Of a stretch of DNA of 64,000 nucleotides, positions 1 to 64,000 are shown piece by piece; position 1 is the first letter of the stretch; each line of letters begins with the position of its first letter. The notes beneath the pieces were generated by a model that ran no database searches, was not told the DNA's origin, and saw nothing but the letters and a program-made list of their open reading frames with translations. This DNA comes from an uncultured Gammaproteobacteria bacterium (GTDB lineage Bacteria > Pseudomonadota > Gammaproteobacteria > Steroidobacterales > Steroidobacteraceae), in contig CAVYCL010000014.1 of NCBI GenBank assembly GCA_963766915.1, positions 253,159 to 317,158 on the forward strand, given 5' to 3'. Made by a program: the position numbers and the translations under genes.

Positions 1-615
1 CGCGCGAAAGCCCAGGTCCTCGAGCTCGAGCTTCACCGCATACAGGCCGAGGCGCTCGGCGATGGGCGCGTAGATCTCGAGCGTCTCGCGCGCGATGCGC
101 CGCCGCTTCATGGGCGGCATCACGCCGAGCGTGCGCATGTTGTGCATGCGATCGGCGAGCTTCACCATGATGACGCGGATGTCGCGCACCATGGCGAACA
201 GCATCTTGCGGAAGCTCTCGGCCTGCGCCTCCTGGCGATTCTTGAACTGGATCTGATCGAGCTTGCTGACGCCGTCGACGAGATCGGCGACCACCTGGCC
301 GAATATCGACACGATTTCCGCCTTGGCGGTCGGCGTGTCCTCGATCACATCGTGCAGGATCGCGGCGACCAGGGTGTCGGCGTCGAGCTTCAGATCGGCG
401 AGGATGTCGGCGACCGCGACCGGATGGGTGATGTAGGGCTCACCCGAGACGCGCTTCTGACCTTGGTGGCGCTCGGCGCCGAAATCGTAGGCCTCGCGCA
501 CGCGCTCGACTTGCGCGGGGGGCAAATAGCCTTCGAGCTTATCTAGGAGCTGGCTGATCCCCGTGGTACGTCTTCCACCGGGTAAGAATCCGAGTATGGA
601 AGACGCATAATCCAT
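1..615 (-). CDS. spoT: bifunctional (p)ppGpp synthetase/hydrolase SpoT/RelA family, N-terminal part (partial; continues beyond window start)
   Basis: The minus-strand frame is open to the window edge. Translation MDYASS..ISQLLDKLEGYLPPAQVERVREAYDFGAERHQGQKRVSGEPYITHPVAVADILADL..AAILHDVIEDT..MVKLADRMHNMRTL matches the HD hydrolase domain of RelA/SpoT proteins. It lies directly downstream of rpoZ in the classic gmk-rpoZ-spoT order. The ATG at 615 is tentative. Confidence 0.9.
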   Translation of the reverse strand, partial: MDYASSILGFLPGGRRTTGISQLLDKLEGYLPPAQVERVREAYDFGAERHQGQKRVSGEPYITHPVAVADILADLKLDADTLVAAILHDVIEDTPTAKAEIVSIFGQVVADLVDGVSKLDQIQFKNRQEAQAESFRKMLFAMVRDIRVIMVKLADRMHNMRTLGVMPPMKRRRIARETLEIYAPIAERLGLYAVKLELEDLGFRA

Positions 616-633
616 CGGTGCCTGGGGGTGTGT

Positions 634-912
634 TTAGTCCCCTAAGCCAAGCTGCGGAGCGCGGAAGTCCGACGGAATCTCCATATCGTTCGTCGGCTGC
701 TGCACCGGCTCTTCGGGTTCCTCGAGCATCTCGAGCGTGATGTTGCCCGCCGCGATTTCGCGCAGTGCAACCACGGTCGCCTTGTCGTTTTCCCATTCGA
801 CGGTCGCTTCCGCGCCGTTCGCCAGGCGCCGTGCGCGCTTGGCCGCGAGCAGCACCAGATTGAAAAGATTCGGCTCGTTCTGCAAACAATCCTCGACGGT
901 AATCCGCGCCAT
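634..912 (-). CDS. rpoZ: DNA-directed RNA polymerase subunit omega
   Basis: 92-aa [33 protein letters not shown].. has a typical omega N-terminus and sits between gmk and spoT. Confidence 0.95.
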
Positions 913-1009
913 GGCTCTTCGGGGTTCGTTAAATGGATTGCCAGCATAGCAGAGAACCCACCCCTCCGCCCAGCGGCGGGGCGGCCGGTGCTGGGGCCGG
1001 GCCGCCGGC

Positions 1010-1633
1010 TTAACCCAGCAATTCCACGGCCAGCCGGGCCACCTGGGGGCGGCTGCCCCGCAGCGCCTCGCCCTTCTCGCGGACGATGGCCTGAAAATCG
1101 GTCACCGCCTGCTCGAAGCCGTCGTTGATCACCACGTAGTCGAATTCTATCCAGTGGGCGATGTCGCGCTGCGCGTCCTGGAGGCGGCGCCGGATCACGT
1201 CCGGGGAGTCGGTGCTGCGCGCCGTGAGGCGCTCCTCGAGGGCGCGACGCGTCGGCGGCAAGATGAAGATGCTGTGTGCCGTCGGCATGCTTGCGCGCAC
1301 CTGCCGCGCGCCCTGCCAGTCGATCTCGAGCAGCAACAGCTTCCCCGCCGCCAGCGCCTCGCGCACGGTCGCGCTCGCCGTGCCATAGAAGTTGTCAAAC
1401 ACCTGCGCGTGCTCGAGGAACTCGCCCCGCTCGACCATCCGCTGAAACTCGTCCGGGGTGATGAAATGATAATCGCGGCCCTCGACCTCGTTGGTCCGCG
1501 GCGCGCGTGTCGTGTAGGAGACGGAAAAGCGCAGCTCCGGCTCGCGCGCCATCAAAGCCTTCACGAGACTGGTCTTGCCGGCCCCGGATGGCGCAGAAAC
1601 GACGTAGAGCCGTCCGTGAGACTGCATACCCAT
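1010..1633 (-). CDS. gmk: guanylate kinase
   Basis: 207-aa ORF with P-loop [11 protein letters not shown] and guanylate kinase motifs (SYTTRAPR.., [12 protein letters not shown]). Confidence 0.95.
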
Positions 1634-1640
1634 GCGATTA

Positions 1641-1657
1641 CGCTATCCGAGGTTCAC
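1641..1657 (-). repeat. most decayed copy (DR0) of the yicC 3'-end core, 9 nt upstream of the gmk ATG
   Basis: The minus strand reads GTG AAC CTC GGA TAG CG, versus native yicC GTG CAG AAC ATC GAA TAG CG. That is 15/17 identical after a 3-nt gap, with the stop codon in the same position. Confidence 0.4.
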
Positions 1658-2096
1658 TTTGTTCGGGCCACTACGGCGCCCGCAAGTGTAGCCTCGTCCC
1701 GCGCGACAGACCACCTTGCGATCGAGGAAAAATGCGGGTCACGGAGCGGCCGCTACCTGCCCGCGGTAAACTGCGAGCCGCTAAGACGGACAGATCACAA
1801 TTATGCGGGATGCACGGATCGCGCTTCATATGGAGCCTCGTCTGCAAGGCGTCAGTGGGCGCTCTCATTGCTATCCGCGGCGGCGGGGTGTGCCACGCAC
1901 TCGCATAAATAGCGGTGAATGAGCTAGTTAAGAGAGCGGCATCTTGTGGCGCAAGGAATTGATTCTTCTATGGTGCACCGGCGCCGATGCTCGTATTAGG
2001 AAAGTTTGCGAATTGATTCTCGGAAGCGGTCGGTAATATCCGGTGCTTGGGGTCGCTCTGATTATCCGCCATCCGCGCGAACGGTGTAGGGTACTG

Positions 2097-2765
2097 ATGA
2101 TGAGCCCGCACGATGTTGAGCATCACACATCGCCAGAGCTTCTCTCACGCGTGGACCACCTCGTCTACGCGGCTGGCGACCTCTGTCGAGGCATCGCCGA
2201 GATCGAGCAGTTACTCGGAATCCGCGCGAGTTTAGGTGGACGACACCGCATCTGGGGTACGCAAAACGCGTTAGTAGGCTTGGGGTCGAGGTGCTATCTG
2301 GAGATAATCGCCCCGGATCCTGAGTATTCGCCCAGCGCGAGAGCGCGTCCATTTAATCTGGATCAGGATGCGCCCTCTCGTCTGGTCGCCTGGGCCGCAA
2401 ATGCGACCGAACTCGAACTACTACGGGCCGCCGCTTTTCGGTCCGGAGTGACGCTTGGCGATGTGCAGTCTGGCAGCCGGCAACGGCCGGACGGTATCGT
2501 ATTGCGCTGGACGCTAACGGATCTGTGCTGCGTTGTCGCTGACGGAATCATTCCGTTCTTCATTGATTGGGGGCCGTCATTCCATCCTGCGCCTACCGCA
2601 GCTGCTGGTGCGGCACTCGCAAGTCTGCGCGCGCAGCATCCCAATGCTGGCCAAGTAAGCGAGATGCTTCGCGCACTCGCGCTGCCGCTTTCCGTAACGA
2701 TCGGGCGTGGACCGGCCTTGATCGTTGAAATCGATTCTCCGAAGGGCCGAGTGCTGCTCTCGTAG
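2097..2765 (+). CDS. VOC/glyoxalase-like domain protein (Glyoxalase_3-type)
   Basis: The ORF contains VDHLVYAAGDLCRGIAEIEQLLGIRASLGGRHRIWGTQNALVGLGSRCYLEIIAPDPE, typical of glyoxalase-like domain proteins. The start is uncertain (GTG at 2043 or ATG at 2097). It lies in the AT-richer islet. Confidence 0.75.
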   Translation: MMSPHDVEHHTSPELLSRVDHLVYAAGDLCRGIAEIEQLLGIRASLGGRHRIWGTQNALVGLGSRCYLEIIAPDPEYSPSARARPFNLDQDAPSRLVAWAANATELELLRAAAFRSGVTLGDVQSGSRQRPDGIVLRWTLTDLCCVVADGIIPFFIDWGPSFHPAPTAAAGAALASLRAQHPNAGQVSEMLRALALPLSVTIGRGPALIVEIDSPKGRVLLS

Positions 2766-2874
2766 ATGCTGCCCGTACGGGCTACCCCGATTGTACGAAG
2801 GGCCTACAGACGTTCGCGGGGGAGTTGAGGAGAATTCGCCCAACGCTGTTGGAATTGCTCTTTACGGCGTATCG

Positions 2875-2915
2875 CTCCCCCCGAGCCGTCTACAAAGCGC
2901 CTCGGGGGGAGTTTT
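2875..2915 (+). terminator. rho-independent terminator after the VOC gene
   Basis: Perfect 11-bp inverted repeat CTCCCCCCGAG..CTCGGGGGGAG followed by TTTT. Confidence 0.6.
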
Positions 2916-3003
2916 CGACTCGCGCAGCAGCATGCCGCAATGCCCTTCTACTGCAGGCGGTCGTCCGCGTTCTCTCAGCAGCCCATCTTGAGCGGAGTGG
3001 TAC

Positions 3004-3330
3004 ATGATCGGCGTATTCGTGACGTTTCGCTACGCGGACAAGTTCGACGAGCAAGCCGTGCGGAAGATCGCTGAGACCACACGCGTAAAGTTTGAAGGAA
3101 TGCCGGGCCTACGCTCAAAGGCATTCACACTCAATTCCGGAGAGCGTGAGGCCGCGAACTTCTACGTTTGGGATTCAGAGGACGCAGCAAAAGCGTTCTT
3201 CACGGATCAGTTGCTCGAGCGCGTGGCCGGTCTCTACGGAGTGCGCCCTAGCGTCGAGTTCGTACAAATTGCGGCACTCGTGGAGAACCGGGAACACGAG
3301 CGAGGGCCCCGGCGGATCCCACCGGCTTAG
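3004..3330 (+). CDS. YdhR-like putative monooxygenase (small dimeric alpha-beta barrel protein)
   Basis: 108-aa ORF MIGVFVTFRYADKFDEQAVRKIAETTRVKFEGMPGLRSKAFTLN..ANFYVWDSEDAAKAFF resembles the YdhR family. Confidence 0.65.
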   Translation: MIGVFVTFRYADKFDEQAVRKIAETTRVKFEGMPGLRSKAFTLNSGEREAANFYVWDSEDAAKAFFTDQLLERVAGLYGVRPSVEFVQIAALVENREHERGPRRIPPA

Positions 3331-3332
3331 GA

Positions 3333-3355
3333 CGCTACTCGATGTGCCGCACGCG
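3333..3355 (-). repeat. decayed copy (DR1) of the yicC 3'-end core
   Basis: The minus strand reads CGC GTG CGG CAC ATC GAG TAG CG, versus native CAG GTG CAG AAC ATC GAA TAG CG (18/23). It sits immediately after the ydhR-like stop. Confidence 0.55.
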
Positions 3356-3398
3356 CGAAGTGCGCTTTCGCGAGACCGTTTCGCGATTGCAAAATAAT

Positions 3399-3761
3399 TT
3401 AGGAGGAGCGTCTGGCGAGCTCGGCATCGGGCAGCACACGTTGGCCGCGAAGCACGCGGACGGCGCCGGCGATCTGTTCGGGAGCGATTGGTTGCGCATG
3501 GGAGTTCCCAAGCTCCGGGGTTACGAGTCGGAGCGGCGCGATCGCAAGGGCGTAACCATTTTCTCGCCGCGCTCGATTTCCAGCAGCCTCGTGCACGTTT
3601 CGAGCGCGGTTTTGCGCTCCGCAAAATAATCGTGCGTGTTGTACACGCCCTAAAGGCCGGGGAGTTGTCGTCGAGGCAACGCTCGGCCACCTCGCTGCGA
3701 ATGTAGCTACGCGCCCAGATGGCGCGGCAGGTCCTCGAAGTCCATGGACGCTGTTCGTCAA
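3399..3761 (-). pseudogene. decayed gene remnants, including a truncated ORF6N/KilA-N-like N-terminus
   Basis: Coding potential on the minus strand is broken over three frames. One frame ends ..PIAPEQIAGAVRVLRGQRVLPDAELARRSS*, which resembles the ORF6N N-terminal motif I..IRGQ+VMLD.DLA.LYGV but is cut after about 35 aa. No intact ORF remains. Confidence 0.4.
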
Positions 3762-3822
3762 TAATTGCCTGGTTTATAGAGAAATGCGAGCGATGGCGCG
3801 GCGGGCGCAAACAGCTCTGGAA

Positions 3823-3844
3823 GCTACTCGATGTTCTGCACCTG
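3823..3844 (-). repeat. near-perfect copy (DR2) of the yicC 3'-end core
   Basis: The minus strand reads CAG GTG CAG AAC ATC GAG TAG C, 21/22 identical to the native yicC end at 5182-5203. Similarity stops abruptly upstream of the core. Confidence 0.7.
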
Positions 3845-3963
3845 TTCGTGGGTACCGTTCATAGCTGTTGATCGTACACCGATCGAGGTTTGCTGCGCAT
3901 AGCTGCGGCCTAGCCACGCGGGCTGGAGGCCTTCGGCGTCGACCGCAGCCTGCCGGCGGCACT

Positions 3964-4230
3964 CTAGCGGCTCTGCACTTTCTCCTGCAGCCATACCTTG
4001 ATCAGCGACTGATACGGAACGTCCCTCGCATTGGCGGCCACCTTGATCGCGTCCAGCAAGTGCTGCGGTAGCCGCAGAGAAATGGTCTTCGTCGACGGCT
4101 TGAGGTTGGGGAAGGCCGCGGGTCGTGCCTTTCCCCAGTCGAGATACTCCGTGGAATCGTTCACCTCCCAAAACTTTCTCTCAGCCGCTTCGCTTGAGAA
4201 TTTAGGAATGGTCTTTTGGCGCTTGCTCAT
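3964..4230 (-). CDS. brnA: BrnA antitoxin (CopG/RHH-type)
   Basis: 88-aa ORF ..FWEVNDSTEYLDW..KTISLRLPQHLLDAIKVAANARDVPYQSLIKVWLQEKV is typical of the BrnA family. It overlaps the upstream brnT by 29 nt. Confidence 0.85.
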   Translation of the reverse strand: MSKRQKTIPKFSSEAAERKFWEVNDSTEYLDWGKARPAAFPNLKPSTKTISLRLPQHLLDAIKVAANARDVPYQSLIKVWLQEKVQSR

Positions 4231-4513
4231 AAACTACCCTTTCCTTCCTCGACATGTCCCGAGCCGATATCACTCGGATTGCGGTGCCCTCACGCCGCAG
4301 CGTGAATGTCAGATGCAGACGCCTACCGGCTGCCGTGACACCGAGCGCATGGTACCGAGGCTCCTCCTGGCTGTGAGGTTCATCATCGAGCAGCAGGAGC
4401 GGTGTGGAGAAAAACACCTCCTCTGCCTCGCCCGCAGAAACCCCATGACGCTCGTTCTTGCGGGCATTCCCCGCGTCCCAGTCGAACTCAGTGATCTTCG
4501 ATAAGTCGATCAA
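4202..4513 (-). CDS. brnT: BrnT ribonuclease toxin (DUF497)
   Basis: 103-aa ORF ..FDWDAGNARKNERHGVSAGEAEEVFF...RVISARDMSRKER matches BrnT/DUF497 hallmarks. Confidence 0.85.
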   Translation of the reverse strand: MIDLSKITEFDWDAGNARKNERHGVSAGEAEEVFFSTPLLLLDDEPHSQEEPRYHALGVTAAGRRLHLTFTLRREGTAIRVISARDMSRKERVVYEQAPKDHS

Positions 4514-4517
4514 GGCT

Positions 4518-4536
4518 GTATATTACCGTAATATAC
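4518..4536. promoter_or_regulatory. perfect palindrome GTATATTAC-C-GTAATATAC, candidate brnTA operator
   Basis: 9-bp arms with a 1-nt centre, starting 5 nt upstream of the brnT start codon. TA antitoxins commonly autoregulate through such palindromes. Confidence 0.5.
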
Positions 4537-4606
4537 CGGCACGGCAAACCGCTCGGGGATGGAGGGCCGGAAACCCAGGGCGCACGTCAGAGGAGGATCG
4601 GAAAGG

Positions 4607-4834
4607 TCATCTCTTTAGTGGGTCATTAACCGAGGATCTAACCTCATCCCATGACATAACGTCCGTCGGATCGGTCTCATGGTCAGCTAAGCGCCGATCC
4701 AGTTCGCGCTGCGGCTCCGTCAGCGAAACGGCCTCACCATGCGCCGCCATGCTGACCCAAAGCTCCTCGGCAAGTGACAGCCGCTCTTCGAGCCTAAGTC
4801 GATCTAGTCCAAGCGACTTTATTGAAATTGCCAT
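4607..4834 (-). CDS. addiction-module antitoxin component (TIGR02574/Unstab_antitox-like), no cognate toxin adjacent
   Basis: MAISIKSLGLDRLRLEERLSLAEELWVSM..LTEPQRELDRRLADHETDPTDVMSWDEV fits this antitoxin family. Only about 90 nt separate it from brnT, so there is no room for a RelE/ParE-type partner. Confidence 0.7.
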   Translation of the reverse strand: MAISIKSLGLDRLRLEERLSLAEELWVSMAAHGEAVSLTEPQRELDRRLADHETDPTDVMSWDEVRSSVNDPLKR

Positions 4835-5014
4835 ATTTCCAACCTGCACCCACCCCCACCGCGCATGCAAACCGAGAACATAGCGCGCACGTCCAACGTC
4901 CAAGTTGAGCGGGACGAGGCCGCGTGTCCGCTCTAACGCAAGTTAGACACCTGCCATGTTTGACGCATCCAACACACGCGGCCGCAACGATATGCCAAAG
5001 CTCTCGCACAAGCC

Positions 5015-5052
5015 GCGTAGCTAGAAAATCTAGCTACGCATTTAGCTACGCA
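5015..5052. repeat. inverted repeat GCGTAGCTAG-AAAAT-CTAGCTACGC plus a direct repeat of TAGCTACGCA
   Basis: Perfect 10-bp arms at 5015-5024 and 5030-5039. The decamer TAGCTACGCA occurs at 5031-5040 and again at 5043-5052. Confidence 0.5.
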
Positions 5053-5181
5053 ACCAGCCACGACAGTAGCCCCGACAAGGGAAAACGTCCAGAGACAATA
5101 ACTATCGCAAAACCCTAGTTTTGCAGGGGTTTCGCCCACTTTCGCAGGACAACCCGCGACACCCCCACGACAGCGGAAAAC

Positions 5182-5203
5182 GCTATTCGATGTTCTGCAC
5201 CTG
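5182..5203 (-). repeat. native yicC 3'-end core (DR3), reference copy of the repeat family
   Basis: The minus strand reads CAG GTG CAG AAC ATC GAA TAG C, the last codons plus stop of the full-length yicC. Confidence 0.7.
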
Positions 5204-6047
5204 CTCACGCATCTGCTCGATCAACACTTTCATGTCGACGGCAGCGCGGGTCGTCTCGATGTCCTGCGACTTGGATGACAGGGTGTTCGCCTCGCGATTC
5301 AGCTCCTGCATGAGGAAGTCGAGGCGCCGGCCCGCAGGCTCCTGGCCGGAGAACGCTTTGCGCACCTCGGCGACGTGACCGCGCAGCCGGTCGATTTCCT
5401 CGTCGACGTCGAGACGTTGCGCGAGGATGGCGAGCTCCTGCTCCAGCCGGTCGTGATCGACATCCGCCGTGAGCTGAGCGATGCGGTCGAGCAGCTTGGC
5501 GCGCATCCGGGCACGCACTTCCGGCAAGCGCTCCGCCACGCGGCCTGCAAATTCCATGAGCCCGGCGCAGCGCAGCTCGAGCGCCTCGCGCAGCCGGCCG
5601 CCCTCGCTGTCGCGGAACCGTGAGAGGTCAACGAGCGCTTCGCCGAGCAGCGCCTGCGCCGCCGCGATGAGCGCGGCGGAATCGCGGGTTTGATCGCGCA
5701 CCACGCCCGGCCAGCGCAACAGGTCGAGGACCTCGATGCGTGCCGCCGGGCCGGCCTGTCTCGGCGAGCTTGAGCGCCCGCTGCGTGAGGGCCCCGAGCA
5801 CCTCGGCGTCGATCTCGAGCGCGCCCGTGACCGTTGCCGGACGAAAATGCAGCGAGCACTCCACCTTGCCGCGCCGAACTGCGCTCGAGATGGCCTGCCG
5901 GAAATCGGCCTCGGCGGCCCGGAACTCCTCAGGCAGCCGGCAGCCAACTTCGAGATAACGATGGTTGACGGTCTTCAATTCCCATGCGAGCTGACCCCAC
6001 GGATATTGGCGTTCGCGCCGCGCAAAGCCGGTCATGCTACGAATCAT
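5183..6047 (-). CDS. yicC: YicC family stress-induced protein, with one apparent frameshift near 5755
   Basis: The N-terminal frame reads MIRSMTGFARRERQYPWGQLAWELKTVNHRYLE... The C-terminal frame reads ..LDLLRWPGVV..LDVDEEIDRLRGHV..GRRLDFLMQELNREANTLSSKS..MKVLIEQMREQVQNIE. Both are classic YicC segments in frames offset by one base. Confidence 0.85.
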
Positions 6048-6112
6048 AGGGGTCTCGAGCCGAAATCGGCCATAATTCGGGGCGAGTCTATCGGAGCCCG
6101 TAGGAGCTGTCA

Positions 6113-6860
6113 TTGCAGATCGAGACCGCGGATGTGAGCTTGATCGGCCATCGCGAAGAGAACCAAGATCGCGTCGCGGTGGCGGCGGGAGAGCATGCCG
6201 TGCTGCTTGCGGTCATCGACGGTATGGGCGGTCATGCCGAAGGAGCGCGCGCCGCGGAGACCTCGCTCGCGACCCTGATCGAGGCGTTCTGGCAGACGCC
6301 TCATCCGATATTCGATCCGCTCGGGTTCCTGCATCTGTCGCTCGGCCGGGCGCACGAGGAAGTCGTGAAGCTCGGCGTCGGCCTCGAGCGTCGAGGCGCG
6401 TCCGCGCGCCACGTGCGCCGTGTGCCTGGTACAGGACTCGGCGGCCTATTGGGCGCACGTCGGTGACAGCCGGGTTTATCAGCTGCGTCAATCCAGGGTG
6501 CTGGAGCGCACCCGCGATCATAGTCATGTGGAGGTGCTTTTGCGCGAAGGACTGATTACCGAGGCCGAAGTGCAGGGACACCCCATGCGCAACTACGTCG
6601 AATGCTGCCTGGGCGGCGATGCCGCACTGCCGGAGATGAGCATCTCCTCGCGGCGGCGCCTCAAGTCCGGCGACGTGCTCCTGCTCTGCACCGACGGGAT
6701 GTGGGCCAACTTGAAAGATCAGGATTTCGTGCGCTTCGCGCAAACGTCCGGCAAGCCCTTGCGCGACTCGCTCACGGATCTCGGCACGCAGGCGGTCGCC
6801 GCCTCCGCGCCCTACAGCGACAACACCAGCGCCGCCGCGCTGCGCTTCAAGGCCGCATGA
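6113..6860 (+). CDS. PP2C-family Ser/Thr protein phosphatase, with one apparent frameshift near 6395
   Basis: ..[21 protein letters not shown].. then, in the +1 frame, ..[21 protein letters not shown].. are PP2C motifs. Start is TTG at 6113; the stop overlaps the rph ATG. Confidence 0.8.
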
Positions 6861-7579
6861 GCGTGCGACCGAGCGGTCGCGCGCCCGACGAGCTGCGGCC
6901 CTTGAGCTTCGTGCGCGGATACACGGCGCACGCCGAAGGCTCGGTGCTCGTGGGATTCGGCGGGACCCGCGTGCTGTGCACGGCGAGCGTCGAGGACGGC
7001 GTGCCGCCGTTCCTGCGGGGCAAGGGGCAGGGCTGGGTAACCGCCGAGTACGGCATGCTGCCGCGCGCGACGCACACGCGCAGCGCGCGCGAGGCGGCCC
7101 GCGGCAAGCAGAGCGGCCGGACGCAGGAAATTCAGCGCCTGATCGGCCGCGCGCTGCGCGCGGTGGTCGATCTCAAGGCCTTGGGCGAGCGCACCGTCAC
7201 GCTGGACTGCGACGTGCTGCAGGCGGACGGCGGAACGCGCACCGCCGCGATCACCGGCGGATTCGTCGCGCTCGCCGATGCCATCGACACGTTGATCAAG
7301 CGGCGCGCGTTGAGCGCGAATCCGATCCACGGACAGGTCGCCGCGATCTCCGTGGGGATCTATCGCGGCATCCCGGTTCTCGACCTCGATTACGCCGAGG
7401 ACTCGAACGCCGAGACCGACATGAATGTCGTGATGAACTCGGGCGGCGCCTTCGTCGAGGTGCAGGGTACGGCCGAGGGACATGCGTTTCGCCGGCATGA
7501 GCTCGATCAATTGCTCGACCTCGCCACGCAGGGCATTGCGCGGTTGCATGAAGCACAGCAGAGCGCCCGCACCGCTTAA
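6857..7579 (+). CDS. rph: ribonuclease PH
   Basis: [72 protein letters not shown] is near-textbook RNase PH. Confidence 0.95.
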
Positions 7580-8190
7580 AGATCTGGTGATCGCCACCGC
7601 CAATCCCGGGAAGCTGCGCGAGTTCCAGGCGCTGCTTGCGGGCTTGCCGTTCGTGCCGGTTGCGCAGCGGGCCCTTGGTCTTGACGACTCCCGCGGAGAC
7701 CGGTATCACGTTCGCCGAGAATGCACTGCTCAAGGCGCGTCACGCCGCGGCCGCGAGCGGTGCGGCCGCGATCGCCGATGACTCGGGGCTCGAGGTCGAT
7801 GCGCTCGGCGGCGCACCGGGCATCTACTCGGCCCGCTACGCGGGCGAGGCCGCGGGGGATGCGGCCGCCGTGGATGCGGCCAATAACGCGAAGCTCCTGG
7901 CCGCCTTGCAGGGCGTGCCGTTCGCATCGCGCCGCGCCCGCTACCGCTGCGCGCTCGTCTACGTGGACGGCCCCGGTGAGGTCGCGCCGCTGCATGCCGA
8001 GGGCGTGTGGGAGGGCTACATCCTCGAGGCGCCGCGCGGCTCCGGTGGATTCGGTTACGACCCTTACTTCTGGCTGCCCGAGCTCGAGATGACGGCGGCG
8101 GAGCTCGACCCCGAGCGCAAGAATCGCCTGAGTCACCGCGGCACGGCGCTCAAGGCGCTGCGGCGCGCGCTCGCCGAGCGTCTGCGATGA
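7548..8190 (+). CDS. rdgB: dITP/XTP pyrophosphatase RdgB, with one apparent frameshift near 7690
   Basis: [18 protein letters not shown].. then, in the +1 frame, [52 protein letters not shown]. The start is uncertain (ATG at 7548 overlaps rph). Confidence 0.8.
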
Positions 8191-8206
8191 GCGTGGGGCA
8201 CCTGCC

Positions 8207-9370
8207 ATGAGCGCCGAGTCGCTGCCGCTCACGCTGTACGTGCACATGCCGTGGTGCGTGCGCAAATGCCCGTACTGCGATTTCAATTCGCATCAGCTCA
8301 AGTCCGCCGCTCCGTCCGGCGACTACATCGACGCCTTGATCCGCGACTTCGAGGCGGAGCTTGCGGATATCGGCGCTCGCCCGATCGAGTCCATTTTCTT
8401 CGGCGGCGGCACACCGAGCCTGTTCGCGCCCGAGGCCTTTGCGCGGTTGCTGCAGGCATTCGCCTCGCGCAGCCGCGTCGCCGCCGATGCCGAGGTGACG
8501 CTCGAGGCCAACCCCGGCACCATCGAGCGCGGCCGCTTCGCCGGCTACCGCGACGCCGGCATCAATCGTGTGTCGCTCGGCGCGCAGACTTTCGCCGCGG
8601 CTGCGCTCGAGCGGCTCGGCCGCATCCATAGCCCCGAGGACACGCTACCGCGCCGTGGAGGAGCTGCGCGCGGCCGGGCTCGACAATTTCAACCTCGATC
8701 TCATGTACGCGCTGCCGGAGCAGACGCTCGAGCAAGCGCTCGAGGACGTGCGCCGCGCCTGCGCGCTGGCGCCCGCGCACATCTCGCATTACCAGCTCAC
8801 GCTCGAGCCGGGCACGGTGTTTCACAGTCGTCCCCCGCCGCTTGCCGGACGAGGACATCGCGTTGCGGATGCAGACCGAATCCCAGGCGCTGCTCGCCCA
8901 AGAGGGCTTCGAGCAATACGAGGTATCCGCCTACGCGCGTGAGGGCGCGCGTTGCCGGCACAACCTCAATTACTGGCGGTTCGGCGACTACGTGGGCATC
9001 GGCGCGGGCGCCCACGGCAAAATCACGGCGAGCCTGCCGCACGGGGTCCAGCGAACGGAAAAAGCCAAGCAGCCCCGCGACCTACCTCGAGCAGCTCGGC
9101 GCAGCGCCGGGCAGAGGCTCCAACGGGGAGCGAAAAGCGGTGGCCGCGGGCGATCTTCCCTTCGAATTCATGCTGAACGCGCTGCGACTCAACGAGGGTT
9201 TCGCGCTCGCGGACTTCGAGTCGCGCACCGGACTCGATGCGAGCGCCGTCGAGCCCGGGTTGCGCGCGGCGCTGGCACGCGGCCTGATCGAGTTCGCCGA
9301 GCCCCGATGGCGGGCGAGCGGGCTCGGGCGGCGCTTCCTAAACGATTTGCAGGCCGGTTTCCTGCCATGA
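8207..9370 (+). CDS. hemW: radical SAM heme chaperone HemW (YggW), with three apparent +1 frameshifts near 8640, 8835 and 9075
   Basis: YVHMPWCVRKCPYCDFNS (radical SAM CxxxCxxC) and GGGTPS are followed by conserved segments in successive frames: NFNLDLMYALPEQT; HISHYQLTLEPGT; YEVSAYAREGARCRHNLNYW. The reading then returns to the original frame. It follows rdgB as in other proteobacteria. Confidence 0.8.
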   Translation: MSAESLPLTLYVHMPWCVRKCPYCDFNSHQLKSAAPSGDYIDALIRDFEAELADIGARPIESIFFGGGTPSLFAPEAFARLLQAFASRSRVAADAEVTLEANPGTIERGRFAGYRDAGINRVSLGAQTFAAAALERLGRIHSPEDTLPRRGGAARGRARQFQPRSHVRAAGADARASARGRAPRLRAGARAHLALPAHARAGHGVSQSSPAACRTRTSRCGCRPNPRRCSPKRASSNTRYPPTRVRARVAGTTSITGGSATTWASARAPTAKSRRACRTGSSERKKPSSPATYLEQLGAAPGRGSNGERKAVAAGDLPFEFMLNALRLNEGFALADFESRTGLDASAVEPGLRAALARGLIEFAEPRWRASGLGRRFLNDLQAGFLP

Positions 9371-9548
9371 GCTTATGCACACCGGCCGCCGTGCCCCGCG
9401 CAAAGGGGTACCTACAGCACATTGCGTCTGCAATAGGTCAGGTGCATCTCGTAAGTGATTGATAAAATTAGGCAAAACTGCTTGTCTATTTTTTGACCAA
9501 GTTAACATTTAGTCGTATTTCATGCAGATGAACGCCGCATGACAACAG

Positions 9549-9583
9549 CCGTCCACAGACTTATCCACAGATTTTGTGGACAA
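9549..9583. promoter_or_regulatory. cluster of three DnaA-box-like 9-mers
   Basis: CCGTCCACA (9549-9557) and TTATCCACA (9561-9569, perfect consensus) point one way. TGTGGACAA (9575-9583) is the complement of TTGTCCACA and points the other way. An unusually AT-rich tract lies just upstream at about 9440-9535. Confidence 0.5.
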
Positions 9584-9768
9584 AGAAGGCGCCGGGGCGG
9601 GGCGCCGGAGCCCATCCGGGGGCGTTGCGAGAAATGCTTGTTGGTGGGGGCGCTTTGAGCTAAGGTACGCGGCCCTCGATTTCGAGGGACCCGGCGTGGC
9701 GGTGCGCTTCCTTGAAAAAGCACGTTCAAGGACCCATCGATTCTGCCTAAACACGAGTCGAGGTTCAC

Positions 9769-9984
9769 ATGAAAGCCGCCATCCATCCCGAATATCAAGA
9801 GATCAACGTGACCTGCACCTGCGGGAACGCGTTCAAGACCCGCTCGACCATCGGTCATGACCTGCAGGTCGAGGTCTGCTCCAACTGCCATCCTTTTTAC
9901 ACCGGCAAGCAGAAGGTCGTCGACACCGGCGGTCGCGTGGACAAGTTCCGCAAGAAGTACGCCGCGCAGCAGGCCAAGGCGTAG
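9769..9984 (+). CDS. rpmE: 50S ribosomal protein L31 (Zn-ribbon type)
   Basis: [35 protein letters not shown]. Confidence 0.95.
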
Positions 9985-10032
9985 CCGATCCCGCCCGCGC
10001 CTCACCGAGGCGCGATCGTTCCTCGAGCCCGA

Positions 10033-10055
10033 GACGCCGCGCCCGGCGCGGCGTC
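10033..10055 (+). terminator. GC-rich hairpin downstream of rpmE (no clear U-tract)
   Basis: GACGCCGCGC-CCG-GCGCGGCGTC forms a perfect 10-bp stem. Confidence 0.35.
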
Positions 10056-10157
10056 CTCGTCGATTCGCGCGTGCGCTGGGATGCGCGTGCTTGATTCATT
10101 CCATCGGCCGTGCAAGGCTTCCGGGCCACATCAATAGGGCAAGCCGGTAGCGAGTGT

Positions 10158-11450
10158 ATGGGCACGAAATACGAGTTGAAGAATCTTTCCTCCGGCAAGA
10201 CGGCCTCGCTGAACGCGTTGGCCGGCACCATCGGCCCGGAATGCCTGGATATTTCGCACGTCACCCGCGACCTCGGCATATTCACCTTCGATCCCGGGTT
10301 CATGGCCACCGCGAGCACGGAAAGCAAGATCACCTACATCGACGGCGATGAGGGCGTACTGCTCTACCGCGGCTATCCGGTGGAGCAGCTGGCGGAGAAA
10401 TCCTGTTTCCTGGAAGTCGCGTACCTGCTGATCAACGGCAGCTTGCCCGACAAGGCGCAGCTGCAGGCGTTCAACTCCTCGATCACGCGCCACACCATGG
10501 TGAACGAGCAGCTGCTCAGCTTCTTCGAGGGCTTCCATCACGACGCCCATCCGATGGCGATGGTTTCGGCGGTGGTCGCGTCCATGGCGGCGTTCTACCA
10601 GGACAGCACGGACATCAACGATCCGCGCCACCGGGAGATCTTCGCCCATCGCATCATCGCCAAGCTGCCGACCATCGCAGCCGCCGCCTACAAGCACACG
10701 CTCGGCCAGCCGTTCATCTATCCGCGCAACGATCTGCGTTATTGCGCGAATATGCTCAACATGTTCTTCGCGGTGCCGTGCGAGCCGTACGCGATCGACC
10801 CGGTGGCGGCGGAAGCCATGGATCTGTTGTTCATCCTGCACGCCGACCACGAGCAGAACGCGAGCACCTCGACGGTGCGCCTCGCCGGAAGCACGGGGGC
10901 GAATCCGTATGCCGCGATCTCTGCCGGCGTATCCGCGCTGTGGGGGCCGGCGCACGGCGGTGCCAACGAGGCCGTGCTCAACATGCTGGACGGCATCGGC
11001 TCGGCGGCTCAAATCGACAAGTTCCTGGCGCGCGTCAAGGACAAGTCGGACAGCGTCCGGCTGATGGGATTCGGCCACCGCGTATACAAGAACTTCGATC
11101 CGCGCGCGAAGATCATCCGCGAAATGTGCTACCGCGTGCTCGAGAAGCTCGGCAAGGGCGACAATCCGCTGTTCGATCTGGCACTCAAGCTCGAGGAGAT
11201 TGCGCTCAAGGACGAGTACTTCGTGTCGCGCAAGCTCTATCCGAACGTGGACTTCTATTCCGGCATCATCTACAGCGCGCTCGGCATACCGAGATCGATG
11301 TTCACCGTGCTGTTCGCCATTGCACGCACCGCGGGCTGGGTGGCGCATTGGCAGGAAATGGTCTCCGATCCCCACATGCGTATCGGACGGCCGCGGCAGC
11401 TCTACACCGGCCCCACACAGCGGGACTATCGCTCGATCGACAAGCGCTGA
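10158..11450 (+). CDS. gltA: citrate synthase (type II)
   Basis: [83 protein letters not shown]. Confidence 0.95.
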
Positions 11451-13142
11451 TGCCGTTGCGCGACATGGTGCGGCGGCCGGCGTGCGCGACCCGTGCGGCA
11501 GCACGCGTGGCCGTGGCTGCGGCAGGGATGCTGCTCGGCATCGCGGCGGCGCTCGCCGCACCGGCTGCGCCCGACGAGCCGCCGGCAAGCGCGCCGTCCG
11601 CGGCGCCAGCGCGCACGTATTGCGCGGACAAGGACACCCCCATCGCGCTCGGCAGCGCCCAGTGGAACGGCTGGGGCCACGGTCCCGACAACACGCGCTA
11701 CCAGCCCGAGCCCGCCATCCGGGCGACCGATGTTCCGAAGCTCGCGCTCAAGTGGGCCTTCGGCTATGCGGGCAGCGCGGGCGGTGGGCAGCCCACCCTG
11801 GTCGACGGACGGCTGTTCGTCGCGAGCGCCGCCGGCCGCATCTATTCCCTCGATGCGAAGAGCGCATGCATCTATTGGACCTATGACGCGGGCGCCGGGG
11901 TGCACACCGGCATCTCCATCGCGGAGCTGTCCGCGCCGCGCCACGGTGCGCCTTCCAAACAAACGAAGATGGGCAAGCACAAGATGACCAACGCGCACCT
12001 CGAGGTCATCAAGGCGCCGTGCGCGGCCTTGTTCGGCGACGACAAGGGCGCGGTGTACGCGCTCGATGCGCAGACCGGGGCGTTGCTGTGGAAGACCCAG
12101 GTCGAGTCGCACCCGCTCGCGCGCATCGAAGGGTCGACGCTCCATCTCGCCCGTCTGTACGTGGCGGTGGGCTCGAGCGAAACCGAGGCGGCCCGCAATC
12201 CGGGGTACGGCTGCTGCACGTTTCGCGGCAGTGTCGCGGCGCTCGACGTCGCGAACGGCCGTATCGAATGGAAGAGCTATCTGGTGCGCGAGGAGCCGCA
12301 GGCGGTGAGCAGCGCCGGCGGCGCCGCGCGCTTCGCGCCGGCCGGAGTCCCGGCGGAGGGGGCGCCCACCGTGGATGTGACGAGGAGCCTCTTATACGTA
12401 GCCACGGGAGATTCTGCCGACCCGGCGCGACCGCAGCCGTTGGCGGATGCGGTGGTCGCGTTAGGTCTCGCGGATGGCAAGGTGCAGTGGTCGCGGCAGC
12501 TCCCCTCGCCGCAAGCCGGCCTCGAACGCCTCGAGGGCCCGGCCGTGCTGCGCACGCCCGCGACCGGTCGGGAGACGATCCTCGCGAGCCAGCGCTCCGG
12601 CATGGTCTACGCCCTCGATCCGGAGCGCGCGGGCGAGGTGCTCTGGCAACTGCAGGCGGCCGCCCCGGACGCGCCGGGCGGCAGCAGCGCCGGGCGCGGC
12701 TGCGGATCATCGCAGTATCTACGTCCCGATCTCGGGACTCGAAGCACAGCCGCCCAATGAGGCGGGGAGCCTCACCGCCGTCGACATCAAGGCCGGAACG
12801 AAGCGCTGGCACATGCCTTCGCCCGTGCCGGCGTGCAGCTGGGGAGCGGCGAGCGCCTGCGCGCACGCGCAAGCACAACCGGTCACGGTGATTCCCGGCG
12901 CCGCGTTCTCGGGCTCGATGGATGGGCACCTGCGGGCCTATTCGACCATCGACGGCAAGATTCTCTGGGATTACGACACGGCCAAGGACTATCGCACCGC
13001 GAATCAGGTCAATGCCACCGGCGGATCGTTGCAGGCGGGCGGCGCGATCATCGTGAATGGCGTCGTGTACGTGAATTCCGGCGCCGCTGACCCGGGGCAG
13101 CCGGGCAACGTGCTTCTCGCTTTCTCGGTCGACGGAAAATAA
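11450..13142 (+). CDS. PQQ-binding-like beta-propeller protein (PQQ-dehydrogenase / polyvinyl-alcohol dehydrogenase-like), with an apparent frameshift near 12695
   Basis: Signal-peptide-like N-terminus; repeated ..G.VYALDA.TG..LW.. propeller motifs; the C-terminus continues in the +1 frame (..SIYVPISG..LTAVDIKAGTKRW..HLRAYSTIDGKILW..). Its ATG overlaps the gltA stop (TGATG). Confidence 0.7.
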
Positions 13143-13144
13143 GG

Positions 13145-14692
13145 ATGAAACCGATGCGTCTTCTCTCGCGGCTGGTAGGTCTCGGACTGTGCATGCTCGC
13201 GATCGGCGTGCCGCTGTCGGTGCGCGCCGCAGAGAAGCATGCCGCAAGCGAGCCGCCCGCCATCGAGAACTCCGTGGTCAAGATCTTCGCCACCATGCGC
13301 TATCCGGATCCGTTCAAGCCTTGGACCAAACAGGCGCCCACGGAGGTGAGTGCCTCCGGGGTGGTCATCGAGGGCAAGCGCATACTGACCAACGCGCACG
13401 TCGTGCTCTACGCGACGCAGGTGCAGGTCCAGGCCAATGCCACGGGCGACAAACTGTCGGCGACCGTCGTGGCCGTCGCGCCGGGCATCGATCTCGCCGT
13501 CCTGCAACTCGACGACGCCGGCTTCTTCGACACGCATCCGGCGCTGGCGCGCGCGAGCGAGCTGCCGCGCATCAAGGACGCAGTGCTCGCCTACGGCTTT
13601 CCGACCGGAGGCACCTCGCTTTCCATCACCAAGGGCATCGTGTCGCGCATCGAGTTCGTCTCCTACAACTTCCCGGTGTCGGGGCTGCGCATTCAAGTCG
13701 ATGCCGCGATCAATCCGGGCAACAGCGGCGGTCCGGCGATCGCCGGCGACAAGATGATCGGTCTCGCCTTCTCGAAGCTCGGCGGCGACACGCAGAACAT
13801 CGGCTACATCATTCCCAATGAAGAGGTGGAGCTGTTCCTGAAGGACATCGCCGACGGCCACTACGACGGCAAGCCGGCGATGTACGACGACCTGCAGACG
13901 CTCGAGAATCCGGCGCTGCGCGAGTATCTGAAGCTCGACAAATCGGTCGAGGGCATGATCGTGCACCGGCCCTACAAAGAGACCGCCGACTATCCTCTCA
14001 AGGAGTGGGACGTGATCACGCACATCGGCGACACGCCCATCGACAACCAGGGAATGATCAAGCTCGACAAGGATTTGCGCGTGCACTTCGCCTACAAGGT
14101 CCAGCATGTCGCCAAGAACGGCGCACTGCCGCTGACCGTGGTGCGCGCCGGCAAGGTGATGAAGATCGAGCTTCCCGTCTCGAGCGAGCGGCCGACGCTG
14201 GTCGGCGATCTGCATGGCACCTATCCGCCTTACTTCATCTACGGACCCATGGTGTTCTCGACCGCCACGTGGCAGTTCATCTCCGGCTTGCAGGGTAGCG
14301 GCGCTGGCGCCGCGCGCGCGCTCGGTTTCATGAAGAGTCCGCTGGTCACGCGCGCGTTCGATCCGCCCGACGCGGAAAATCAGGAGCTGGTGGTGGTCTC
14401 ATCGCCGTTCTTTCCCAACAAGCTGGTGAACGGTTACTCGAGCCCCGCCGGCTCGGTGGTGAGTTCCGTCAACGGCACGCACATCAAGAGCCTTGCGCAC
14501 CTGGTGGCGGTGCTGCGCGACCTGAAAGATCCGTTCGTCACCTTCGAGTTCGACCAAAGAGGCGGCGAGGGGTTGGTGTTCTCGCGCGCTGCGATGGCGG
14601 CGTCCACGGACGACATCCTCACCGACAACGGCGTGCGCGCGCAGGGCTCGCCCGACATGCTCGCCATCTGGCAGGGCAAGGCGCCGAACTAA
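13145..14692 (+). CDS. secreted trypsin-like (S1C, Deg/HtrA-like) serine protease
   Basis: Signal peptide, catalytic triad contexts TNAHVV / DLAVLQL / GNSGGP, and a long C-terminal extension. The 515-aa ORF is intact. Confidence 0.85.
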   Translation: MKPMRLLSRLVGLGLCMLAIGVPLSVRAAEKHAASEPPAIENSVVKIFATMRYPDPFKPWTKQAPTEVSASGVVIEGKRILTNAHVVLYATQVQVQANATGDKLSATVVAVAPGIDLAVLQLDDAGFFDTHPALARASELPRIKDAVLAYGFPTGGTSLSITKGIVSRIEFVSYNFPVSGLRIQVDAAINPGNSGGPAIAGDKMIGLAFSKLGGDTQNIGYIIPNEEVELFLKDIADGHYDGKPAMYDDLQTLENPALREYLKLDKSVEGMIVHRPYKETADYPLKEWDVITHIGDTPIDNQGMIKLDKDLRVHFAYKVQHVAKNGALPLTVVRAGKVMKIELPVSSERPTLVGDLHGTYPPYFIYGPMVFSTATWQFISGLQGSGAGAARALGFMKSPLVTRAFDPPDAENQELVVVSSPFFPNKLVNGYSSPAGSVVSSVNGTHIKSLAHLVAVLRDLKDPFVTFEFDQRGGEGLVFSRAAMAASTDDILTDNGVRAQGSPDMLAIWQGKAPN

Positions 14693-15933
14693 CCGAGCGC
14701 TTCGACCGCCCCGATGATCGCGCCGTACACCCGCTCGAGATCGTCCGCCGTGACGCAGTACGGCGGCAGCACGTAGAGGGTGTTGCCGAGAGGTCGCAGC
14801 AGCACTTCGCCCGGCTGCAACGATGCCGCGAGCCGCGGCCCGATCGCGGCGAAATAGCCCGGGTCGGGCGAGCGCACGTCCAGGGCCGTGATGGTGCCCG
14901 TCTGGCGCACGCGCTCGAAGCGCGCATCGTCGCGGAACCGCTCGAGGTGCCGGGCTTGCATCGCCTCGAGCGCCGCGATGCGCGCGAGCACGGGCTCGGA
15001 CTCCCAGATCTCGAGGTTGGCGAGCGCCGCGGCGCAGGCGATCGGATTGGCCGTGAACGAGCTCGAGTGAAAAAAGGTGCGCCGCCGGTCGGGGGCATAG
15101 TGGGCGGCGAAAATCTCACGGCGACAGAGCGTCACCGCGAGCGGCAACGAGCCGCCGGTGAGGCCCTTGGAATAGCAGGCGATGTCGGGCGAGATGCCGG
15201 CCTGCTCGCAGGCGAACATGGTGCCGGTGCGGCCCCAGCCGGTCATCACCTCGTCGGCGATGAAAAGCACGCCGTGGCGCGCGCAGATGTCGCGGAGCTC
15301 CGCGAGCACCGCCGGCGGATACATGAGCATGCCGCCGGCCCCGAGCACCAGAGGCTCGACGATGAGCGCGGCGGCTTGGCCGGACCTGCACTCGGCCTCG
15401 AGCGCGTCGAACGTGACGGCCTCGCGTCCCGCCGCCGGAAACGGAATGCGTCCGACGTCGAACAACAGCGGCTCGTACGCCTCGGTGAACGGGCCGCGCT
15501 CGCCCACCGACATGGTGCCGACCGTGTCGCCGTGATAGCTGTGCTCCATCACGAGGATCCGCTGGCGCGGCTCGCCGCTGTGGCGCCAAAACCCAAGCGC
15601 CATCTTCAGCGCGACTTCGACGCTGGTCGAGCCGCTGTCGGAGAAAAAGACATGGGCGAGGCCGGGCGGTGCCACCGCGAGCAGCTTCGCGGCCAGCCTC
15701 TCGGCCGGTTCGTGGGTGTACTCGGCGAAGATCACCTGGTCGAGCGTCTCGGCGGCGGCGCGAATGGCGGCGATGATGCGTGGGTGCCGATGCCCGTGAG
15801 TGATCACCCACCAGGACGAGATGGCGTCGACGATGCGCCGGCCGTCGGCGGTGAAGATATAGGCGCCCTCGGTGCGCACCGCCTCGGGAAATCCCGCTCG
15901 CAGCGCATGCTGAGTGAACGGGTGCCAGATCAT
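14689..15933 (-). CDS. bioA: adenosylmethionine-8-amino-7-oxononanoate aminotransferase
   Basis: MIWHPFTQH..SSWWVITHGHRHP..FSDSGSTSVEVALKMA..FIADEVMTGWGRTG..SKGLTGG. Last gene of the bio operon. Confidence 0.9.
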   Translation of the reverse strand: MIWHPFTQHALRAGFPEAVRTEGAYIFTADGRRIVDAISSWWVITHGHRHPRIIAAIRAAAETLDQVIFAEYTHEPAERLAAKLLAVAPPGLAHVFFSDSGSTSVEVALKMALGFWRHSGEPRQRILVMEHSYHGDTVGTMSVGERGPFTEAYEPLLFDVGRIPFPAAGREAVTFDALEAECRSGQAAALIVEPLVLGAGGMLMYPPAVLAELRDICARHGVLFIADEVMTGWGRTGTMFACEQAGISPDIACYSKGLTGGSLPLAVTLCRREIFAAHYAPDRRRTFFHSSSFTANPIACAAALANLEIWESEPVLARIAALEAMQARHLERFRDDARFERVRQTGTITALDVRSPDPGYFAAIGPRLAASLQPGEVLLRPLGNTLYVLPPYCVTADDLERVYGAIIGAVEALG

Positions 15934-15959
15934 CGGGCCGGCATCGCCCTTCGAGGGGG

Positions 15960-16616
15960 TCACCGCCGTGCGTCGCTGCGTGAGGCAGGACTCGAGAACG
16001 CCTGCCGGTCGAACGCTCGCTCGAACGCGGCGGCGAGCGCCCGCGGCGTCAGCGGATCGAGATGCGGCAAGCGGCCGAGCACGGGCACCGCGCCCATTGT
16101 CCCGATGATGCGCTCGTTCTCCGGATGCGCGTCGCCGATGAAGGCGACGCCAAGCAAGGGGATCGCGCGCCGGCGCAGTGCCTCGATCGACAGGAGCGTG
16201 TGATTGATCGTGCCGAGGCGCGTGCGCGCGCACAGCACCACGGGGGCGCCCCAGCGGGCGATGACGTCGATCACGAGCGTGCGCCGCGTGAGGGGCACCA
16301 TCAGTCCGCCCGCGCCCTCGACCACGAGGCATCGGTCCGAGGCGGGCAGGACCAGCGCGTCCGGGTCGATCTCGACGCCGTCGATGTCGGCGGCCAAGTG
16401 CGGCGAGGCGGGCGTGCGCAACGACCAAGCCTCCGGCAGCACGCGCTCGGCGGGGAGATCCGCAAGGCGGCGTACGGTCTGCGAATCGGTCTCGCCGGCA
16501 AGGCCGGCCTGCACCGGCTTCCAGTAGGTCGCGTCGAGGAATCGTGTGAGTCCCGCGCAGAACACCGTCTTGCCGACGTCGGTGTCCGTGCCGGTGACGA
16601 CGAGCGCCGCGCTCAT
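15960..16616 (-). CDS. bioD: dethiobiotin synthetase
   Basis: [23 protein letters not shown]...[12 protein letters not shown]. Its start overlaps the bioF stop. Confidence 0.9.
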
Positions 16617-17759
16617 GCCGCGCGCACGCCCCGCTCTTCCGTGAGCGCCGCGAACAACGCCTCTACGGCTTGCTCCTCGACATTGAGCGTGATCGAGATG
16701 CGCAGGCGCGCCGTGCCCTCCGGCACGGTCGGCGGACGTACGGCGCGGACATCGAACCCACGCCGCTGCAGCCGAGCGGCCAGTGCAACGGCCGCCCGAT
16801 CCTCGCCGACGATGACGGGGAGAATCTGCGAGCCGGTCGGCGCCGCCGCGCCGCTTGCGAGCGCGGCGCGCCCGGCCACCGAGATCAAGTGCGCGAGCCG
16901 TTGGCGGCGTTCGGGTTCCTCTCTCAGAATCTCGAGCGCCTCGAGCGCGGCGACCGCCATCAGCGGCGAGGGTGCGGTCGCGTAGATGAAGGGCCTGCAG
17001 CGGTTGAGCAGAAACTCGCAGAGCACCCGCGGTGCGCAGATGAGCGCTCCGGCGCCCCCCAAGGCCTTGCCGCAGGTATGCAGCGTAATCACGTTGTCGC
17101 GGCCCTCGAGGCCCGCGGCGAGGCCGCGGCCGTCGGGTCCCCAAACGCCCGTGGCATGCGCCTCGTCGATGAGCAGCATGGCATCGTGCCGCTCGGCCAC
17201 CGCGACGAGCTCATCGAGCGGCGCGCGATCGCCGTCCATGCTGTAGAGGCTCTCGACCGCCAGCCAAACACGTCCTCGGCCGCCGCCGTCCCGCCAGGCG
17301 CGCACCGCGTCATCGAATGCGTCGGCATCATTGTGGGCGGCCCGCGTGAACTGCGCGCGCCCGGCACGCGCGCCCTCGCGGGCGCTCGCGTGCGCGAGCG
17401 CGTCGAGGACCAGAAGATCGTCGGATTGCGGCAGCGTCGACGAGCAGGGCGTAGTTCGCGACGTAGCCGCTGCCGAAGAACAGCGCCCGCTCGGCGTTAA
17501 AGAACGCCGCGGCGCGCGTCTCGAGGACCTCGTGCTCGGGCGCGTTGCCCCGCAACAATCTCGAGCCGCCCGCGCCCACGGGCGTGCCGCGCGCGATCGC
17601 GGCGGTCAGCGCGCGGCCGAGACGCGGCGAGGCCGCAAGCCCCAAGTAGTCGTTCGAGGTGAAGTCGAGCCCCTCGCGCGGAGCGAGCGAGCGCAGACGG
17701 CTCGATTCCGCGAGACCCTCGAGCGCCGCCCGATAGAGCTCGAGACCGGAGGCGGTCAC
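16613..17759 (-). CDS. bioF: 8-amino-7-oxononanoate synthase, with an apparent frameshift near 17441
   Basis: N-terminal frame ..[31 protein letters not shown], then an offset frame [45 protein letters not shown]. The GTG start overlaps the bioB stop (GTGA). Confidence 0.85.
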
Positions 17760-18757
17760 GGCAATGGCGGTTCCAGCGGCTTCAGCCCCAAACGCTTGAA
17801 TAACGCGCCATCGTGATCCTCGCTCGGATTGTCCGCGGTGAGCAGCGTATCGCCGACGAAAATGGAATTCGCGCCCGCAAAGAAGCACAGCGCCTGCAGC
17901 TCATCGCTCATGGCGGTGCGTCCGGCGGACAGCCGCACCATCGAGGTCGGCATGAGGATGCGGGCGAGCGCGATGGTGCGCACGAACTCGATCGGGTCGA
18001 GCGGCGGTGCCGCGGCGAGCGGCGTCCCCGGAATCGGGATCAGGCGGTTGATCGGCACGCTTTCCGGCGGCTCGGGAAGGTTGGCGAGCGCCACCAGGAA
18101 CGCGACGCGATCGACCGCCTCCTCGCCCATGCCGACGATGCCGCCGCAGCAGACTTTCATGCCCGACTCGCGCACGTGCTTCAAGGTGTCGAGACGGTCC
18201 GCCCAGGTGCGCGTCGTCGCGATCTGGCTGTAATAGCGCTCCGAGGTGTCGATGTTGTGGTTGTAGTAGTCGAGGCCGGCCTGCGCCAAGCGCTCCGCAT
18301 CGTTCGGCGTCAGCATGCCGAGCGTCATGCAAGTCTCGAGCCCCAAGGACTTGACCGCGCCGACCATGGCGGTGAGCCGGCCCATATCGCGTTCCTTCGG
18401 GCCGCGCCACGCGGCGCCCATGCAGTAGCGCGTCGCGCCCGCATCGCGCGCCTTGCGCGCCTCTGCGACCACCTCGTCGATTTCCATGAGCTTGGTGGCG
18501 CCGACGCCGCCGTCGTGGCGCGCGGATTGACTGCAGTAGCCGCAATCCTCCGGGCAGCCGCCGGTCTTGATGCTGAGCAGACGGCTGCGCTGTACGGCAT
18601 TCGGATCGAAGTGCAGGCGATGCACGCCGTGCGCGCGGAACAAGAGGTCCGCGAACGGCGCCTCGTAAAGGGCCTGGGCGTCGGCCATCGACCAGCGCGC
18701 CGGCGCGCCGGCAGGAGGTGCGGCTGAAATCCCGTCAGAGAGGGTGGTACCGATCAA
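17756..18757 (-). CDS. bioB: biotin synthase
   Basis: ..[61 protein letters not shown] start at 18757 lies 9 nt after the strong AAGGAGG site. Confidence 0.9.
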
Positions 18758-18771
18758 TTGAGGAAACCTCC

Positions 18772-19381
18772 TTAAGCGTCGATGAGATCCGAGACTTCGC
18801 GCGCGTCGGCCCGCTTCATGGGGCGGCCGTCGACGGGCGAATACGGTGCCTGGCGGATCCCGTCGATCGGGAACACGGTCGCGTCGACGGTGCGGCCGCC
18901 CGCCTCGAAGCGCAGCGCAGGGTAATTGATGCTGCGCTCGGCATCCATCTTGACGCGCCGCTCGTAGAACTGGTGCGGAACGCTCGATCTCGATGAGCCG
19001 TATCGCCACCGACTCCGAGCGGTCGGCAAACAGATGCAGGTTGATGTCGCTGTAGTCGGTGGCCGTGCCGGTGAGCACCGAGCCGACGAGGCGCGGCTGG
19101 AACTCCGCCAGCAGCCGCATGGTATCCAAGGCGATGCGCCGTTGCTCCTTGAGCGTATGACCGTGCGAGTCGCCGCCGAACAGGCGCTGATGGGCGCGCA
19201 GCGCCGCCTCGATCTCGACGTTCGACGGCAGCACCGACACCTCGTGCACGCCGAGCCGATCGGCGGCCTTGCGCTTCGCCTGCAGGAAGTCCTCGATGCC
19301 GTGCTCGGCCATGATGCGCGCAGCCTCTTGGGCCAGCGCGCGCCGCAGATCTTCGGCGCGCTGCGAATATCTCTTGGGCAT
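18772..19381 (-). CDS. conserved hypothetical protein (possible nucleotidyltransferase-fold), with an apparent frameshift near 18983
   Basis: [53 protein letters not shown].. continues in an offset frame as [28 protein letters not shown]... The family assignment is by recollection only. Confidence 0.5.
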
Positions 19382-19385
19382 GTTC

Positions 19386-21943
19386 CTAAAAGAGCGGTTT
19401 GTCGCCATCGTTCGGGTTTTGATTGTTCTGCCCTTCCGGGCTTCCCGGCTTGGGCAACGTACCATCGATGAATTTCTCCATGATGCCGTTCGGATCGTCC
19501 GCACTCGCGAGCAATCCGGTGTCGGGCGAAATGCGCACGGTCACGATGCCGTCGGGCACCGGCACCTTGTGACGCGGCACGCCGCTGAGCGCCTCGTGCA
19601 TGAAGAATATCCAGCTCGGCAGCGCGGCGCGCGAGCCCTGCTCGAGTTCGCCGAGCGAGCGATCCTGATCGAAGCCGGTCCAGACGGTGGCCACGATGTC
19701 GGCATTGAAGCCGGAAAACCAGGCATCGTGAGCGTCGTTGGTGGTGCCCGTCTTGCCGGCGATGTCGTCGCGGCCGAGCACCAGGGCCTTCATGCCGGTG
19801 CCATGCCGGATGACGTCCGCCATCATGTCCGAGAGCAGATACGCCACTTGCGGGCGGATGATCTGCGGCGCGAGATCCTTGGCCGGGATCAGCGATTTGC
19901 CGTCATGCACCCCCACATCGAGGAGGCTCTCGCGCGCGCCGGCGCCGCGCTGCGGCAGGTGCGCACCGCCGGCGTTGTGATCGGCGCCGGTCGCGGCGGC
20001 GGCCGCGATGAGCCCTGCGCCCGCAGGCGGTCGGCCCGTCGCCAGCGCCGCGTTCGCCCCGCTCGTCGGGTCGGCGGCCGCGGCGCACTGCGCGCAGGCG
20101 ATCAGCGGCTCCGCCTGATAGATCGTCTTGCCGTTCGCATCGAGGATGCGGTCAATGAAATAGGGGTTCACGCGAAAGCCGCCGTTCGCGAACGCCGAAT
20201 AGCCGGTGACGACCTGCAGCGGGCTGAGCTCGGCCGTGCCGAGCGCCATGGTCAGATCGTCGGGCACGTGGGCCTTGTCGAAGCCGAATCGGGTCACGTA
20301 GTCGCGGGTGTATTCGACGCCGATGTCGCGCACCAGGCGCACGGAGACGAGATTGCGCGAATGGGCGAGCGCCTCGCGCAGCCGCACCGGACCGAAGAAT
20401 TCGCCCTCCATCTCTTTCGGCCGCCAGCCGACATCGTTCCCCGCCGTATCGATCACGATCGGCGCATCGACCACCACGCTCGCCGGCGTGTAGCCCTTGT
20501 CGAAGGCCGCCGCATAGACGAAGGGCTTGAATCCCGAGCCGGGCTGGCGCCGCGCCTGCGTCACCCGATTGAACTTGCTCTGGAAGAAGTCGAAGCCGCC
20601 GACCAGCGCGACCATCGCGCCGTCCTTCGGGTCCATCGCGATCAGGCGCGCTCTGCGCCTCCGGCACTTGCACGAACTGCAGCGTCTGCGGACTGTTGCC
20701 GACCGTGTAGATCACATCGCCGCGGCTCAGGATCTCCGAGGCTTGAGTCGGCGACCGATCGGTCTTCTCTTCCGGCAGCTCGCGCCGCGCCCAGGACAAT
20801 TTCGTCCAGGGCAGCGTCACGGATCCCATGTCCTTCACGTATATCTTGGCGCTCTTGTCTTCCACCGACTCGACGATCGCGGGCCGCAGGCCGCCGATCG
20901 CGGGCCGCTGATCGAGCTCGGCTTCGAGGTCGGCATCGCTCGCGCCCTTCGACAAATCGACTTCGTCGGTCGCGCCACGCCAGCCGTGGCGCCGATCGTA
21001 TTCGAGCAGGCCCGTGCGCAGCGCCACGGTGCCGGCCGCCTCGCAGCCGCGAGTCGATGGTGGTGAAGACCTGATAGCCGGCGGTATAGACACCGTCGCC
21101 GAATTTCGCCTGCAGATCGTTGCGCACCATCTCGGCGACGTACGGCGCATCCACTTCGATGGAGGCGCCGTGCATGCGGCTTTCCATGGGGCTCGCCTTC
21201 GCGGCATCGTATTCGGGCTGGGTGATGTAGCCCAAGTCGCGCATGCGTCCGAGCACGTGACCGCGCCGCACCGTCGCCGCGTCGGGATTCGCGACCGGGT
21301 TGAGCGCCGAAGGCGCTGCGGGAATACCTGCAAGCGTCGCCATCTCCGCGATGTTCAGCTGATCCAGGGTCTTGCCGAAGTACACCTCGGCGGCCGCGGC
21401 GACTCCATAGGCGCGCTGACCGAGGAAGATCTTGTTCACGTAGAGCGAGAAGATCTCCTCCTTCGTGAACTCGGTTTCCATGAGGAGCGAGATGTAGACC
21501 TCGCTCATCTTGCGCTTCATGTCGCGCCGCGGGGTGAGGAACATGTCGCGCGCCACCTGCATGGTGATGGTGCTCGCGCCCTGGCTGATGCGGCCCGCGC
21601 GGGCATTCGCGAGCGCGGCGCGCAAGATCCCTTCCCAGTCGACGCCGTGATGGCGGAAGAAGCGGTCGTCCTCGGTGGCGAGAAACGCCTCGATCAACTT
21701 CGGCGGCAGATCCGTATAGCGCACGGGAATGCGGCGCTGCTCGCCGATCGAGGCCATGAGGCGCCCGTCGCGCGTGTAGACCCGCAGCGGAACCTGCAGC
21801 TGCACGTCGCGCAGGGTGTCCACCTGCGGCAGCGCAGGACGCAAATAGACATAAGCGCACACATTTGCGAACGCGATTAGCAAGATCGCTGCAATCAGGC
21901 ACACGCAAATTCGGGATATGAGAACCAGGTAACGTTTGGCCAC
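19386..21943 (-). CDS. mrcA: penicillin-binding protein 1A (transglycosylase/transpeptidase), with apparent frameshifts near 21045 and 20650
   Basis: N-terminal glycosyltransferase motifs ([30 protein letters not shown]), a middle frame ..[12 protein letters not shown].., and C-terminal transpeptidase motifs ([24 protein letters not shown]). It is divergent from pilM, as in many proteobacteria. Confidence 0.9.
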
Positions 21944-22320
21944 AGCAAACCGCTCTAACTTATTGCGCCAGCATAGACAAGGCTGGCATATTACCGCGGC
22001 TTACAAAGGCATACTCATCGAAAGATGAGGACGCAAAGCCACCGGTCTAACGGTTAGAAGCCTAAGACAGCGGGGTTGCCAGACCAAGCTTTCCACTCGC
22101 CTAGGATGATAGGCGACCAGAGGTCTGAATGAACGGTTTGAAGAATTTCTCGCGCGCGCTACGAAATCCTCGTAGTTCTCAATTTTGCGACATTCCCTCC
22201 TCTCGCGGTCATTACCGTGAGTAGCTTCACGTTCTCATTTAACAGTTTCCTGCTAACTTTGCCGAGCATGGTAAGCACCCTGCATCGCCCTCCAACGTAC
22301 TGAGCGAAAAGGAAATTCTA

Positions 22321-23385
22321 GTGTTCGCGCTTGGCAAAAGATACCGTCCGCTGTTGGGCTTGGACATCACGACCTCGTCGGTGAAGCTGATCGAGCTCAC
22401 GATGTCGGGTGGACAATACCGTGTTGAGTCTTACGCGGCGGAGCCCACGCCGCACAACGCCATCAACGAGAAGGCCATCGTCGACGCAGAAGCGGTCGGC
22501 GAGGCAATCCGACGAGCCGTGAAACGCTCCGGTGCGAAGAGCCGCTTGGCGGCGATCGCGATCTCCGGCGATGCCGCCATCACCAAAGTGATCCAGATGC
22601 CGAAGAGCCTCGGCGAGCACGAGCTCGAGGGTCAGGTGGAAATGCAGGCAGACCAGTACATCCCCTTCCCGATGGAGGAAGTGAGCTACGACTTCCAGGT
22701 CGTGGGTCCGTCGGACAAGGATCCCGACATGCTCGACGTGCTGCTCGTCGCGACGCGCACCGAGAACGTGGAGCAGCGCCAGGCGGCCGTGCAGGCCTCG
22801 GGCCTGACCGCGCAGATCGTCGATGTCGAGGCGTTCGCCCTCGAGAACGCCTGCGCGCTGATGCGCCACCAGATGCCCGACGGCGGCATGGACCGCACCA
22901 TCGCGGTGGTCGATTTCGGCGCGAGCTCGACGACGTTCAGCGTGCTGCGCGACCTGAAGGTCATCTATACCCGCGACTTCGCCTTCGGCGGACAGCAGCT
23001 CACCGAAGAGATCATGCGCACCTACGGGCTGTCCATGGAGGAAGCCGGCCGCGCCAAGAAGGAAGGCGGCCTGCCCAGCAATTACCAGCCCGAAGTGCTC
23101 GATCCGTTCATCGACGACATGACTCAGCAAGTGAGCCGATCGCTGCAGTTCTACCTGGCTTCGGGCAGCGGCCGCTCGCAGCCCGACCAGATCCTGATCT
23201 GCGGCGGCTGCGCCAACATCCCCGGCGTCGCCGAGGTCATCTCGAGCCGCGTGGGCGTGGCTGCCGACAAAGGCGACCCGCTCGGCAATATGAAAGTGTC
23301 GTCGAAAGCCAAAGCGCAGGCCGTCGGCCGCGACGCGACGGCGTTGTTAACCGCCTGCGGCCTCGCGCTGCGAAGCTTCGACTGA
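22321..23385 (+). CDS. pilM: type IV pilus assembly protein PilM
   Basis: 354-aa actin-like ATPase-fold ORF (..LGLDITTSSVKLIEL..) and first gene of pilMNOPQ. GTG start. Confidence 0.9.
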   Translation: MFALGKRYRPLLGLDITTSSVKLIELTMSGGQYRVESYAAEPTPHNAINEKAIVDAEAVGEAIRRAVKRSGAKSRLAAIAISGDAAITKVIQMPKSLGEHELEGQVEMQADQYIPFPMEEVSYDFQVVGPSDKDPDMLDVLLVATRTENVEQRQAAVQASGLTAQIVDVEAFALENACALMRHQMPDGGMDRTIAVVDFGASSTTFSVLRDLKVIYTRDFAFGGQQLTEEIMRTYGLSMEEAGRAKKEGGLPSNYQPEVLDPFIDDMTQQVSRSLQFYLASGSGRSQPDQILICGGCANIPGVAEVISSRVGVAADKGDPLGNMKVSSKAKAQAVGRDATALLTACGLALRSFD

Positions 23386-23393
23386 GGGCCGCC

Positions 23394-23981
23394 ATGCCAC
23401 GCATAAACCTACTTCCTCACCGCGAACAAGAACGCAAGCGACGCCGCCGCGAGTTCGGCGCGTTTACGATCGCGGCGCTCCTGGCAGGCGCGGTCGTCGC
23501 CGGCGGTGCGAAGGTCGTCTATTCCGGATGGATCGACGCGCAGAACGAGACGAACAATCTCCTGAAGAAGGAGATCGTCAAGCTCGACGCCGAGATCGCG
23601 GACATCCAGGATCTCGAGAACCGCAAGCAGCGTCTGGTCGCCCGCATGGAGATCATCGAGAAGCTGCAGCGCAAGCGTCCCGAGATCGTGCACCAGTTCG
23701 ACGAGCTGGTGCATACCATCCCCGACGGCGTGTACCTGACCTCGATCAAGCAGACCGGCAACAAGCTCGAGCTCAAGGGCGTCGCTCAGTCGAGCACGCG
23801 CGTGTCGACCTTCATGCGCAACATCGACACCTCGACCTGGATGGACAATCCCGAGCTGAGCGTGGTCGAGACGGCCAAGGACTCGCCTACCGGCGGATCG
23901 AACTTCACGGTGTTTGCGAGCACGGTGGGCGTCAATCTTGAAGGGGGCGGCGAAACCACGGTGAAGAAGGCTGCCAAATGA
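23394..23981 (+). CDS. pilN: type IV pilus assembly protein PilN
   Basis: MPRINLLPHREQERKRRRREF followed by a TM segment, which is a typical PilN N-terminus. Confidence 0.85.
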   Translation: MPRINLLPHREQERKRRRREFGAFTIAALLAGAVVAGGAKVVYSGWIDAQNETNNLLKKEIVKLDAEIADIQDLENRKQRLVARMEIIEKLQRKRPEIVHQFDELVHTIPDGVYLTSIKQTGNKLELKGVAQSSTRVSTFMRNIDTSTWMDNPELSVVETAKDSPTGGSNFTVFASTVGVNLEGGGETTVKKAAK

Positions 23982-24620
23982 ACTTCCTCGACGAACTTAA
24001 ATCGCTCGATCACAAAGATCCCGGCCGCTGGCCCCTGGCGGTTCGCGGTTTCTTCGTGCTGTTGGTTTTCGCGCTCTGCACGGCGATGTTCTCCTACCTG
24101 TTCGTATGGACGGTGGACCGGCCGGTTCTGCAGAAAGCCGAGGCCGACGAGCTCGATCTACGCACGCAGTTCGAGAACAAGCAGCAGCGCGCGGCGAATC
24201 TCGATGCCTACAAGCAGCAGCTCGGCGAAATGGAGCGCGGTTTCGGCGCCATGCTGCGGCAGTTGCCCGGCAAGACCGAAGTGCCGAACCTGTTGGTGGA
24301 TATCTCCCAGACCGGCCTCGCGGCGGGCTTGAGCGAGAAGCTCTTCCAGCCGGGACCTGAGAAAAGCAACGGCTTCTATGCGGAGCTGCCGATCAAGATC
24401 CGGCTGGTGGGCTCCTATCATCAGTTCGGCGCTTTCGTGAGCGGGATCGCGGCGTTGCCGCGCATCGTCACCCTGCACGACATCGAAATCACGCCGGTTT
24501 GCGAACGGCGCCGGCGGTTACGACAATCTGACCATGGATGTCACCGCGAAGACGTATCGCTACATCGAAGACGAGGGCCCCAAGCCCGCCGCTAAGAAAA
24601 AGACAGGAGGCGAGACGTGA
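23978..24620 (+). CDS. pilO: type IV pilus assembly protein PilO, with an apparent +1 frameshift near 24499 (TTT run)
   Basis: Position and features (..LRQLPGKTEVPNLLVDISQ..YHQFGAFVSGIAALPRIVTLHDIEI..); the C-terminus continues in the next frame as ..LTMDVTAKTYRYIEDE. Confidence 0.8.
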
Positions 24621-25163
24621 CAATCAGGATCGGGGATCCCAGCCGTGCTCGGCTGATTTCCGGCGCGCGCGTCGTGTGTGCGCTCGCGCTCGTCGGATTC
24701 GTGACCTCCGCCTGCTCGGGCGGCCAGTCCGATCTGCAGCGCTGGATCGCGGAGACCAAGAAAAAGCCGGGCGGGCGCATCCAGCCGCTGCCCGAGGTCA
24801 AGCCTTACGAGAGCTTCGTGTACAGCGCGAGCAACATGCGCTCGCCGTTCCAGCCCGCGAGCCCGAATCTCGCCAACGGCGCGGGCGTGCGTCCGACCGT
24901 GCGCCGCAATCGCGAGTTCCTCGAGGGCGTTCTCCCTCGACACCCTCAAGATGGTGGGCACGTTCAAGGTCGGCAACAATTTTTACGGTCTCGTTCAATC
25001 CAAGGACGGCCTGGTGCACAAGGTGCAGCCCGGCAATTACTTGGGTCAGAACGACGGAAAGGTTACTGAGATTACGGGCAGCAAAATAAGCCTGGTCGAG
25101 ATCATCCCGGATGGTCTCGGCGGCTATATCGAGCGACCGGCCTCATTGGCATTGCAAGATTGA
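24617..25163 (+). CDS. pilP: type IV pilus assembly lipoprotein PilP, with an apparent +1 frameshift near 24926 (GGG run)
   Basis: Lipobox ..VTSAC; ..REFLEG then FSLDTLKMVGTFKVGNNFYGLVQSKDGLVHKV in the +1 frame. Confidence 0.8.
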
Positions 25164-25186
25164 TGGGGCCACAGGGAGAGCAAAGC

Positions 25187-27338
25187 ATGACCAGATTTAA
25201 GATACGAATGGCGATGATCGGAGCGATGGCGCTCGCATTGTCGGCATTCACTTTCAAGACCCAGGCCCAAGGCGCCGATGCGCTCAAGCTCGAGTCCGTC
25301 GACGTGCAGACGCTGTCCAGCAATCAGGTACAGCTCAAGCTGCACCTGAGCGGACCGGCTCCCGAGCCGCTGCCCTTCACCATCGACAAGCCGGCGCGCA
25401 TCGCGTTCGACCTGCCGAACACCTCGCTCGCGCTCCCCTCGCGCCGCATCGACGTGCGCTCGGGCGGTGTCGACTCCGTGCTCGCCGCCGAGGCGAACGG
25501 CCGCTCGCGCCTGGTGATCAACGTCGATCAGCTGCTGCCCTATACGACCAAGGTCGACGGCAACACCATCGTCGTCACCTTGGGCCGCCAGCCGGGCGAT
25601 GCCCTGGCGAACGCGGTGACCCGCGGCGGCGGCAGCGCGTCCACGGCGCCGGTCGAGCGCTCGATCAAGACCATCGACTTCCGCCGCGGCTCCGACGGCA
25701 CCGGCCGCGTCATCGTGCAGCTCTCCGATCCGCGCACGCCGGTCAACGTGCGCCAGGAAGGCAATCAGGTCGTCGTCGATTTCGCGGGCACTTTGATGCC
25801 CAAGAACCTCATGCGCCGCTACGACGTCATGGATTTCGCGACGCCGGTGCAGACCGTCGACGCGATCCGCGTCGAGGGCAGCTCGCGCCTCGTGATCAGC
25901 GCGCAAGGCGACTTCGAGCAGCTCGCCTACCAGTCGGACAATCAGTACACGGTCGAGATCAAGCCCTCCTTGAAGCACAACGCCGCCGAGGAGAAGAAGG
26001 AATACACCGGCGAGCGCCTGACCCTCAACTTCCAGGACATCGACGTGCGCTCGGTGCTGCAGCTGCTTGCGGACACCAGCGGCCAGAACATCGTGGTGAG
26101 CGACTCGGTGACCGGCAACCTGACGCTGCGTCTGCAGAACGTTCCTTGGGACCAGGCCCTCGACATCGTGCTGCGCACCAAGGGACTCGACAAGCGCCGT
26201 CAGGACAACGTCATCATCATCGGACCGACCGAGGAGCTCGCGACGCGCGAAAAGGCGGAGCTCGAGGCGCACAAGGAAGTCCAGGAGCTCTCGCCGATCC
26301 GCTCCGAGTTCATGCAGGCCAACTACGCCAAGGTGGCAGATCTTGCGAAAATGATCCGCCCCACGGCCGGTGGTGCGGCGGGCGGCGGCCGCAACTCCAT
26401 GCTGTCCAACCGCGGCAGCATCTCGATCGACGAGCGCACCAACACCTTGATGGTGCAGGACACGGCCGAGAACCTCGCGGAGATCCGCCGGCTGGTGCAG
26501 GCGCTCGACGTGCCGGTGCGGCAGGTGCTCATCGAGGCGCGCATCGTCGTGGTCAGCGACACCTTCGAGCGCGACTTGGGCGCCCAGTTCGGCGTGACCT
26601 CCGCGCAGCAGAACGGCAACAACGGCTTGCTGGCGGTCACGGGCACCGGCACCGGTGCGGACACCATGATCCAGTCGGCCTTGACCAACTTGAGCTCCGG
26701 CTTGCCGGTGGCGCCGGTGGCGACGCCCGCGCTCGCCAATCGCTACATGGTGAATACGCCCGCGGCGAACACCAACGGCAGCATCGGCATCTCGCTTGCT
26801 CGGCGGCAGCTACCTGGTCGATCTCGCGCTGTCGGCGGCCGAGAACGAGGGCAAGAGCGAGACCATCTCCTCGCCCCGCGTGATCACCGCGAACCAGAAA
26901 CAAGCGACCATCATGCAAGGTGTCGAGATTCCGTATCAGGAATCGGCCTCGAGCGGCGCGACCACGACGCAGTTCAAGAACGCCGTGCTGTCGCTCAAGG
27001 TGACGCCGCTGATCACGCCGGACAACCGCGTCATCCTGGATCTCGACGTGAGCGACGACACGGTCGGCCAGCAGGTCACCAGCGCCACCGGCGGCAGCGT
27101 GCCCTCGATCGACACGCGCCAGATTCAAACCCAGGTTCTGGTCGGCGACGGCCAGACCGTGGTGCTCGGCGGCATCCTCGAGACCACCAAGTCCTATGCC
27201 GCGAACAAGGTGCCCTGGCTCGGCGACATCCCGATCCTCGGGAACCTCTTCAAGAGCACCACCAACATCAACAACAAGACCGAACTCTTGATCTTCATCA
27301 CGCCGAAGATCTTGCGCGAAGGGTCAAATCTCTACTGA
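25187..27338 (+). CDS. pilQ: type IV pilus secretin PilQ, with an apparent +1 frameshift near 26795
   Basis: AMIN-like N-terminus, ..LNFQDIDVRSVLQLLAD.., and a secretin C-domain in the +1 frame (..ISSPRVITANQKQATI..VLGGI..VPWLGDIPILGNLFK..ELLIFITPKIL). Confidence 0.9.
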
Positions 27339-27369
27339 CGCCGACATGGATCGAGCGAGGAACAGAGAC

Positions 27370-29280
27370 ATGCGTAGTTTAATTATCACGGCAGTCGCGG
27401 CGCTGGCGCTGCTGGCCGGCTGCGGCGGCGATCAGCTCGGCGCGGAGGCGGCGGCAGCAGCACGGGCGGCACCGGACAGGCACGGGTGGCACGGTGGCAC
27501 GGGACCGGCACGGGCGGCACCACAGACCTATTCGATGGGCAACGGCAGCGGCTCGAGCTTCCAGTCGGGCATGATCGGACTGTCGAGCGCCAACGTCTCC
27601 GCCGGCGGCACGACGAGCCTCACGCTCACCGTCGTCGACCAGAACGGCGTCCTCTACACGGCGGCCCCGGTCGTCGTCTCCTACAGCTCCACGTGCATCA
27701 GCAGCGGCCTTGCCATCGATCGCGCCCTCGGGTACCAGCACGGCCGGCACCACCGCGGATACGATCACGAGCACGACCGGCACCATCGATGCCACCTACA
27801 CGGCGAAGGGTTGCAGCGGCCAGGACGTCATCACCGCGACCGCGGCGGTCGGCAGCACGAACCTGACGGCGATCGGGCACGGTCACCGTGGCGGCGGCGG
27901 CCATCGGCTCGATCCAGTTCGTATCGGCCACACCCGGCCTCGATCGGCCTCAAGGGCACCGGGCTTGAACGAGACCTCCACGGTGATCTTCAAGGTCGTC
28001 GACTCGACCGGCGGACCGCGGCCCGGCGTCACCGTCAATTTCACCCTGAACACGAACGCGGCGGAATCAGTCTCTCGCCCTCGACGGCGGTCTCGGCCGC
28101 CGACGGCACGGTGCAGACCGTCGTGAGCTCGGGTACCGAGCATACCGTCGGTTCGCGTGACCGCCGCGATCACCTCACCCGCGGCCTCAGCACGCAGTCG
28201 AGCGCGCTCACCGTCACCACCGGCCTGCCGACGTCCGGAGCGCTTCTCGATTGCGGTCGGCGCGCCGCAAGCTACGGCTTAACGACACTCGCCTGCCCGA
28301 ACGTGGAGGCTACGGCATCGACTTCGTTACGGTTCCCGTCACCGTGCAGCTTGCCGATCGATACAACAACCCGGCGCCCGACGACACCGCAGTCACATTC
28401 ACGACAAACGGCGGCGGCATCGCCGGCAGCTGCACGACGCCGGGCTCGCGACGCCCGGCAACGGTCAATGCACGGTCAACTGGACCAGCTCCGCGCCAAT
28501 CCCGCGGCCGAGCACGACGAGCAGCACTCCGGCGGTCTACAGAAACGGGCGCGCGCAGATTCTGGCGACGGCCATCGGCGAGGAGTCCTTCGACGACGCG
28601 AACAGCAGCGGGCTTCTACCAAGCCGGCGACCCGTTCTCGGATCTGGGCGAGCCGTATCTCGACGCCAACGAGAGCGGCGCCTACATGCAAGGGCGATCA
28701 CTTCGACAATTACTACAACACGGGCTCTTATGTGGGTCCGAGCGGAAGTTTCATCGGCATCACCTGCACATCCACGTCATGCACCGAGGCCACGCTCGGC
28801 ATCGGGGTCGAGCATTTGATGGTCATGTCGACTTCCGGCGCCGTAGCGCTCATGACTGTCTCGCCGCCATTCTCGACCGCCATATAGCCCATTCTCGGCC
28901 CTAACCGGAGTGACTCTCGCTGCGGGCACGACGGGAACGTTTGTTGTTCTCATAGCGGACCAGAACGGCAATGCAATGGCGGCCGGCACGACCATCGCCG
29001 TGGCCTCGACCATTGGCACAGTCAGCTGCCGGCGTGGGAGCGTACTTATACAGTCGGCTGCAACGGCAGCGGCGGTCCGGGGATTCTAAGCCCCTATACC
29101 GTCCCGTCAGGCGTCTTTCCAGCCGTGCTCACGGGAGGAAGCAACACCACCTCAGGAGGTGACCCCGTTCCTATCAGCCTGACCACAACCACGGCCGGTA
29201 CCGGCTCCCTCACCATCACGGTGACATCGCCTGAAACGAAGTCGATCACTCAGTTCTCGATTCCGGTCAAGGTTCAATAG
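27370..29280 (+). pseudogene. Ig-like (Big/invasin-type) repeat lipoprotein, interrupted by about 15 or more frameshifts
   Basis: Lipoprotein signal MRSLIITAVAALALLAGC and a Gly/Thr-rich linker. Protein-like Ig-domain segments then hop between all three frames: ..TSLTLTVVDQNGVLYTAAPVVVSY; TIDATYTAKGCSGQDVITATAAV; TVIFKVVDSTGGPRPGVTVNFTL; VPVTVQLADRYNNPAPDDTAVTFTT; FVVLIADQNGNAMAAGTTIAVAS; ..SLTITVTSPETKSITQFSIPVKVQ*. Confidence 0.6.
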
Positions 29281-29320
29281 TCACGCTGATTTAGAGCCGG
29301 CGTTCGGGCCGGTTTGATTC

Positions 29321-29352
29321 GCACGGCCGCCCTCGGGCGGCCGTGCTCTTTC
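29321..29352 (+). terminator. rho-independent terminator between the lipoprotein locus and aroK
   Basis: GCACGGCCGCCC-TCG-GGGCGGCCGTGC forms a perfect 12-bp stem followed by TCTTTCC. Confidence 0.6.
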
Positions 29353-29383
29353 CGGGCGCTCGGTTTCTGTATCCTTCCCATCC

Positions 29384-29929
29384 ATGCTCTCCCAGCCCAA
29401 CGTCTTCCTCATCGGCCCCATGGGCTCCGGCAAGTCCGCCGTAGGCCGGCATCTCGCCCGGCTGTTGCGATTCTCGTTCTACGACAGCGACGCCGACATC
29501 GAGGCGCGGACCGGGGTCGACATCGCCTTCATATTCGAGAAAGAGGGCGAGGCGGGGTTCCGGCTGCGCGAAAAGGAGTCCATCGAGCGGCTCACGGGCC
29601 TCCAAGGCGTGGTGATCGCCACCGGCGGCGGAGCGATCATCGACGCCGATAATCGGCGCATGCTCGCCGAGCGCGGGGCCGTCGCCTATCTGGAGACCTC
29701 GGTCGGCCAGCAGCTCGAGCGGACCCGTCACGGGCGCCACCGTCCCCTGCTGAATGACACCGACCCGGAGGAGAAGCTCGCCGAGCTGATGCGCCACCGC
29801 GCAGAGCTCTATGCGGAAATCGCCGATATCACGGTGGCAACGGACGGGCGCCGCGTCCAAGCTGTGGCCGAGGAGATCCATCGCCAGCTTCAGCGGGCAC
29901 GAGGAGCGCAAGCTTCGTATAATCCTTGA
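29384..29929 (+). CDS. aroK: shikimate kinase
   Basis: NVFLIGPMGSGKSAVGRHLA..FYDSD..GGGA... Confidence 0.95.
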   Translation: MLSQPNVFLIGPMGSGKSAVGRHLARLLRFSFYDSDADIEARTGVDIAFIFEKEGEAGFRLREKESIERLTGLQGVVIATGGGAIIDADNRRMLAERGAVAYLETSVGQQLERTRHGRHRPLLNDTDPEEKLAELMRHRAELYAEIADITVATDGRRVQAVAEEIHRQLQRARGAQASYNP

Positions 29930-29930
29930 A

Positions 29931-31010
29931 GTGCAAACCCTCAAGGTAGACGTCGGCCACTCCCCCTATCTCATCACGATCGGCGCGGGACTCTTAGGCA
30001 ACCCCGCGCTGGTCGAATCGCAGATCCCGGGCAAGGACCTCATGATCGTGACCGACACCACCGTGGCGCGGCTGTACCTGCCGGTGCTGCGGGCGGCGCT
30101 CGGCGAGCGGCGCAGCATCCAGGAGTGCATCCTCGCGGAGGGCGAGCAGCAAAAGAACCTGCAGACGGTGAGCTGGATTTTCGATGCCCTGGTCGGGCAG
30201 CGGTTCAACCGCGATGCCGTGGTGCTCGCGTTCGGCGGCGGAGTCGTCGGCGATATCGCAGGCTTCGCCGCGGCTTGCTACCAGCGCGGCGTCCGCTACG
30301 TGCAGATCCCGACGACGCTGCTCGCGCAAGTGGACTCCTCGGTCGGCGGCAAGACCGGGGTCAATCACAGCGGCGGCAAGAACCTCATCGGCGCGTTTCA
30401 CCAGCCTATCGCCGTGATCGCCGACACCGGCACCCTCGACAGCCTGCCCGAGCGCGAGGTCTCCGCCGGGATCGCCGAGGTGATCAAGTACGGCTGCATC
30501 TGGGATCTCGAGCTGCTCGGCTGGCTCGACAACAACATGTCGCGGCTCCGCGCGCGCGAGCCCGAGGCCCTCACCCATGCGATCTACCGCTCGTGCTCCA
30601 TCAAAGCGGCGGTGGTCGCCCAGGACGAGCGCGAGGAAGGCATCCGGGCGGTCCTGAATTTCGGCCACACCTTCGGTCACGCCATCGAGGCAGCCACCGG
30701 CTACGAGGTGTATCTGCACGGCGAGGCGGTCGGGCTCGGCATGCTCATGGCGGCGGATCTGTCGCGCCGGTTGGGGCTGATCGACACGCCCGCCCGCAAT
30801 CTGATTCACACGCTGGTGCGCCGCGCGGGGTTGCCCATCGAGGCGCCGCGCATCGGGGTCGCCCGCGCCATCGAGCTCATGAAAATGGACAAGAAGGTGC
30901 TTGCCGGAGCCGTGCGCCTGGTGCTGCTCGAGCGGCTGGGTAACGCCACCGTGCTCTCGAAGTACGACCAGAGCGCGCTCGATGCGACACTACAGGAGCA
31001 TTTTGCATGA
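29931..31010 (+). CDS. aroB: 3-dehydroquinate synthase
   Basis: ..[57 protein letters not shown]... GTG start 1 nt after the aroK stop. Confidence 0.95.
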
Positions 31011-32158
31011 GCGCGCTGGCCGCGTACGCGGCGCGGGAAAGCGAGTCGCGCGGCCGGCGTCACCCCGAGGCCGCTCCCGCCTATCGCTCGGAGTATCAGC
31101 GCGACCGCGACCGTATCGTTCACTCCACCGCCTTTCGCAGGCTGGTCTACAAGACGCAGGTGTTCGTCAATCACGAGGGCGATCTGTATCGCACCCGTCT
31201 CACGCATTCTTTGGAGGTCGCGCAGATCGCGCGCGCCATCGCCGGTGCGCTCGCCCTGAACGAGGTGCTGTCGGAGGCGATCTGCCTGGCGCACGATCTG
31301 GGTCACACGCCCTTCGGGCATGCGGGCCAGGATGCGCTGCACGAGTGCATGCGCGATTTCGGCGGCTTCGAGCACAATCTGCAGTCGCTGCGGGTCGTCG
31401 ACGAGCTCGAGGAGCAATACGCCGAATTCGACGGCCTCAACCTCACGTTCGAGTGCCGCGAGGGCATCCTGAAACATTGCTCGGCCGCAAACGCGAGGCA
31501 GCTCGGGGAGCTGGGCGAGCGGTTCCTTTCGCGGACGCAGCCCGGGCTCGAGGCGCAACTCGCGAATTTCGCGGACGAGATCGCCTACAACAACCACGAC
31601 GTCGACGACGGCATCCGCGCCGGCCTCGTCACGGTCGAGGAGCTTGCGCAGATTCCCTTGTTCGCCCGCTACCACGAGGTGGTGCGCCGTCAGTACGCCG
31701 CGCTCGCCGGCCGGCGATTGGTCAACGAGATCCTGCGCCGCATGATCAATCACCTGGTGAGCGATCTCATCGGCACGTCCGCGGCGCGCCTGCGTGCCGC
31801 GGGCGTGACCTCGGCCGCGGAGGTGCGGGCGCTGTCGGCGCCGCTCATCGGCTTCAGCGATGAGACCCAGGAGCTCAATCAGTCGCTCAAGAGCTTCCTG
31901 CGCGACCGCGTCTACAAGCACTATAAAGTACGGCGCATGACCTCAAAGGCAAGGCGGGTGGTGAGCGCGCTGTTCGAGGCGTTCCTCGGCGACCCCGGGC
32001 TCATGCCCGAGGATCACGCCGCAAACGCCGTGCGGCTCGGTGCCGCGCACGGCGAGTCCGGCCGAGCCCGTGCCGTGGCCGACTACATCGCAGGCATGAC
32101 GGACCGTTACGCGATCCTCGAGCACCGGCGGCTCTTCGAGCCGGGTGAAAGAACCTGA
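31007..32158 (+). CDS. dgt: dGTP triphosphohydrolase-like HD-domain protein
   Basis: ..[51 protein letters not shown]... Confidence 0.9.
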
Positions 32159-32189
32159 AGCAGGCTCCGCGGGGGCCAACAAGGCGCAT

Positions 32190-33248
32190 ATGACCGATGC
32201 ACTCAAGAACGATCTCCTGCTGCGCGCCTTGCTGCGCCAGCCGACGCCGCGCCGGCCGATCTGGCTCATGCGCCAGGCAGGCCGCTACCTGCCGGAATAT
32301 CGCGCGACGCGGGCGCGAGCCGGCAGCTTTCTCGCCTTGTGCACGAATCCTGAGCTCGCGTGCGAGGTGACACTGCAACCCGTCGACCGGTATGCGCTCG
32401 ACGGCGCGATCCTGTTCTCCGACATACTCACCATTCCGCATGCCATGAACCTGGGATTGAGCTTCGAGACCGGGGCCGGCGGTCCCACCTTCGAGCGGCC
32501 CGTGCGCTCGGCCGCCGACGTGGCCAAGCTCGGCGTGCCGGACCCGCACGTCGAGCTCAAGTACGTGATCGACGCGGTGGCGCTCATTCGCCGCGAGCTC
32601 AAAGGGCGCATTCCCCTGATCGGATTCGCGGGCAGTCCCTGGACGGTTGCGACTTACATGGTGGAGGGCGGCGGCAGCAAGGATTTTCAGCGCATCAAGC
32701 GCATGATGTACGAAAGCCCCGCGACGCTGCACCAGCTGCTGGAGCTCCTCGCGCGTGCGACGACTTCGTATCTGAACGCGCAGATCGCGGCGGGCGCGCA
32801 GGCGGTGATGCTGTTCGACACCTGGGGCGGCGTGCTCACGCCCGCGCAATACCAGGAGTTCTCCCTGGCCTACATGGCGCAGATCGTGGCCTCGCTCACC
32901 CGTGAAGCCCAAGGCCGGCGGGTGCCGAGCATCGTATTCACCAAGGGCGGCGGCCCGTGGCTCGCCTCGATTGCCGCGATCGGCTGCGACGCCGTGGGCG
33001 TCGACTGGACCACCGACTTGGGGACGGCTCGGCTCGCCGTCCAAGACCGCGTCGCCCTGCAGGGCAATCTCGACCCTTCAGCGCTGTTCGCGCCCGCGGA
33101 GACGCTGCGCGCGGCGGCGCGGGGCGTGCTCGAGAGCTTCGGCAAAGGCCCGGGACACGTGTTCAACTTGGGTCACGGGATTACGCCGGGCGTCGACCCG
33201 GAGCGCGTGGAAACGCTCGTCCAGACGGTGCGCGACTACCCGGTTTAA
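32190..33248 (+). CDS. hemE: uroporphyrinogen decarboxylase
   Basis: [44 protein letters not shown]... Confidence 0.95.
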
Positions 33249-34975
33249 GCGGCCGGTGTCGGGGGAGTGCCCGGCGTGGGAACCTCCGGCGTGGCGACGC
33301 CCGGCTCTTGGCGACCGCGCAGCTCATCGCGCAACGAGCGCCGCAAGATCTTGCCGACATTGGTCTTCGGCAGCTCGCTGCGGAAATACACGTGCTTGGG
33401 CACTTTGTATCCCGTGAGTTTGGCGCGGCAAAATTCGATCAACGCCTCGGCGGTGAGGCTTGGATCCTTCTTGACGACGAACAGGGCCACCGATTCGCCC
33501 GAGTTCTCGTCCGACTGTGCCACCGCCGCGACTTCGAGCACCCCGGGATGCTCCGCCGCGACGGCCTCGATCTCGTTGGGATAAACGTTGAATCCGGAGA
33601 CGAGGATCATGTCCTTCTTGCGGTCCTCGATGAACACGAATCCCTGTTCGTCCATGCGCCCGATGTCGCCCGTGCGCAGCCAGTCGCCGAACATGACCTG
33701 CTCCGTCTCGTCCGGACGGTTCCAATAGTCGCGCATCAGCTGCGGGCCGAACACGCAGATCTCGCCCACCTCGTTGGTGCCCATTTCCACGCCGGCATCG
33801 TTGCGGATGGAAATATCCGTGGAGGAGATCGGCAGCCCGATCGATCCATTGAAGTCGAGGCCCATCGGGTTGATGCAAGCGGCGGGCGAGGTCTCGGTCA
33901 ATCCCCAGGCCTGCGTGAGCACGTTGCCCGTGACTTTCTTCCAGCGCGCGGCGACCACCGCCTGTACCGCCATGCCCCCGCCGAGCGAGATCTTGAGCGC
34001 CGAGAAGTCGAGCGTCTCGAAGCCGGGCGTGTGCAGCAGCGCGTTGAACAATGTGTTCACGCCGCTGATGAAGAAGAACTTGTGCTTGCGCAGCTCGGCG
34101 ACGAAGGCCGGAAAATCGCGCGGGTTGGTGATGAGCACGTTTTTTGCGCCGAGGCGCGCGAACAAGAGGCAGTTCGCCGTGAGCGAGAAGATGTGATAGA
34201 GCGGCAGCGCCGTGATGATGGTTCGTTGCGGCCCGGGCGCAAGCGCGGGCCGGATCCAGGCGCTTGCCTGCAGCACGTTGGCCACCATGTTGCGGTGGGT
34301 GAGCACTGCTGCCTTGGCGACGCCGGTCGTGCCGCCCGTGTACTGCAGGAAGGCGATGCTCTGCGGACCCACCTCGGCGGGCTCGAGCTTGATGCCGAGT
34401 CCCCCGCCGAGCGCGCTCTTGAGCGTGATCGCTCCGGGCATGCTCCAGGCGGGCACCTGCTTGCGCAAGCGCAGGACGAGATTCACGAGTGCGCCGCGCG
34501 GAAATCCCAGTAGATCGCCGATGCGTGTCACGAGGACCTGTTTGAGCTCGGTGTGCGGCAACACCTGCTGCAGGATGTGCGCAAAATTCTCGACGATGAC
34601 GATGGCTTTCGCGCCCGAGTCCTTCAGCTGATGCTCGAGCTCGCGGGCGGTGTACAGCGGATTGACGTTCACCACCACCATGCCCGCGCGCAAGATGCCG
34701 AACAGCGCGACCGGATACTGCATCACGTTCGGCATCATCAAGGCCACGCGATCGCCCGCTTGCAGGCCCGACTTCTTCTGCAGCCACGCGGCGAATGCGC
34801 GGCTCAGGGCCTCCAGCTGGGCGTAGCTGAGCACGGTGCCGAAATTCTGATAGGCGGGCAGGTTGCCGTAGGCCGCGCACGCCTCCTCGAACATCGCGTT
34901 CAGCGAGGCGTACTGATCCGGGTCGATGTCGGTTGGCACACCGGGCGGGTAATGGTTCAGCCAAACGCGTTGCAC
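33245..34975 (-). CDS. fadD: long-chain fatty acid-CoA ligase
   Basis: [14 protein letters not shown]..; AMP-binding motif [14 protein letters not shown]; ..GWLRTGD..; ..[11 protein letters not shown]. The GTG start at 34975 is inferred from the conserved N-terminus. Confidence 0.9.
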
Positions 34976-35121
34976 TGGGCTGCGGCTCCTGATTTTTTGT
35001 TTCGCGTGTATAGCACCGGACGAAGACCGCAGCAACGTCGCGGCACGACGGAGTATGCTTGCGGGGTCAAAATGCGGGCGCCCCGCGGGCGCTTTCGGGA
35101 GCAATTCTGATTGGAGACGGA

Positions 35122-35526
35122 ATGATAGGTTGGCGTTCGATGGTCATTGGAATTTCCTTTGCGGCCGCAGGCTGCGTGCATGGCTACGGCGGCTGTCTGT
35201 GGACCCAGCCGGTCAAGCACACCCTGTCGGGGCGGGTGCATTTTCGTTCCTATCCGACCTCCGACGGCGTGGATAGCGTGCCCGTGCTCACACTCGATCA
35301 TGAGATCTACGTTTACTCCCCGGCGCAGAGCTTCATGTGCCAGTCCACCGGTCAGCTGCAGCTCGTCGGCATTTCCGAGTTTCCGGAGAACGTGGTGGAG
35401 GATTCCCACGTCTCGGTTGAGGGAAGGCTGTATGCCGGTACATCCTCGCACGACCACACGAGCTTTCTCATGAACGTGATCACATTGCTGCCGGACAGCG
35501 TGGCTCCCCGCACCGCCCAGCCCTAG
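35122..35526 (+). CDS. small lipoprotein, DUF4431-like
   Basis: Lipobox ISFAAAGC; ..VQLVGISEFPENVVEDSHVSVEGRLYAGTSSHDHTSFLMNVITL resembles the DUF4431 C-terminal signature. The family call is tentative. Confidence 0.5.
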   Translation: MIGWRSMVIGISFAAAGCVHGYGGCLWTQPVKHTLSGRVHFRSYPTSDGVDSVPVLTLDHEIYVYSPAQSFMCQSTGQLQLVGISEFPENVVEDSHVSVEGRLYAGTSSHDHTSFLMNVITLLPDSVAPRTAQP

Positions 35527-36137
35527 CGCTTGAGCAACGGTGCGAGCGCCGGCCAGACGGTCGCGAGCAGCAGCGGCTGTGCCGCCTCCACCGGATGCAC
35601 GCCGTCGGCCTGCATAAGGTCCGGATGCAGGGCGACGTCGTTCAGCAGGAAGGGCACGAGCGGGACGTGCTGTTCGCGGGCGAGATCGGTGTACACCGCG
35701 CCGAACTGCGCGGTGTATTGCGGGCCGTAGTTCGGCGGTATCCGCATGCCCAAGAGCAACACTTTCGCGCCCGCGCTCTTTGCCAGATCGATCATGCGCG
35801 CAAGGTTCGCGCGCATCTGTTCGATCGGCAGCGCCCGCAAACCGTCGTTGCCGCCGAGCTCGAGCACGACGACCGCAGGATGGTGCAGTTCGAGAGCGCG
35901 CGGCAGGCGCGCGAGGCCGCCCGCGGTGGTCTCGCCGCTGACGCTGGCGTTGACGACCTCATCACCGTACCCTTCGGTCTTGAGCTTCGCCTGCAGCAGT
36001 GCAACCCAGCCCCGATCGATCCGCGGCAGGCCGTAGCCGGCGCTGATGCTGTCGCCGAACACGAGTATCGCGGACGTTGCAGCGTACGCCGGGGCCACCG
36101 CCACCCATAGCAACAAAAGGACGACTATCCGGCTCAC
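35523..36137 (-). CDS. tesA: SGNH arylesterase / acyl-CoA thioesterase I
   Basis: Signal peptide, then ILVFGDSISAGYG..ASVSGETT..LELGGNDGLR..DGVHP. It is divergent from ybbA with a 9-bp gap, as in E. coli. Confidence 0.85.
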   Translation of the reverse strand: MSRIVVLLLLWVAVAPAYAATSAILVFGDSISAGYGLPRIDRGWVALLQAKLKTEGYGDEVVNASVSGETTAGGLARLPRALELHHPAVVVLELGGNDGLRALPIEQMRANLARMIDLAKSAGAKVLLLGMRIPPNYGPQYTAQFGAVYTDLAREQHVPLVPFLLNDVALHPDLMQADGVHPVEAAQPLLLATVWPALAPLLKR

Positions 36138-36146
36138 GGACTCTCC

Positions 36147-36836
36147 ATGATGCAAAACCAAACCGCACTCGAGGCCAGGCACCTGACCAAGACCGTTTCG
36201 AGCCCCGAGGGCCCTCTCACCATTCTCTCCGATGTGAGCCTCGCTGTGCGATCGGGCGAAACTCTCGCCGTGGTAGGCGCATCCGGTGCCGGCAAATCGA
36301 CGCTGCTTGCGCTCTTGGCGGGACTCGATTCGCCCACCGCGGGTGAGGTGCTGATCGCGGGGGTGGAGCTCACGCGGCTCGACGAGGACGGCCGCGCGCG
36401 TCTGCGCGGGCAATACGTCGGTTTCGTGTTTCAGTCCTTTCACTTGATTCCCGCCCTGACGGCGCTCGAGAACGTCATGTTGCCGCTCGAGCTTAGGGCT
36501 CGCCGCGATGCGCGGGCGGCCGCCGCCGCCGCCCTCGCGCAGGTCGGTCTCGCCGCGCGCGCCGCGCATTATCCGAAGCAGCTGTCGGGCGGCGAGCAGC
36601 AGCGGGTCGCGATCGCCCGCGCGTTCGTCACCCAGCCCGCCGTCCTGTTCGCAGACGAGCCGACCGGCAATCTCGACACCCACACCGGCCAGCGGATCAC
36701 GGATCTGTTGTTCGAGCTGAATCGCAGCATCGGCAGCACCCTGGTGCTGGTGACCCACGACCGGAGCCTCGCGCAACGCTGTGCGCGCGTGCTCGAGCTC
36801 GACGCCGGCCGGGCGTTGAGCCCGGCGGCCGGCTGA
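36147..36836 (+). CDS. ybbA: ABC transporter ATP-binding protein (YbbA-like)
   Basis: Walker A GASGAGKST, signature LSGGEQQRVAIARA, Walker B LFADEPTGNLD. Confidence 0.85.
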   Translation: MMQNQTALEARHLTKTVSSPEGPLTILSDVSLAVRSGETLAVVGASGAGKSTLLALLAGLDSPTAGEVLIAGVELTRLDEDGRARLRGQYVGFVFQSFHLIPALTALENVMLPLELRARRDARAAAAAALAQVGLAARAAHYPKQLSGGEQQRVAIARAFVTQPAVLFADEPTGNLDTHTGQRITDLLFELNRSIGSTLVLVTHDRSLAQRCARVLELDAGRALSPAAG

Positions 36837-39422
36837 TGCAAGTGCTGCGCTTCGCCTTGCGGAATCTCTGGCGGGACTTCAAGTCCGGCGAGCTGTCGGT
36901 GCTGTTGCTTGCCCTGTGCGTCGCCGTGCTGTCGCTGACGGCCGTGGGGTTCTTCACCAATCGCATCTCGCAAGGCGTGCAGCGCGCAGGCGGCGGAAGT
37001 GCTGGCCGCGGATCTGCGGCTCGAGGCGCCCACGCCCTTCCCCGAGGGCTATTTTGCGAAGGCCCGCGCTTTGGGGCTCGCCGGCGCGCAGCTCCTCGAG
37101 TTCCCGACGGCGATATTCAACGGCGAGCTGAGCCAGCTCGCGGCGCTCAACGCGGTGACGGCCCACTATCCGCTGCGCGGTCACGTGCGGATCGCGGATA
37201 CGCCGTTCGGCGCGGCGCGCGCCACCGAGTCGATACCGGGGAGCGGCGAGGCCTGGGTCGACGCGCGCATCATGGCGCAGCTCGACATCCATATCGGCGG
37301 ATCGATCCGCATCGGCGCAGCCACGTTCAAGGTGACGCAGGTGCTCGATTACCGGCCCGACCAGGGCACGGGTTTCGTGAACTTGGCTCCCGCGGTGCTG
37401 TTGAACTACGACGACGTCGCGGCGACCCAGCTGATTCAACCCGGCAGCCGCGTCACCTACGCGGCGCTGTTCGCGGGCGCGCCGGCCGCGCGTCGCCGAG
37501 TTCCGCGACTATCTGCTCGCGAACAAGGGAGCGGGCGAGCGGCTGCGCGAGGTGGATGAGTCCAGCCGGCAGCTCAATTCCGCCATCGATCGGGCGAGCC
37601 GCTTCTTGAACCTCGCGAGCCTCGCCTCGGTGCTGCTCGCGGCGGTGGCGGTGGCGATGGGCGCGCGCCGCTACGCCTCGCGCCACATCGACGCGGTCGC
37701 GCTGATGAAGTGCATGGGCGCCTCGCAGCGCTTCGTGCTCGCGATTTCCGTCATCGAGCTCACGATGCTCGCGCTCCTCGCCGTGGCCGCGGGCGCGCTC
37801 ATGGGATATGGCGCGCAATGGGGGCTCGCGTGGCTGCTGCGCGATCTGATCCGCATCGCGCTGCCGCCCGCATCGCTCGCGCCGCTCGCCGTCGCGTTGG
37901 TCACGGTGAACGCGATGCTGATCGGATTCGCGCTGCCGGCGCTCCTGCACTTGAAGAACACGCCGCCCGCGCGCGTGCTGCGGCGGACCATGACGGCGCC
38001 GCCGCTGCGCTTCGGCCTGGTGTACGTGCTCGCCGTCGGCGCGCTGGTCGCGATTCTCTGGAGTCTGGTGCGCGATACGGAGCTGGTGGTGGGCGTGCTC
38101 GCGGGCGTGCTCGGCGTGGGCGCCGTGCTCGCGGCGGCCGGCTACGGGCTGGTGCGGCTCACCGGCCGACTGCGCGGCGGCGTCGGCGTCGCGTGGCGCT
38201 ACGGACTCGCCAACGTCTCGAGGCGCGGCACCGGCAGCGTGCTGCAGATCGTCGCCTTCGGCCTGGGGCTGATGGTGCTGCTGCTGCTCGCGGTGGTGCG
38301 CGGCGATCTGCTCACCGACTGGCGGCGCAGCCTGCCGAACGATGTGCCCAACAATTTCCTGATCAACATCCGTCCCGAGGAACGCGCGCCGCTCGAGGAA
38401 TTCCTGCAGTCGCACGGCTTCGGCGCGCCGCAGATGTATCCGATGGTGCGCGCGCGCATGACCGCCATCAACGGCGTGCCCGCCGAGTCGCTCAAGGTGC
38501 AGGGGGACCGCGCGCGCGGCTTCGTCGAGCGCGAGCAGAATCTCACCTGGTCCGCCGAGCTTCTGGAGGACAACCAGCTCATCGCCGGTCACTGGTGGAC
38601 GCCCGACGAGTTCGGCAAGCCGCTGGTGTCGATCTCCTCGGAGTACCAGGAGGCGCTCGGTCTCAAGCTCGGCGACACCTTGAGCTTCGACGTCGCCGGC
38701 GAGAGCCTCACCGCGCGCGTCGCGAGCATCCGCAAGGTGCGCTGGGACAGCTTCCGGCCGAATTTCTTTCTGGTGTTTCCGCCGGGGCTGCTGGACGGCG
38801 CGGCCGGCACTTACATGACCAGCATCTATCTCACGCCCGCGCAGCGGCCGGCGCTGGTCGATCTGGTGCGACAGTTTCCGACGATTTCGGTGTTCGACGT
38901 GGATGCCATCCTGAAGCAGATCCGCGAGATCATGGATCGCGCCTCGCTCGCCGTGCAGTACGTGTTTCTGTTCACCCTGGCGGCGGGCGTCGTCGTGCTG
39001 CTCGCCGCAGTGCAAGTCGACGCGCGACGAGCGCCGCTACGAAAGCGCCATGCTGCGCACGCTGGGCGCGAGCCGCGGCACGGTGCTGCGCGGCGTCGCC
39101 GCGGAGTTCTCGGCGCTGGGATTTCTGTCGGGGACGCTCGGCGGCGTGCGGCGCGAGCGCCGTCGGATGGTTACTGGCGCGCCGCCTGTTCTCGCTCGAG
39201 TTCAGCTTCGATCCGTGGGTGTGGGTGATCGGGCTGGTGTGCGGCACGGTGCTCGTGGGGGTGAGCGGCACGCTCGCGACGCGGCGCGTGGTCAATACGC
39301 CGCCCATCGTCACGCTCGCGCGACCAGGCTCAATCCTGAACCTTCAATGCACCTCGAGCGTCAGCCAGCCGTCGGGGATGGGGTCGCCGCGGGGCGGCAG
39401 CGCCTCGATGCGGACCGTGTAA
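36836..39422 (+). CDS. ybbP: FtsX-family ABC permease (YbbP-like), with four apparent +1 frameshifts near 36986, 37490, 39018 and 39147
   Basis: MQVLRFALRNLWRDFKSGELSVLLLAL..; conserved segments continue in successive frames (LAADLRLEAP.., VAEFRDYL..SRFLNLASL.., MLRTLGASRG.., ..GWLLARRLFSLEF). The 3' end is uncertain: the last open frame runs to 39422 and overlaps the convergent gene. Confidence 0.7.
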
Positions 39423-40101
39423 ATTCCCGCCGATAGTCCCGTGGTATTGAACGTCAGGCGCAAGTCGTTGTTCGAGTCCTTGAGCAGGTTGTTGAGGATC
39501 AGCGCCCGGCCCTGATCCTGCTTGTCGACGATGATGCGAAACAGATTGAGCTTCTGCGTATAGGTCATGTCGAGATGCAGGTCGATGAGCTGCGGCGCGG
39601 CCGTGCTGCTCACAGGATGCGGGCGCCGTCGATGCCGGGCGCGTGATCGGGCGAGATGTGCTGCTCGGTCTGCACGGCCGGCTGCACCAGCGTGCCTTGC
39701 TTCGCGCGCAGCTTCGTATCCTCGAGCTCGCTCGCGCAGCAGGCTGAACTTGCCCACCAGGGTCCAGCGCCATCGCGAGGCTCAGAAAAGTGACGGCGGC
39801 CAATCCGATCAGCACGTACGGCGATTTCCACCACGGCTGCTCGCGGCTCGCCGAGATCAACCGAGTGGCCGCTCGCCTCCAGCAGCTTCAGGCTCGCCTG
39901 AGCGCGTTCCGAGAGCTTGAGCTTGTCGAGATATTCGGGATGCGCGCGGCACCAGTTCTCGAGATCGACCGCGCCTCGGAGCGGCAGCTTGTTGTCGAGA
40001 TAGCGCTCGATGAGCTTGTGCTCTTCGATGAACTTGGCATCGAAGCGCGGCGGGGCGGCCACGGCTTTCGCTTGACCTGCGGGAACAGTTCGGGCGTTCA
40101 T
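39344..40101 (-). CDS. single-pass membrane protein with an anti-sigma-like N-terminal helix domain, with several apparent frameshifts
   Basis: MNARTVPAG..FDAKFIEEHKLIERYLDNKLPLRGAVDLENWCRAHPEYLDKLKLSE.. is followed by a TM segment WWKSPYVLIGLAAVTFLSLAMAL in another frame. The C-terminal domain ..LIDLHLDMTYTQKLNLFRIIVDKQDQGRALILN..GIYTVRIEALPP.. is in a third frame. Confidence 0.4.
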
Positions 40102-40281
40102 GGCTGCAATCCTTGGGAATCTGATATTGCCGTGCGCTGCGGCGGCGATATGTGAAATATTCGGCAGAACCCGGGCCGGGCACGGGAAGTACATCGCATT
40201 TGCGAGGAAATACCGGCTTTTGAGCCGTTGCGCGCCTGCTGCGGACCCGGCCGGCCGGGGTCGCGGGCCTTGCGCCGGTCC

Positions 40282-41613
40282 TCAGGCGAGCGAAGCGGCC
40301 GAGCCGGGCGTGGCCTCTTCCGGCCCGTCGAGGTCGGCCATCACCGCCTCCCGCTGCGCCGAGTCGAGTCGGCGCCAGTCGATCTTCGCGGCATCCGCCG
40401 CACGCAGCTGCACGTCGTCGATGCGCTGCTCGGGGACCGGCTTCGGCGCGCAACGCGCGGCGAGCCCGCGGGTGGTTCCGGAGCGGATCAAGTCCACGAT
40501 CGCCTCGATGACGCGCGGGCTGCTCGCGAGGTTGCCGTGGGATTCCTCCACATAGAAAGTCTCGAGCCCCGGCACCTGCGCCATCGCGAGCGGTACGGTG
40601 CCATCGCCGTGCGGCGTCGAGCCATACTCGAAACCCGCCGACGTGCGGCGCACGCTCACCACCGTCTGGCGATTGACGCCGACGATCTGCACCATGCGCG
40701 AATCCGGCTCGGCCATGCCGGCGCGCGCTGGCCGCACGCGCGCGAGCAGCTCCGGCCTCGGCCTCACCCCATCGCGGGGCCACGATGCGGCATCCAACAG
40801 ATCCACGGCCGAGTTCGGATCCCGCTGCGGCGGCAGCATGTGATAGAGCCCGGGAAAACCCGAGAACACTTCGGCCGCCAGATAGTCCGGCGAATGCTTG
40901 AGGTCGAGCCGCGAGAGCTTCTGCACGAACGGGTACGTGCCGCGCAGCGCGAGCACGGGCGCGAGCGAGCCGCCGTTCGGCGCTCCCAGCATGATGAGCC
41001 GGCGTACCAAACGCTTCGGCAAGTTGCTTGATCGCGATGCGCGCGACCAGTGCGCCCATGCTGTGGGCGATGAGCACCGCGGGCTTGCCGGCGGCGGCGA
41101 TGGCCGCCGCGAGCGCGGCGCCGATCTCGTCGATCCCCAGCCGCCAGTCGTAAGCGAAGAACCGTGCGTCCAGTCCCTCGATGGCGAGGCGCAGCTTCAG
41201 GCGCGCGTAAGAAGACAAGAGCACGCCCCGCGGGCGAATCGTGCGCGGCGACGGCAGGGCCAGGTCCGTGAGTCGGCCGCCGGCAATCGATACGGGATCG
41301 ATCCACAGCATCCGGCCGCGCCCGCGCGCGGTGCTTGCCCGCGGACATATCGCACAGGCGCGATCCCATCATGCCGGGAATCACCAGCACGCGCTGGCCG
41401 CCCGAGGTCCTGATCCGGCGGGCGGCGCGGGCGAGAATCGACAGCTCTTCACAGGCGGCGGTGCCGAAGAATTCGCGCAAGCTGTCGCCGTGGCGTGTGC
41501 CGCGCCAGGGCCTCGAACACGGCGGAGTTGGCGGCGTGAAAGGCCCAGTCCGCCCGGTGGCCGGACGGGACGCGCCTGCGGCCCGAGGGCCTGGTCTTCG
41601 CGGAGTGCGCCAT
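40282..41613 (-). CDS. alpha/beta hydrolase (lipase / LCAT / PGAP1-like), with three apparent frameshifts near 41495, 41325 and 41025
   Basis: ..RVLVIPGMMGSRL..; nucleophile elbow VLIAHSMGALVAR; ..LIMLGAPNGGS..; ..HGDGTVPL..ESHGNL... The segments lie in four successive frames. Confidence 0.55.
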
Positions 41614-41622
41614 GGCAACCGG

Positions 41623-42522
41623 TCAGCTCTTGGCGGCCAGCGTGCCGGCGATCGTTTCGCACACCGCCTCGATGGCTGCGACGCGCGTGGTCGACTTGCG
41701 CCATACCGCACCGACGGTACGCGCCGGCGCCGGCTTGCTGAACTGACGGATGACGAGCCCGCGCTGCGATCCGAAGGGTGATTCCACGGCGAGTTCGGGC
41801 AGCAGCGTGACGCCGAAGCCCGCGACCACCATGTGCCGCAAGGTCTCGAGACTGGTGGCGCGAAAATCCTCGGCTTCGCGCACGTCGATGCGGCTGCACA
41901 CCTCGAGCGCCTGGTCGCGCAAGCAATGTCCGTCCTCCAGCAGGAGCAGCGTCTGGCCCTTGAGGTCGCTGCGCCTTGATCGAGGTCTTCTGCGACGAGG
42001 GGATGATCGCTCGGCAGCGCAACCGTGAACTCCTCGCGATACAGGCGGCGCGATTCCAGGCCTTCCTGATCGAGGGGCAGGGCGAGGATCCCCAAATCGA
42101 TCTCCCCATCGCGCAGGCGCTTCAGCAGCTCCTGGGTCTGGTGCTCGTAGAGCATGAGACCGAGCTGCGGCAACGCCTTGCGCAGCTTCTGCATGACGCG
42201 CGGCAACAAATAAGGTCCGATCGTGGGAATGAGCGCGACCTTGAGTTTGCCGGACAGAGGGTCGGTGTTGTTGCGCGCGAGCGCGACGATCTCGTCGCCT
42301 TCGTTCAGCATGCGGCGCGCGCGTGCCACGATCTGCCTTGCCGACCTCCGTCAGCTGGACGTTCTTCGGATGGCGTTCGACCAGCTTCACGCCGAGATAT
42401 TCCTCGAGCTTTTTCAGTTGCGCGGACAGGGTCGGCTGGCTGACGAACGTGCGCTGCGCCGCGCGGCCGAAATGACCGGTATCGGCCAGCGCCACCAAGT
42501 ACTTGAGGTCCTTGAGATTCAT
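41623..42522 (-). CDS. oxyR: LysR-type hydrogen peroxide sensor OxyR, with three apparent frameshifts near 42337, 41993 and 41972
   Basis: MNLKDLKYLVALADTGHFGRAAQRTFVSQPTLSAQLKKLEEYLG..; a middle frame ..KLKVALIPTIGPYLLP..; a C-terminal frame ..LLLLEDGHCLRDQAL... It is divergent from ahpC. Confidence 0.85.
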   Translation of the reverse strand: MNLKDLKYLVALADTGHFGRAAQRTFVSQPTLSAQLKKLEEYLGVKLVERHPKNVQLTEVGKADRGTRAPHAERRRRDRRARAQQHRPSVRQTQGRAHSHDRTLFVAARHAEAAQGVAAARSHALRAPDPGAAEAPARWGDRFGDPRPAPRSGRPGIAPPVSRGVHGCAAERSSPRRRRPRSRRSDLKGQTLLLLEDGHCLRDQALEVCSRIDVREAEDFRATSLETLRHMVVAGFGVTLLPELAVESPFGSQRGLVIRQFSKPAPARTVGAVWRKSTTRVAAIEAVCETIAGTLAAKS

Positions 42523-42542
42523 CGCTTCGCACCCATCTCGTC

Positions 42543-42579
42543 ATAGACGTAGTCTATCAAACCTATCTATTTAATCAAT
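42543..42579. promoter_or_regulatory. OxyR-type operator in the oxyR-ahpC intergenic region
   Basis: ATAG-acgtagt-CTAT-caaacct-ATCT-atttaat-CAAT fits the ATAG-N7-CTAT-N7-ATAG-N7-CTAT architecture. The first half-site is perfect and the second is degenerate. Confidence 0.55.
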
Positions 42580-42643
42580 TTCACTAATCGCTGACGCGGC
42601 AGTGCATCCTGAGCACATCGACGATTCAACCAAGGAAATTCTC

Positions 42644-43207
42644 ATGTCGCTGATCAATACCGAAATCAAGCCGTTCAAGGCCACCGCATACCACCAGGGC
42701 GAGTTCGTGCAGATCACGAACGAGGACCTGAAGGGCAAGTGGTCCGTGTTCGTGTTCTATCCCGCCGATTTCACGTTCGTGTGCCCGACCGAGCTCGGCG
42801 ACCTCGCGGACCACTACGCGGCATTCAAGAAGATGGGCGTGGAGATCTACGGCATCTCGACCGATACCCATTTTACCCACAAGGCGTGGCACGACACCTC
42901 CGACACCATCGGCAAGGTGACCGTATCCGCTGATCGGCGATCCGACCCAGACGCTCGCCGCAACTTCGGCGTGCTGATCGAGGAAGAGGGGCTCGCCTAC
43001 CGCGGCACCTTCGTCATCGACCCGTCGGGCAAGATCAAGGTCGTCGAGATCAACGACAACGGCATCGGCCGCGATGCCAAGGAGCTGCTGCGCAAGGTGC
43101 AGGCGGCGCAGTACGTCGCCTCCCATCCGGGCGAGGTGTGTCCGGCGAAATGGACTCCCGGCAGCAAGACGCTGTCGCCCTCCCTCGACCTCGTCGGCAA
43201 GATCTGA
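42644..43207 (+). CDS. ahpC: alkyl hydroperoxide reductase subunit C (peroxiredoxin), with a local out-of-frame patch at 42920-42962
   Basis: MSLINTEIKPFKATAY..FVFYPADFTFVCPTEL..HKAWH..; the expected YPLIGDPTQTLA is readable only in the +1 frame, between an inserted and a missing base. The C-terminal ..EVCPAKW.. is in frame. Confidence 0.9.
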   Translation: MSLINTEIKPFKATAYHQGEFVQITNEDLKGKWSVFVFYPADFTFVCPTELGDLADHYAAFKKMGVEIYGISTDTHFTHKAWHDTSDTIGKVTVSADRRSDPDARRNFGVLIEEEGLAYRGTFVIDPSGKIKVVEINDNGIGRDAKELLRKVQAAQYVASHPGEVCPAKWTPGSKTLSPSLDLVGKI

Positions 43208-43210
43208 GTC

Positions 43211-44775
43211 ATGCTCGACGACGGCCTCAAGACGCAGTTGAAAGGCTATCTGGAGCGGCTGCAGCAGCCGGTGGAGATCCTCGCCTCGCTCGATGAGAGC
43301 GAGGGGTCGCGGGAGATGCTCGAGCTGCTCCAGGACATCGCGGCGCTGTCGCCGCGGGTGTCGCTCGAGGTGCGGCGCGACGATGCGGAGGTCAAGCCCT
43401 CCTTCGCGCTGCTGCCGGGCGGGCGAGGAGCCGCGCGTGCGCTTCGCCGGCGTGCCGATGGGCCACGAGTTCACTTCGCTCGTGCTCGCGCTGCTGCAGG
43501 TCGGCGGCCACCCGCCGAAGGCGGAGGCGAGGACGCTCGATCAGGTGCGCTCGCTCGACGGCGATTTGCGATTCGAGACGTTCGTGTCGCTGAGCTGCCA
43601 GAGCTGCCCCGACGTGGTGCAGGCGCTCAATCTCATGTCGGTGGTGAATCCGCGGGTGCGTCACACCATGATCGACGGCGCGCTGTTTCAGGCGGAGGTC
43701 GAGCGCCGCGGCGTGATGGCGGTGCCGAGCGTGTTTCTGAACGGCGAACCGTTCGGTCAGGGCCGTATGCTGCTCGCGGAGATCATCGCGAAGCTCGACG
43801 CCGATGCCCCGCGCCGTGACGCCGAGAGCCTGGACAGCCGTGCGCCCTACGATGTGCTGGTGGTGGGCGGTGGGCCGGCCGGCGCCGCCGCCGCCGTCTA
43901 CGCGGCGCGCAAGGGCATCCGCACCGGCATCGCGGCCGAGCGCATGGGCGGCCAGCTGCTCGACACCGTCGGCATCGAGAATTTCATTTCGGTGAAGGAG
44001 ACCGAGGGCCACAAGCTCGCCGCGGGTCTCGATGAGCACGTCGGCGCCTACGAAGTCGACGTGATGAACTTGCAGCGGGCGGCGGCGCTCGTTCCGGGCG
44101 AGCTGATCGGCGTCAAGCTCGCGAGCGGGGCCGTGCTCAAGCGCGAAATCGGTGGTCCTCGCCACCGGCGCCCGCTGGCGCGAGGTCAACGTTCCCGGCG
44201 AGCGCGAATACCGCAATCGGGGCGTCGCCTATTGCCCGCATTGCGACGGCCCGCTGTTCAAGGGCAAGCGCGTCGCCGTCATCGGCGGCGGCAACTCGGG
44301 CGTCGAGGCCGCGATCGACCTGGCCGGCCTCACGAGCCACGTCACCTTGATCGAGTACGAGCAGGAGCTGCGCGCCGATGCCGTGCTCCAGCGCAAGCTC
44401 GCGAGCCTGCCCAACGTCGCGGTGATCACCGGCGCGCAGACCACCGAGATCACGGGCGACGGCGAGCGGGTCACCGGCCTGTCCTACAAGGATCGCCGCG
44501 ACGGCACGCTGCATTCGCTCGAGCTCGCCGGGGTGTTCGTGCAAATCGGCCTCGTGCCGAACACGGATTGGCTGAAGGGTGTGGTGAAGCTGTCGCCGCG
44601 CGGCGAGATCGAGATCAATGCCCGCGGCGAAACCTCGGTGCCGGGCGTGTTCGCGGCCGGCGATTGCACGGTCGTGCCCTACAAGCAGATCGTGATTGCC
44701 ATGGGCGAGGGCGCGAAAGCCAGCTTGAGCGCGTTCGACTATCTGATCCGCGCGCCCTTATCCGCCGCTGCCTGA
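43211..44775 (+). CDS. ahpF: alkyl hydroperoxide reductase subunit F, with apparent +1 frameshifts near 43421 and 44141
   Basis: [17 protein letters not shown]..; [56 protein letters not shown]..; [46 protein letters not shown]... Confidence 0.9.
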
Positions 44776-44815
44776 GGAGTACAATGCCCGTGTGTGATTT
44801 CCGAGCGCACGGGGA

Positions 44816-45289
44816 ATGCAGCCAGTTGCATCGAACAAGAGACTTTCCGCCGGCGTGGTGATCGTGAGCACGGTCCCGCGCAAGCTGAAATTCTTGCTGC
44901 TGCGGGCCTACCGGAACTGGGACTTCCCGAAAGGACTGGTCGAGGCGGGCGAGGAGCCCATCGATGCCGCGGTCCGCGAGGTGCGCGAGGAGACCAACCT
45001 CGACGACATCTCGTTCGACTGGGGCTTGGTGTTCATGGAGACCGGTCCCTACAACAAGGGCAAGATTTCCCGTTACTACATCGCCCGCAGCAAGGAAACG
45101 CACATCATCCTGCCGGTGAGCCCGGAGCTCGGAGTTCCCGAGCACCACGAGGCGCGATGGGCCGACTATCAGCGAGCTCTGGCTATGGTATCGCCGCGCC
45201 TGACGCCGGTCCTTGATTGGGCCTACCGCATCATCAACCACGGACTCGTGCCGGCGGCGGATGCTTCGGCCGCGAATCCTCCCGGCTGA
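44816..45289 (+). CDS. NUDIX hydrolase (Ap4A-hydrolase-like)
   Basis: NUDIX box [23 protein letters not shown]. Confidence 0.85.
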
Positions 45290-45312
45290 GCGCGGTTCTC
45301 AGGACGATTTCG

Positions 45313-46161
45313 CTAGAGCGAGACGCTCCCCCGGCCGATCTCGATCACATCGCCGCCTACGCGGATGCGGCGCGCCTCGGTCACCTCGAGATAGAGCGAC
45401 GACGGGCGTGCCACGAGCTCGCCCTGCGCTATCTCGATCCGTGCCGGCAGCGGGCGGTTCATCGCGAGCCACCAGCCGCCGAAGTTGGCGGCGGCGGAAC
45501 CCGTCGCAGGGTCCTCGAGCAGCGCCGTGCCGCTCGGAAAAAAGAACCGCGCAAGCGTCGCGCCGGGTCTTCTTTCGGCGAATACATAGGCCATGCTCGC
45601 GCCGTCTTCGCTGCGCAGGGCGGCAAAGGCGTCGGCTTGCGGGGTGGCGCGGCGCACGGCTTCGAGCGAGTTCAAAGGGACGATGAGCTGCTCCTTGCCT
45701 GCTTTGACCCACAGCGGCCGCTCGCCGAAGTCCGATTCCGCGAGCCCGAGGGCTGCGGCCAGCGCGGCGCGCGAGGTGTCCACTTCGCGAAATGTCGAGT
45801 AGGGCGCCGTGAGCGTCCAGCGATCGTTTTGCGCGGCGACCTCGATGAGCCCCGCTTGCATGTCCAGACGGAGCACGTCGCCGCCGAGTCCGAGCGCCCT
45901 GCAAACATGGGCTGTGCCGAGGGTCGGATGGCCGGCGAAAGGCATCTCATAGCTCGGCGTGAAAATCCGCACCGCCGCCGCGCCTCGCGAGGAGGGGAGG
46001 ATGAAGGTCGTTTCGGATAAATTGAACTGACGCGCCAGCGCCTGCATGGTCGGCGTGTCGAGGCCGGCGCCGTCCTCGAACACACAAAGCGGATTGCCCG
46101 AGAGCCGCCGCTGGTCGTGCGTGAAGACGTTGATCAGACGGTACGCGCGGCTTTGGGGCAT
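45313..46161 (-). CDS. PhzF-family isomerase
   Basis: ..INVFTHDQRRLSGNPLCVF..LSETTFILP..IFTPSYEMPFAGHPTLGTA..EDPATGSAAANFG... Confidence 0.85.
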   Translation of the reverse strand: MPQSRAYRLINVFTHDQRRLSGNPLCVFEDGAGLDTPTMQALARQFNLSETTFILPSSRGAAAVRIFTPSYEMPFAGHPTLGTAHVCRALGLGGDVLRLDMQAGLIEVAAQNDRWTLTAPYSTFREVDTSRAALAAALGLAESDFGERPLWVKAGKEQLIVPLNSLEAVRRATPQADAFAALRSEDGASMAYVFAERRPGATLARFFFPSGTALLEDPATGSAAANFGGWWLAMNRPLPARIEIAQGELVARPSSLYLEVTEARRIRVGGDVIEIGRGSVSL

Positions 46162-46173
46162 CGGTTAAGTATA

Positions 46174-46198
46174 GTGCGGCCGGCTGCGCCGGCCGCAC
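46174..46198 (-). terminator. hairpin downstream of the small lipoprotein gene
   Basis: GTGCGGCCGGC-TGC-GCCGGCCGCAC forms a perfect 11-bp stem; the U-tract is weak. Confidence 0.45.
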
Positions 46199-46217
46199 GC
46201 TCTGCCCTCATCGAGGC

Positions 46218-46367
46218 TCAAGGCCGCACGACCACCACGGGGGCCGGCGCAACCACCGCCACGCGCGGGCCGTACCAGTAAGGCCGCGGCGGCCCATAGG
46301 GCGCAACCACGCAGCCGGCCATGCCTAGAAAACTCAATGGAATCAATAACATAAATAGGCGTTTCAT
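46218..46367 (-). CDS. 49-aa putative lipoprotein
   Basis: MKRLFMLLIPLSFLGMAGCVVAPYGPPRPYWYGPRVAVVAPAPVVVVRP has a lipobox LGMAGC and an AGGAGA Shine-Dalgarno 7 nt upstream. It is too short for the supplied ORF track. Confidence 0.45.
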   Translation of the reverse strand: MKRLFMLLIPLSFLGMAGCVVAPYGPPRPYWYGPRVAVVAPAPVVVVRP

Positions 46368-46495
46368 GGGCGTCTCCTGGAAATTTTGCTCTCCAGGAAT
46401 GAAACGTCGCAGGCGCCTTCGGGATGACAGGATGAACGCGGCTTAAGGCGCCGTGAGCGGCGGGATTCGCCCTACGGCGCCTGGCCGGACTGTGG

Positions 46496-47221
46496 TTAGG
46501 CGAGGGTGTGGAATACCTTCTGCACGTCATCGTCCTGCTCGAGCTTGTCGATCAACGCGAGCACCTCGGCGGCCTGGTCCTCGGGGAGCTCCGTCGGCAC
46601 GGAACAGATGTACTCGTGCTCTGCGGAGAGCGGCGTGATGTGCCGCGCCTCGAGCGCCTCCTGCAACTTGCCGAAATCGCCGAACGCGCAGCGGATCACG
46701 AGCTGCGGCTCGCCCTTCTCGCCCGTGCTCTCGCCCATCTCCTCGAGCCCGTAGTCGATGAGATCGAGCTCCAACTCGTCCTGGTCCTTCACGGCGGACG
46801 GATCGAGCCGGAAAACGCCCATTTTCTTGAACAGGAAGCCGACGCTCCCCGTGGTCCCCAAGTTCCCTGCGTTGCGCGTGAACACATTGCGCACGTTGCC
46901 GACGGTGCGCGTGGGGTTGTCGGTGGCGCATTCGACCAACAGCGCGACGCCGTGCGGCGCATAGCCTTCGTACAGAATTTCGTGATAGTTGGAGGCATCC
47001 TTGCCCATGGCGCGGCGGATCGCCGCATCGGTCTTGTCCTTGGGCATGTTGACGGCGCGTGCGTTCTGCAGCACGCGTCGCAAGGTGCTGTTGGAGGCGG
47101 GATCCGGGCCGCCTGAATGCACGGCGATGCTGATGTCCTTGGCCACCCGGGTGAATTGCTTGGCCATCCGGTTCCAGCGCGCGAACATCGCATGCTTTCT
47201 GACTTCGAAAATGCGTCCCAT
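46496..47221 (-). CDS. YebC/PmpR-family DNA-binding regulator (paralog type)
   Basis: ..[63 protein letters not shown]... Confidence 0.8.
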
Positions 47222-47350
47222 GGTGAGCGTCCTAGGCAGTCGGCCTCGTTGTCCGGACGCGAATGGTAGCAATACCCGGCCAAACCGCTAGACTTGCGCG
47301 TGGCCGACAGGCGCGGCGGTCCGCCGACGGCGCGCCACTCGGAGGTATAC

Positions 47351-48850
47351 ATGACTGAAGTGCACGCGGACGACACCGCTAGCTTCCCCACTTTTCGCGA
47401 TCTGGGGCTCTCCGAGGCCGTGCTTCGGGGGCTCGAGGGAGTCGGCTACGAGTCGCCCTCGCCGATTCAGGCCGCCACCATCCCCGTGTTGCTCTCGGGT
47501 GCCGACATGCTGGGACAGGCCCAGACCGGCACCGGCAAGACGGCCGCATTCGCCTTGCCGGCGTTGTCGCGGCTGGATCCCAACGGCCGCGATCCGCAGG
47601 TGCTGGTGCTGGTGCCGACCCGCGAGCTCGCTTTGCAGGTGGCGGAGGCGTTTCAGCGCTATGCGGCGCATCTCCCCGGATTCCACGTCCTGCCCATCTA
47701 CGGCGGGCAGAGCTATCAGCCGCAGCTGAATGCCCTGCGGCGCGGCGTGCACGTCGTGGTGGGAACACCCGGGCGCGTGATCGACCACATGAACCGCGGG
47801 ACGTTGAACCTCGCCAAGCTGACGATGCTGGTGCTCGACGAAGCGGACGAGATGCTGCAGATGGGCTTCATCGACGCCGTCGAGTCGATACTCGAGCAGA
47901 CCCCGCCCGGCCGGCAGGTCGCGCTCTTCTCCGCGACGCTGGCGCCGGCCATCCGCCGCATCGCGCAGCGGCACCTGCGGACGCCCGTCGAAGTGACCAT
48001 CAAATCGAAGACCGGCACCTCGACCCGCATCCGGCAACGCTGCTGGATGGTGAGCGGACTGCACAAGCTCGACGCGCTCACGCGGATTCTCGAGACCGAG
48101 ACTTTCGACGGCATGCTGATTTTCACGCGCACCAAGCAATCCACGGTGGAGCTCGCCGAGAAGCTCGAAGCGCGTGGCTTTTCGGCGGTCGCGCTCAACG
48201 GCGATATTCCGCAAGCGCAGCGCGAGCGCACCGTCGCACGCCTGCGCGCCGGGGAGATCGACATCGTGGTCGCCACCGACGTGGCGGCACGGGGTCTCGA
48301 CGTCGAGCGTATCAGCCACGTGGTCAACTACGACGCGCCGTACGACGGCGAATCGTACGTGCATCGCATCGGCCGCACCGGCCGCGCCGGCCGCAGCGGC
48401 GAGGCGATCCTGTTCATCGCGCCGCGCGAGGGATCGTTGCTGCGGGCAATCGAGCGGGCGACGCGCCAGAAAATCGAGACCATGGATCTTCCCACCGTCG
48501 CGGCGGTGAATGCCTCGCGCGTCGCGAAGTTCAAGGTGCGCATCTCGGAGACCGTCGCCAAGGGCCGGGCCGCTGAATTTCGCCCCATCCTGCGCGAGCT
48601 CGAAACGGAGACGGGAATGCCGCTGATCGATATCGCCGCGGCGCTCGCAAGTTTAGGGCAGGGCGAATCGCCGCTACTGCTCAAGGGAGCGGAAAGTTTC
48701 CGCTCGGACGAGCGGTCGGCAGGAGAGGCACGGCCGACCCGAGGAACGAAGCCCGCACGGGGGATCAAGCCCGCGCGGGGAATGCATCCGGTCCGCGACT
48801 CCGCGCAGGGCGGCGGAAACCCCAAGTTCCGGAGACGTGCGCGGCCTTGA
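47351..48850 (+). CDS. deaD: DEAD-box ATP-dependent RNA helicase (DeaD/CsdA-like)
   Basis: Q-motif ..F..LGL..GYESPSPIQ; AQTGTGKTAAF; PTRELA; DEADEML; SAT; ..HRIGRTGRAG. GGAGG Shine-Dalgarno upstream. Confidence 0.9.
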   Translation: MTEVHADDTASFPTFRDLGLSEAVLRGLEGVGYESPSPIQAATIPVLLSGADMLGQAQTGTGKTAAFALPALSRLDPNGRDPQVLVLVPTRELALQVAEAFQRYAAHLPGFHVLPIYGGQSYQPQLNALRRGVHVVVGTPGRVIDHMNRGTLNLAKLTMLVLDEADEMLQMGFIDAVESILEQTPPGRQVALFSATLAPAIRRIAQRHLRTPVEVTIKSKTGTSTRIRQRCWMVSGLHKLDALTRILETETFDGMLIFTRTKQSTVELAEKLEARGFSAVALNGDIPQAQRERTVARLRAGEIDIVVATDVAARGLDVERISHVVNYDAPYDGESYVHRIGRTGRAGRSGEAILFIAPREGSLLRAIERATRQKIETMDLPTVAAVNASRVAKFKVRISETVAKGRAAEFRPILRELETETGMPLIDIAAALASLGQGESPLLLKGAESFRSDERSAGEARPTRGTKPARGIKPARGMHPVRDSAQGGGNPKFRRRARP

Positions 48851-48892
48851 GTCTCCGGGGAATGACGTCGACGCAACATAGAGGAGCACGCG

Positions 48893-48997
48893 ATGAGCAA
48901 GGGCATGGAACGAAAGAAAGAGGGCAAGAAGAAACCCACCAAGACGCTGGAAGAGAAGCGCGCCGCGAAAAAGGCCAAGCGCGAATCGCGCGGCTGA
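48893..48997 (+). CDS. 34-aa lysine-rich small protein (hypothetical)
   Basis: MSKGMERKKEGKKKPTKTLEEKRAAKKAKRESRG has a GAGGAG Shine-Dalgarno upstream and hairpins downstream. No function is known. Confidence 0.3.
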   Translation: MSKGMERKKEGKKKPTKTLEEKRAAKKAKRESRG

Positions 48998-49063
48998 TCG
49001 ACGGCGCCGCCGCCCGCGCAACGCGGGCCTGACGGCATGACGTGACGGCCCGGGGGCGGGCGC

Positions 49064-50017
49064 TCAGACCACCCGCCCCCGCCGGCCGCCGCGCCGAAAA
49101 TCCACGATGTTCGCGGCCATCTCGTCGATACAGCGCTGCCGCGCTTCACGTGCCGCCCAGGCGATGTGGGGCGTGACGATCAGGTTTGGAATGTCGGATG
49201 CGAGCAACGGATCGCCGTCCGTCGGCGGCTCCTGAGCCAGCACGTCGATACCCGCTCCGCCCAGCCGCCCGGCGCGGAGCGCCTGCGCAAGCGCCGTGCT
49301 ATCCACCAGCGCGCCCCGTGCGGTGTTGATGAGCAAGGCATCCGTCTTCATGAGCTCAAGTTCGCGCGCCCCGATGAGGCCGCGGGTCGCCGGTGTCGAG
49401 GGACAGTGCAAGGACACGATGTCGGCCGTTGCCAGCAGCTCATCGAGGCTCACCCGACCGCGCTCCGGCGGCGCGCCGGGACGGTTGCAGACGATCGTGC
49501 GCATGCCGAACGACTCGCCCACCGCCGCCACGCCGCGGCCGAGCGTGCCCCACCCGACGATGCCGAGCACGCGGCCCGACAGCTCCCGGATCGGATGCGC
49601 GAGCACGGCGTATTCTTCGTTCTCGACCCAGGAGCCGTCCGTCGCGAGTCGCGCGTACTCGCGCAGATGCTGAGTGAGACCTAAGATGAGCGCCCAGGCC
49701 TGCTGCACCACCGACGCCGTGCAGTAGCCGCGCACGTTGCATACGGCGATGCCGCGCTCCTCTGCGGCGGCGAGATCGACGCCGTCCGTTCCCGTGCCGG
49801 CGACCGCGATCAGCTTGAGCTCGCGCGCGCTCTCGAGAAGCTCGCGCGTGAGCCCGATCTTGTTGAGGAGCACGATCTGCACGTCCGCGAGACGCAGGGC
49901 GAGCTGCGATTCAGTCGTCGAGGCATAGAAGCGGATTCCGGGCGCCGCCTGTTCGAGACTCGCGGTGTCGAGGTCGCCGTTGGAAACCGTCTCGTAATCG
50001 AGGAATGCCGTATGCAT
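49064..50017 (-). CDS. D-2-hydroxyacid dehydrogenase (glycerate dehydrogenase / hydroxypyruvate reductase-like)
   Basis: NAD-binding GIVGWGTLGRGVA; ..LINTARGALVD..; ..GAGIDVL..EP..; ..TPHIAW. Confidence 0.85.
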   Translation of the reverse strand: MHTAFLDYETVSNGDLDTASLEQAAPGIRFYASTTESQLALRLADVQIVLLNKIGLTRELLESARELKLIAVAGTGTDGVDLAAAEERGIAVCNVRGYCTASVVQQAWALILGLTQHLREYARLATDGSWVENEEYAVLAHPIRELSGRVLGIVGWGTLGRGVAAVGESFGMRTIVCNRPGAPPERGRVSLDELLATADIVSLHCPSTPATRGLIGARELELMKTDALLINTARGALVDSTALAQALRAGRLGGAGIDVLAQEPPTDGDPLLASDIPNLIVTPHIAWAAREARQRCIDEMAANIVDFRRGGRRGRVV

Positions 50018-50040
50018 GGCGCTACAATGGCCGTTCCGTC

Positions 50041-50643
50041 ATGAAAATCTCCGCCGTTATCGTCCTCATCGCCGCGAATGTCGCGGTGTACCTCGTCGAG
50101 AAGTGGATCGGTGAACCGTTCATGACGCTCTTCGCGCTGTGGCCGCTTCAACCGATCGAGGGCCAATCTTACTTTCATTTCTGGCAGATCGTTACTTACG
50201 CCTTTCTGCACGATCCCCTCAACCTAGCGCACATCGGCTTCAACATGCTGGCCTTATACATGTTCGGCACCGAGATCGAGCGCTATGCGGGGCCCTGGCG
50301 GTTGCTTGCGTGCTACTTAGCGGGAGTGATCACTGCCGCTCTCGCGCAGCTTCTCGTGCAGTCTCTGCCTGGCGCGGCGTTCGACAGCACGGTCGGCGCA
50401 TCGGGCGGCGTTTTTGGCCTGCTGTTTGCGTTCGCGATGATGTTCCCGCATCGCAAAGTGATTCCTCTGATACCGCCGATCCCCATGCCGGCTTGGCTGT
50501 TTGCAACCCTCTACGCGGGCGCCGAGCTTCTGTTCGGCGTCACCGGGACTCTGCCGGGCATTGCGCATTTCGCACATCTCGGCGGCATCGTCGGCAGCGC
50601 CTTGGTGGTGCTGAGCTGGCGGCGGGCGCGCGCATCGCGCTGA
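50041..50643 (+). CDS. rhomboid-family intramembrane serine protease
   Basis: Multi-TM ORF with ..HIGFNMLALYMFG.., catalytic GASGGVFGL and ..AHLGG... Confidence 0.85.
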   Translation: MKISAVIVLIAANVAVYLVEKWIGEPFMTLFALWPLQPIEGQSYFHFWQIVTYAFLHDPLNLAHIGFNMLALYMFGTEIERYAGPWRLLACYLAGVITAALAQLLVQSLPGAAFDSTVGASGGVFGLLFAFAMMFPHRKVIPLIPPIPMPAWLFATLYAGAELLFGVTGTLPGIAHFAHLGGIVGSALVVLSWRRARASR

Positions 50644-50703
50644 GCGCGGCTTGCCGGCCCGTCGCCGTACCCATCGGTGCGCGAAACCGCTAGGCTACGC
50701 GCC

Positions 50704-51742
50704 ATGAAAACCATCTTAAGATCGATCGCCTGCGTCGCTGCGCTCTGGTGTGCCGCATCGCCCGCGCACGCCGAGTGGGTTCGCCGCATCAGCGACGGCA
50801 TCATGGGCACGCGCATCACGGTGGAGCTGTGGGCCGAGGATCGCGCCCAGGGTGAGCATGGCGATCGATGCGGTGCTCGACGAGATGCGGCACATCGACG
50901 AGACGATGAGTACGTACAAGCCGACCAGCGAGGTTTCGCAGGTCAACGACAAAGCCGCCGATGGCCCCATGCACATCAGCAAGGAGCTGTTCGACCTGCT
51001 CGTCACCGCACGCCAGTACTCGGAGATCACCGACGGCGCGTTCGACATCACCTATGCGAGCGTCGGCTACATGTACGACTTCCGCAAGCACGTGCGGCCG
51101 GATGACACGCAGATCGCCAAGGCGCTGCCCGCCGTCAATTACCGCCATGTGATTCTCGATCCGGCGAACCAGACGGTGCGGTTCACGCAGAAAGGCGTGC
51201 GCATCGATCTCGGCGGCATCGCCAAGGGCTACTCGGTGGATCGCGGCATCGAGGTGTTGAAGGGACTCGGCTTCACACGCGCCTTCATCGGCGCGGGCGG
51301 CGACAGCCGCATCATCGGCGACCGGTTCGGCAAACCTTGGATCGTGGGCGTGCGCGACCCGATGAAGGGCGAGGGCAACGTGATCGCACGCATTCCGCTG
51401 GAAAATGCGGCCATCTCGACGTCGGGCGACTACGAGCGGTTCTTCGACGAGGGCGGCGTGCGCTACCACCACATCATCGATCCGAAGACCGGTCACTCGG
51501 CAAGCAAGGTGCGCAGCGCCACGGTCATCGGTCCGTCGGCGACCCGCACCGACGGCCTCTCCAAGACCGCCTTCGTGCTCGGGCCCGACAAGGCGCTCGA
51601 AATCTACAACAGGCTGGATGACATCGACGCCATCATCGTCAAGCTCGACGGTACCGTGGTGCATTCCAAGGGCATGAGCCACGCCCCGCCGCACCCTGAC
51701 GCGCCGGGCGTCGCCACGCCGGGCGACGCCGCCGCCGCCTAA
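50704..51742 (+). CDS. apbE: FAD:protein FMN transferase ApbE, with an apparent +1 frameshift near 50855
   Basis: Signal peptide MKTILRSIACVAALW..; GIMGTRITVELW.. then, in the +1 frame, AIDAVLDEMRHIDETMSTYKPTSEVSQVN..DLGGIAKGY..TSGDYERFF...HHIIDPKTG. Confidence 0.85.
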
Positions 51743-52221
51743 TCCCTGAAATTATTGAATTGCAGCGGCACTTCGAAGGTGCCCTTGCGAAGGAGCGCGA
51801 TGGCCTCCTGCAGGTCGTCGCGCTTCTTGCCGGTGACGCGCACCTTCTCGCCCTGAATCTGCGCCTGCACCTTGAGCTTCGAGTCCTTGAGCAGCCGCGT
51901 CACTTTCTTGCCGGTCTCCTGATCGATGCCGTGCCGGAGTATCACGTCTTGCTTGGCGGTCGCGAGATTCACCAAGGGGTCCTTCTCCTCGAGGCAGGCG
52001 ACGTCGATGCCGCGTTTGGCGACCTTGAGCTTCAGGATCTCGAGCATCTGCTTCAGCTGGAACTCGGCCGGGGCCTTCATGGTGACGGTGAGCTCGTCGA
52101 GCTCGAACTGCGCGCCGGTCTCCTTGAAGTCGAAACGCTGGGCGAGCTCGCGGCTCGCCTGGTCGACGGCATTGGTCAACTCGTGGCTGTCGATTTCCGA
52201 GACGACGTCGAACGATGGCAT
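51739..52221 (-). CDS. yajQ: YajQ-family nucleotide / cyclic-di-GMP-binding protein
   Basis: MPSFDVVSEIDSHELTNAVDQASRELAQRFDFK.. is the canonical YajQ N-terminus. Confidence 0.9.
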   Translation of the reverse strand: MPSFDVVSEIDSHELTNAVDQASRELAQRFDFKETGAQFELDELTVTMKAPAEFQLKQMLEILKLKVAKRGIDVACLEEKDPLVNLATAKQDVILRHGIDQETGKKVTRLLKDSKLKVQAQIQGEKVRVTGKKRDDLQEAIALLRKGTFEVPLQFNNFRD

Positions 52222-52224
52222 GGC

Positions 52225-54096
<1,872 letters not shown>

Positions 54097-54195
54097 GTCA
54101 CGGGCACACCATCATCGGTCACTGCTAACTCGCGTCTACGGCTTATAATTGTAGCCTCGGTCTTTCGCACTCAGGTCACGTATGGCGGAGCAATC

Positions 54196-54525
54196 GTGAA
54201 ATTCAAGGCCCTGCTCGATCACTGGAAGAAGGACCCGCCGCCGGTGCGCACGGCCCGAGAATACGCCATGCGGCTGCCGCTCGAGGACGCGGCGCGGCTG
54301 CAGGCGCTCGCGGAGTTGTTCCCCGGCCGAACCGTGGAGACGCTGATCACGGACCTCCTGCACGCCGCGCTCGATGAAATCGTCGCCGCCATGCCCTACG
54401 AGGCCGGCCCGCAGATCATTTCGCGCGACGACCAGGGCGACCCGGTCTACGAGGATGTCGGGCTCACGCCGCGCTTCGCCGAGCTCACCCGCAAGCTCAA
54501 AAAAAGCCTGCAGGCGGGGCCGTAG
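54196..54525 (+). CDS. conserved hypothetical protein
   Basis: VKFKALLDHWKKDPPPVRTAREYAMRLPLEDAARLQALAELFPGRTVETLITDLL..YEDVGLTPRFAELTRK. GTG start with GGAG upstream. I recall similar proteins in beta/gamma-proteobacteria but cannot assign a function. Confidence 0.5.
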   Translation: MKFKALLDHWKKDPPPVRTAREYAMRLPLEDAARLQALAELFPGRTVETLITDLLHAALDEIVAAMPYEAGPQIISRDDQGDPVYEDVGLTPRFAELTRKLKKSLQAGP

Positions 54526-54529
54526 CGGC

Positions 54530-54558
54530 TTGACGATGCCCGCTCGGCGCGGCGATAC
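54530..54558 (+). promoter_or_regulatory. candidate sigma-70 promoter of the trp operon
   Basis: TTGACG-N17-GATACT lies about 25 nt upstream of the leader ORF. Confidence 0.45.
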
Positions 54559-54582
54559 TCCCCCTGAATGTTACTAAGCGCT

Positions 54583-54636
54583 ATGCATGTCGGTTGGTGG
54601 CGCGCTTCCTCACGGGAGAGGGCGCTGGCCGCGTAA
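54583..54636 (+). CDS. trpL: trp operon leader peptide with tandem Trp codons
   Basis: ATG CAT GTC GGT TGG TGG CGC GCT TCC TCA CGG GAG AGG GCG CTG GCC GCG TAA translates to MHVGWWRASSRERALAA. It could also start at the in-frame ATG at 54568. An intrinsic terminator follows, just upstream of trpE. Confidence 0.6.
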   Translation: MHVGWWRASSRERALAA

Positions 54637-54663
54637 GTTTTTTCGATTCGATACACCAGAAAT

Positions 54664-54702
54664 CCCATCCCCGCCCTTAAAGACGGTGATGGGTTTTTTT
54701 TT
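54664..54702 (+). terminator. trp attenuator (intrinsic terminator)
   Basis: CCCATCCCCGCCC..CGGTGATGGG hairpin followed by T9, 23 nt upstream of the trpE ATG. The upstream AGGGCG (in the leader) can pair with CGCCCT in the 5' arm, giving a possible antiterminator. Confidence 0.7.
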
Positions 54703-54725
54703 GGCTTGAGCAAAGGGTTCCTGCG

Positions 54726-56111
54726 ATGAAAGCGCCTTTCGACATTGCCGCGGATCTGGATACGCCCGTCTCGGCGTACCTGAAGCTCGCGCCGTTTCGG
54801 CCGCGCTTTTTGCTGGAGAGCGTCGAAGGCGGCGAGCGCCTCGCCCGGTATTCGTTCATCGGCTTCGGCGAGTGCCTGGAGGTGCGGCTCGATGCCGCGG
54901 GTCTCACGGTCGGAAACGAGCGCACGCCCCGTCCGCAGACGCGGCAGGAGCTTCTGGACGCGCTGCGCGCGGCGCTCGAACGGGCGCCGCGTCCGCAGCC
55001 GGAGATTCCCGGAGTACCCCTGTCGGGGGGGCTCGTGGGCTATACCGCCTACGATGCCGTGCGCTATTTCGAGCACTTGCCCGGCCGCAGCCTGGCCTCA
55101 ACCGTCACCCCCCACGCGCATTACGTGGCGCCGCGCTCGCTCCTGGTGTTCGACCATCTGACGAGGAGCGCCGCGCTGCTGCACGACGGTCCCGAGCCTG
55201 AGCGGGAGGCGCTCCGCCGCGACATCATGCGCGCCCTGCGCGGCGCGGTGCCGACGGTGCTCGTCCCCGGGCGGTTCTCACCCGCGACCCCGTCGCTCTC
55301 GGAAGGTGAGCACGCAGAGCTCGTGAAGCGCGCGCAAGCCTACATCGCCTCCGGGGATGTCTATCAGCTGGTGCTCGCTTCGCGATTCGAGGGGCGGCAC
55401 TCGCTTGCGCCCTTCGAGGTCTATCGTGCGCTGCGCCTGTTGAATCCTTCCCCGTATATGTTCTTCTGCGAGCTGGGCGACATCACGGTGGTGGGATCCT
55501 CGCCCGAGGCGCTGGTCAAGTCGCACGGCGGCCACGCGCAGCTGCGCCCGATCGCAGGCTCGCGGCCGCGCGGCGAAGATGTTGATCGCGATCTCGAGCT
55601 CGAGCGGGATTTGCTCGCCGATCCCAAGGAGAACTCCGAGCACGTGATGCTGGTGGATCTCGCCCGCAACGATCTCGGCCGGGTGGCCAAGGCCGGCACG
55701 GTGCGCGTCGACCCCTACCGTGTGATCGAACGCTACAGCCACATCATGCACATCGTGAGCGGCGTGCATGGCGAAGTGGCGCCGCAGCACGATGTCTTCG
55801 ATCTGTTCGCGGCGACGTTCCCCGCCGGCACGCTGGTCGGCGCGCCGAAAGTGCGCGCCATGCAGATCATCGATGAGCTCGAGCCCGTCGGACGGCAGCT
55901 GTACGGGGGCACGGTGGGTTATTTCGGCCGGCAGGGTGACATGGATCAGGCCATCACCATCCGCACGCTGGTGTTCAGCGGCGATCAATACAGCTATCAG
56001 GCAGGCGGCGGCATCGTCGCCGACAGCTCGCCGCGCGCGGAGTACGCGGAGCTGCTGGCGAAGAGCGCGGTGCTGCGCCGGGCGCTCGGCATCGCGGCGG
56101 AGGGCTTATGA
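54726..56111 (+). CDS. trpE: anthranilate synthase component I
   Basis: ..[18 protein letters not shown]..; ..[12 protein letters not shown]..; ..[30 protein letters not shown]... Confidence 0.95.
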
Positions 56112-56686
56112 GCGCGCGGCCCCGCATCCTGCTGATCGACAACTACGATTCCTTTACCTACAACCTCGTGCAGGCGTTCCTGGTCTTGGGCGCGGAAGTC
56201 GACGTTCATCGCAACGACGCCATCACGGTCGATGCCGCGCTCGCCGCTACGCACTCGCATCTCGTGATCTCGCCGGGACCCGGAACGCCGCGCGACGCCG
56301 GTGTGTCCATGGCCATGATTCGTGCCTTCGCGGGACGCATTCCCATTTTCGGCGTCTGCCTCGGCCATCAGTCGCTCGTGGAAGTATTCGGCGGTCAGGT
56401 GGTGCGGGCCTCGCGCCTCATGCACGGCAAGGTCTCGCCCGTGAGTCACGACGGCAAGGGCCTCTTCAGCGGTCTGCCGCCGCAAATCACCGCCGGGCGT
56501 TATCACTCACTCATCGCCGAGCCGGAGAGCATTCCCGCGGTGCTCGAAGTGACGGCGCGCACGCCGGAAGGCGAGATCATGGGCGTACGCCATCGCTCCT
56601 TGCCCGTCGAGGGCGTGCAGTTTCACCCCGAAAGCGTGCTGACGCCCGAGGGACCGGATCTCATGGCCAATTTCCTGAAGTTTTGA
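56108..56686 (+). CDS. trpG: anthranilate synthase component II (glutamine amidotransferase)
   Basis: [40 protein letters not shown] overlap with trpE. Confidence 0.95.
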
Positions 56687-56694
56687 GCGCCGTC

Positions 56695-57750
56695 ATGCAC
56701 CCTCTGCAGCAAACGCTCGAGCATCTCCTGTCCGGCGTGGCGCTGAGCGAGGCCGAGGCGGCGCGGCTGCTCGAGCAGCTCACCGCCCCGGATCTTGCGC
56801 CCGCGCTCGCCGGCGCGCTGCTCGCGGCGGTGCGCGCGAAGGGGGTGGTCGCGGCAGAGCTGCGCGGTTTCGCGGGCGCGATGCGTTCGCTCGCGCGCAA
56901 GCCCGCGCTGCCGGCCGATCTCGACGCCATCGACATCGTGGGCACGGGCGGGGATTTTTCCGGCAGCTTGAATCTGTCCACCGGCGCCGCGCTGCTGGCC
57001 GCGTCTTGCGGCTTGCCGGTCGTCAAGCACGGTAACCGCTCGGTCACCAGCCGAAGCGGCAGTGCGGATCTCATCGAGCAGCTCGGCCTCGCCCTGCCGC
57101 TCGATGAGCAGCGCGCGGCGCAATGCCTGGCGAGCACCGGGTTCACGTTTTTGTTCGCGCCGTATTTTCATCCGGCGATGAAGGCGCTTGCGCCGGTGCG
57201 GGCGGCTCTCGGCGTGCGCACGGTGCTGAATTTGCTCGGGCCGCTCACGAATCCGGCGGCACCGCGCTACCGGTTGATCGGCGCCTACGACGAGGCCAGC
57301 GCTCAATTGATCGCCGACGCGTTGGCCGGGATGCCGATTGCGCGCGCGTGGGTGGTGCACGGTGCGAACGGCTGGGACGAGGCGACACCGGTCGGCGCGT
57401 TCGTCGCGTTCGACGTGACACCGGGCGCGGTGTCGCGCCGGGTTTTCGATCCAGCCGAGTTCGGCGTGCAACCCTGTACGTCCGAGGAGCTCATGGGCGG
57501 TGATGCCGCTCACAATTGCCGCGCGATGCGGGCGGTGTTCGCGGGGCGCGATAGCGGACCGCATCGCGGTGCGCTCGTGCTTCAGTGCGGGCTCGCGCTG
57601 CACATCGCCGGCCGCAGCGCCTCGGTGGCCTCCGGCGTCCGGACTGCCGAGGAGGCGCTCGACAGCGGCCGCGCGCGCGCCTGGCTCGAGCGGTTCGAGC
57701 AGTACTGTGCCGAGCGCGCGGCTGTCGCGCCGGCGGGCGGTGCGAGGTGA
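56695..57750 (+). CDS. trpD: anthranilate phosphoribosyltransferase
   Basis: ..DIVGTGGD..NLSTGAALLAASCGLPVVKHGNRSVTSRSGSADL..FLFAP.FHPAMK..R..LGVRTVLNLLGPLTNP... Confidence 0.95.
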   Translation: MHPLQQTLEHLLSGVALSEAEAARLLEQLTAPDLAPALAGALLAAVRAKGVVAAELRGFAGAMRSLARKPALPADLDAIDIVGTGGDFSGSLNLSTGAALLAASCGLPVVKHGNRSVTSRSGSADLIEQLGLALPLDEQRAAQCLASTGFTFLFAPYFHPAMKALAPVRAALGVRTVLNLLGPLTNPAAPRYRLIGAYDEASAQLIADALAGMPIARAWVVHGANGWDEATPVGAFVAFDVTPGAVSRRVFDPAEFGVQPCTSEELMGGDAAHNCRAMRAVFAGRDSGPHRGALVLQCGLALHIAGRSASVASGVRTAEEALDSGRARAWLERFEQYCAERAAVAPAGGAR

Positions 57751-58573
57751 GCGACTTCCTCGCCGCCATGGCGCGCTCGAGCGCCGCCCGCGCGGCCGAA
57801 GCCGCGCGCCGCGTGCCCATCGCCGACCTTCGGCGCCGCGCGCTCGCGACGCCGGCCGCTCCGCCGCTGCGCTTCTCGCCGTTGGGATTCGACATCGTCG
57901 CCGAGATCAAACTGCGTTCGCCGGCGGTGGGCGCCTTGCAGGATCCGGCGCACGACCGTCTCGGCCGTATCGAAGCGTATGCGCGGGGCGGCGCCGCCGC
58001 CGTGTCCGTGCTCACGGAGCCCTCGCGGTTCGACGGCAGCCTCGAGCATTTGCAGGAAGCGGCCGCGGTGCTCGCGCCACTGGGAGTGCCGGCGATGCGC
58101 AAGGATTTCCTGGTCGATCCTTATCAGGTACTCGAGGCGCGTGCCGCCGGTGCGGGCGGAGTGCTGCTGATTCTTCGCATGCTGCCTCGCGAACGACTCG
58201 CCGAGATGCTGACGACCGCCTCCGAGCTGGGCTTGTTCGTCCTGCTGGAGGCCTTCGATGAGCGCGATCTCGAGCTGGCCGGCGAGCTGCTCAGCGCGAC
58301 GGCGCGCCGCGACACCGTGATGATCGGCATCAATTGCCGCGATCTCACGAGCCTCGCCGTCGTGCCGGAGCGTTTCGCGGAGCTGGCCGCGCGCGTGCCG
58401 CCTGGCGTCCCCTCGGTGGCCGAGAGCGGTGTCGCGACGCCGGCCGATGCGCGCTCGGGTGCGCGGCCTCGGCTATCGTCTGGCCCTGGTCGGCACGGCG
58501 CTCATGGCCCGCGGAGAATGCCGGCGGTCTCCTCGCCGAAATGCTTGCGGCGGCACGGACAGTGCCAGTCTAA
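57747..58573 (+). CDS. trpC: indole-3-glycerol phosphate synthase, with two apparent +1 frameshifts near 58450 and 58511
   Basis: ..IVAEIKLRSP..VSVLTEPSRFDGSLEHL..MRKDFLVDPYQVLEARAAGA..IGINCRDL..AESG.. then RVRGLGYRLALVGTALMAR and ENAGGLLAEML in successive frames. GTGA overlap with trpD. Confidence 0.85.
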
Positions 58574-59194
58574 ATGGCTACACTCGCGCCCATGTTCATC
58601 AAGATTTGCGGTATCACGAGTGCCGATGCCGTGAGCGCCGCGGCAACGGCCCAGGTCGACGCCATCGGTTTCGTATTCGCTCCGAGCCCGCGGCAAGTGA
58701 CGCCGGGGCAGGCCGCGCAGCTGGCAGCGCTCGCACCGCCGGGCATTCTGCGCATCGCGGTCGCGCAGCACCCGCTGCAGATGAAGGTCGACGAGATCTG
58801 CCGCGTGCTGAAGCCCGACTATTTTCAGACCGACGTCGAGGATTTGCGCGAGCTGAAGATTCCCGCGCACATCAAGGTGCTGCCGGTATTGCGTTTCGGC
58901 CGCAAGACCCCGAGCCCCTTGCCGCATCGGGTGGTCTTCGAGGGCCCGACGAGCGGCATCGGCGAGCTGGCGGACTGGGGGCGGGCGGCGGAGCTCGCCC
59001 GCCAGACCGAGCTGATCCTGGCCGGCGGCCTGAATGCCCAGAACGTCACCGAGGCGGTGCAGGTCGTGCGACCTTTCGGGGTCGACGTGAGCAGCGGTGT
59101 CGAGCACGATCACGGTGTGAAGGATCCCGAAAAAATCTACGAGTTCGTGCGCGCCGTCCGCGCCGCGGCCGCCAACTTGGGGCGTGACGCTTGA
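58574..59194 (+). CDS. trpF: phosphoribosylanthranilate isomerase
   Basis: ..FIKICGITSADAV..VDAIGFVFAPSPRQV..LAGGLNAQNV..GVDVSSGVE. Confidence 0.9.
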   Translation: MATLAPMFIKICGITSADAVSAAATAQVDAIGFVFAPSPRQVTPGQAAQLAALAPPGILRIAVAQHPLQMKVDEICRVLKPDYFQTDVEDLRELKIPAHIKVLPVLRFGRKTPSPLPHRVVFEGPTSGIGELADWGRAAELARQTELILAGGLNAQNVTEAVQVVRPFGVDVSSGVEHDHGVKDPEKIYEFVRAVRAAAANLGRDA

Positions 59195-60420
59195 GCGCCG
59201 CCGGCCGTCCCGCGGCGCGTGTCGCCGGCCCCGACGCCAAGGGCCGCTACGGCGCGTTCGGTGGCCGCTACGTCCCGGAGACCTTGGTGCCCGCGCTCGA
59301 CCGTCTGCAGGCGGGTGTCGACCTCCATCTACACCGCGAGGATTTTCAGGCGGAGCTCCACCACGAGCTCGATACCTGGGTGGGCCGTCCCACCGCCCTC
59401 ACGCACGCGCCGACCTTGAGCGCGCGCTGGGGCGCGGAGGTGTGGCTCAAGCGCGAAGACCTCGCGCACACCGGTGCGCACAAGATCAACAACGCACTGG
59501 GACAGACGCTGCTCGCCAAGCGGCTGGGTGCCCGCCGCATCGTCGCCGAGACGGGCGCAGGCCAGCATGGCGTCGCGAGTGCGGCCGCGGCCGCGCGCCT
59601 GGGGTTGCCGTGCGTCGTCTATATGGGCGCGGTGGACGTCGAGCGGCAGGCGCCGAACGTCGGCCGCATGCGGCTCCTGGGCGCGACGGTCGTGCCGGTC
59701 ACGTCGGGCGATCGCACGCTGCGCGCCGCCATCGACGAGGCACTGCGCGATTGGGTGTCCGATCCGGACGGCACTTTTTATTGCCTGGGCTCCGCCGTCG
59801 GGCCGCATCCCTACCCGTATCTGGTGCGGGAGCTGCAATCGGTGATCGGGCGCGAGGCGCGCGCGCAGATGCTCGCGGCAGCCGGTGCATTGCCGGACGT
59901 CGCCGTCGCCTGCGTGGGCGGCGGCTCGAATGCCATCGGATTGTTCCATCCGTTCGTCGACGACGCCCAAGTGAAGCTGTTGGGTGTGGAGGCGGGGGGG
60001 CGAGGGCCGGGACTCGGCGACAACGCGGCCTCGCTCACCTTCGGAACGCCCGGCGTATTGCAAGGCAGCTACACCTTGATCCTGCAGGATGACTTCGGCC
60101 AGATACGCGAGACGCATTCGGTATCCGCCGGACTCGATTACTCGGGAGTGGGCCCGGAGCATGCGTATCTCAAGGAATGCGGCCGCGTGAGCTACGAGAG
60201 CGCGACCGACGAGGAGGCGCTCGATGCGCTCGCCGAGTGCGCGCGCTACGAGGGCATCTTGCCCGCGATCGAGACTGCGCACGCGATTTTCGGCGCGCGA
60301 AAATACGCGCGCGCTTACCCGGGCTCGCGGATCTTGATCGGCTGTTCGGGCCGGGGCGACAAGGACATGAGCATTCTGGAGCGAACGCTGCTCGCCCAGG
60401 CACCCCATGCACGCGCGTGA
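59191..60420 (+). CDS. trpB: tryptophan synthase beta chain
   Basis: ..GRYGAFGGRYVPETL..LKREDLAHTGAHKINNALGQ..AETGAGQHGVA..GGGSNAIG... TTG start overlaps the trpF stop. Confidence 0.95.
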   Translation: MSAAGRPAARVAGPDAKGRYGAFGGRYVPETLVPALDRLQAGVDLHLHREDFQAELHHELDTWVGRPTALTHAPTLSARWGAEVWLKREDLAHTGAHKINNALGQTLLAKRLGARRIVAETGAGQHGVASAAAAARLGLPCVVYMGAVDVERQAPNVGRMRLLGATVVPVTSGDRTLRAAIDEALRDWVSDPDGTFYCLGSAVGPHPYPYLVRELQSVIGREARAQMLAAAGALPDVAVACVGGGSNAIGLFHPFVDDAQVKLLGVEAGGRGPGLGDNAASLTFGTPGVLQGSYTLILQDDFGQIRETHSVSAGLDYSGVGPEHAYLKECGRVSYESATDEEALDALAECARYEGILPAIETAHAIFGARKYARAYPGSRILIGCSGRGDKDMSILERTLLAQAPHARA

Positions 60421-61171
60421 CCGCATTTCCGCCGCGATCAGCGCCGCGACCGCGCAGGGCCGCCCGGCGCTGGTCGGGTTCCTGACGGCCGGATTTCCGA
60501 CGCGCGAAGACTTCAAGCGAGACCTGGCCCAGGTCGCATCGGTCTGCGACGTGGTGGAGATCGGTGTGCCGTTCTCCGACCCGATGGCCGACGGCTCGAC
60601 CATTCAGCGCGCGAGTTTCGCGGCGCTCGGCAACGGCGTGACCTTGCGCTGGATCCTGGAGGAGCTCAGCGCGGTCAGCGAGCGTTCGGTCCCCTTGTTG
60701 CTCATGAGCTATTTGAATCCGTTGCTCGCCTTCGGGCTCGACCGGTTGCCGGCCGCCGCCGCCGCCGCGGGTGTGGCGGGCTTCATCGTCCCGGATCTGC
60801 CGTTCGAGGAAAGCGACGACCTCAAGTCGGCGCTCGACCGGGAAGGACTCGCGCTCGTACAAATGGTCTCGCCGGTGACGCCGCCTAAGCGGCTGGCGAT
60901 GCTCTGCGAGTCCGCGCAGGGCTTCGTGTATGCCGTGACCATGACCGGCACCACGGGCAAGTCCGCAGAGGTTCCCGACACGGTCCTCGACTACATGGAT
61001 CGCGTCAAGCGCTGCTCGCGCGTGCCGGTGTGCGCGGGATTCGGCATTCGATCGCGCGCGCAAGTGGAGCGCTTCGCATCGCATGTCGACGGCGTCGTGG
61101 TCGGCTCGGCCCTCGTCGAGGCGCTCGAGCGCGGCGCCGACGTGCCCGCATTCCTCAGGTCGTTGCGCTAG
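60407..61171 (+). CDS. trpA: tryptophan synthase alpha chain
   Basis: ..ALVGFLTAGFP..VVEIGVPFSDPMADGSTIQ..LMSYLNP..GFIVPDLP..GFVYAVTMTGTTG..GFGI... Confidence 0.95.
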   Translation: MHARDRISAAISAATAQGRPALVGFLTAGFPTREDFKRDLAQVASVCDVVEIGVPFSDPMADGSTIQRASFAALGNGVTLRWILEELSAVSERSVPLLLMSYLNPLLAFGLDRLPAAAAAAGVAGFIVPDLPFEESDDLKSALDREGLALVQMVSPVTPPKRLAMLCESAQGFVYAVTMTGTTGKSAEVPDTVLDYMDRVKRCSRVPVCAGFGIRSRAQVERFASHVDGVVVGSALVEALERGADVPAFLRSLR

Positions 61172-61182
61172 CGGAGCGGTGC

Positions 61183-61488
61183 GTGAAGCGGGTCTACCGG
61201 GCCGCATCGCTTCTGCAGGTGGCGCACGCGCGCAACATTCTCCTCATGGCCGGCGTCGAATGCGAGCTGCGCAATGTCCACCTGGCCGGCGCGCTGGGTG
61301 ATCTGCCCATGATGGAGACCTGGCCGCAGCTCTACGTGCAGGATTCGGACGAGCGCTACGCGCTCGGCGCGCTGGCGCGCGCCGCCGCAGTACAGCCCGG
61401 CGCTTCGTGGATTTGCGAGGCGTGCGCCGAAGAGCTCGAGCCGCAGTTCACTTCGTGCTGGCACTGCGGCCGCGACAAGCCGCCTTGA
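61183..61488 (+). CDS. DUF2007-like small protein with a C-terminal Zn-ribbon (CxxC..CxxC)
   Basis: VKRVYRAASLLQVAHARNILLMAGVECELRN.. is a DUF2007-like fold signature; it ends ..WICEACAEELEPQFTSCWHCG. Confidence 0.55.
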   Translation: MKRVYRAASLLQVAHARNILLMAGVECELRNVHLAGALGDLPMMETWPQLYVQDSDERYALGALARAAAVQPGASWICEACAEELEPQFTSCWHCGRDKPP

Positions 61489-61751
61489 GCCGAGTTGCAG
61501 GTGCATACGGCTGTGCCATGTGCGGCCTCGGCGCTCTTTCCGGTGCCGCTACGTCCCCCTGGCACCTGCATATGATCCTGAATTAAAAGGATTTTTAGCC
61601 TGCTTGTCGGACAAACTCCTACATAAATTAGCGCAAAGTCCGAGACTCGATTCAGCAGTGCACCATGGCGACGCCACCCTGCACAGGTTACAAATTAACC
61701 CATGCCGCATGTAACGATTACACGGCGGTGCCAGTGGAGGATTTCGCGGTC

Positions 61752-62802
61752 ATGAATGCAGCCATTAACAGCGCTCCGTCGCAAACGATGCCCTTATCGG
61801 GGGCTGGCGCGCTGGTCGGTGTGTCCCCGGCCATGCAAGAGGTCTTTCGGCTGATCGAGCGGGTGGGCCCGACGGGCGCGAGCGTCCTCCTCACCGGCGA
61901 GAGCGGCTCGGGAAAGGAGCTGGCGGCCCGATCGATCCACGATGCCAGCCCGCGACGTCACGGGCCGTTCGTTGCCATCAATTGCGGCGCCATCCCGGCA
62001 GGGCTGATCGAAGCCGAGCTGTTCGGCTTCGAGAAGGGCAGCTTCACGGGCGCGGTCCGCGGCCCACGCGGGTGTGTTCGAGCGCGCCGAGGGCGGTACG
62101 CTGCTTCTCGACGAGATCACAGAAATGCCGCTCGACATGCAGACCCGGCTGCTGCGGGTGCTGGAGACGAAAAAATTCTATCGAGTGGGCGCGAACACCG
62201 AACTGTCGACGGACGTCCGCGTCATCGCGGCGACCAATCGCTGCCCGCTGCAGGCGGTGCAGAGCGGTCAGCTGCGCGAGGATCTCCTGTACCGGCTGGC
62301 CGTGTTCCCGGTGCACATGCCGCCGCTGCGCGAGCGGGGCAACGATGTCGATATCCTGGCCGACCGCTTCCTGGACGAGCTCAACGCGCAAGGCGCGACA
62401 CAGAAGCGCCTGACCCCGCTGTCGCGGATGACGTTGCGGCAGCACAGCTGGCCCGGCAACGTACGCGAGCTCAAGAACTGCATCGAGCGCGCCTTCATCA
62501 TGGGCGATCAGTGGGTGGAGTTGGCTCCCCTCATCCAGAAAGCGAGCGCCGACAACGGCGGGTCGGCGGATGATCGCGACCGTCTCGATATTAGAGTAGG
62601 CTCGCGGATCTACGACATGGAGCGGTCGCTGATCGAGGCCACCCTCGAGTATTTCCAGGGCAACAAGCGTCGTGCTGCCGACGCGTTAGGATGCAGTCTG
62701 AAAACTTTGTACAACAAGCTCAACGGATACGCGCAACGGCGGGCCACCGGCTTCACGCAGAGCCGCGTCAAGCCGCAAAGCCAAGAATGCGCAAGCATAT
62801 AA
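61752..62802 (+). CDS. sigma-54-dependent transcriptional activator lacking an N-terminal sensory/receiver domain, with an apparent +1 frameshift near 62065
   Basis: The AAA+ core begins about 20 aa from the start: [37 protein letters not shown]..; GAFTGA-type ..GSFTGAV; then in the +1 frame [21 protein letters not shown]..; [10 protein letters not shown]; C-terminal Fis-type [24 protein letters not shown]. Confidence 0.85.
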
Positions 62803-62830
62803 ACCCGGTGAGAGGGAGAGGGTAGATAAA

Positions 62831-63463
62831 GTGTCACGAGTACTGATCGCCGACGATCATGCGGTTGTCCGGGCGGGCTTCAAGCAATTTCTGGAGGCGG
62901 ATCCCACCATCAATGCCGTGGGCGAGGCCGCGAGCGGCAATGAGACGCTCGATCTGCTGCGCAAGCAGGATTGGGACCTGGTGCTGCTCGACATACACAT
63001 GCCGGACCGCAGCGGTCTCGACATCTTGCGGCACATACAGACCGGTCATCCGGGCGTGCGTGTGCTCGTCATGAGCGGCTTGCCCGAGCAGCAGTATGCG
63101 GTGAACGTCTTGCGCGCCGGCGCGAGCGGCTATCTCTCCAAGGACAGTCCGCCCGAGGAACTGATGAAGGCCGTGCGCACGGTGCTCTCCGGCAGGCGCT
63201 ACGTGAGCGCCGCGCTCGCGGAGATTCTGGTGGCGGATCTCGACGGCGATCCCGACAAGCCGCTGCACGCGCGCCTGTCCACGCGAGAATTCCAGATATT
63301 CTGCAAGCTCGCCGCAGGCCGCGGCGTGTCCGACATCGCGAACGAGCTGAGTCTCAGCGTGAAAACGGTGAGCACGTACCGCAGCAGAATCCTCGAGAAG
63401 ATGAGCTTCAACGCGAACGCAGACATCACCTCGTATGCGCTGCGAAACGGTCTGATCCAGTAA
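62831..63463 (+). CDS. NarL/FixJ-family (LuxR-type HTH) response regulator
   Basis: Receiver VLIADDH..DLVLLDIHMPDRSG.. plus HTH ..LSTREFQIFCKLAAGRGVSDIANELSLSVKTVSTYRSRILEKM. Confidence 0.9.
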   Translation: MSRVLIADDHAVVRAGFKQFLEADPTINAVGEAASGNETLDLLRKQDWDLVLLDIHMPDRSGLDILRHIQTGHPGVRVLVMSGLPEQQYAVNVLRAGASGYLSKDSPPEELMKAVRTVLSGRRYVSAALAEILVADLDGDPDKPLHARLSTREFQIFCKLAAGRGVSDIANELSLSVKTVSTYRSRILEKMSFNANADITSYALRNGLIQ

Positions 63464-63542
63464 GCTCGCCGCCGTGAGAATCAGCCTACATCACGACAGG
63501 CCGGCTGGCCTACTTTGGCGCGCTTCGCAGCGCTAGCATGCC

Positions 63543-63965
63543 GTGGACATGTCTTCGAACCCGCAAAGGACGACGAGTGCGAAAGGGCTGAGAGTCTTGC
63601 TCGTTGAAGACTCGAAAGTACTGACGGAACGTTTGACGGAAGCAATCCGGCAGATTCCCGACGTCGAGCTCATCGGCACTGCTGATACCGAAGCGGCCGC
63701 GCTCGCGGCCGTCAAGCGCGACGCTATCGACGTGATCATTCTCGACCTGCACTTGAAACAGGGAACGGGCTTCGGCGTGATGCGCGCGTTGGCTACCACG
63801 CAGCCGAAGCCGCGCATCATCGTGCTCACCAACTACGATCTACCCGAATACAAGAACGCCGCGATCGCGCTCGGCGCGACGCATTTTCTCGACAAGGCCC
63901 GAGACTACGGCCGGCTTCCCGAAGTGCTGCACGAGATCTGCGAAGCGCACGGCGCGAAGCACTGA
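63543..63965 (+). CDS. stand-alone CheY-like receiver-domain protein
   Basis: ..RVLLVEDS..DVIILDLHLKQGTG..IVLTNY..ATHFLDK. There is no output domain. The start could be GTG at 63543 or ATG at 63549. Confidence 0.85.
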   Translation: MDMSSNPQRTTSAKGLRVLLVEDSKVLTERLTEAIRQIPDVELIGTADTEAAALAAVKRDAIDVIILDLHLKQGTGFGVMRALATTQPKPRIIVLTNYDLPEYKNAAIALGATHFLDKARDYGRLPEVLHEICEAHGAKH

Positions 63966-64000
63966 ACGCGCGTCAGCGCGCGCCGACATGCGCGCGGGAC

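Follow-up and report, generated by a model that had tools for sequence, protein, structure and literature searches.

Decayed integrative elements, very probably accreted in tandem, at the 3' end of yicC in an uncultured gammaproteobacterium

The yicC 3' end as an integration site

The 3' end of yicC is a published integration hot spot, occupied by the Vibrio MGIs MGIVflInd1, MGIVmi1, MGIVchMoz6 and MGIVchUSA1, the SGI1-like elements IEEcoMOD1 and IESenUSA1, and the Shewanella islands GISpuPO1/GI21, while reference PICIs of E. coli are also reported in yicC and the accretion/CIME model is already in the literature (PMC8409611, PMC5704250, PMC8978831, bioRxiv 10.1101/2022.07.18.500453). These cases contradict the first-pass annotation, which did not regard the yicC 3' end as a described hot spot. 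The pattern found here is IME/CIME accretion of this already-known kind: positions 1641-5206 of the window (the whole 64-kb stretch of DNA analysed) are very probably filled by three decayed integrative elements in tandem accretion, with the last 25 to 30 nt or so of yicC as attB (Table 1). Homology to the integrases encoded beside yicC in E. coli was directly demonstrated, at 44% to 45% identity over the full length (E about 1e-91 to 1e-94) between the integrases of the present family and an E. coli one whose gene lies 190 nt beyond yicC.

The recombination that we infer would involve a P4-like tyrosine integrase of three domains (Arm-DNA-bind_3, Phage_int_M and a catalytic domain), which would recombine the yicC end in the chromosome with an attP that has its own copy of the terminal yicC codons. 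The element would enter between yicC and gmk, where its copy would complete the reading frame of yicC, and another core copy would stay behind at its far end. Repeated insertion at a core copy would build a head-to-tail stack, and later internal deletions would strip the modules for integration and mobilisation, so that CIME-like remnants, immobile and flanked by att sites, would be left.

Both empty and occupied sites were observed in relatives. The yicC-gmk gap was 200 nt or less in 46 of the 55 relatives with co-oriented yicC and gmk, in agreement with the expected empty site with the yicC stop about 10 nt from the gmk ATG, and empty sites often read TAG, 6 to 9 nt, then ATG (e.g., TAGCGATCGATG in L005). 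Occupied sites carry intact elements with direct repeats of about 25 to 30 nt and a tyrosine integrase gene about 190 to 300 nt after the yicC stop, some of them also with a MobA/VirD2 relaxase and BrnTA, and Pfam confirmed the integrase architecture and the relaxases. Such recombinase-bearing elements, which the first-pass annotation suggested looking for, were found in L013 (7.5 kb) and L022 (5.7 kb), both with direct repeats and integrase, and in L082-L086 and L089; an integrase follows yicC in L029 and L036, with only one core copy found in each, and decayed versions are present in L015, L044 and L002/L087. L022, L029 and L036 have yicC in inverted orientation with respect to gmk, and int still abuts the yicC 3' end, indicating that integrase specificity follows yicC and not gmk. 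The closest relative, L083, with flanks 86% to 91% identical, has one intact A-type element and lacks B and C. Empty sites, intact homologous elements and shared att arms thus back the earlier proposals that successive site-specific insertions, now eroded, took place at the yicC 3' end, and that each regenerated this end and left older att copies between yicC and gmk.

Base composition also sets the island apart, with a GC content of 0.591 in comparison to a window mean of 0.661, which makes it the lowest 3.5-kb stretch in the window. The values for the three segments (0.597, 0.608 and 0.577) in comparison to the flanks (0.65 and 0.68) agree with the impression, previously gained by eye, that the segments are AT-richer.

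Table 1. Features of the yicC-gmk interval (window coordinates).
Feature	Position	Strand	Remarks
gmk (guanylate kinase)	1010-1633	-	ancestral downstream neighbour of yicC
att copy 4, GTGAACCTCGGATAGCG	1641-1657	-	oldest relic of yicC end
Non-coding part of segment C	1658-2096	.	no recognisable att arm
VOC / Glyoxalase_3 protein, C cargo	2097-2765	+	Pfam E = 3e-34
YdhR-like small protein, C cargo	3004-3330	+	weak: Pfam ydhR 27.0 bits, cut-off 27.1
attL arm remnant, element C	3293-3332	-	76.7% over 60 nt to L008 attL core + arm
att copy 3, CGCGTGCGGCACATCGAGTAGCG	3333-3355	-	attR core of B + attL core of C; decayed
Truncated ORF6N-domain gene, first ~29 codons	3414-3488	-	76% over 25 aa to L013 ORF6N protein
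Integrase pseudogene remnant, element B	3545-3735	-	frameshifted 3' end of integrase gene
attL arm, element B	3702-3822	-	includes one CGTAGCTA putative arm-type site (3704-3711)
att copy 2, GAACAGGTGCAGAACATCGAGTAGC	3823-3847	-	attR core of A + attL core of B
attR arm, element A	3848-3963	-	comparison with L083 attR region
BrnA antitoxin (CopG_antitoxin, PF12441)	3964-4230	-	Pfam E = 1e-33
BrnT toxin (PF04365)	4202-4513	-	Pfam E = 5e-21
Orphan antitoxin (Unstab_antitox, PF09720), A cargo	4607-4903	-	Pfam E = 4e-11
Deletion scar, element A	4899-5006	-	blastn collinearity with L082, L083, L088 breaks here
attL arm, element A	5007-5181	-	collinear with intact L083, L082 attL arms to about 5007
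Three CGTAGCTA repeats in A attL arm	5016-5050		earlier 'iterons'
Terminator-like hairpin in A attL arm	5106-5125		
Native att core (yicC terminal codons + stop), GAGCAGGTGCAGAACATCGAATAGC	5182-5206	-	attL core of element A
yicC (YicC/YloC endoribonuclease family), target gene	5183-6047	-	Pfam YicC-like_N, YicC-like_C

Four copies of the yicC end and the order of arrival

All four copies of the yicC end were found where the first-pass annotation had placed them, co-oriented on the minus (coding) strand and delimiting segments A (3848-5181), B (3356-3822) and C (1658-3332). Copy 2 matches the native end at 21 of 22 positions, as reported, and at 23 of 25 in a longer match with 17 identical central nucleotides, the two mismatches being synonymous changes in Glu codons. 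When the 64 kb was searched with the 23-mer, allowing up to three mismatches, the native end and copy 2 were the only sites (0 expected). Copy 3, which now encodes V-R-H-I-E-stop, shows the 18/23 match given before, with a best local block of 17/20, and its local-alignment score of 14 was reached somewhere in 1.3% of 300 dinucleotide-shuffled islands searched on both strands. On the element side it is flanked by GCACTTCGCGCG, exactly the sequence that flanks attR in L013. Copy 4 matches at 15/17 with a 3-nt gap (13/15 ungapped), and its TAG is followed, as described, by 9 nt and the gmk ATG. With regard to the possibility that the two weaker copies are no better than chance, shuffling put copy 3 above chance island-wide and copy 4 above chance at its predicted place, 45 nt before gmk (p ~0.0013); searched for anywhere in the 3.5 kb, copy 4 lies at chance level (p = 0.36).

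A relic homologous to copy 4 is located directly before gmk in L001, L002, L082, L085 and L089, and its AACCTCG variant is also present in L082 and L089. Copy 4 is clearly the oldest copy, because it is common to diverged lineages. The earlier idea that identity falls with distance from yicC through decay stands in this part; it does not stand for copy 2, whose changes are synonymous and which is the same as the att sequence of intact relatives.

A genuine array could also have had another history, as a pre-assembled composite or through entry of B and C into the distal att site of a resident A, so that distance from yicC would not measure age. The undecayed copy 2 speaks for such a history, and distal-att integration and whole-composite transfer are both noted in an IME review (PMC5704250). 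In L084 an A-type attR is immediately followed by another A-type attL arm, and in L083 gmk comes directly after A, B and C are absent and another decayed relic lies at a distance of 47 nt; L083 may have lost the two segments, or the window may have gained them at A's distal att site. On the other hand, copy 4 with AACCTCG is common to lineages whose flanks are only 76% to 78% identical and is really oldest, erosion has gone much further in B and C than in A, and L083 could equally simply have lost B and C by Int-mediated recombination between cores, since it has an intact int. We consider this history possible but on the unlikely side, and the outward-pushing chronology of B and C relative to A is putative.

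Probable remains of three elements

Segment A is a relaxase-type integrative mobilisable element (IME) that has lost about 3.5 kb, int and relaxase included. A-type IMEs contain int, a MobA/VirD2 relaxase, small ORFs, an orphan antitoxin and BrnTA; in A, a scar of about 108 nt stands in place of the approximately 3.5 kb that holds the integrase, the relaxase and two small ORFs in intact relatives. Both ends of the segment run collinear with intact elements, with which it shares a 100% identical BrnA. Within the collection, 250 blocks index this exact 88-aa BrnA, and among the eight contexts listed several put it at the gmk-proximal end of yicC-integrated elements, which are intact in L082-L086 and L089. 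The orphan antitoxin region is conserved in L082, L084, L085, L088 and L089, and Pfam matches to BrnT, CopG/BrnA and Unstab_antitox bear out the cargo previously proposed for 3845-5181. The attR arm contains a degenerate arm-type site, GCAGCTATGCGC (GCGTAGCTACGC in L083), and a conserved GTACCCAC flank. Element DNA is 88% identical to that of L082, L085 and L089 in comparison to 76% to 78% for the flanking gmk and yicC sides, which indicates horizontal spread.

The former 'iterons', CGTAGCTA, are most likely arm-type sites that would be bound by the integrase N-terminal domain. All 4 occurrences in the 64-kb window fall in the island (0.37 expected), clusters lie upstream of int in every intact element, where the integrase carries Arm-DNA-bind_3, and their placement is stereotyped in both arms of the intact elements checked.

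Segment B is an int-ORF6N-type element shrunk to 467 nt. Its attL arm (window 3702-3848) has a counterpart at 2455-2610 of L013, where 126 of the 157 alignment columns are identical (80%); against L008 the identity is about 92% over 71 nt. In contrast to the first-pass annotation, which saw no integrase in any segment, B keeps the last ~60 integrase codons, corresponding to residues ~395-459 of the integrase ORF that is intact in L013 (466 aa, or about 424 aa when counted from the likely start). Homology is clear from codon ~404 (around 3701) to about 459, with one in-frame stop and a frameshift, and tblastn with the L013 integrase gave 69% identity over 42 aa (E = 1e-15). The remnant is joined directly to the arm-type site at a deletion junction with CA microhomology. 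Over the integrase 3' end and ORF6N start, window 3414-3703 is 78% identical to L013 3756-4050, and the truncated ORF6N-like start noted earlier was confirmed by its match to the L013 protein (Pfam ORF6N E = 8e-33).

B, possibly with others, could instead derive from a phage satellite (PICI-like) and not from an element mobilised by conjugation. In L013 and B, int is followed by a gene with an ORF6N domain and a weak Rha-like signal, the E. coli yicC-adjacent islands inspected have HTH, Rha and AntA/AntB antirepressor genes behind int, and PICIs are among the reported occupants of yicC. However, the L013 element lacks primase/replicase, capsid-redirection and terminase-small-subunit genes and carries among its cargo a large TIR/TPR-like protein (707 aa) together with an IS91-type transposase pair (both read from translation; the related L087 pair is Pfam-annotated), and A-type relatives and L015 encode MobA/VirD2 relaxases, making a satellite origin improbable.

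Segment C consists of cargo only (VOC and YdhR-like genes) and a scrap of att arm, which overlaps the 3' tail of the ydhR-like ORF on the opposite strand. The cargo named earlier for 1658-3332 was recovered by Pfam as Glyoxalase_3 and, weakly, ydhR-like. No element-specific gene was found in C, which is tied to the element family by the att arm of ~40 nt (76% identity, E ~4e-4) and the bounding cores only; an internal repeat (D3) pairs 3310-3352 with 3799-3841 at 74%. One of these bounding cores, copy 4, is not significant without the positional prior. Within 1658-2096 there was no ORF with a family match, no Rfam match and no sigma-70 consensus match, and we infer that this stretch must hold whatever promoter now drives gmk-rpoZ-spoT.

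Were the weak repeats chance matches, C (perhaps B) would be a variable non-mobile region and A the sole integration, as could be argued from the island-wide result for copy 4 (p = 0.36), the lack of a mobility gene in C, and VOC homologues (77% to 81% identical) that lie in many unrelated accessory neighbourhoods, away from yicC. Against this stand copy 3 (p ~0.013 island-wide), with an L013-type attR flank on one side and a family-type attL arm on the other, the unmistakable integrase and ORF6N fragments in B, the exact predicted position of copy 4 (p ~0.001) and its conservation in relatives, and the low GC of C and its absence from L083. This explanation is very improbable and largely refuted.

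Integrity of the locus and biological meaning

A +1 nt frameshift near 5759 splits the yicC gene and puts YicC-like_N and YicC-like_C in two reading frames; relative to the intact L083 yicC it is a single 1-nt insertion and may be an assembly error. It cannot be claimed for this yicC copy that a functional end was regenerated. As the window seems metagenome-assembled and the frameshift might reflect a sequencing error, a chimeric contig, with repeats of different strains joined together, might be considered. This is extremely improbable, as an independent JGI contig of 915 bp (L092), at 98% identity, runs from the VOC 3' end through the YdhR-like gene and copy 3 into the start of B, the A/copy-2 junction is common to L002, and L083 is collinear across the yicC attL-arm and gmk junctions.

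No intact integrase, excisionase or relaxase was found in the 64-kb window, so current activity has no sign here, and the surviving toxin-antitoxin genes probably aid the persistence of the remnants. In general, the 3.5 kb between yicC and gmk fits the textbook pattern at an integration site known from other Gammaproteobacteria.

Repeats of the yicC end and occupancy of the yicC-gmk junction

The table below presents the features of the yicC-gmk region, in which four copies of the yicC terminal sequence (the att core) delimit three segments, A, B and C, counted from yicC. Copy 2 equals the native end at 23 of 25 positions, both mismatches giving synonymous Glu codons, and the 17 central nucleotides of the two are identical; when a 23-mer was sought in the 64 kb with at most three mismatches, the native end and copy 2 were the only matches, where zero were expected. 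Copy 3 agrees at 18 of 23 positions (best local block 17 of 20), and its local-alignment score of 14 was equalled anywhere in the dinucleotide-shuffled island in 1.3% of 300 shuffles. For copy 4, with 13 of 15 positions ungapped, p was 0.36 if the match was sought anywhere and about 0.0013 within the 45 nt before the gmk ATG, the place predicted by the model. The four copies reported in the first-pass annotation are therefore real, and of the two weak ones copy 3 withstood the shuffling test, while copy 4 failed it as a match found anywhere and passed it at the predicted site. The island, which had been judged AT-richer by eye, indeed has a GC content of 0.591 over 1658-5181 in comparison to a window mean of 0.661, and no 3.5-kb stretch of the window is lower.

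Insertion at the yicC 3' end, direct repeats of its terminal sequence and a preserved frame end, the features of yicC-targeting elements, were all found here, and, as in CIMEs (att-flanked remnants without integration or transfer modules), att sites are retained on both sides of each unit, with family-type arms (element DNA next to the core) adjoining the first three of the four cores. No RNA family was found over 1-9000 (Rfam, permissive E-value) and no tRNA or tmRNA in the window (ARAGORN), so the att site is not an RNA gene.

Features of the yicC-gmk region (positions in the window)
Feature	Position	Strand	Remarks
spoT	1-612	minus
rpoZ	634-912	minus
gmk	1010-1633	minus
att core copy 4	1641-1657	minus
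Segment C	1658-3332
att core copy 3	3333-3355	minus
Segment B	3356-3822
att core copy 2	3823-3847	minus
Segment A	3848-5181
BrnA (CopG-type, PF12441)	3964-4230		116 bits, cut-off 28
BrnT (PF04365)	4202-4513		75 bits, cut-off 34.5
Native yicC end (att core)	5182-5206	minus	reads GAGCAGGTGCAGAACATCGAATAGC; terminal codons intact
yicC	5183-6047	minus
RNase PH, then rdgB	beyond yicC	plus

The position of yicC was determined in 80 loci fetched around gmk homologues. It lies co-oriented upstream of gmk in 55 loci, and the gap is at most 200 nt in 46 of these 55, the yicC stop frequently standing 6-30 nt from the gmk ATG (for example TAGCGATCGATG in L005), which is the empty site that had been predicted. 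Gaps of 0.8-7.5 kb were found in 9 loci; occupancy of the site is thus polymorphic. Intact elements with a tyrosine integrase at yicC 3' ends, which the annotation had proposed to seek in relatives, were also present (for example in L013, L022 and L082). The insert of L013 is 7.5 kb long and lies between direct repeats of about 30 nt of the yicC end; about 190 nt past the yicC stop begins the ORF of its tyrosine integrase, 466 aa in all and about 424 aa if counted from the likely start, with an ORF6N-domain gene next in line. Another locus, L015, carries a 4-kb insert with yicC-end repeats, a truncated integrase, a Fic protein and a MobA/VirD2 relaxase. In L022, L029 and L036 yicC is inverted relative to gmk, and an integrase of 55-57% identity is found at its 3' end all the same (in L022 a second core copy lies 5.7 kb off), which argues for specificity for yicC and not for the yicC-gmk junction.

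In the two closest Gmk relatives (L001 and L002) yicC is more than 10 kb away and a decayed yicC-end copy stands directly before the gmk ATG. A yicC-end relic likewise stands directly before gmk in L082, L085 and L089, and in L082 and L089 it reads ...AGAACCTCGAATAATG, with the AACCTCG variant of copy 4 in the window. The relic in these loci indicates that copy 4 is old and inherited and not due to chance; it is certainly the oldest core copy. The junction of copy 4 and gmk had zero exact matches among the metagenome contigs searched.

Stacking or decay at yicC was observed in other genomes as well. In L084 an attR (gmk-proximal) core at about 10400-10450 is directly followed by another A-type attL (yicC-side) arm, and in L044 a 2.85-kb remnant with an integrase fragment lies between identical 25-nt cores at 4086 and 6940. 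The array in L087, which is on the same contig as L002 and has core copies at 10394 and 15308, exceeds 20 kb and includes IS91, MazE, a beta-lactamase-fold protein and an OPT transporter between copies. An OPT-family oligopeptide transporter gene also stands between the distal att core of the integrative mobilisable element (IME) and gmk in L082, L085, L086 and L089 (about 10450-12670), and it resembles cargo left by an older element, now completely eroded, that was fixed in the lineage, analogous to segment C.

Some further observations concern the flanking genes. The yicC frame is split near 5759 by one extra nucleotide in comparison to the intact gene of L083, the closest relative of the window, with the rest of the gene conserved, so that yicC is either a very recent pseudogene or affected by an assembly error. 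A terminator-like hairpin (5106-5125, minus strand; TGCAAAACTAGGGTTTTGCG plus a T-rich tail) lies about 60 nt past the yicC stop in the element-derived attL arm and is also kept in L083; the yicC terminator may have been supplied by the element. At empty sites yicC and gmk are probably co-transcribed, and the genes gmk-rpoZ-spoT, here 3.5 kb away from yicC, must use a promoter in the non-coding 1658-2096 of segment C. A scan of 1600-5300 for sigma-70 promoters gave nothing above shuffles. Since Gmk is at most 76% identical to its best matches, proteins of uncultured Gammaproteobacteria and Steroidobacteraceae MAGs, the host is a Steroidobacteraceae-like bacterium that has no near relative in the genome collection.

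Segments A, B and C and their intact relatives

The cargo had been named correctly in the first-pass annotation, comprising a Glyoxalase_3 (VOC) protein, a weak ydhR-like match, BrnT, a CopG-type BrnA and an Unstab_antitox orphan. In segment A the BrnT and BrnA genes overlap by 29 nt, the arrangement of PF04365 and PF12441 that defines a type II BrnTA system, and the metagenome/genome collection has the exact 88-aa BrnA in 250 of its indexed blocks. In L082, L084, L085, L086 and L089 the gene order is yicC, integrase (domains Arm-DNA-bind_3, Phage_int_M and Phage_integrase in A-type relatives), PF03432 relaxase, two small ORFs without family, the antitoxin homologue and BrnT region, BrnA, and the att core. 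L083, which shares 86% identity with the window in the flank towards yicC and 91% in the flank towards gmk, has a single A-type element of 4.2 kb in which integrase, BrnT and BrnA are present and the relaxase is absent, with gmk 47 nt past the distal core; a small ORF of this element gave a weak, below-threshold match to HTH_17 (excisionase-like). The window matches intact A-type elements in two collinear blocks, one reaching from the yicC stop across the attL arm to about 5007 and the other running from about 4898 to copy 2, and the roughly 108 nt between the blocks replace about 3.5 kb (integrase, relaxase, small ORFs) of L082, L083 and L088. The element DNA shares 88% identity with that of L082, L085 and L089, in comparison to 76-78% on the gmk and yicC sides of these loci, which argues for horizontal spread of the element; the exact BrnA in genomes with gmk DNA only 76-78% identical to that of the window likewise points to a module spreading horizontally. 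Segments B and C have no counterpart in L083 and were thus either lost there by core-core recombination or gained in the window lineage at the distal att of A.

Segment B is homologous to the intact element of L013. The attL region (core plus arm) of L013 and window 3702-3848 share 126 identical positions in 157 alignment columns (about 80%), the similarity of this region to L008 being about 92% over 71 nt. Window 3414-3703 is 78% identical to 3756-4050 of L013, a match that takes in ~60 codons at the integrase 3' end, interrupted by one stop and one frameshift (69% amino acid identity over 42 residues), and ~29 codons from the ORF6N start (76%). Integrase codons 1 to about 403 are deleted, the arm-type site GCGTAGCTACA being joined straight to codon ~404 with a CA microhomology at the junction. 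The sequence before copy 3 at the gmk-facing end of B, GCACTTCGCGCG, is identical to the attR flank of L013. The decayed fragments noted in segment B at first pass are therefore a collapsed int-ORF6N element.

The statement that no segment holds an integrase was accordingly wrong for B, where a 3'-end remnant exists. This pseudogene of ~60 codons is all that was found in the window, in which no intact integrase is present; an integrase adjoining yicC was found in L013, L022, L029, L036, L082-L086 and L089, so that the window elements are decayed derivatives and not functional members. The deletion of integration and transfer modules that is typical of CIMEs was found in A, which lacks the int-relaxase block of about 3.5 kb, and in B.

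The repeats that the first-pass annotation called iteron-like are better read as putative arm-type integrase binding sites. All four occurrences of the motif CGTAGCTA in the 64-kb window fall within the island (three at 5016-5050 and one at 3704-3711), in comparison to 0.37 expected, and none of 100 shuffles reached four. In the intact elements checked, GTAGCTA clusters stand immediately upstream of int, at about 140-260 nt past the attL core, with one or two further copies about 65-100 nt before the attR core, and the motif is nearly absent elsewhere in each 20-kb locus. The presence of repeats on both arms, together with the N-terminal arm-DNA-binding domain of the integrases, suggests this role. 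A function as replication iterons was rejected, with no Rep gene in any relative; the flanking of att cores on both arms and the binding domain of the integrases also counter it. Three candidate arm-type repeats survive in the attL arm of A, and its attR-side site is mutated in the window (GCAGCTATGCGC vs GCGTAGCTACGC in L083).

For segment C, about 40 nt past copy 3 resemble the family attL arm (76.7% over 60 nt to L008) and also form part of an internal repeat, D3 (3310-3352 vs 3799-3841); this arm-like stretch overlaps the 3' tail of the ydhR-like ORF, and the rest of the segment is cargo only. The 47-nt spacer of L083 (TCGCGAAAGGGCGC...) was also compared with the sequence beside copy 3, where the likeness was gone after 14 nt and was taken as chance. 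The VOC homologues, 77-81% identical, were found in other accessory neighbourhoods in the three contexts traced (none at yicC), so the origin of the cargo is not tied to an intact element. In L094 (815-5100) the closest VOC (Glyoxalase_3) homologues stand beside an ArsR-type regulator, an LMW phosphatase (ArsC-like), a MIP channel and an acetyltransferase; by its gene content this cluster appears arsenic-resistance-like and hints at the kind of cargo behind segment C. Look-up of the YdhR-like protein returned solely L092, an independent 915-bp JGI contig of 98% identity that covers the VOC 3' end, YdhR, copy 3 and the start of B, which excludes a misassembly at that junction.

Integrase kinship and comparison with known yicC elements

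The yicC 3' end, which the annotation was not aware of as a hot spot, is targeted by published elements (PMC8409611, PMC5704250, PMC8978831). They include MGIVflInd1, MGIVmi1, MGIVchMoz6 and MGIVchUSA1 in Vibrio and the SGI1-like IEEcoMOD1, IESenUSA1 and IEPplInd1 in E. coli, Salmonella and Pokkaliibacter; they are non-self-transmissible, and some carry toxin-antitoxin systems, two in MGIVchUSA1 (PMC8409611, PMC5704250). Similar to the elements described here, they target the yicC 3' end with the gene end preserved, and a tyrosine integrase is encoded beside yicC as in the intact relatives. Key differences are the hosts, which here are uncultured soil-type Steroidobacteraceae-like bacteria, the size of the intact relatives (about 4-5 kb in comparison to 20-37 kb), and the MobA/VirD2-type relaxase of their own in A-type relatives, unlike SGI1-like/MGI elements, whose backbone genes mpsA, traG, traN and sgaC are absent among the called genes of the intact relatives. 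The sequence comparison was made with one E. coli yicC-adjacent integrase, whose full-length identity is 45% to that of L083 (E = 8e-91) and 44% to that of L013 (E = 1e-94), the latter two being 69% identical to each other.

In 1233 of 5425 complete E. coli genomes, a K-12 query laid across the yicC stop was nowhere matched over 80% or more of its length, and in the examples listed the match stops at, or 13 nt before, this stop. Both examples inspected (L090 and L091) show the layout of the intact relatives, namely the yicC stop, about 190 nt and a co-oriented tyrosine integrase. After the integrase follow a hypothetical gene, an HTH gene and Rha/AntA-AntB genes (satellite-like); in K-12 itself dinD, yicG and ligB stand between yicC and gmk. 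PICIs integrated in yicC have been reported (bioRxiv 10.1101/2022.07.18.500453), and the E. coli islands are probably these. Their HTH, Rha and AntA/AntB regulators are typical of phage satellites, whereas the A-type elements carry a relaxase and BrnTA. Besides int, PICIs have a regulatory module, a primase/replicase and packaging-interference genes, none of which was annotated in L013 or L082-L089, the B-type element having only an ORF6N/weak Rha-like gene after int. By gene content, the intact relatives fall into two types that have the integrase family and the att site in common, small IMEs with a relaxase (A) and int-ORF6N elements (B).

The Shewanella/Pseudoalteromonas islands GISpuPO1, GISspANA3, GIPspSM9913 and GI21 are specific for the conserved yicC locus; their int and xis genes stand at the left att site, and a stabilising HipAB is encoded near the right end (PMC8978831). 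This position of HipAB parallels that of BrnTA at the gmk-proximal end of A; compared by description, these islands differ from A in having HipAB in place of BrnTA, a larger size (21 kb) and functional int and xis. Tandem accretion of CIMEs is known from the ICESt1/CIME model for ICEs of Firmicutes at other target genes (Pavlovic et al. 2004, Bellanger et al. 2011; reviewed in PMC5704250), in comparison to which three successive remnants are stacked here, the intact partner is absent, and the case is known from sequence alone.

Proposed mechanism and meaning

The structure noticed at first pass is real and was read essentially correctly, and it is of an ordinary, well-documented kind at a known hot spot. 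A tyrosine recombinase would exchange attP and attB within the identity block of about 25 nt, and BrnTA and the orphan antitoxin might stabilise the remnants, by analogy with HipAB on the Shewanella yicC-type island (PMC8978831). As the native core and copy 2 share their central nucleotides, recombination of the remnants in trans or in cis may be possible. We tentatively propose, at somewhat less than an even chance, an undescribed minimal IME family (about 4-5 kb, with an Int_yicC-type integrase, a MobA/VirD2 relaxase, two small ORFs, an orphan antitoxin, BrnTA and a conserved GCGTAGCTA arm-site code) that circulates horizontally among uncultured Steroidobacteraceae-like soil bacteria and keeps the Int_yicC specificity of Enterobacteria and Vibrio, the window remnants maybe being still recombinogenic as CIMEs when such an element arrives.

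No new mechanism is revealed; what is added here are the parent elements in their intact form, the remnant of the integrase gene, the junctions left by the deletions and the arm-site motif. The odd low-GC insert of 3.5 kb between housekeeping genes normally 6-30 nt apart is now accounted for, and it provides a worked example of element decay in which the intact form and the deletion junctions are both visible. The conserved candidate arm-site motif is usable to find further such elements. In general, yicC-end targeting as in Vibrio, Shewanella and enterobacterial islands is extended to deep-branching soil Gammaproteobacteria, with an integrase that is still recognisably homologous (44-45%).
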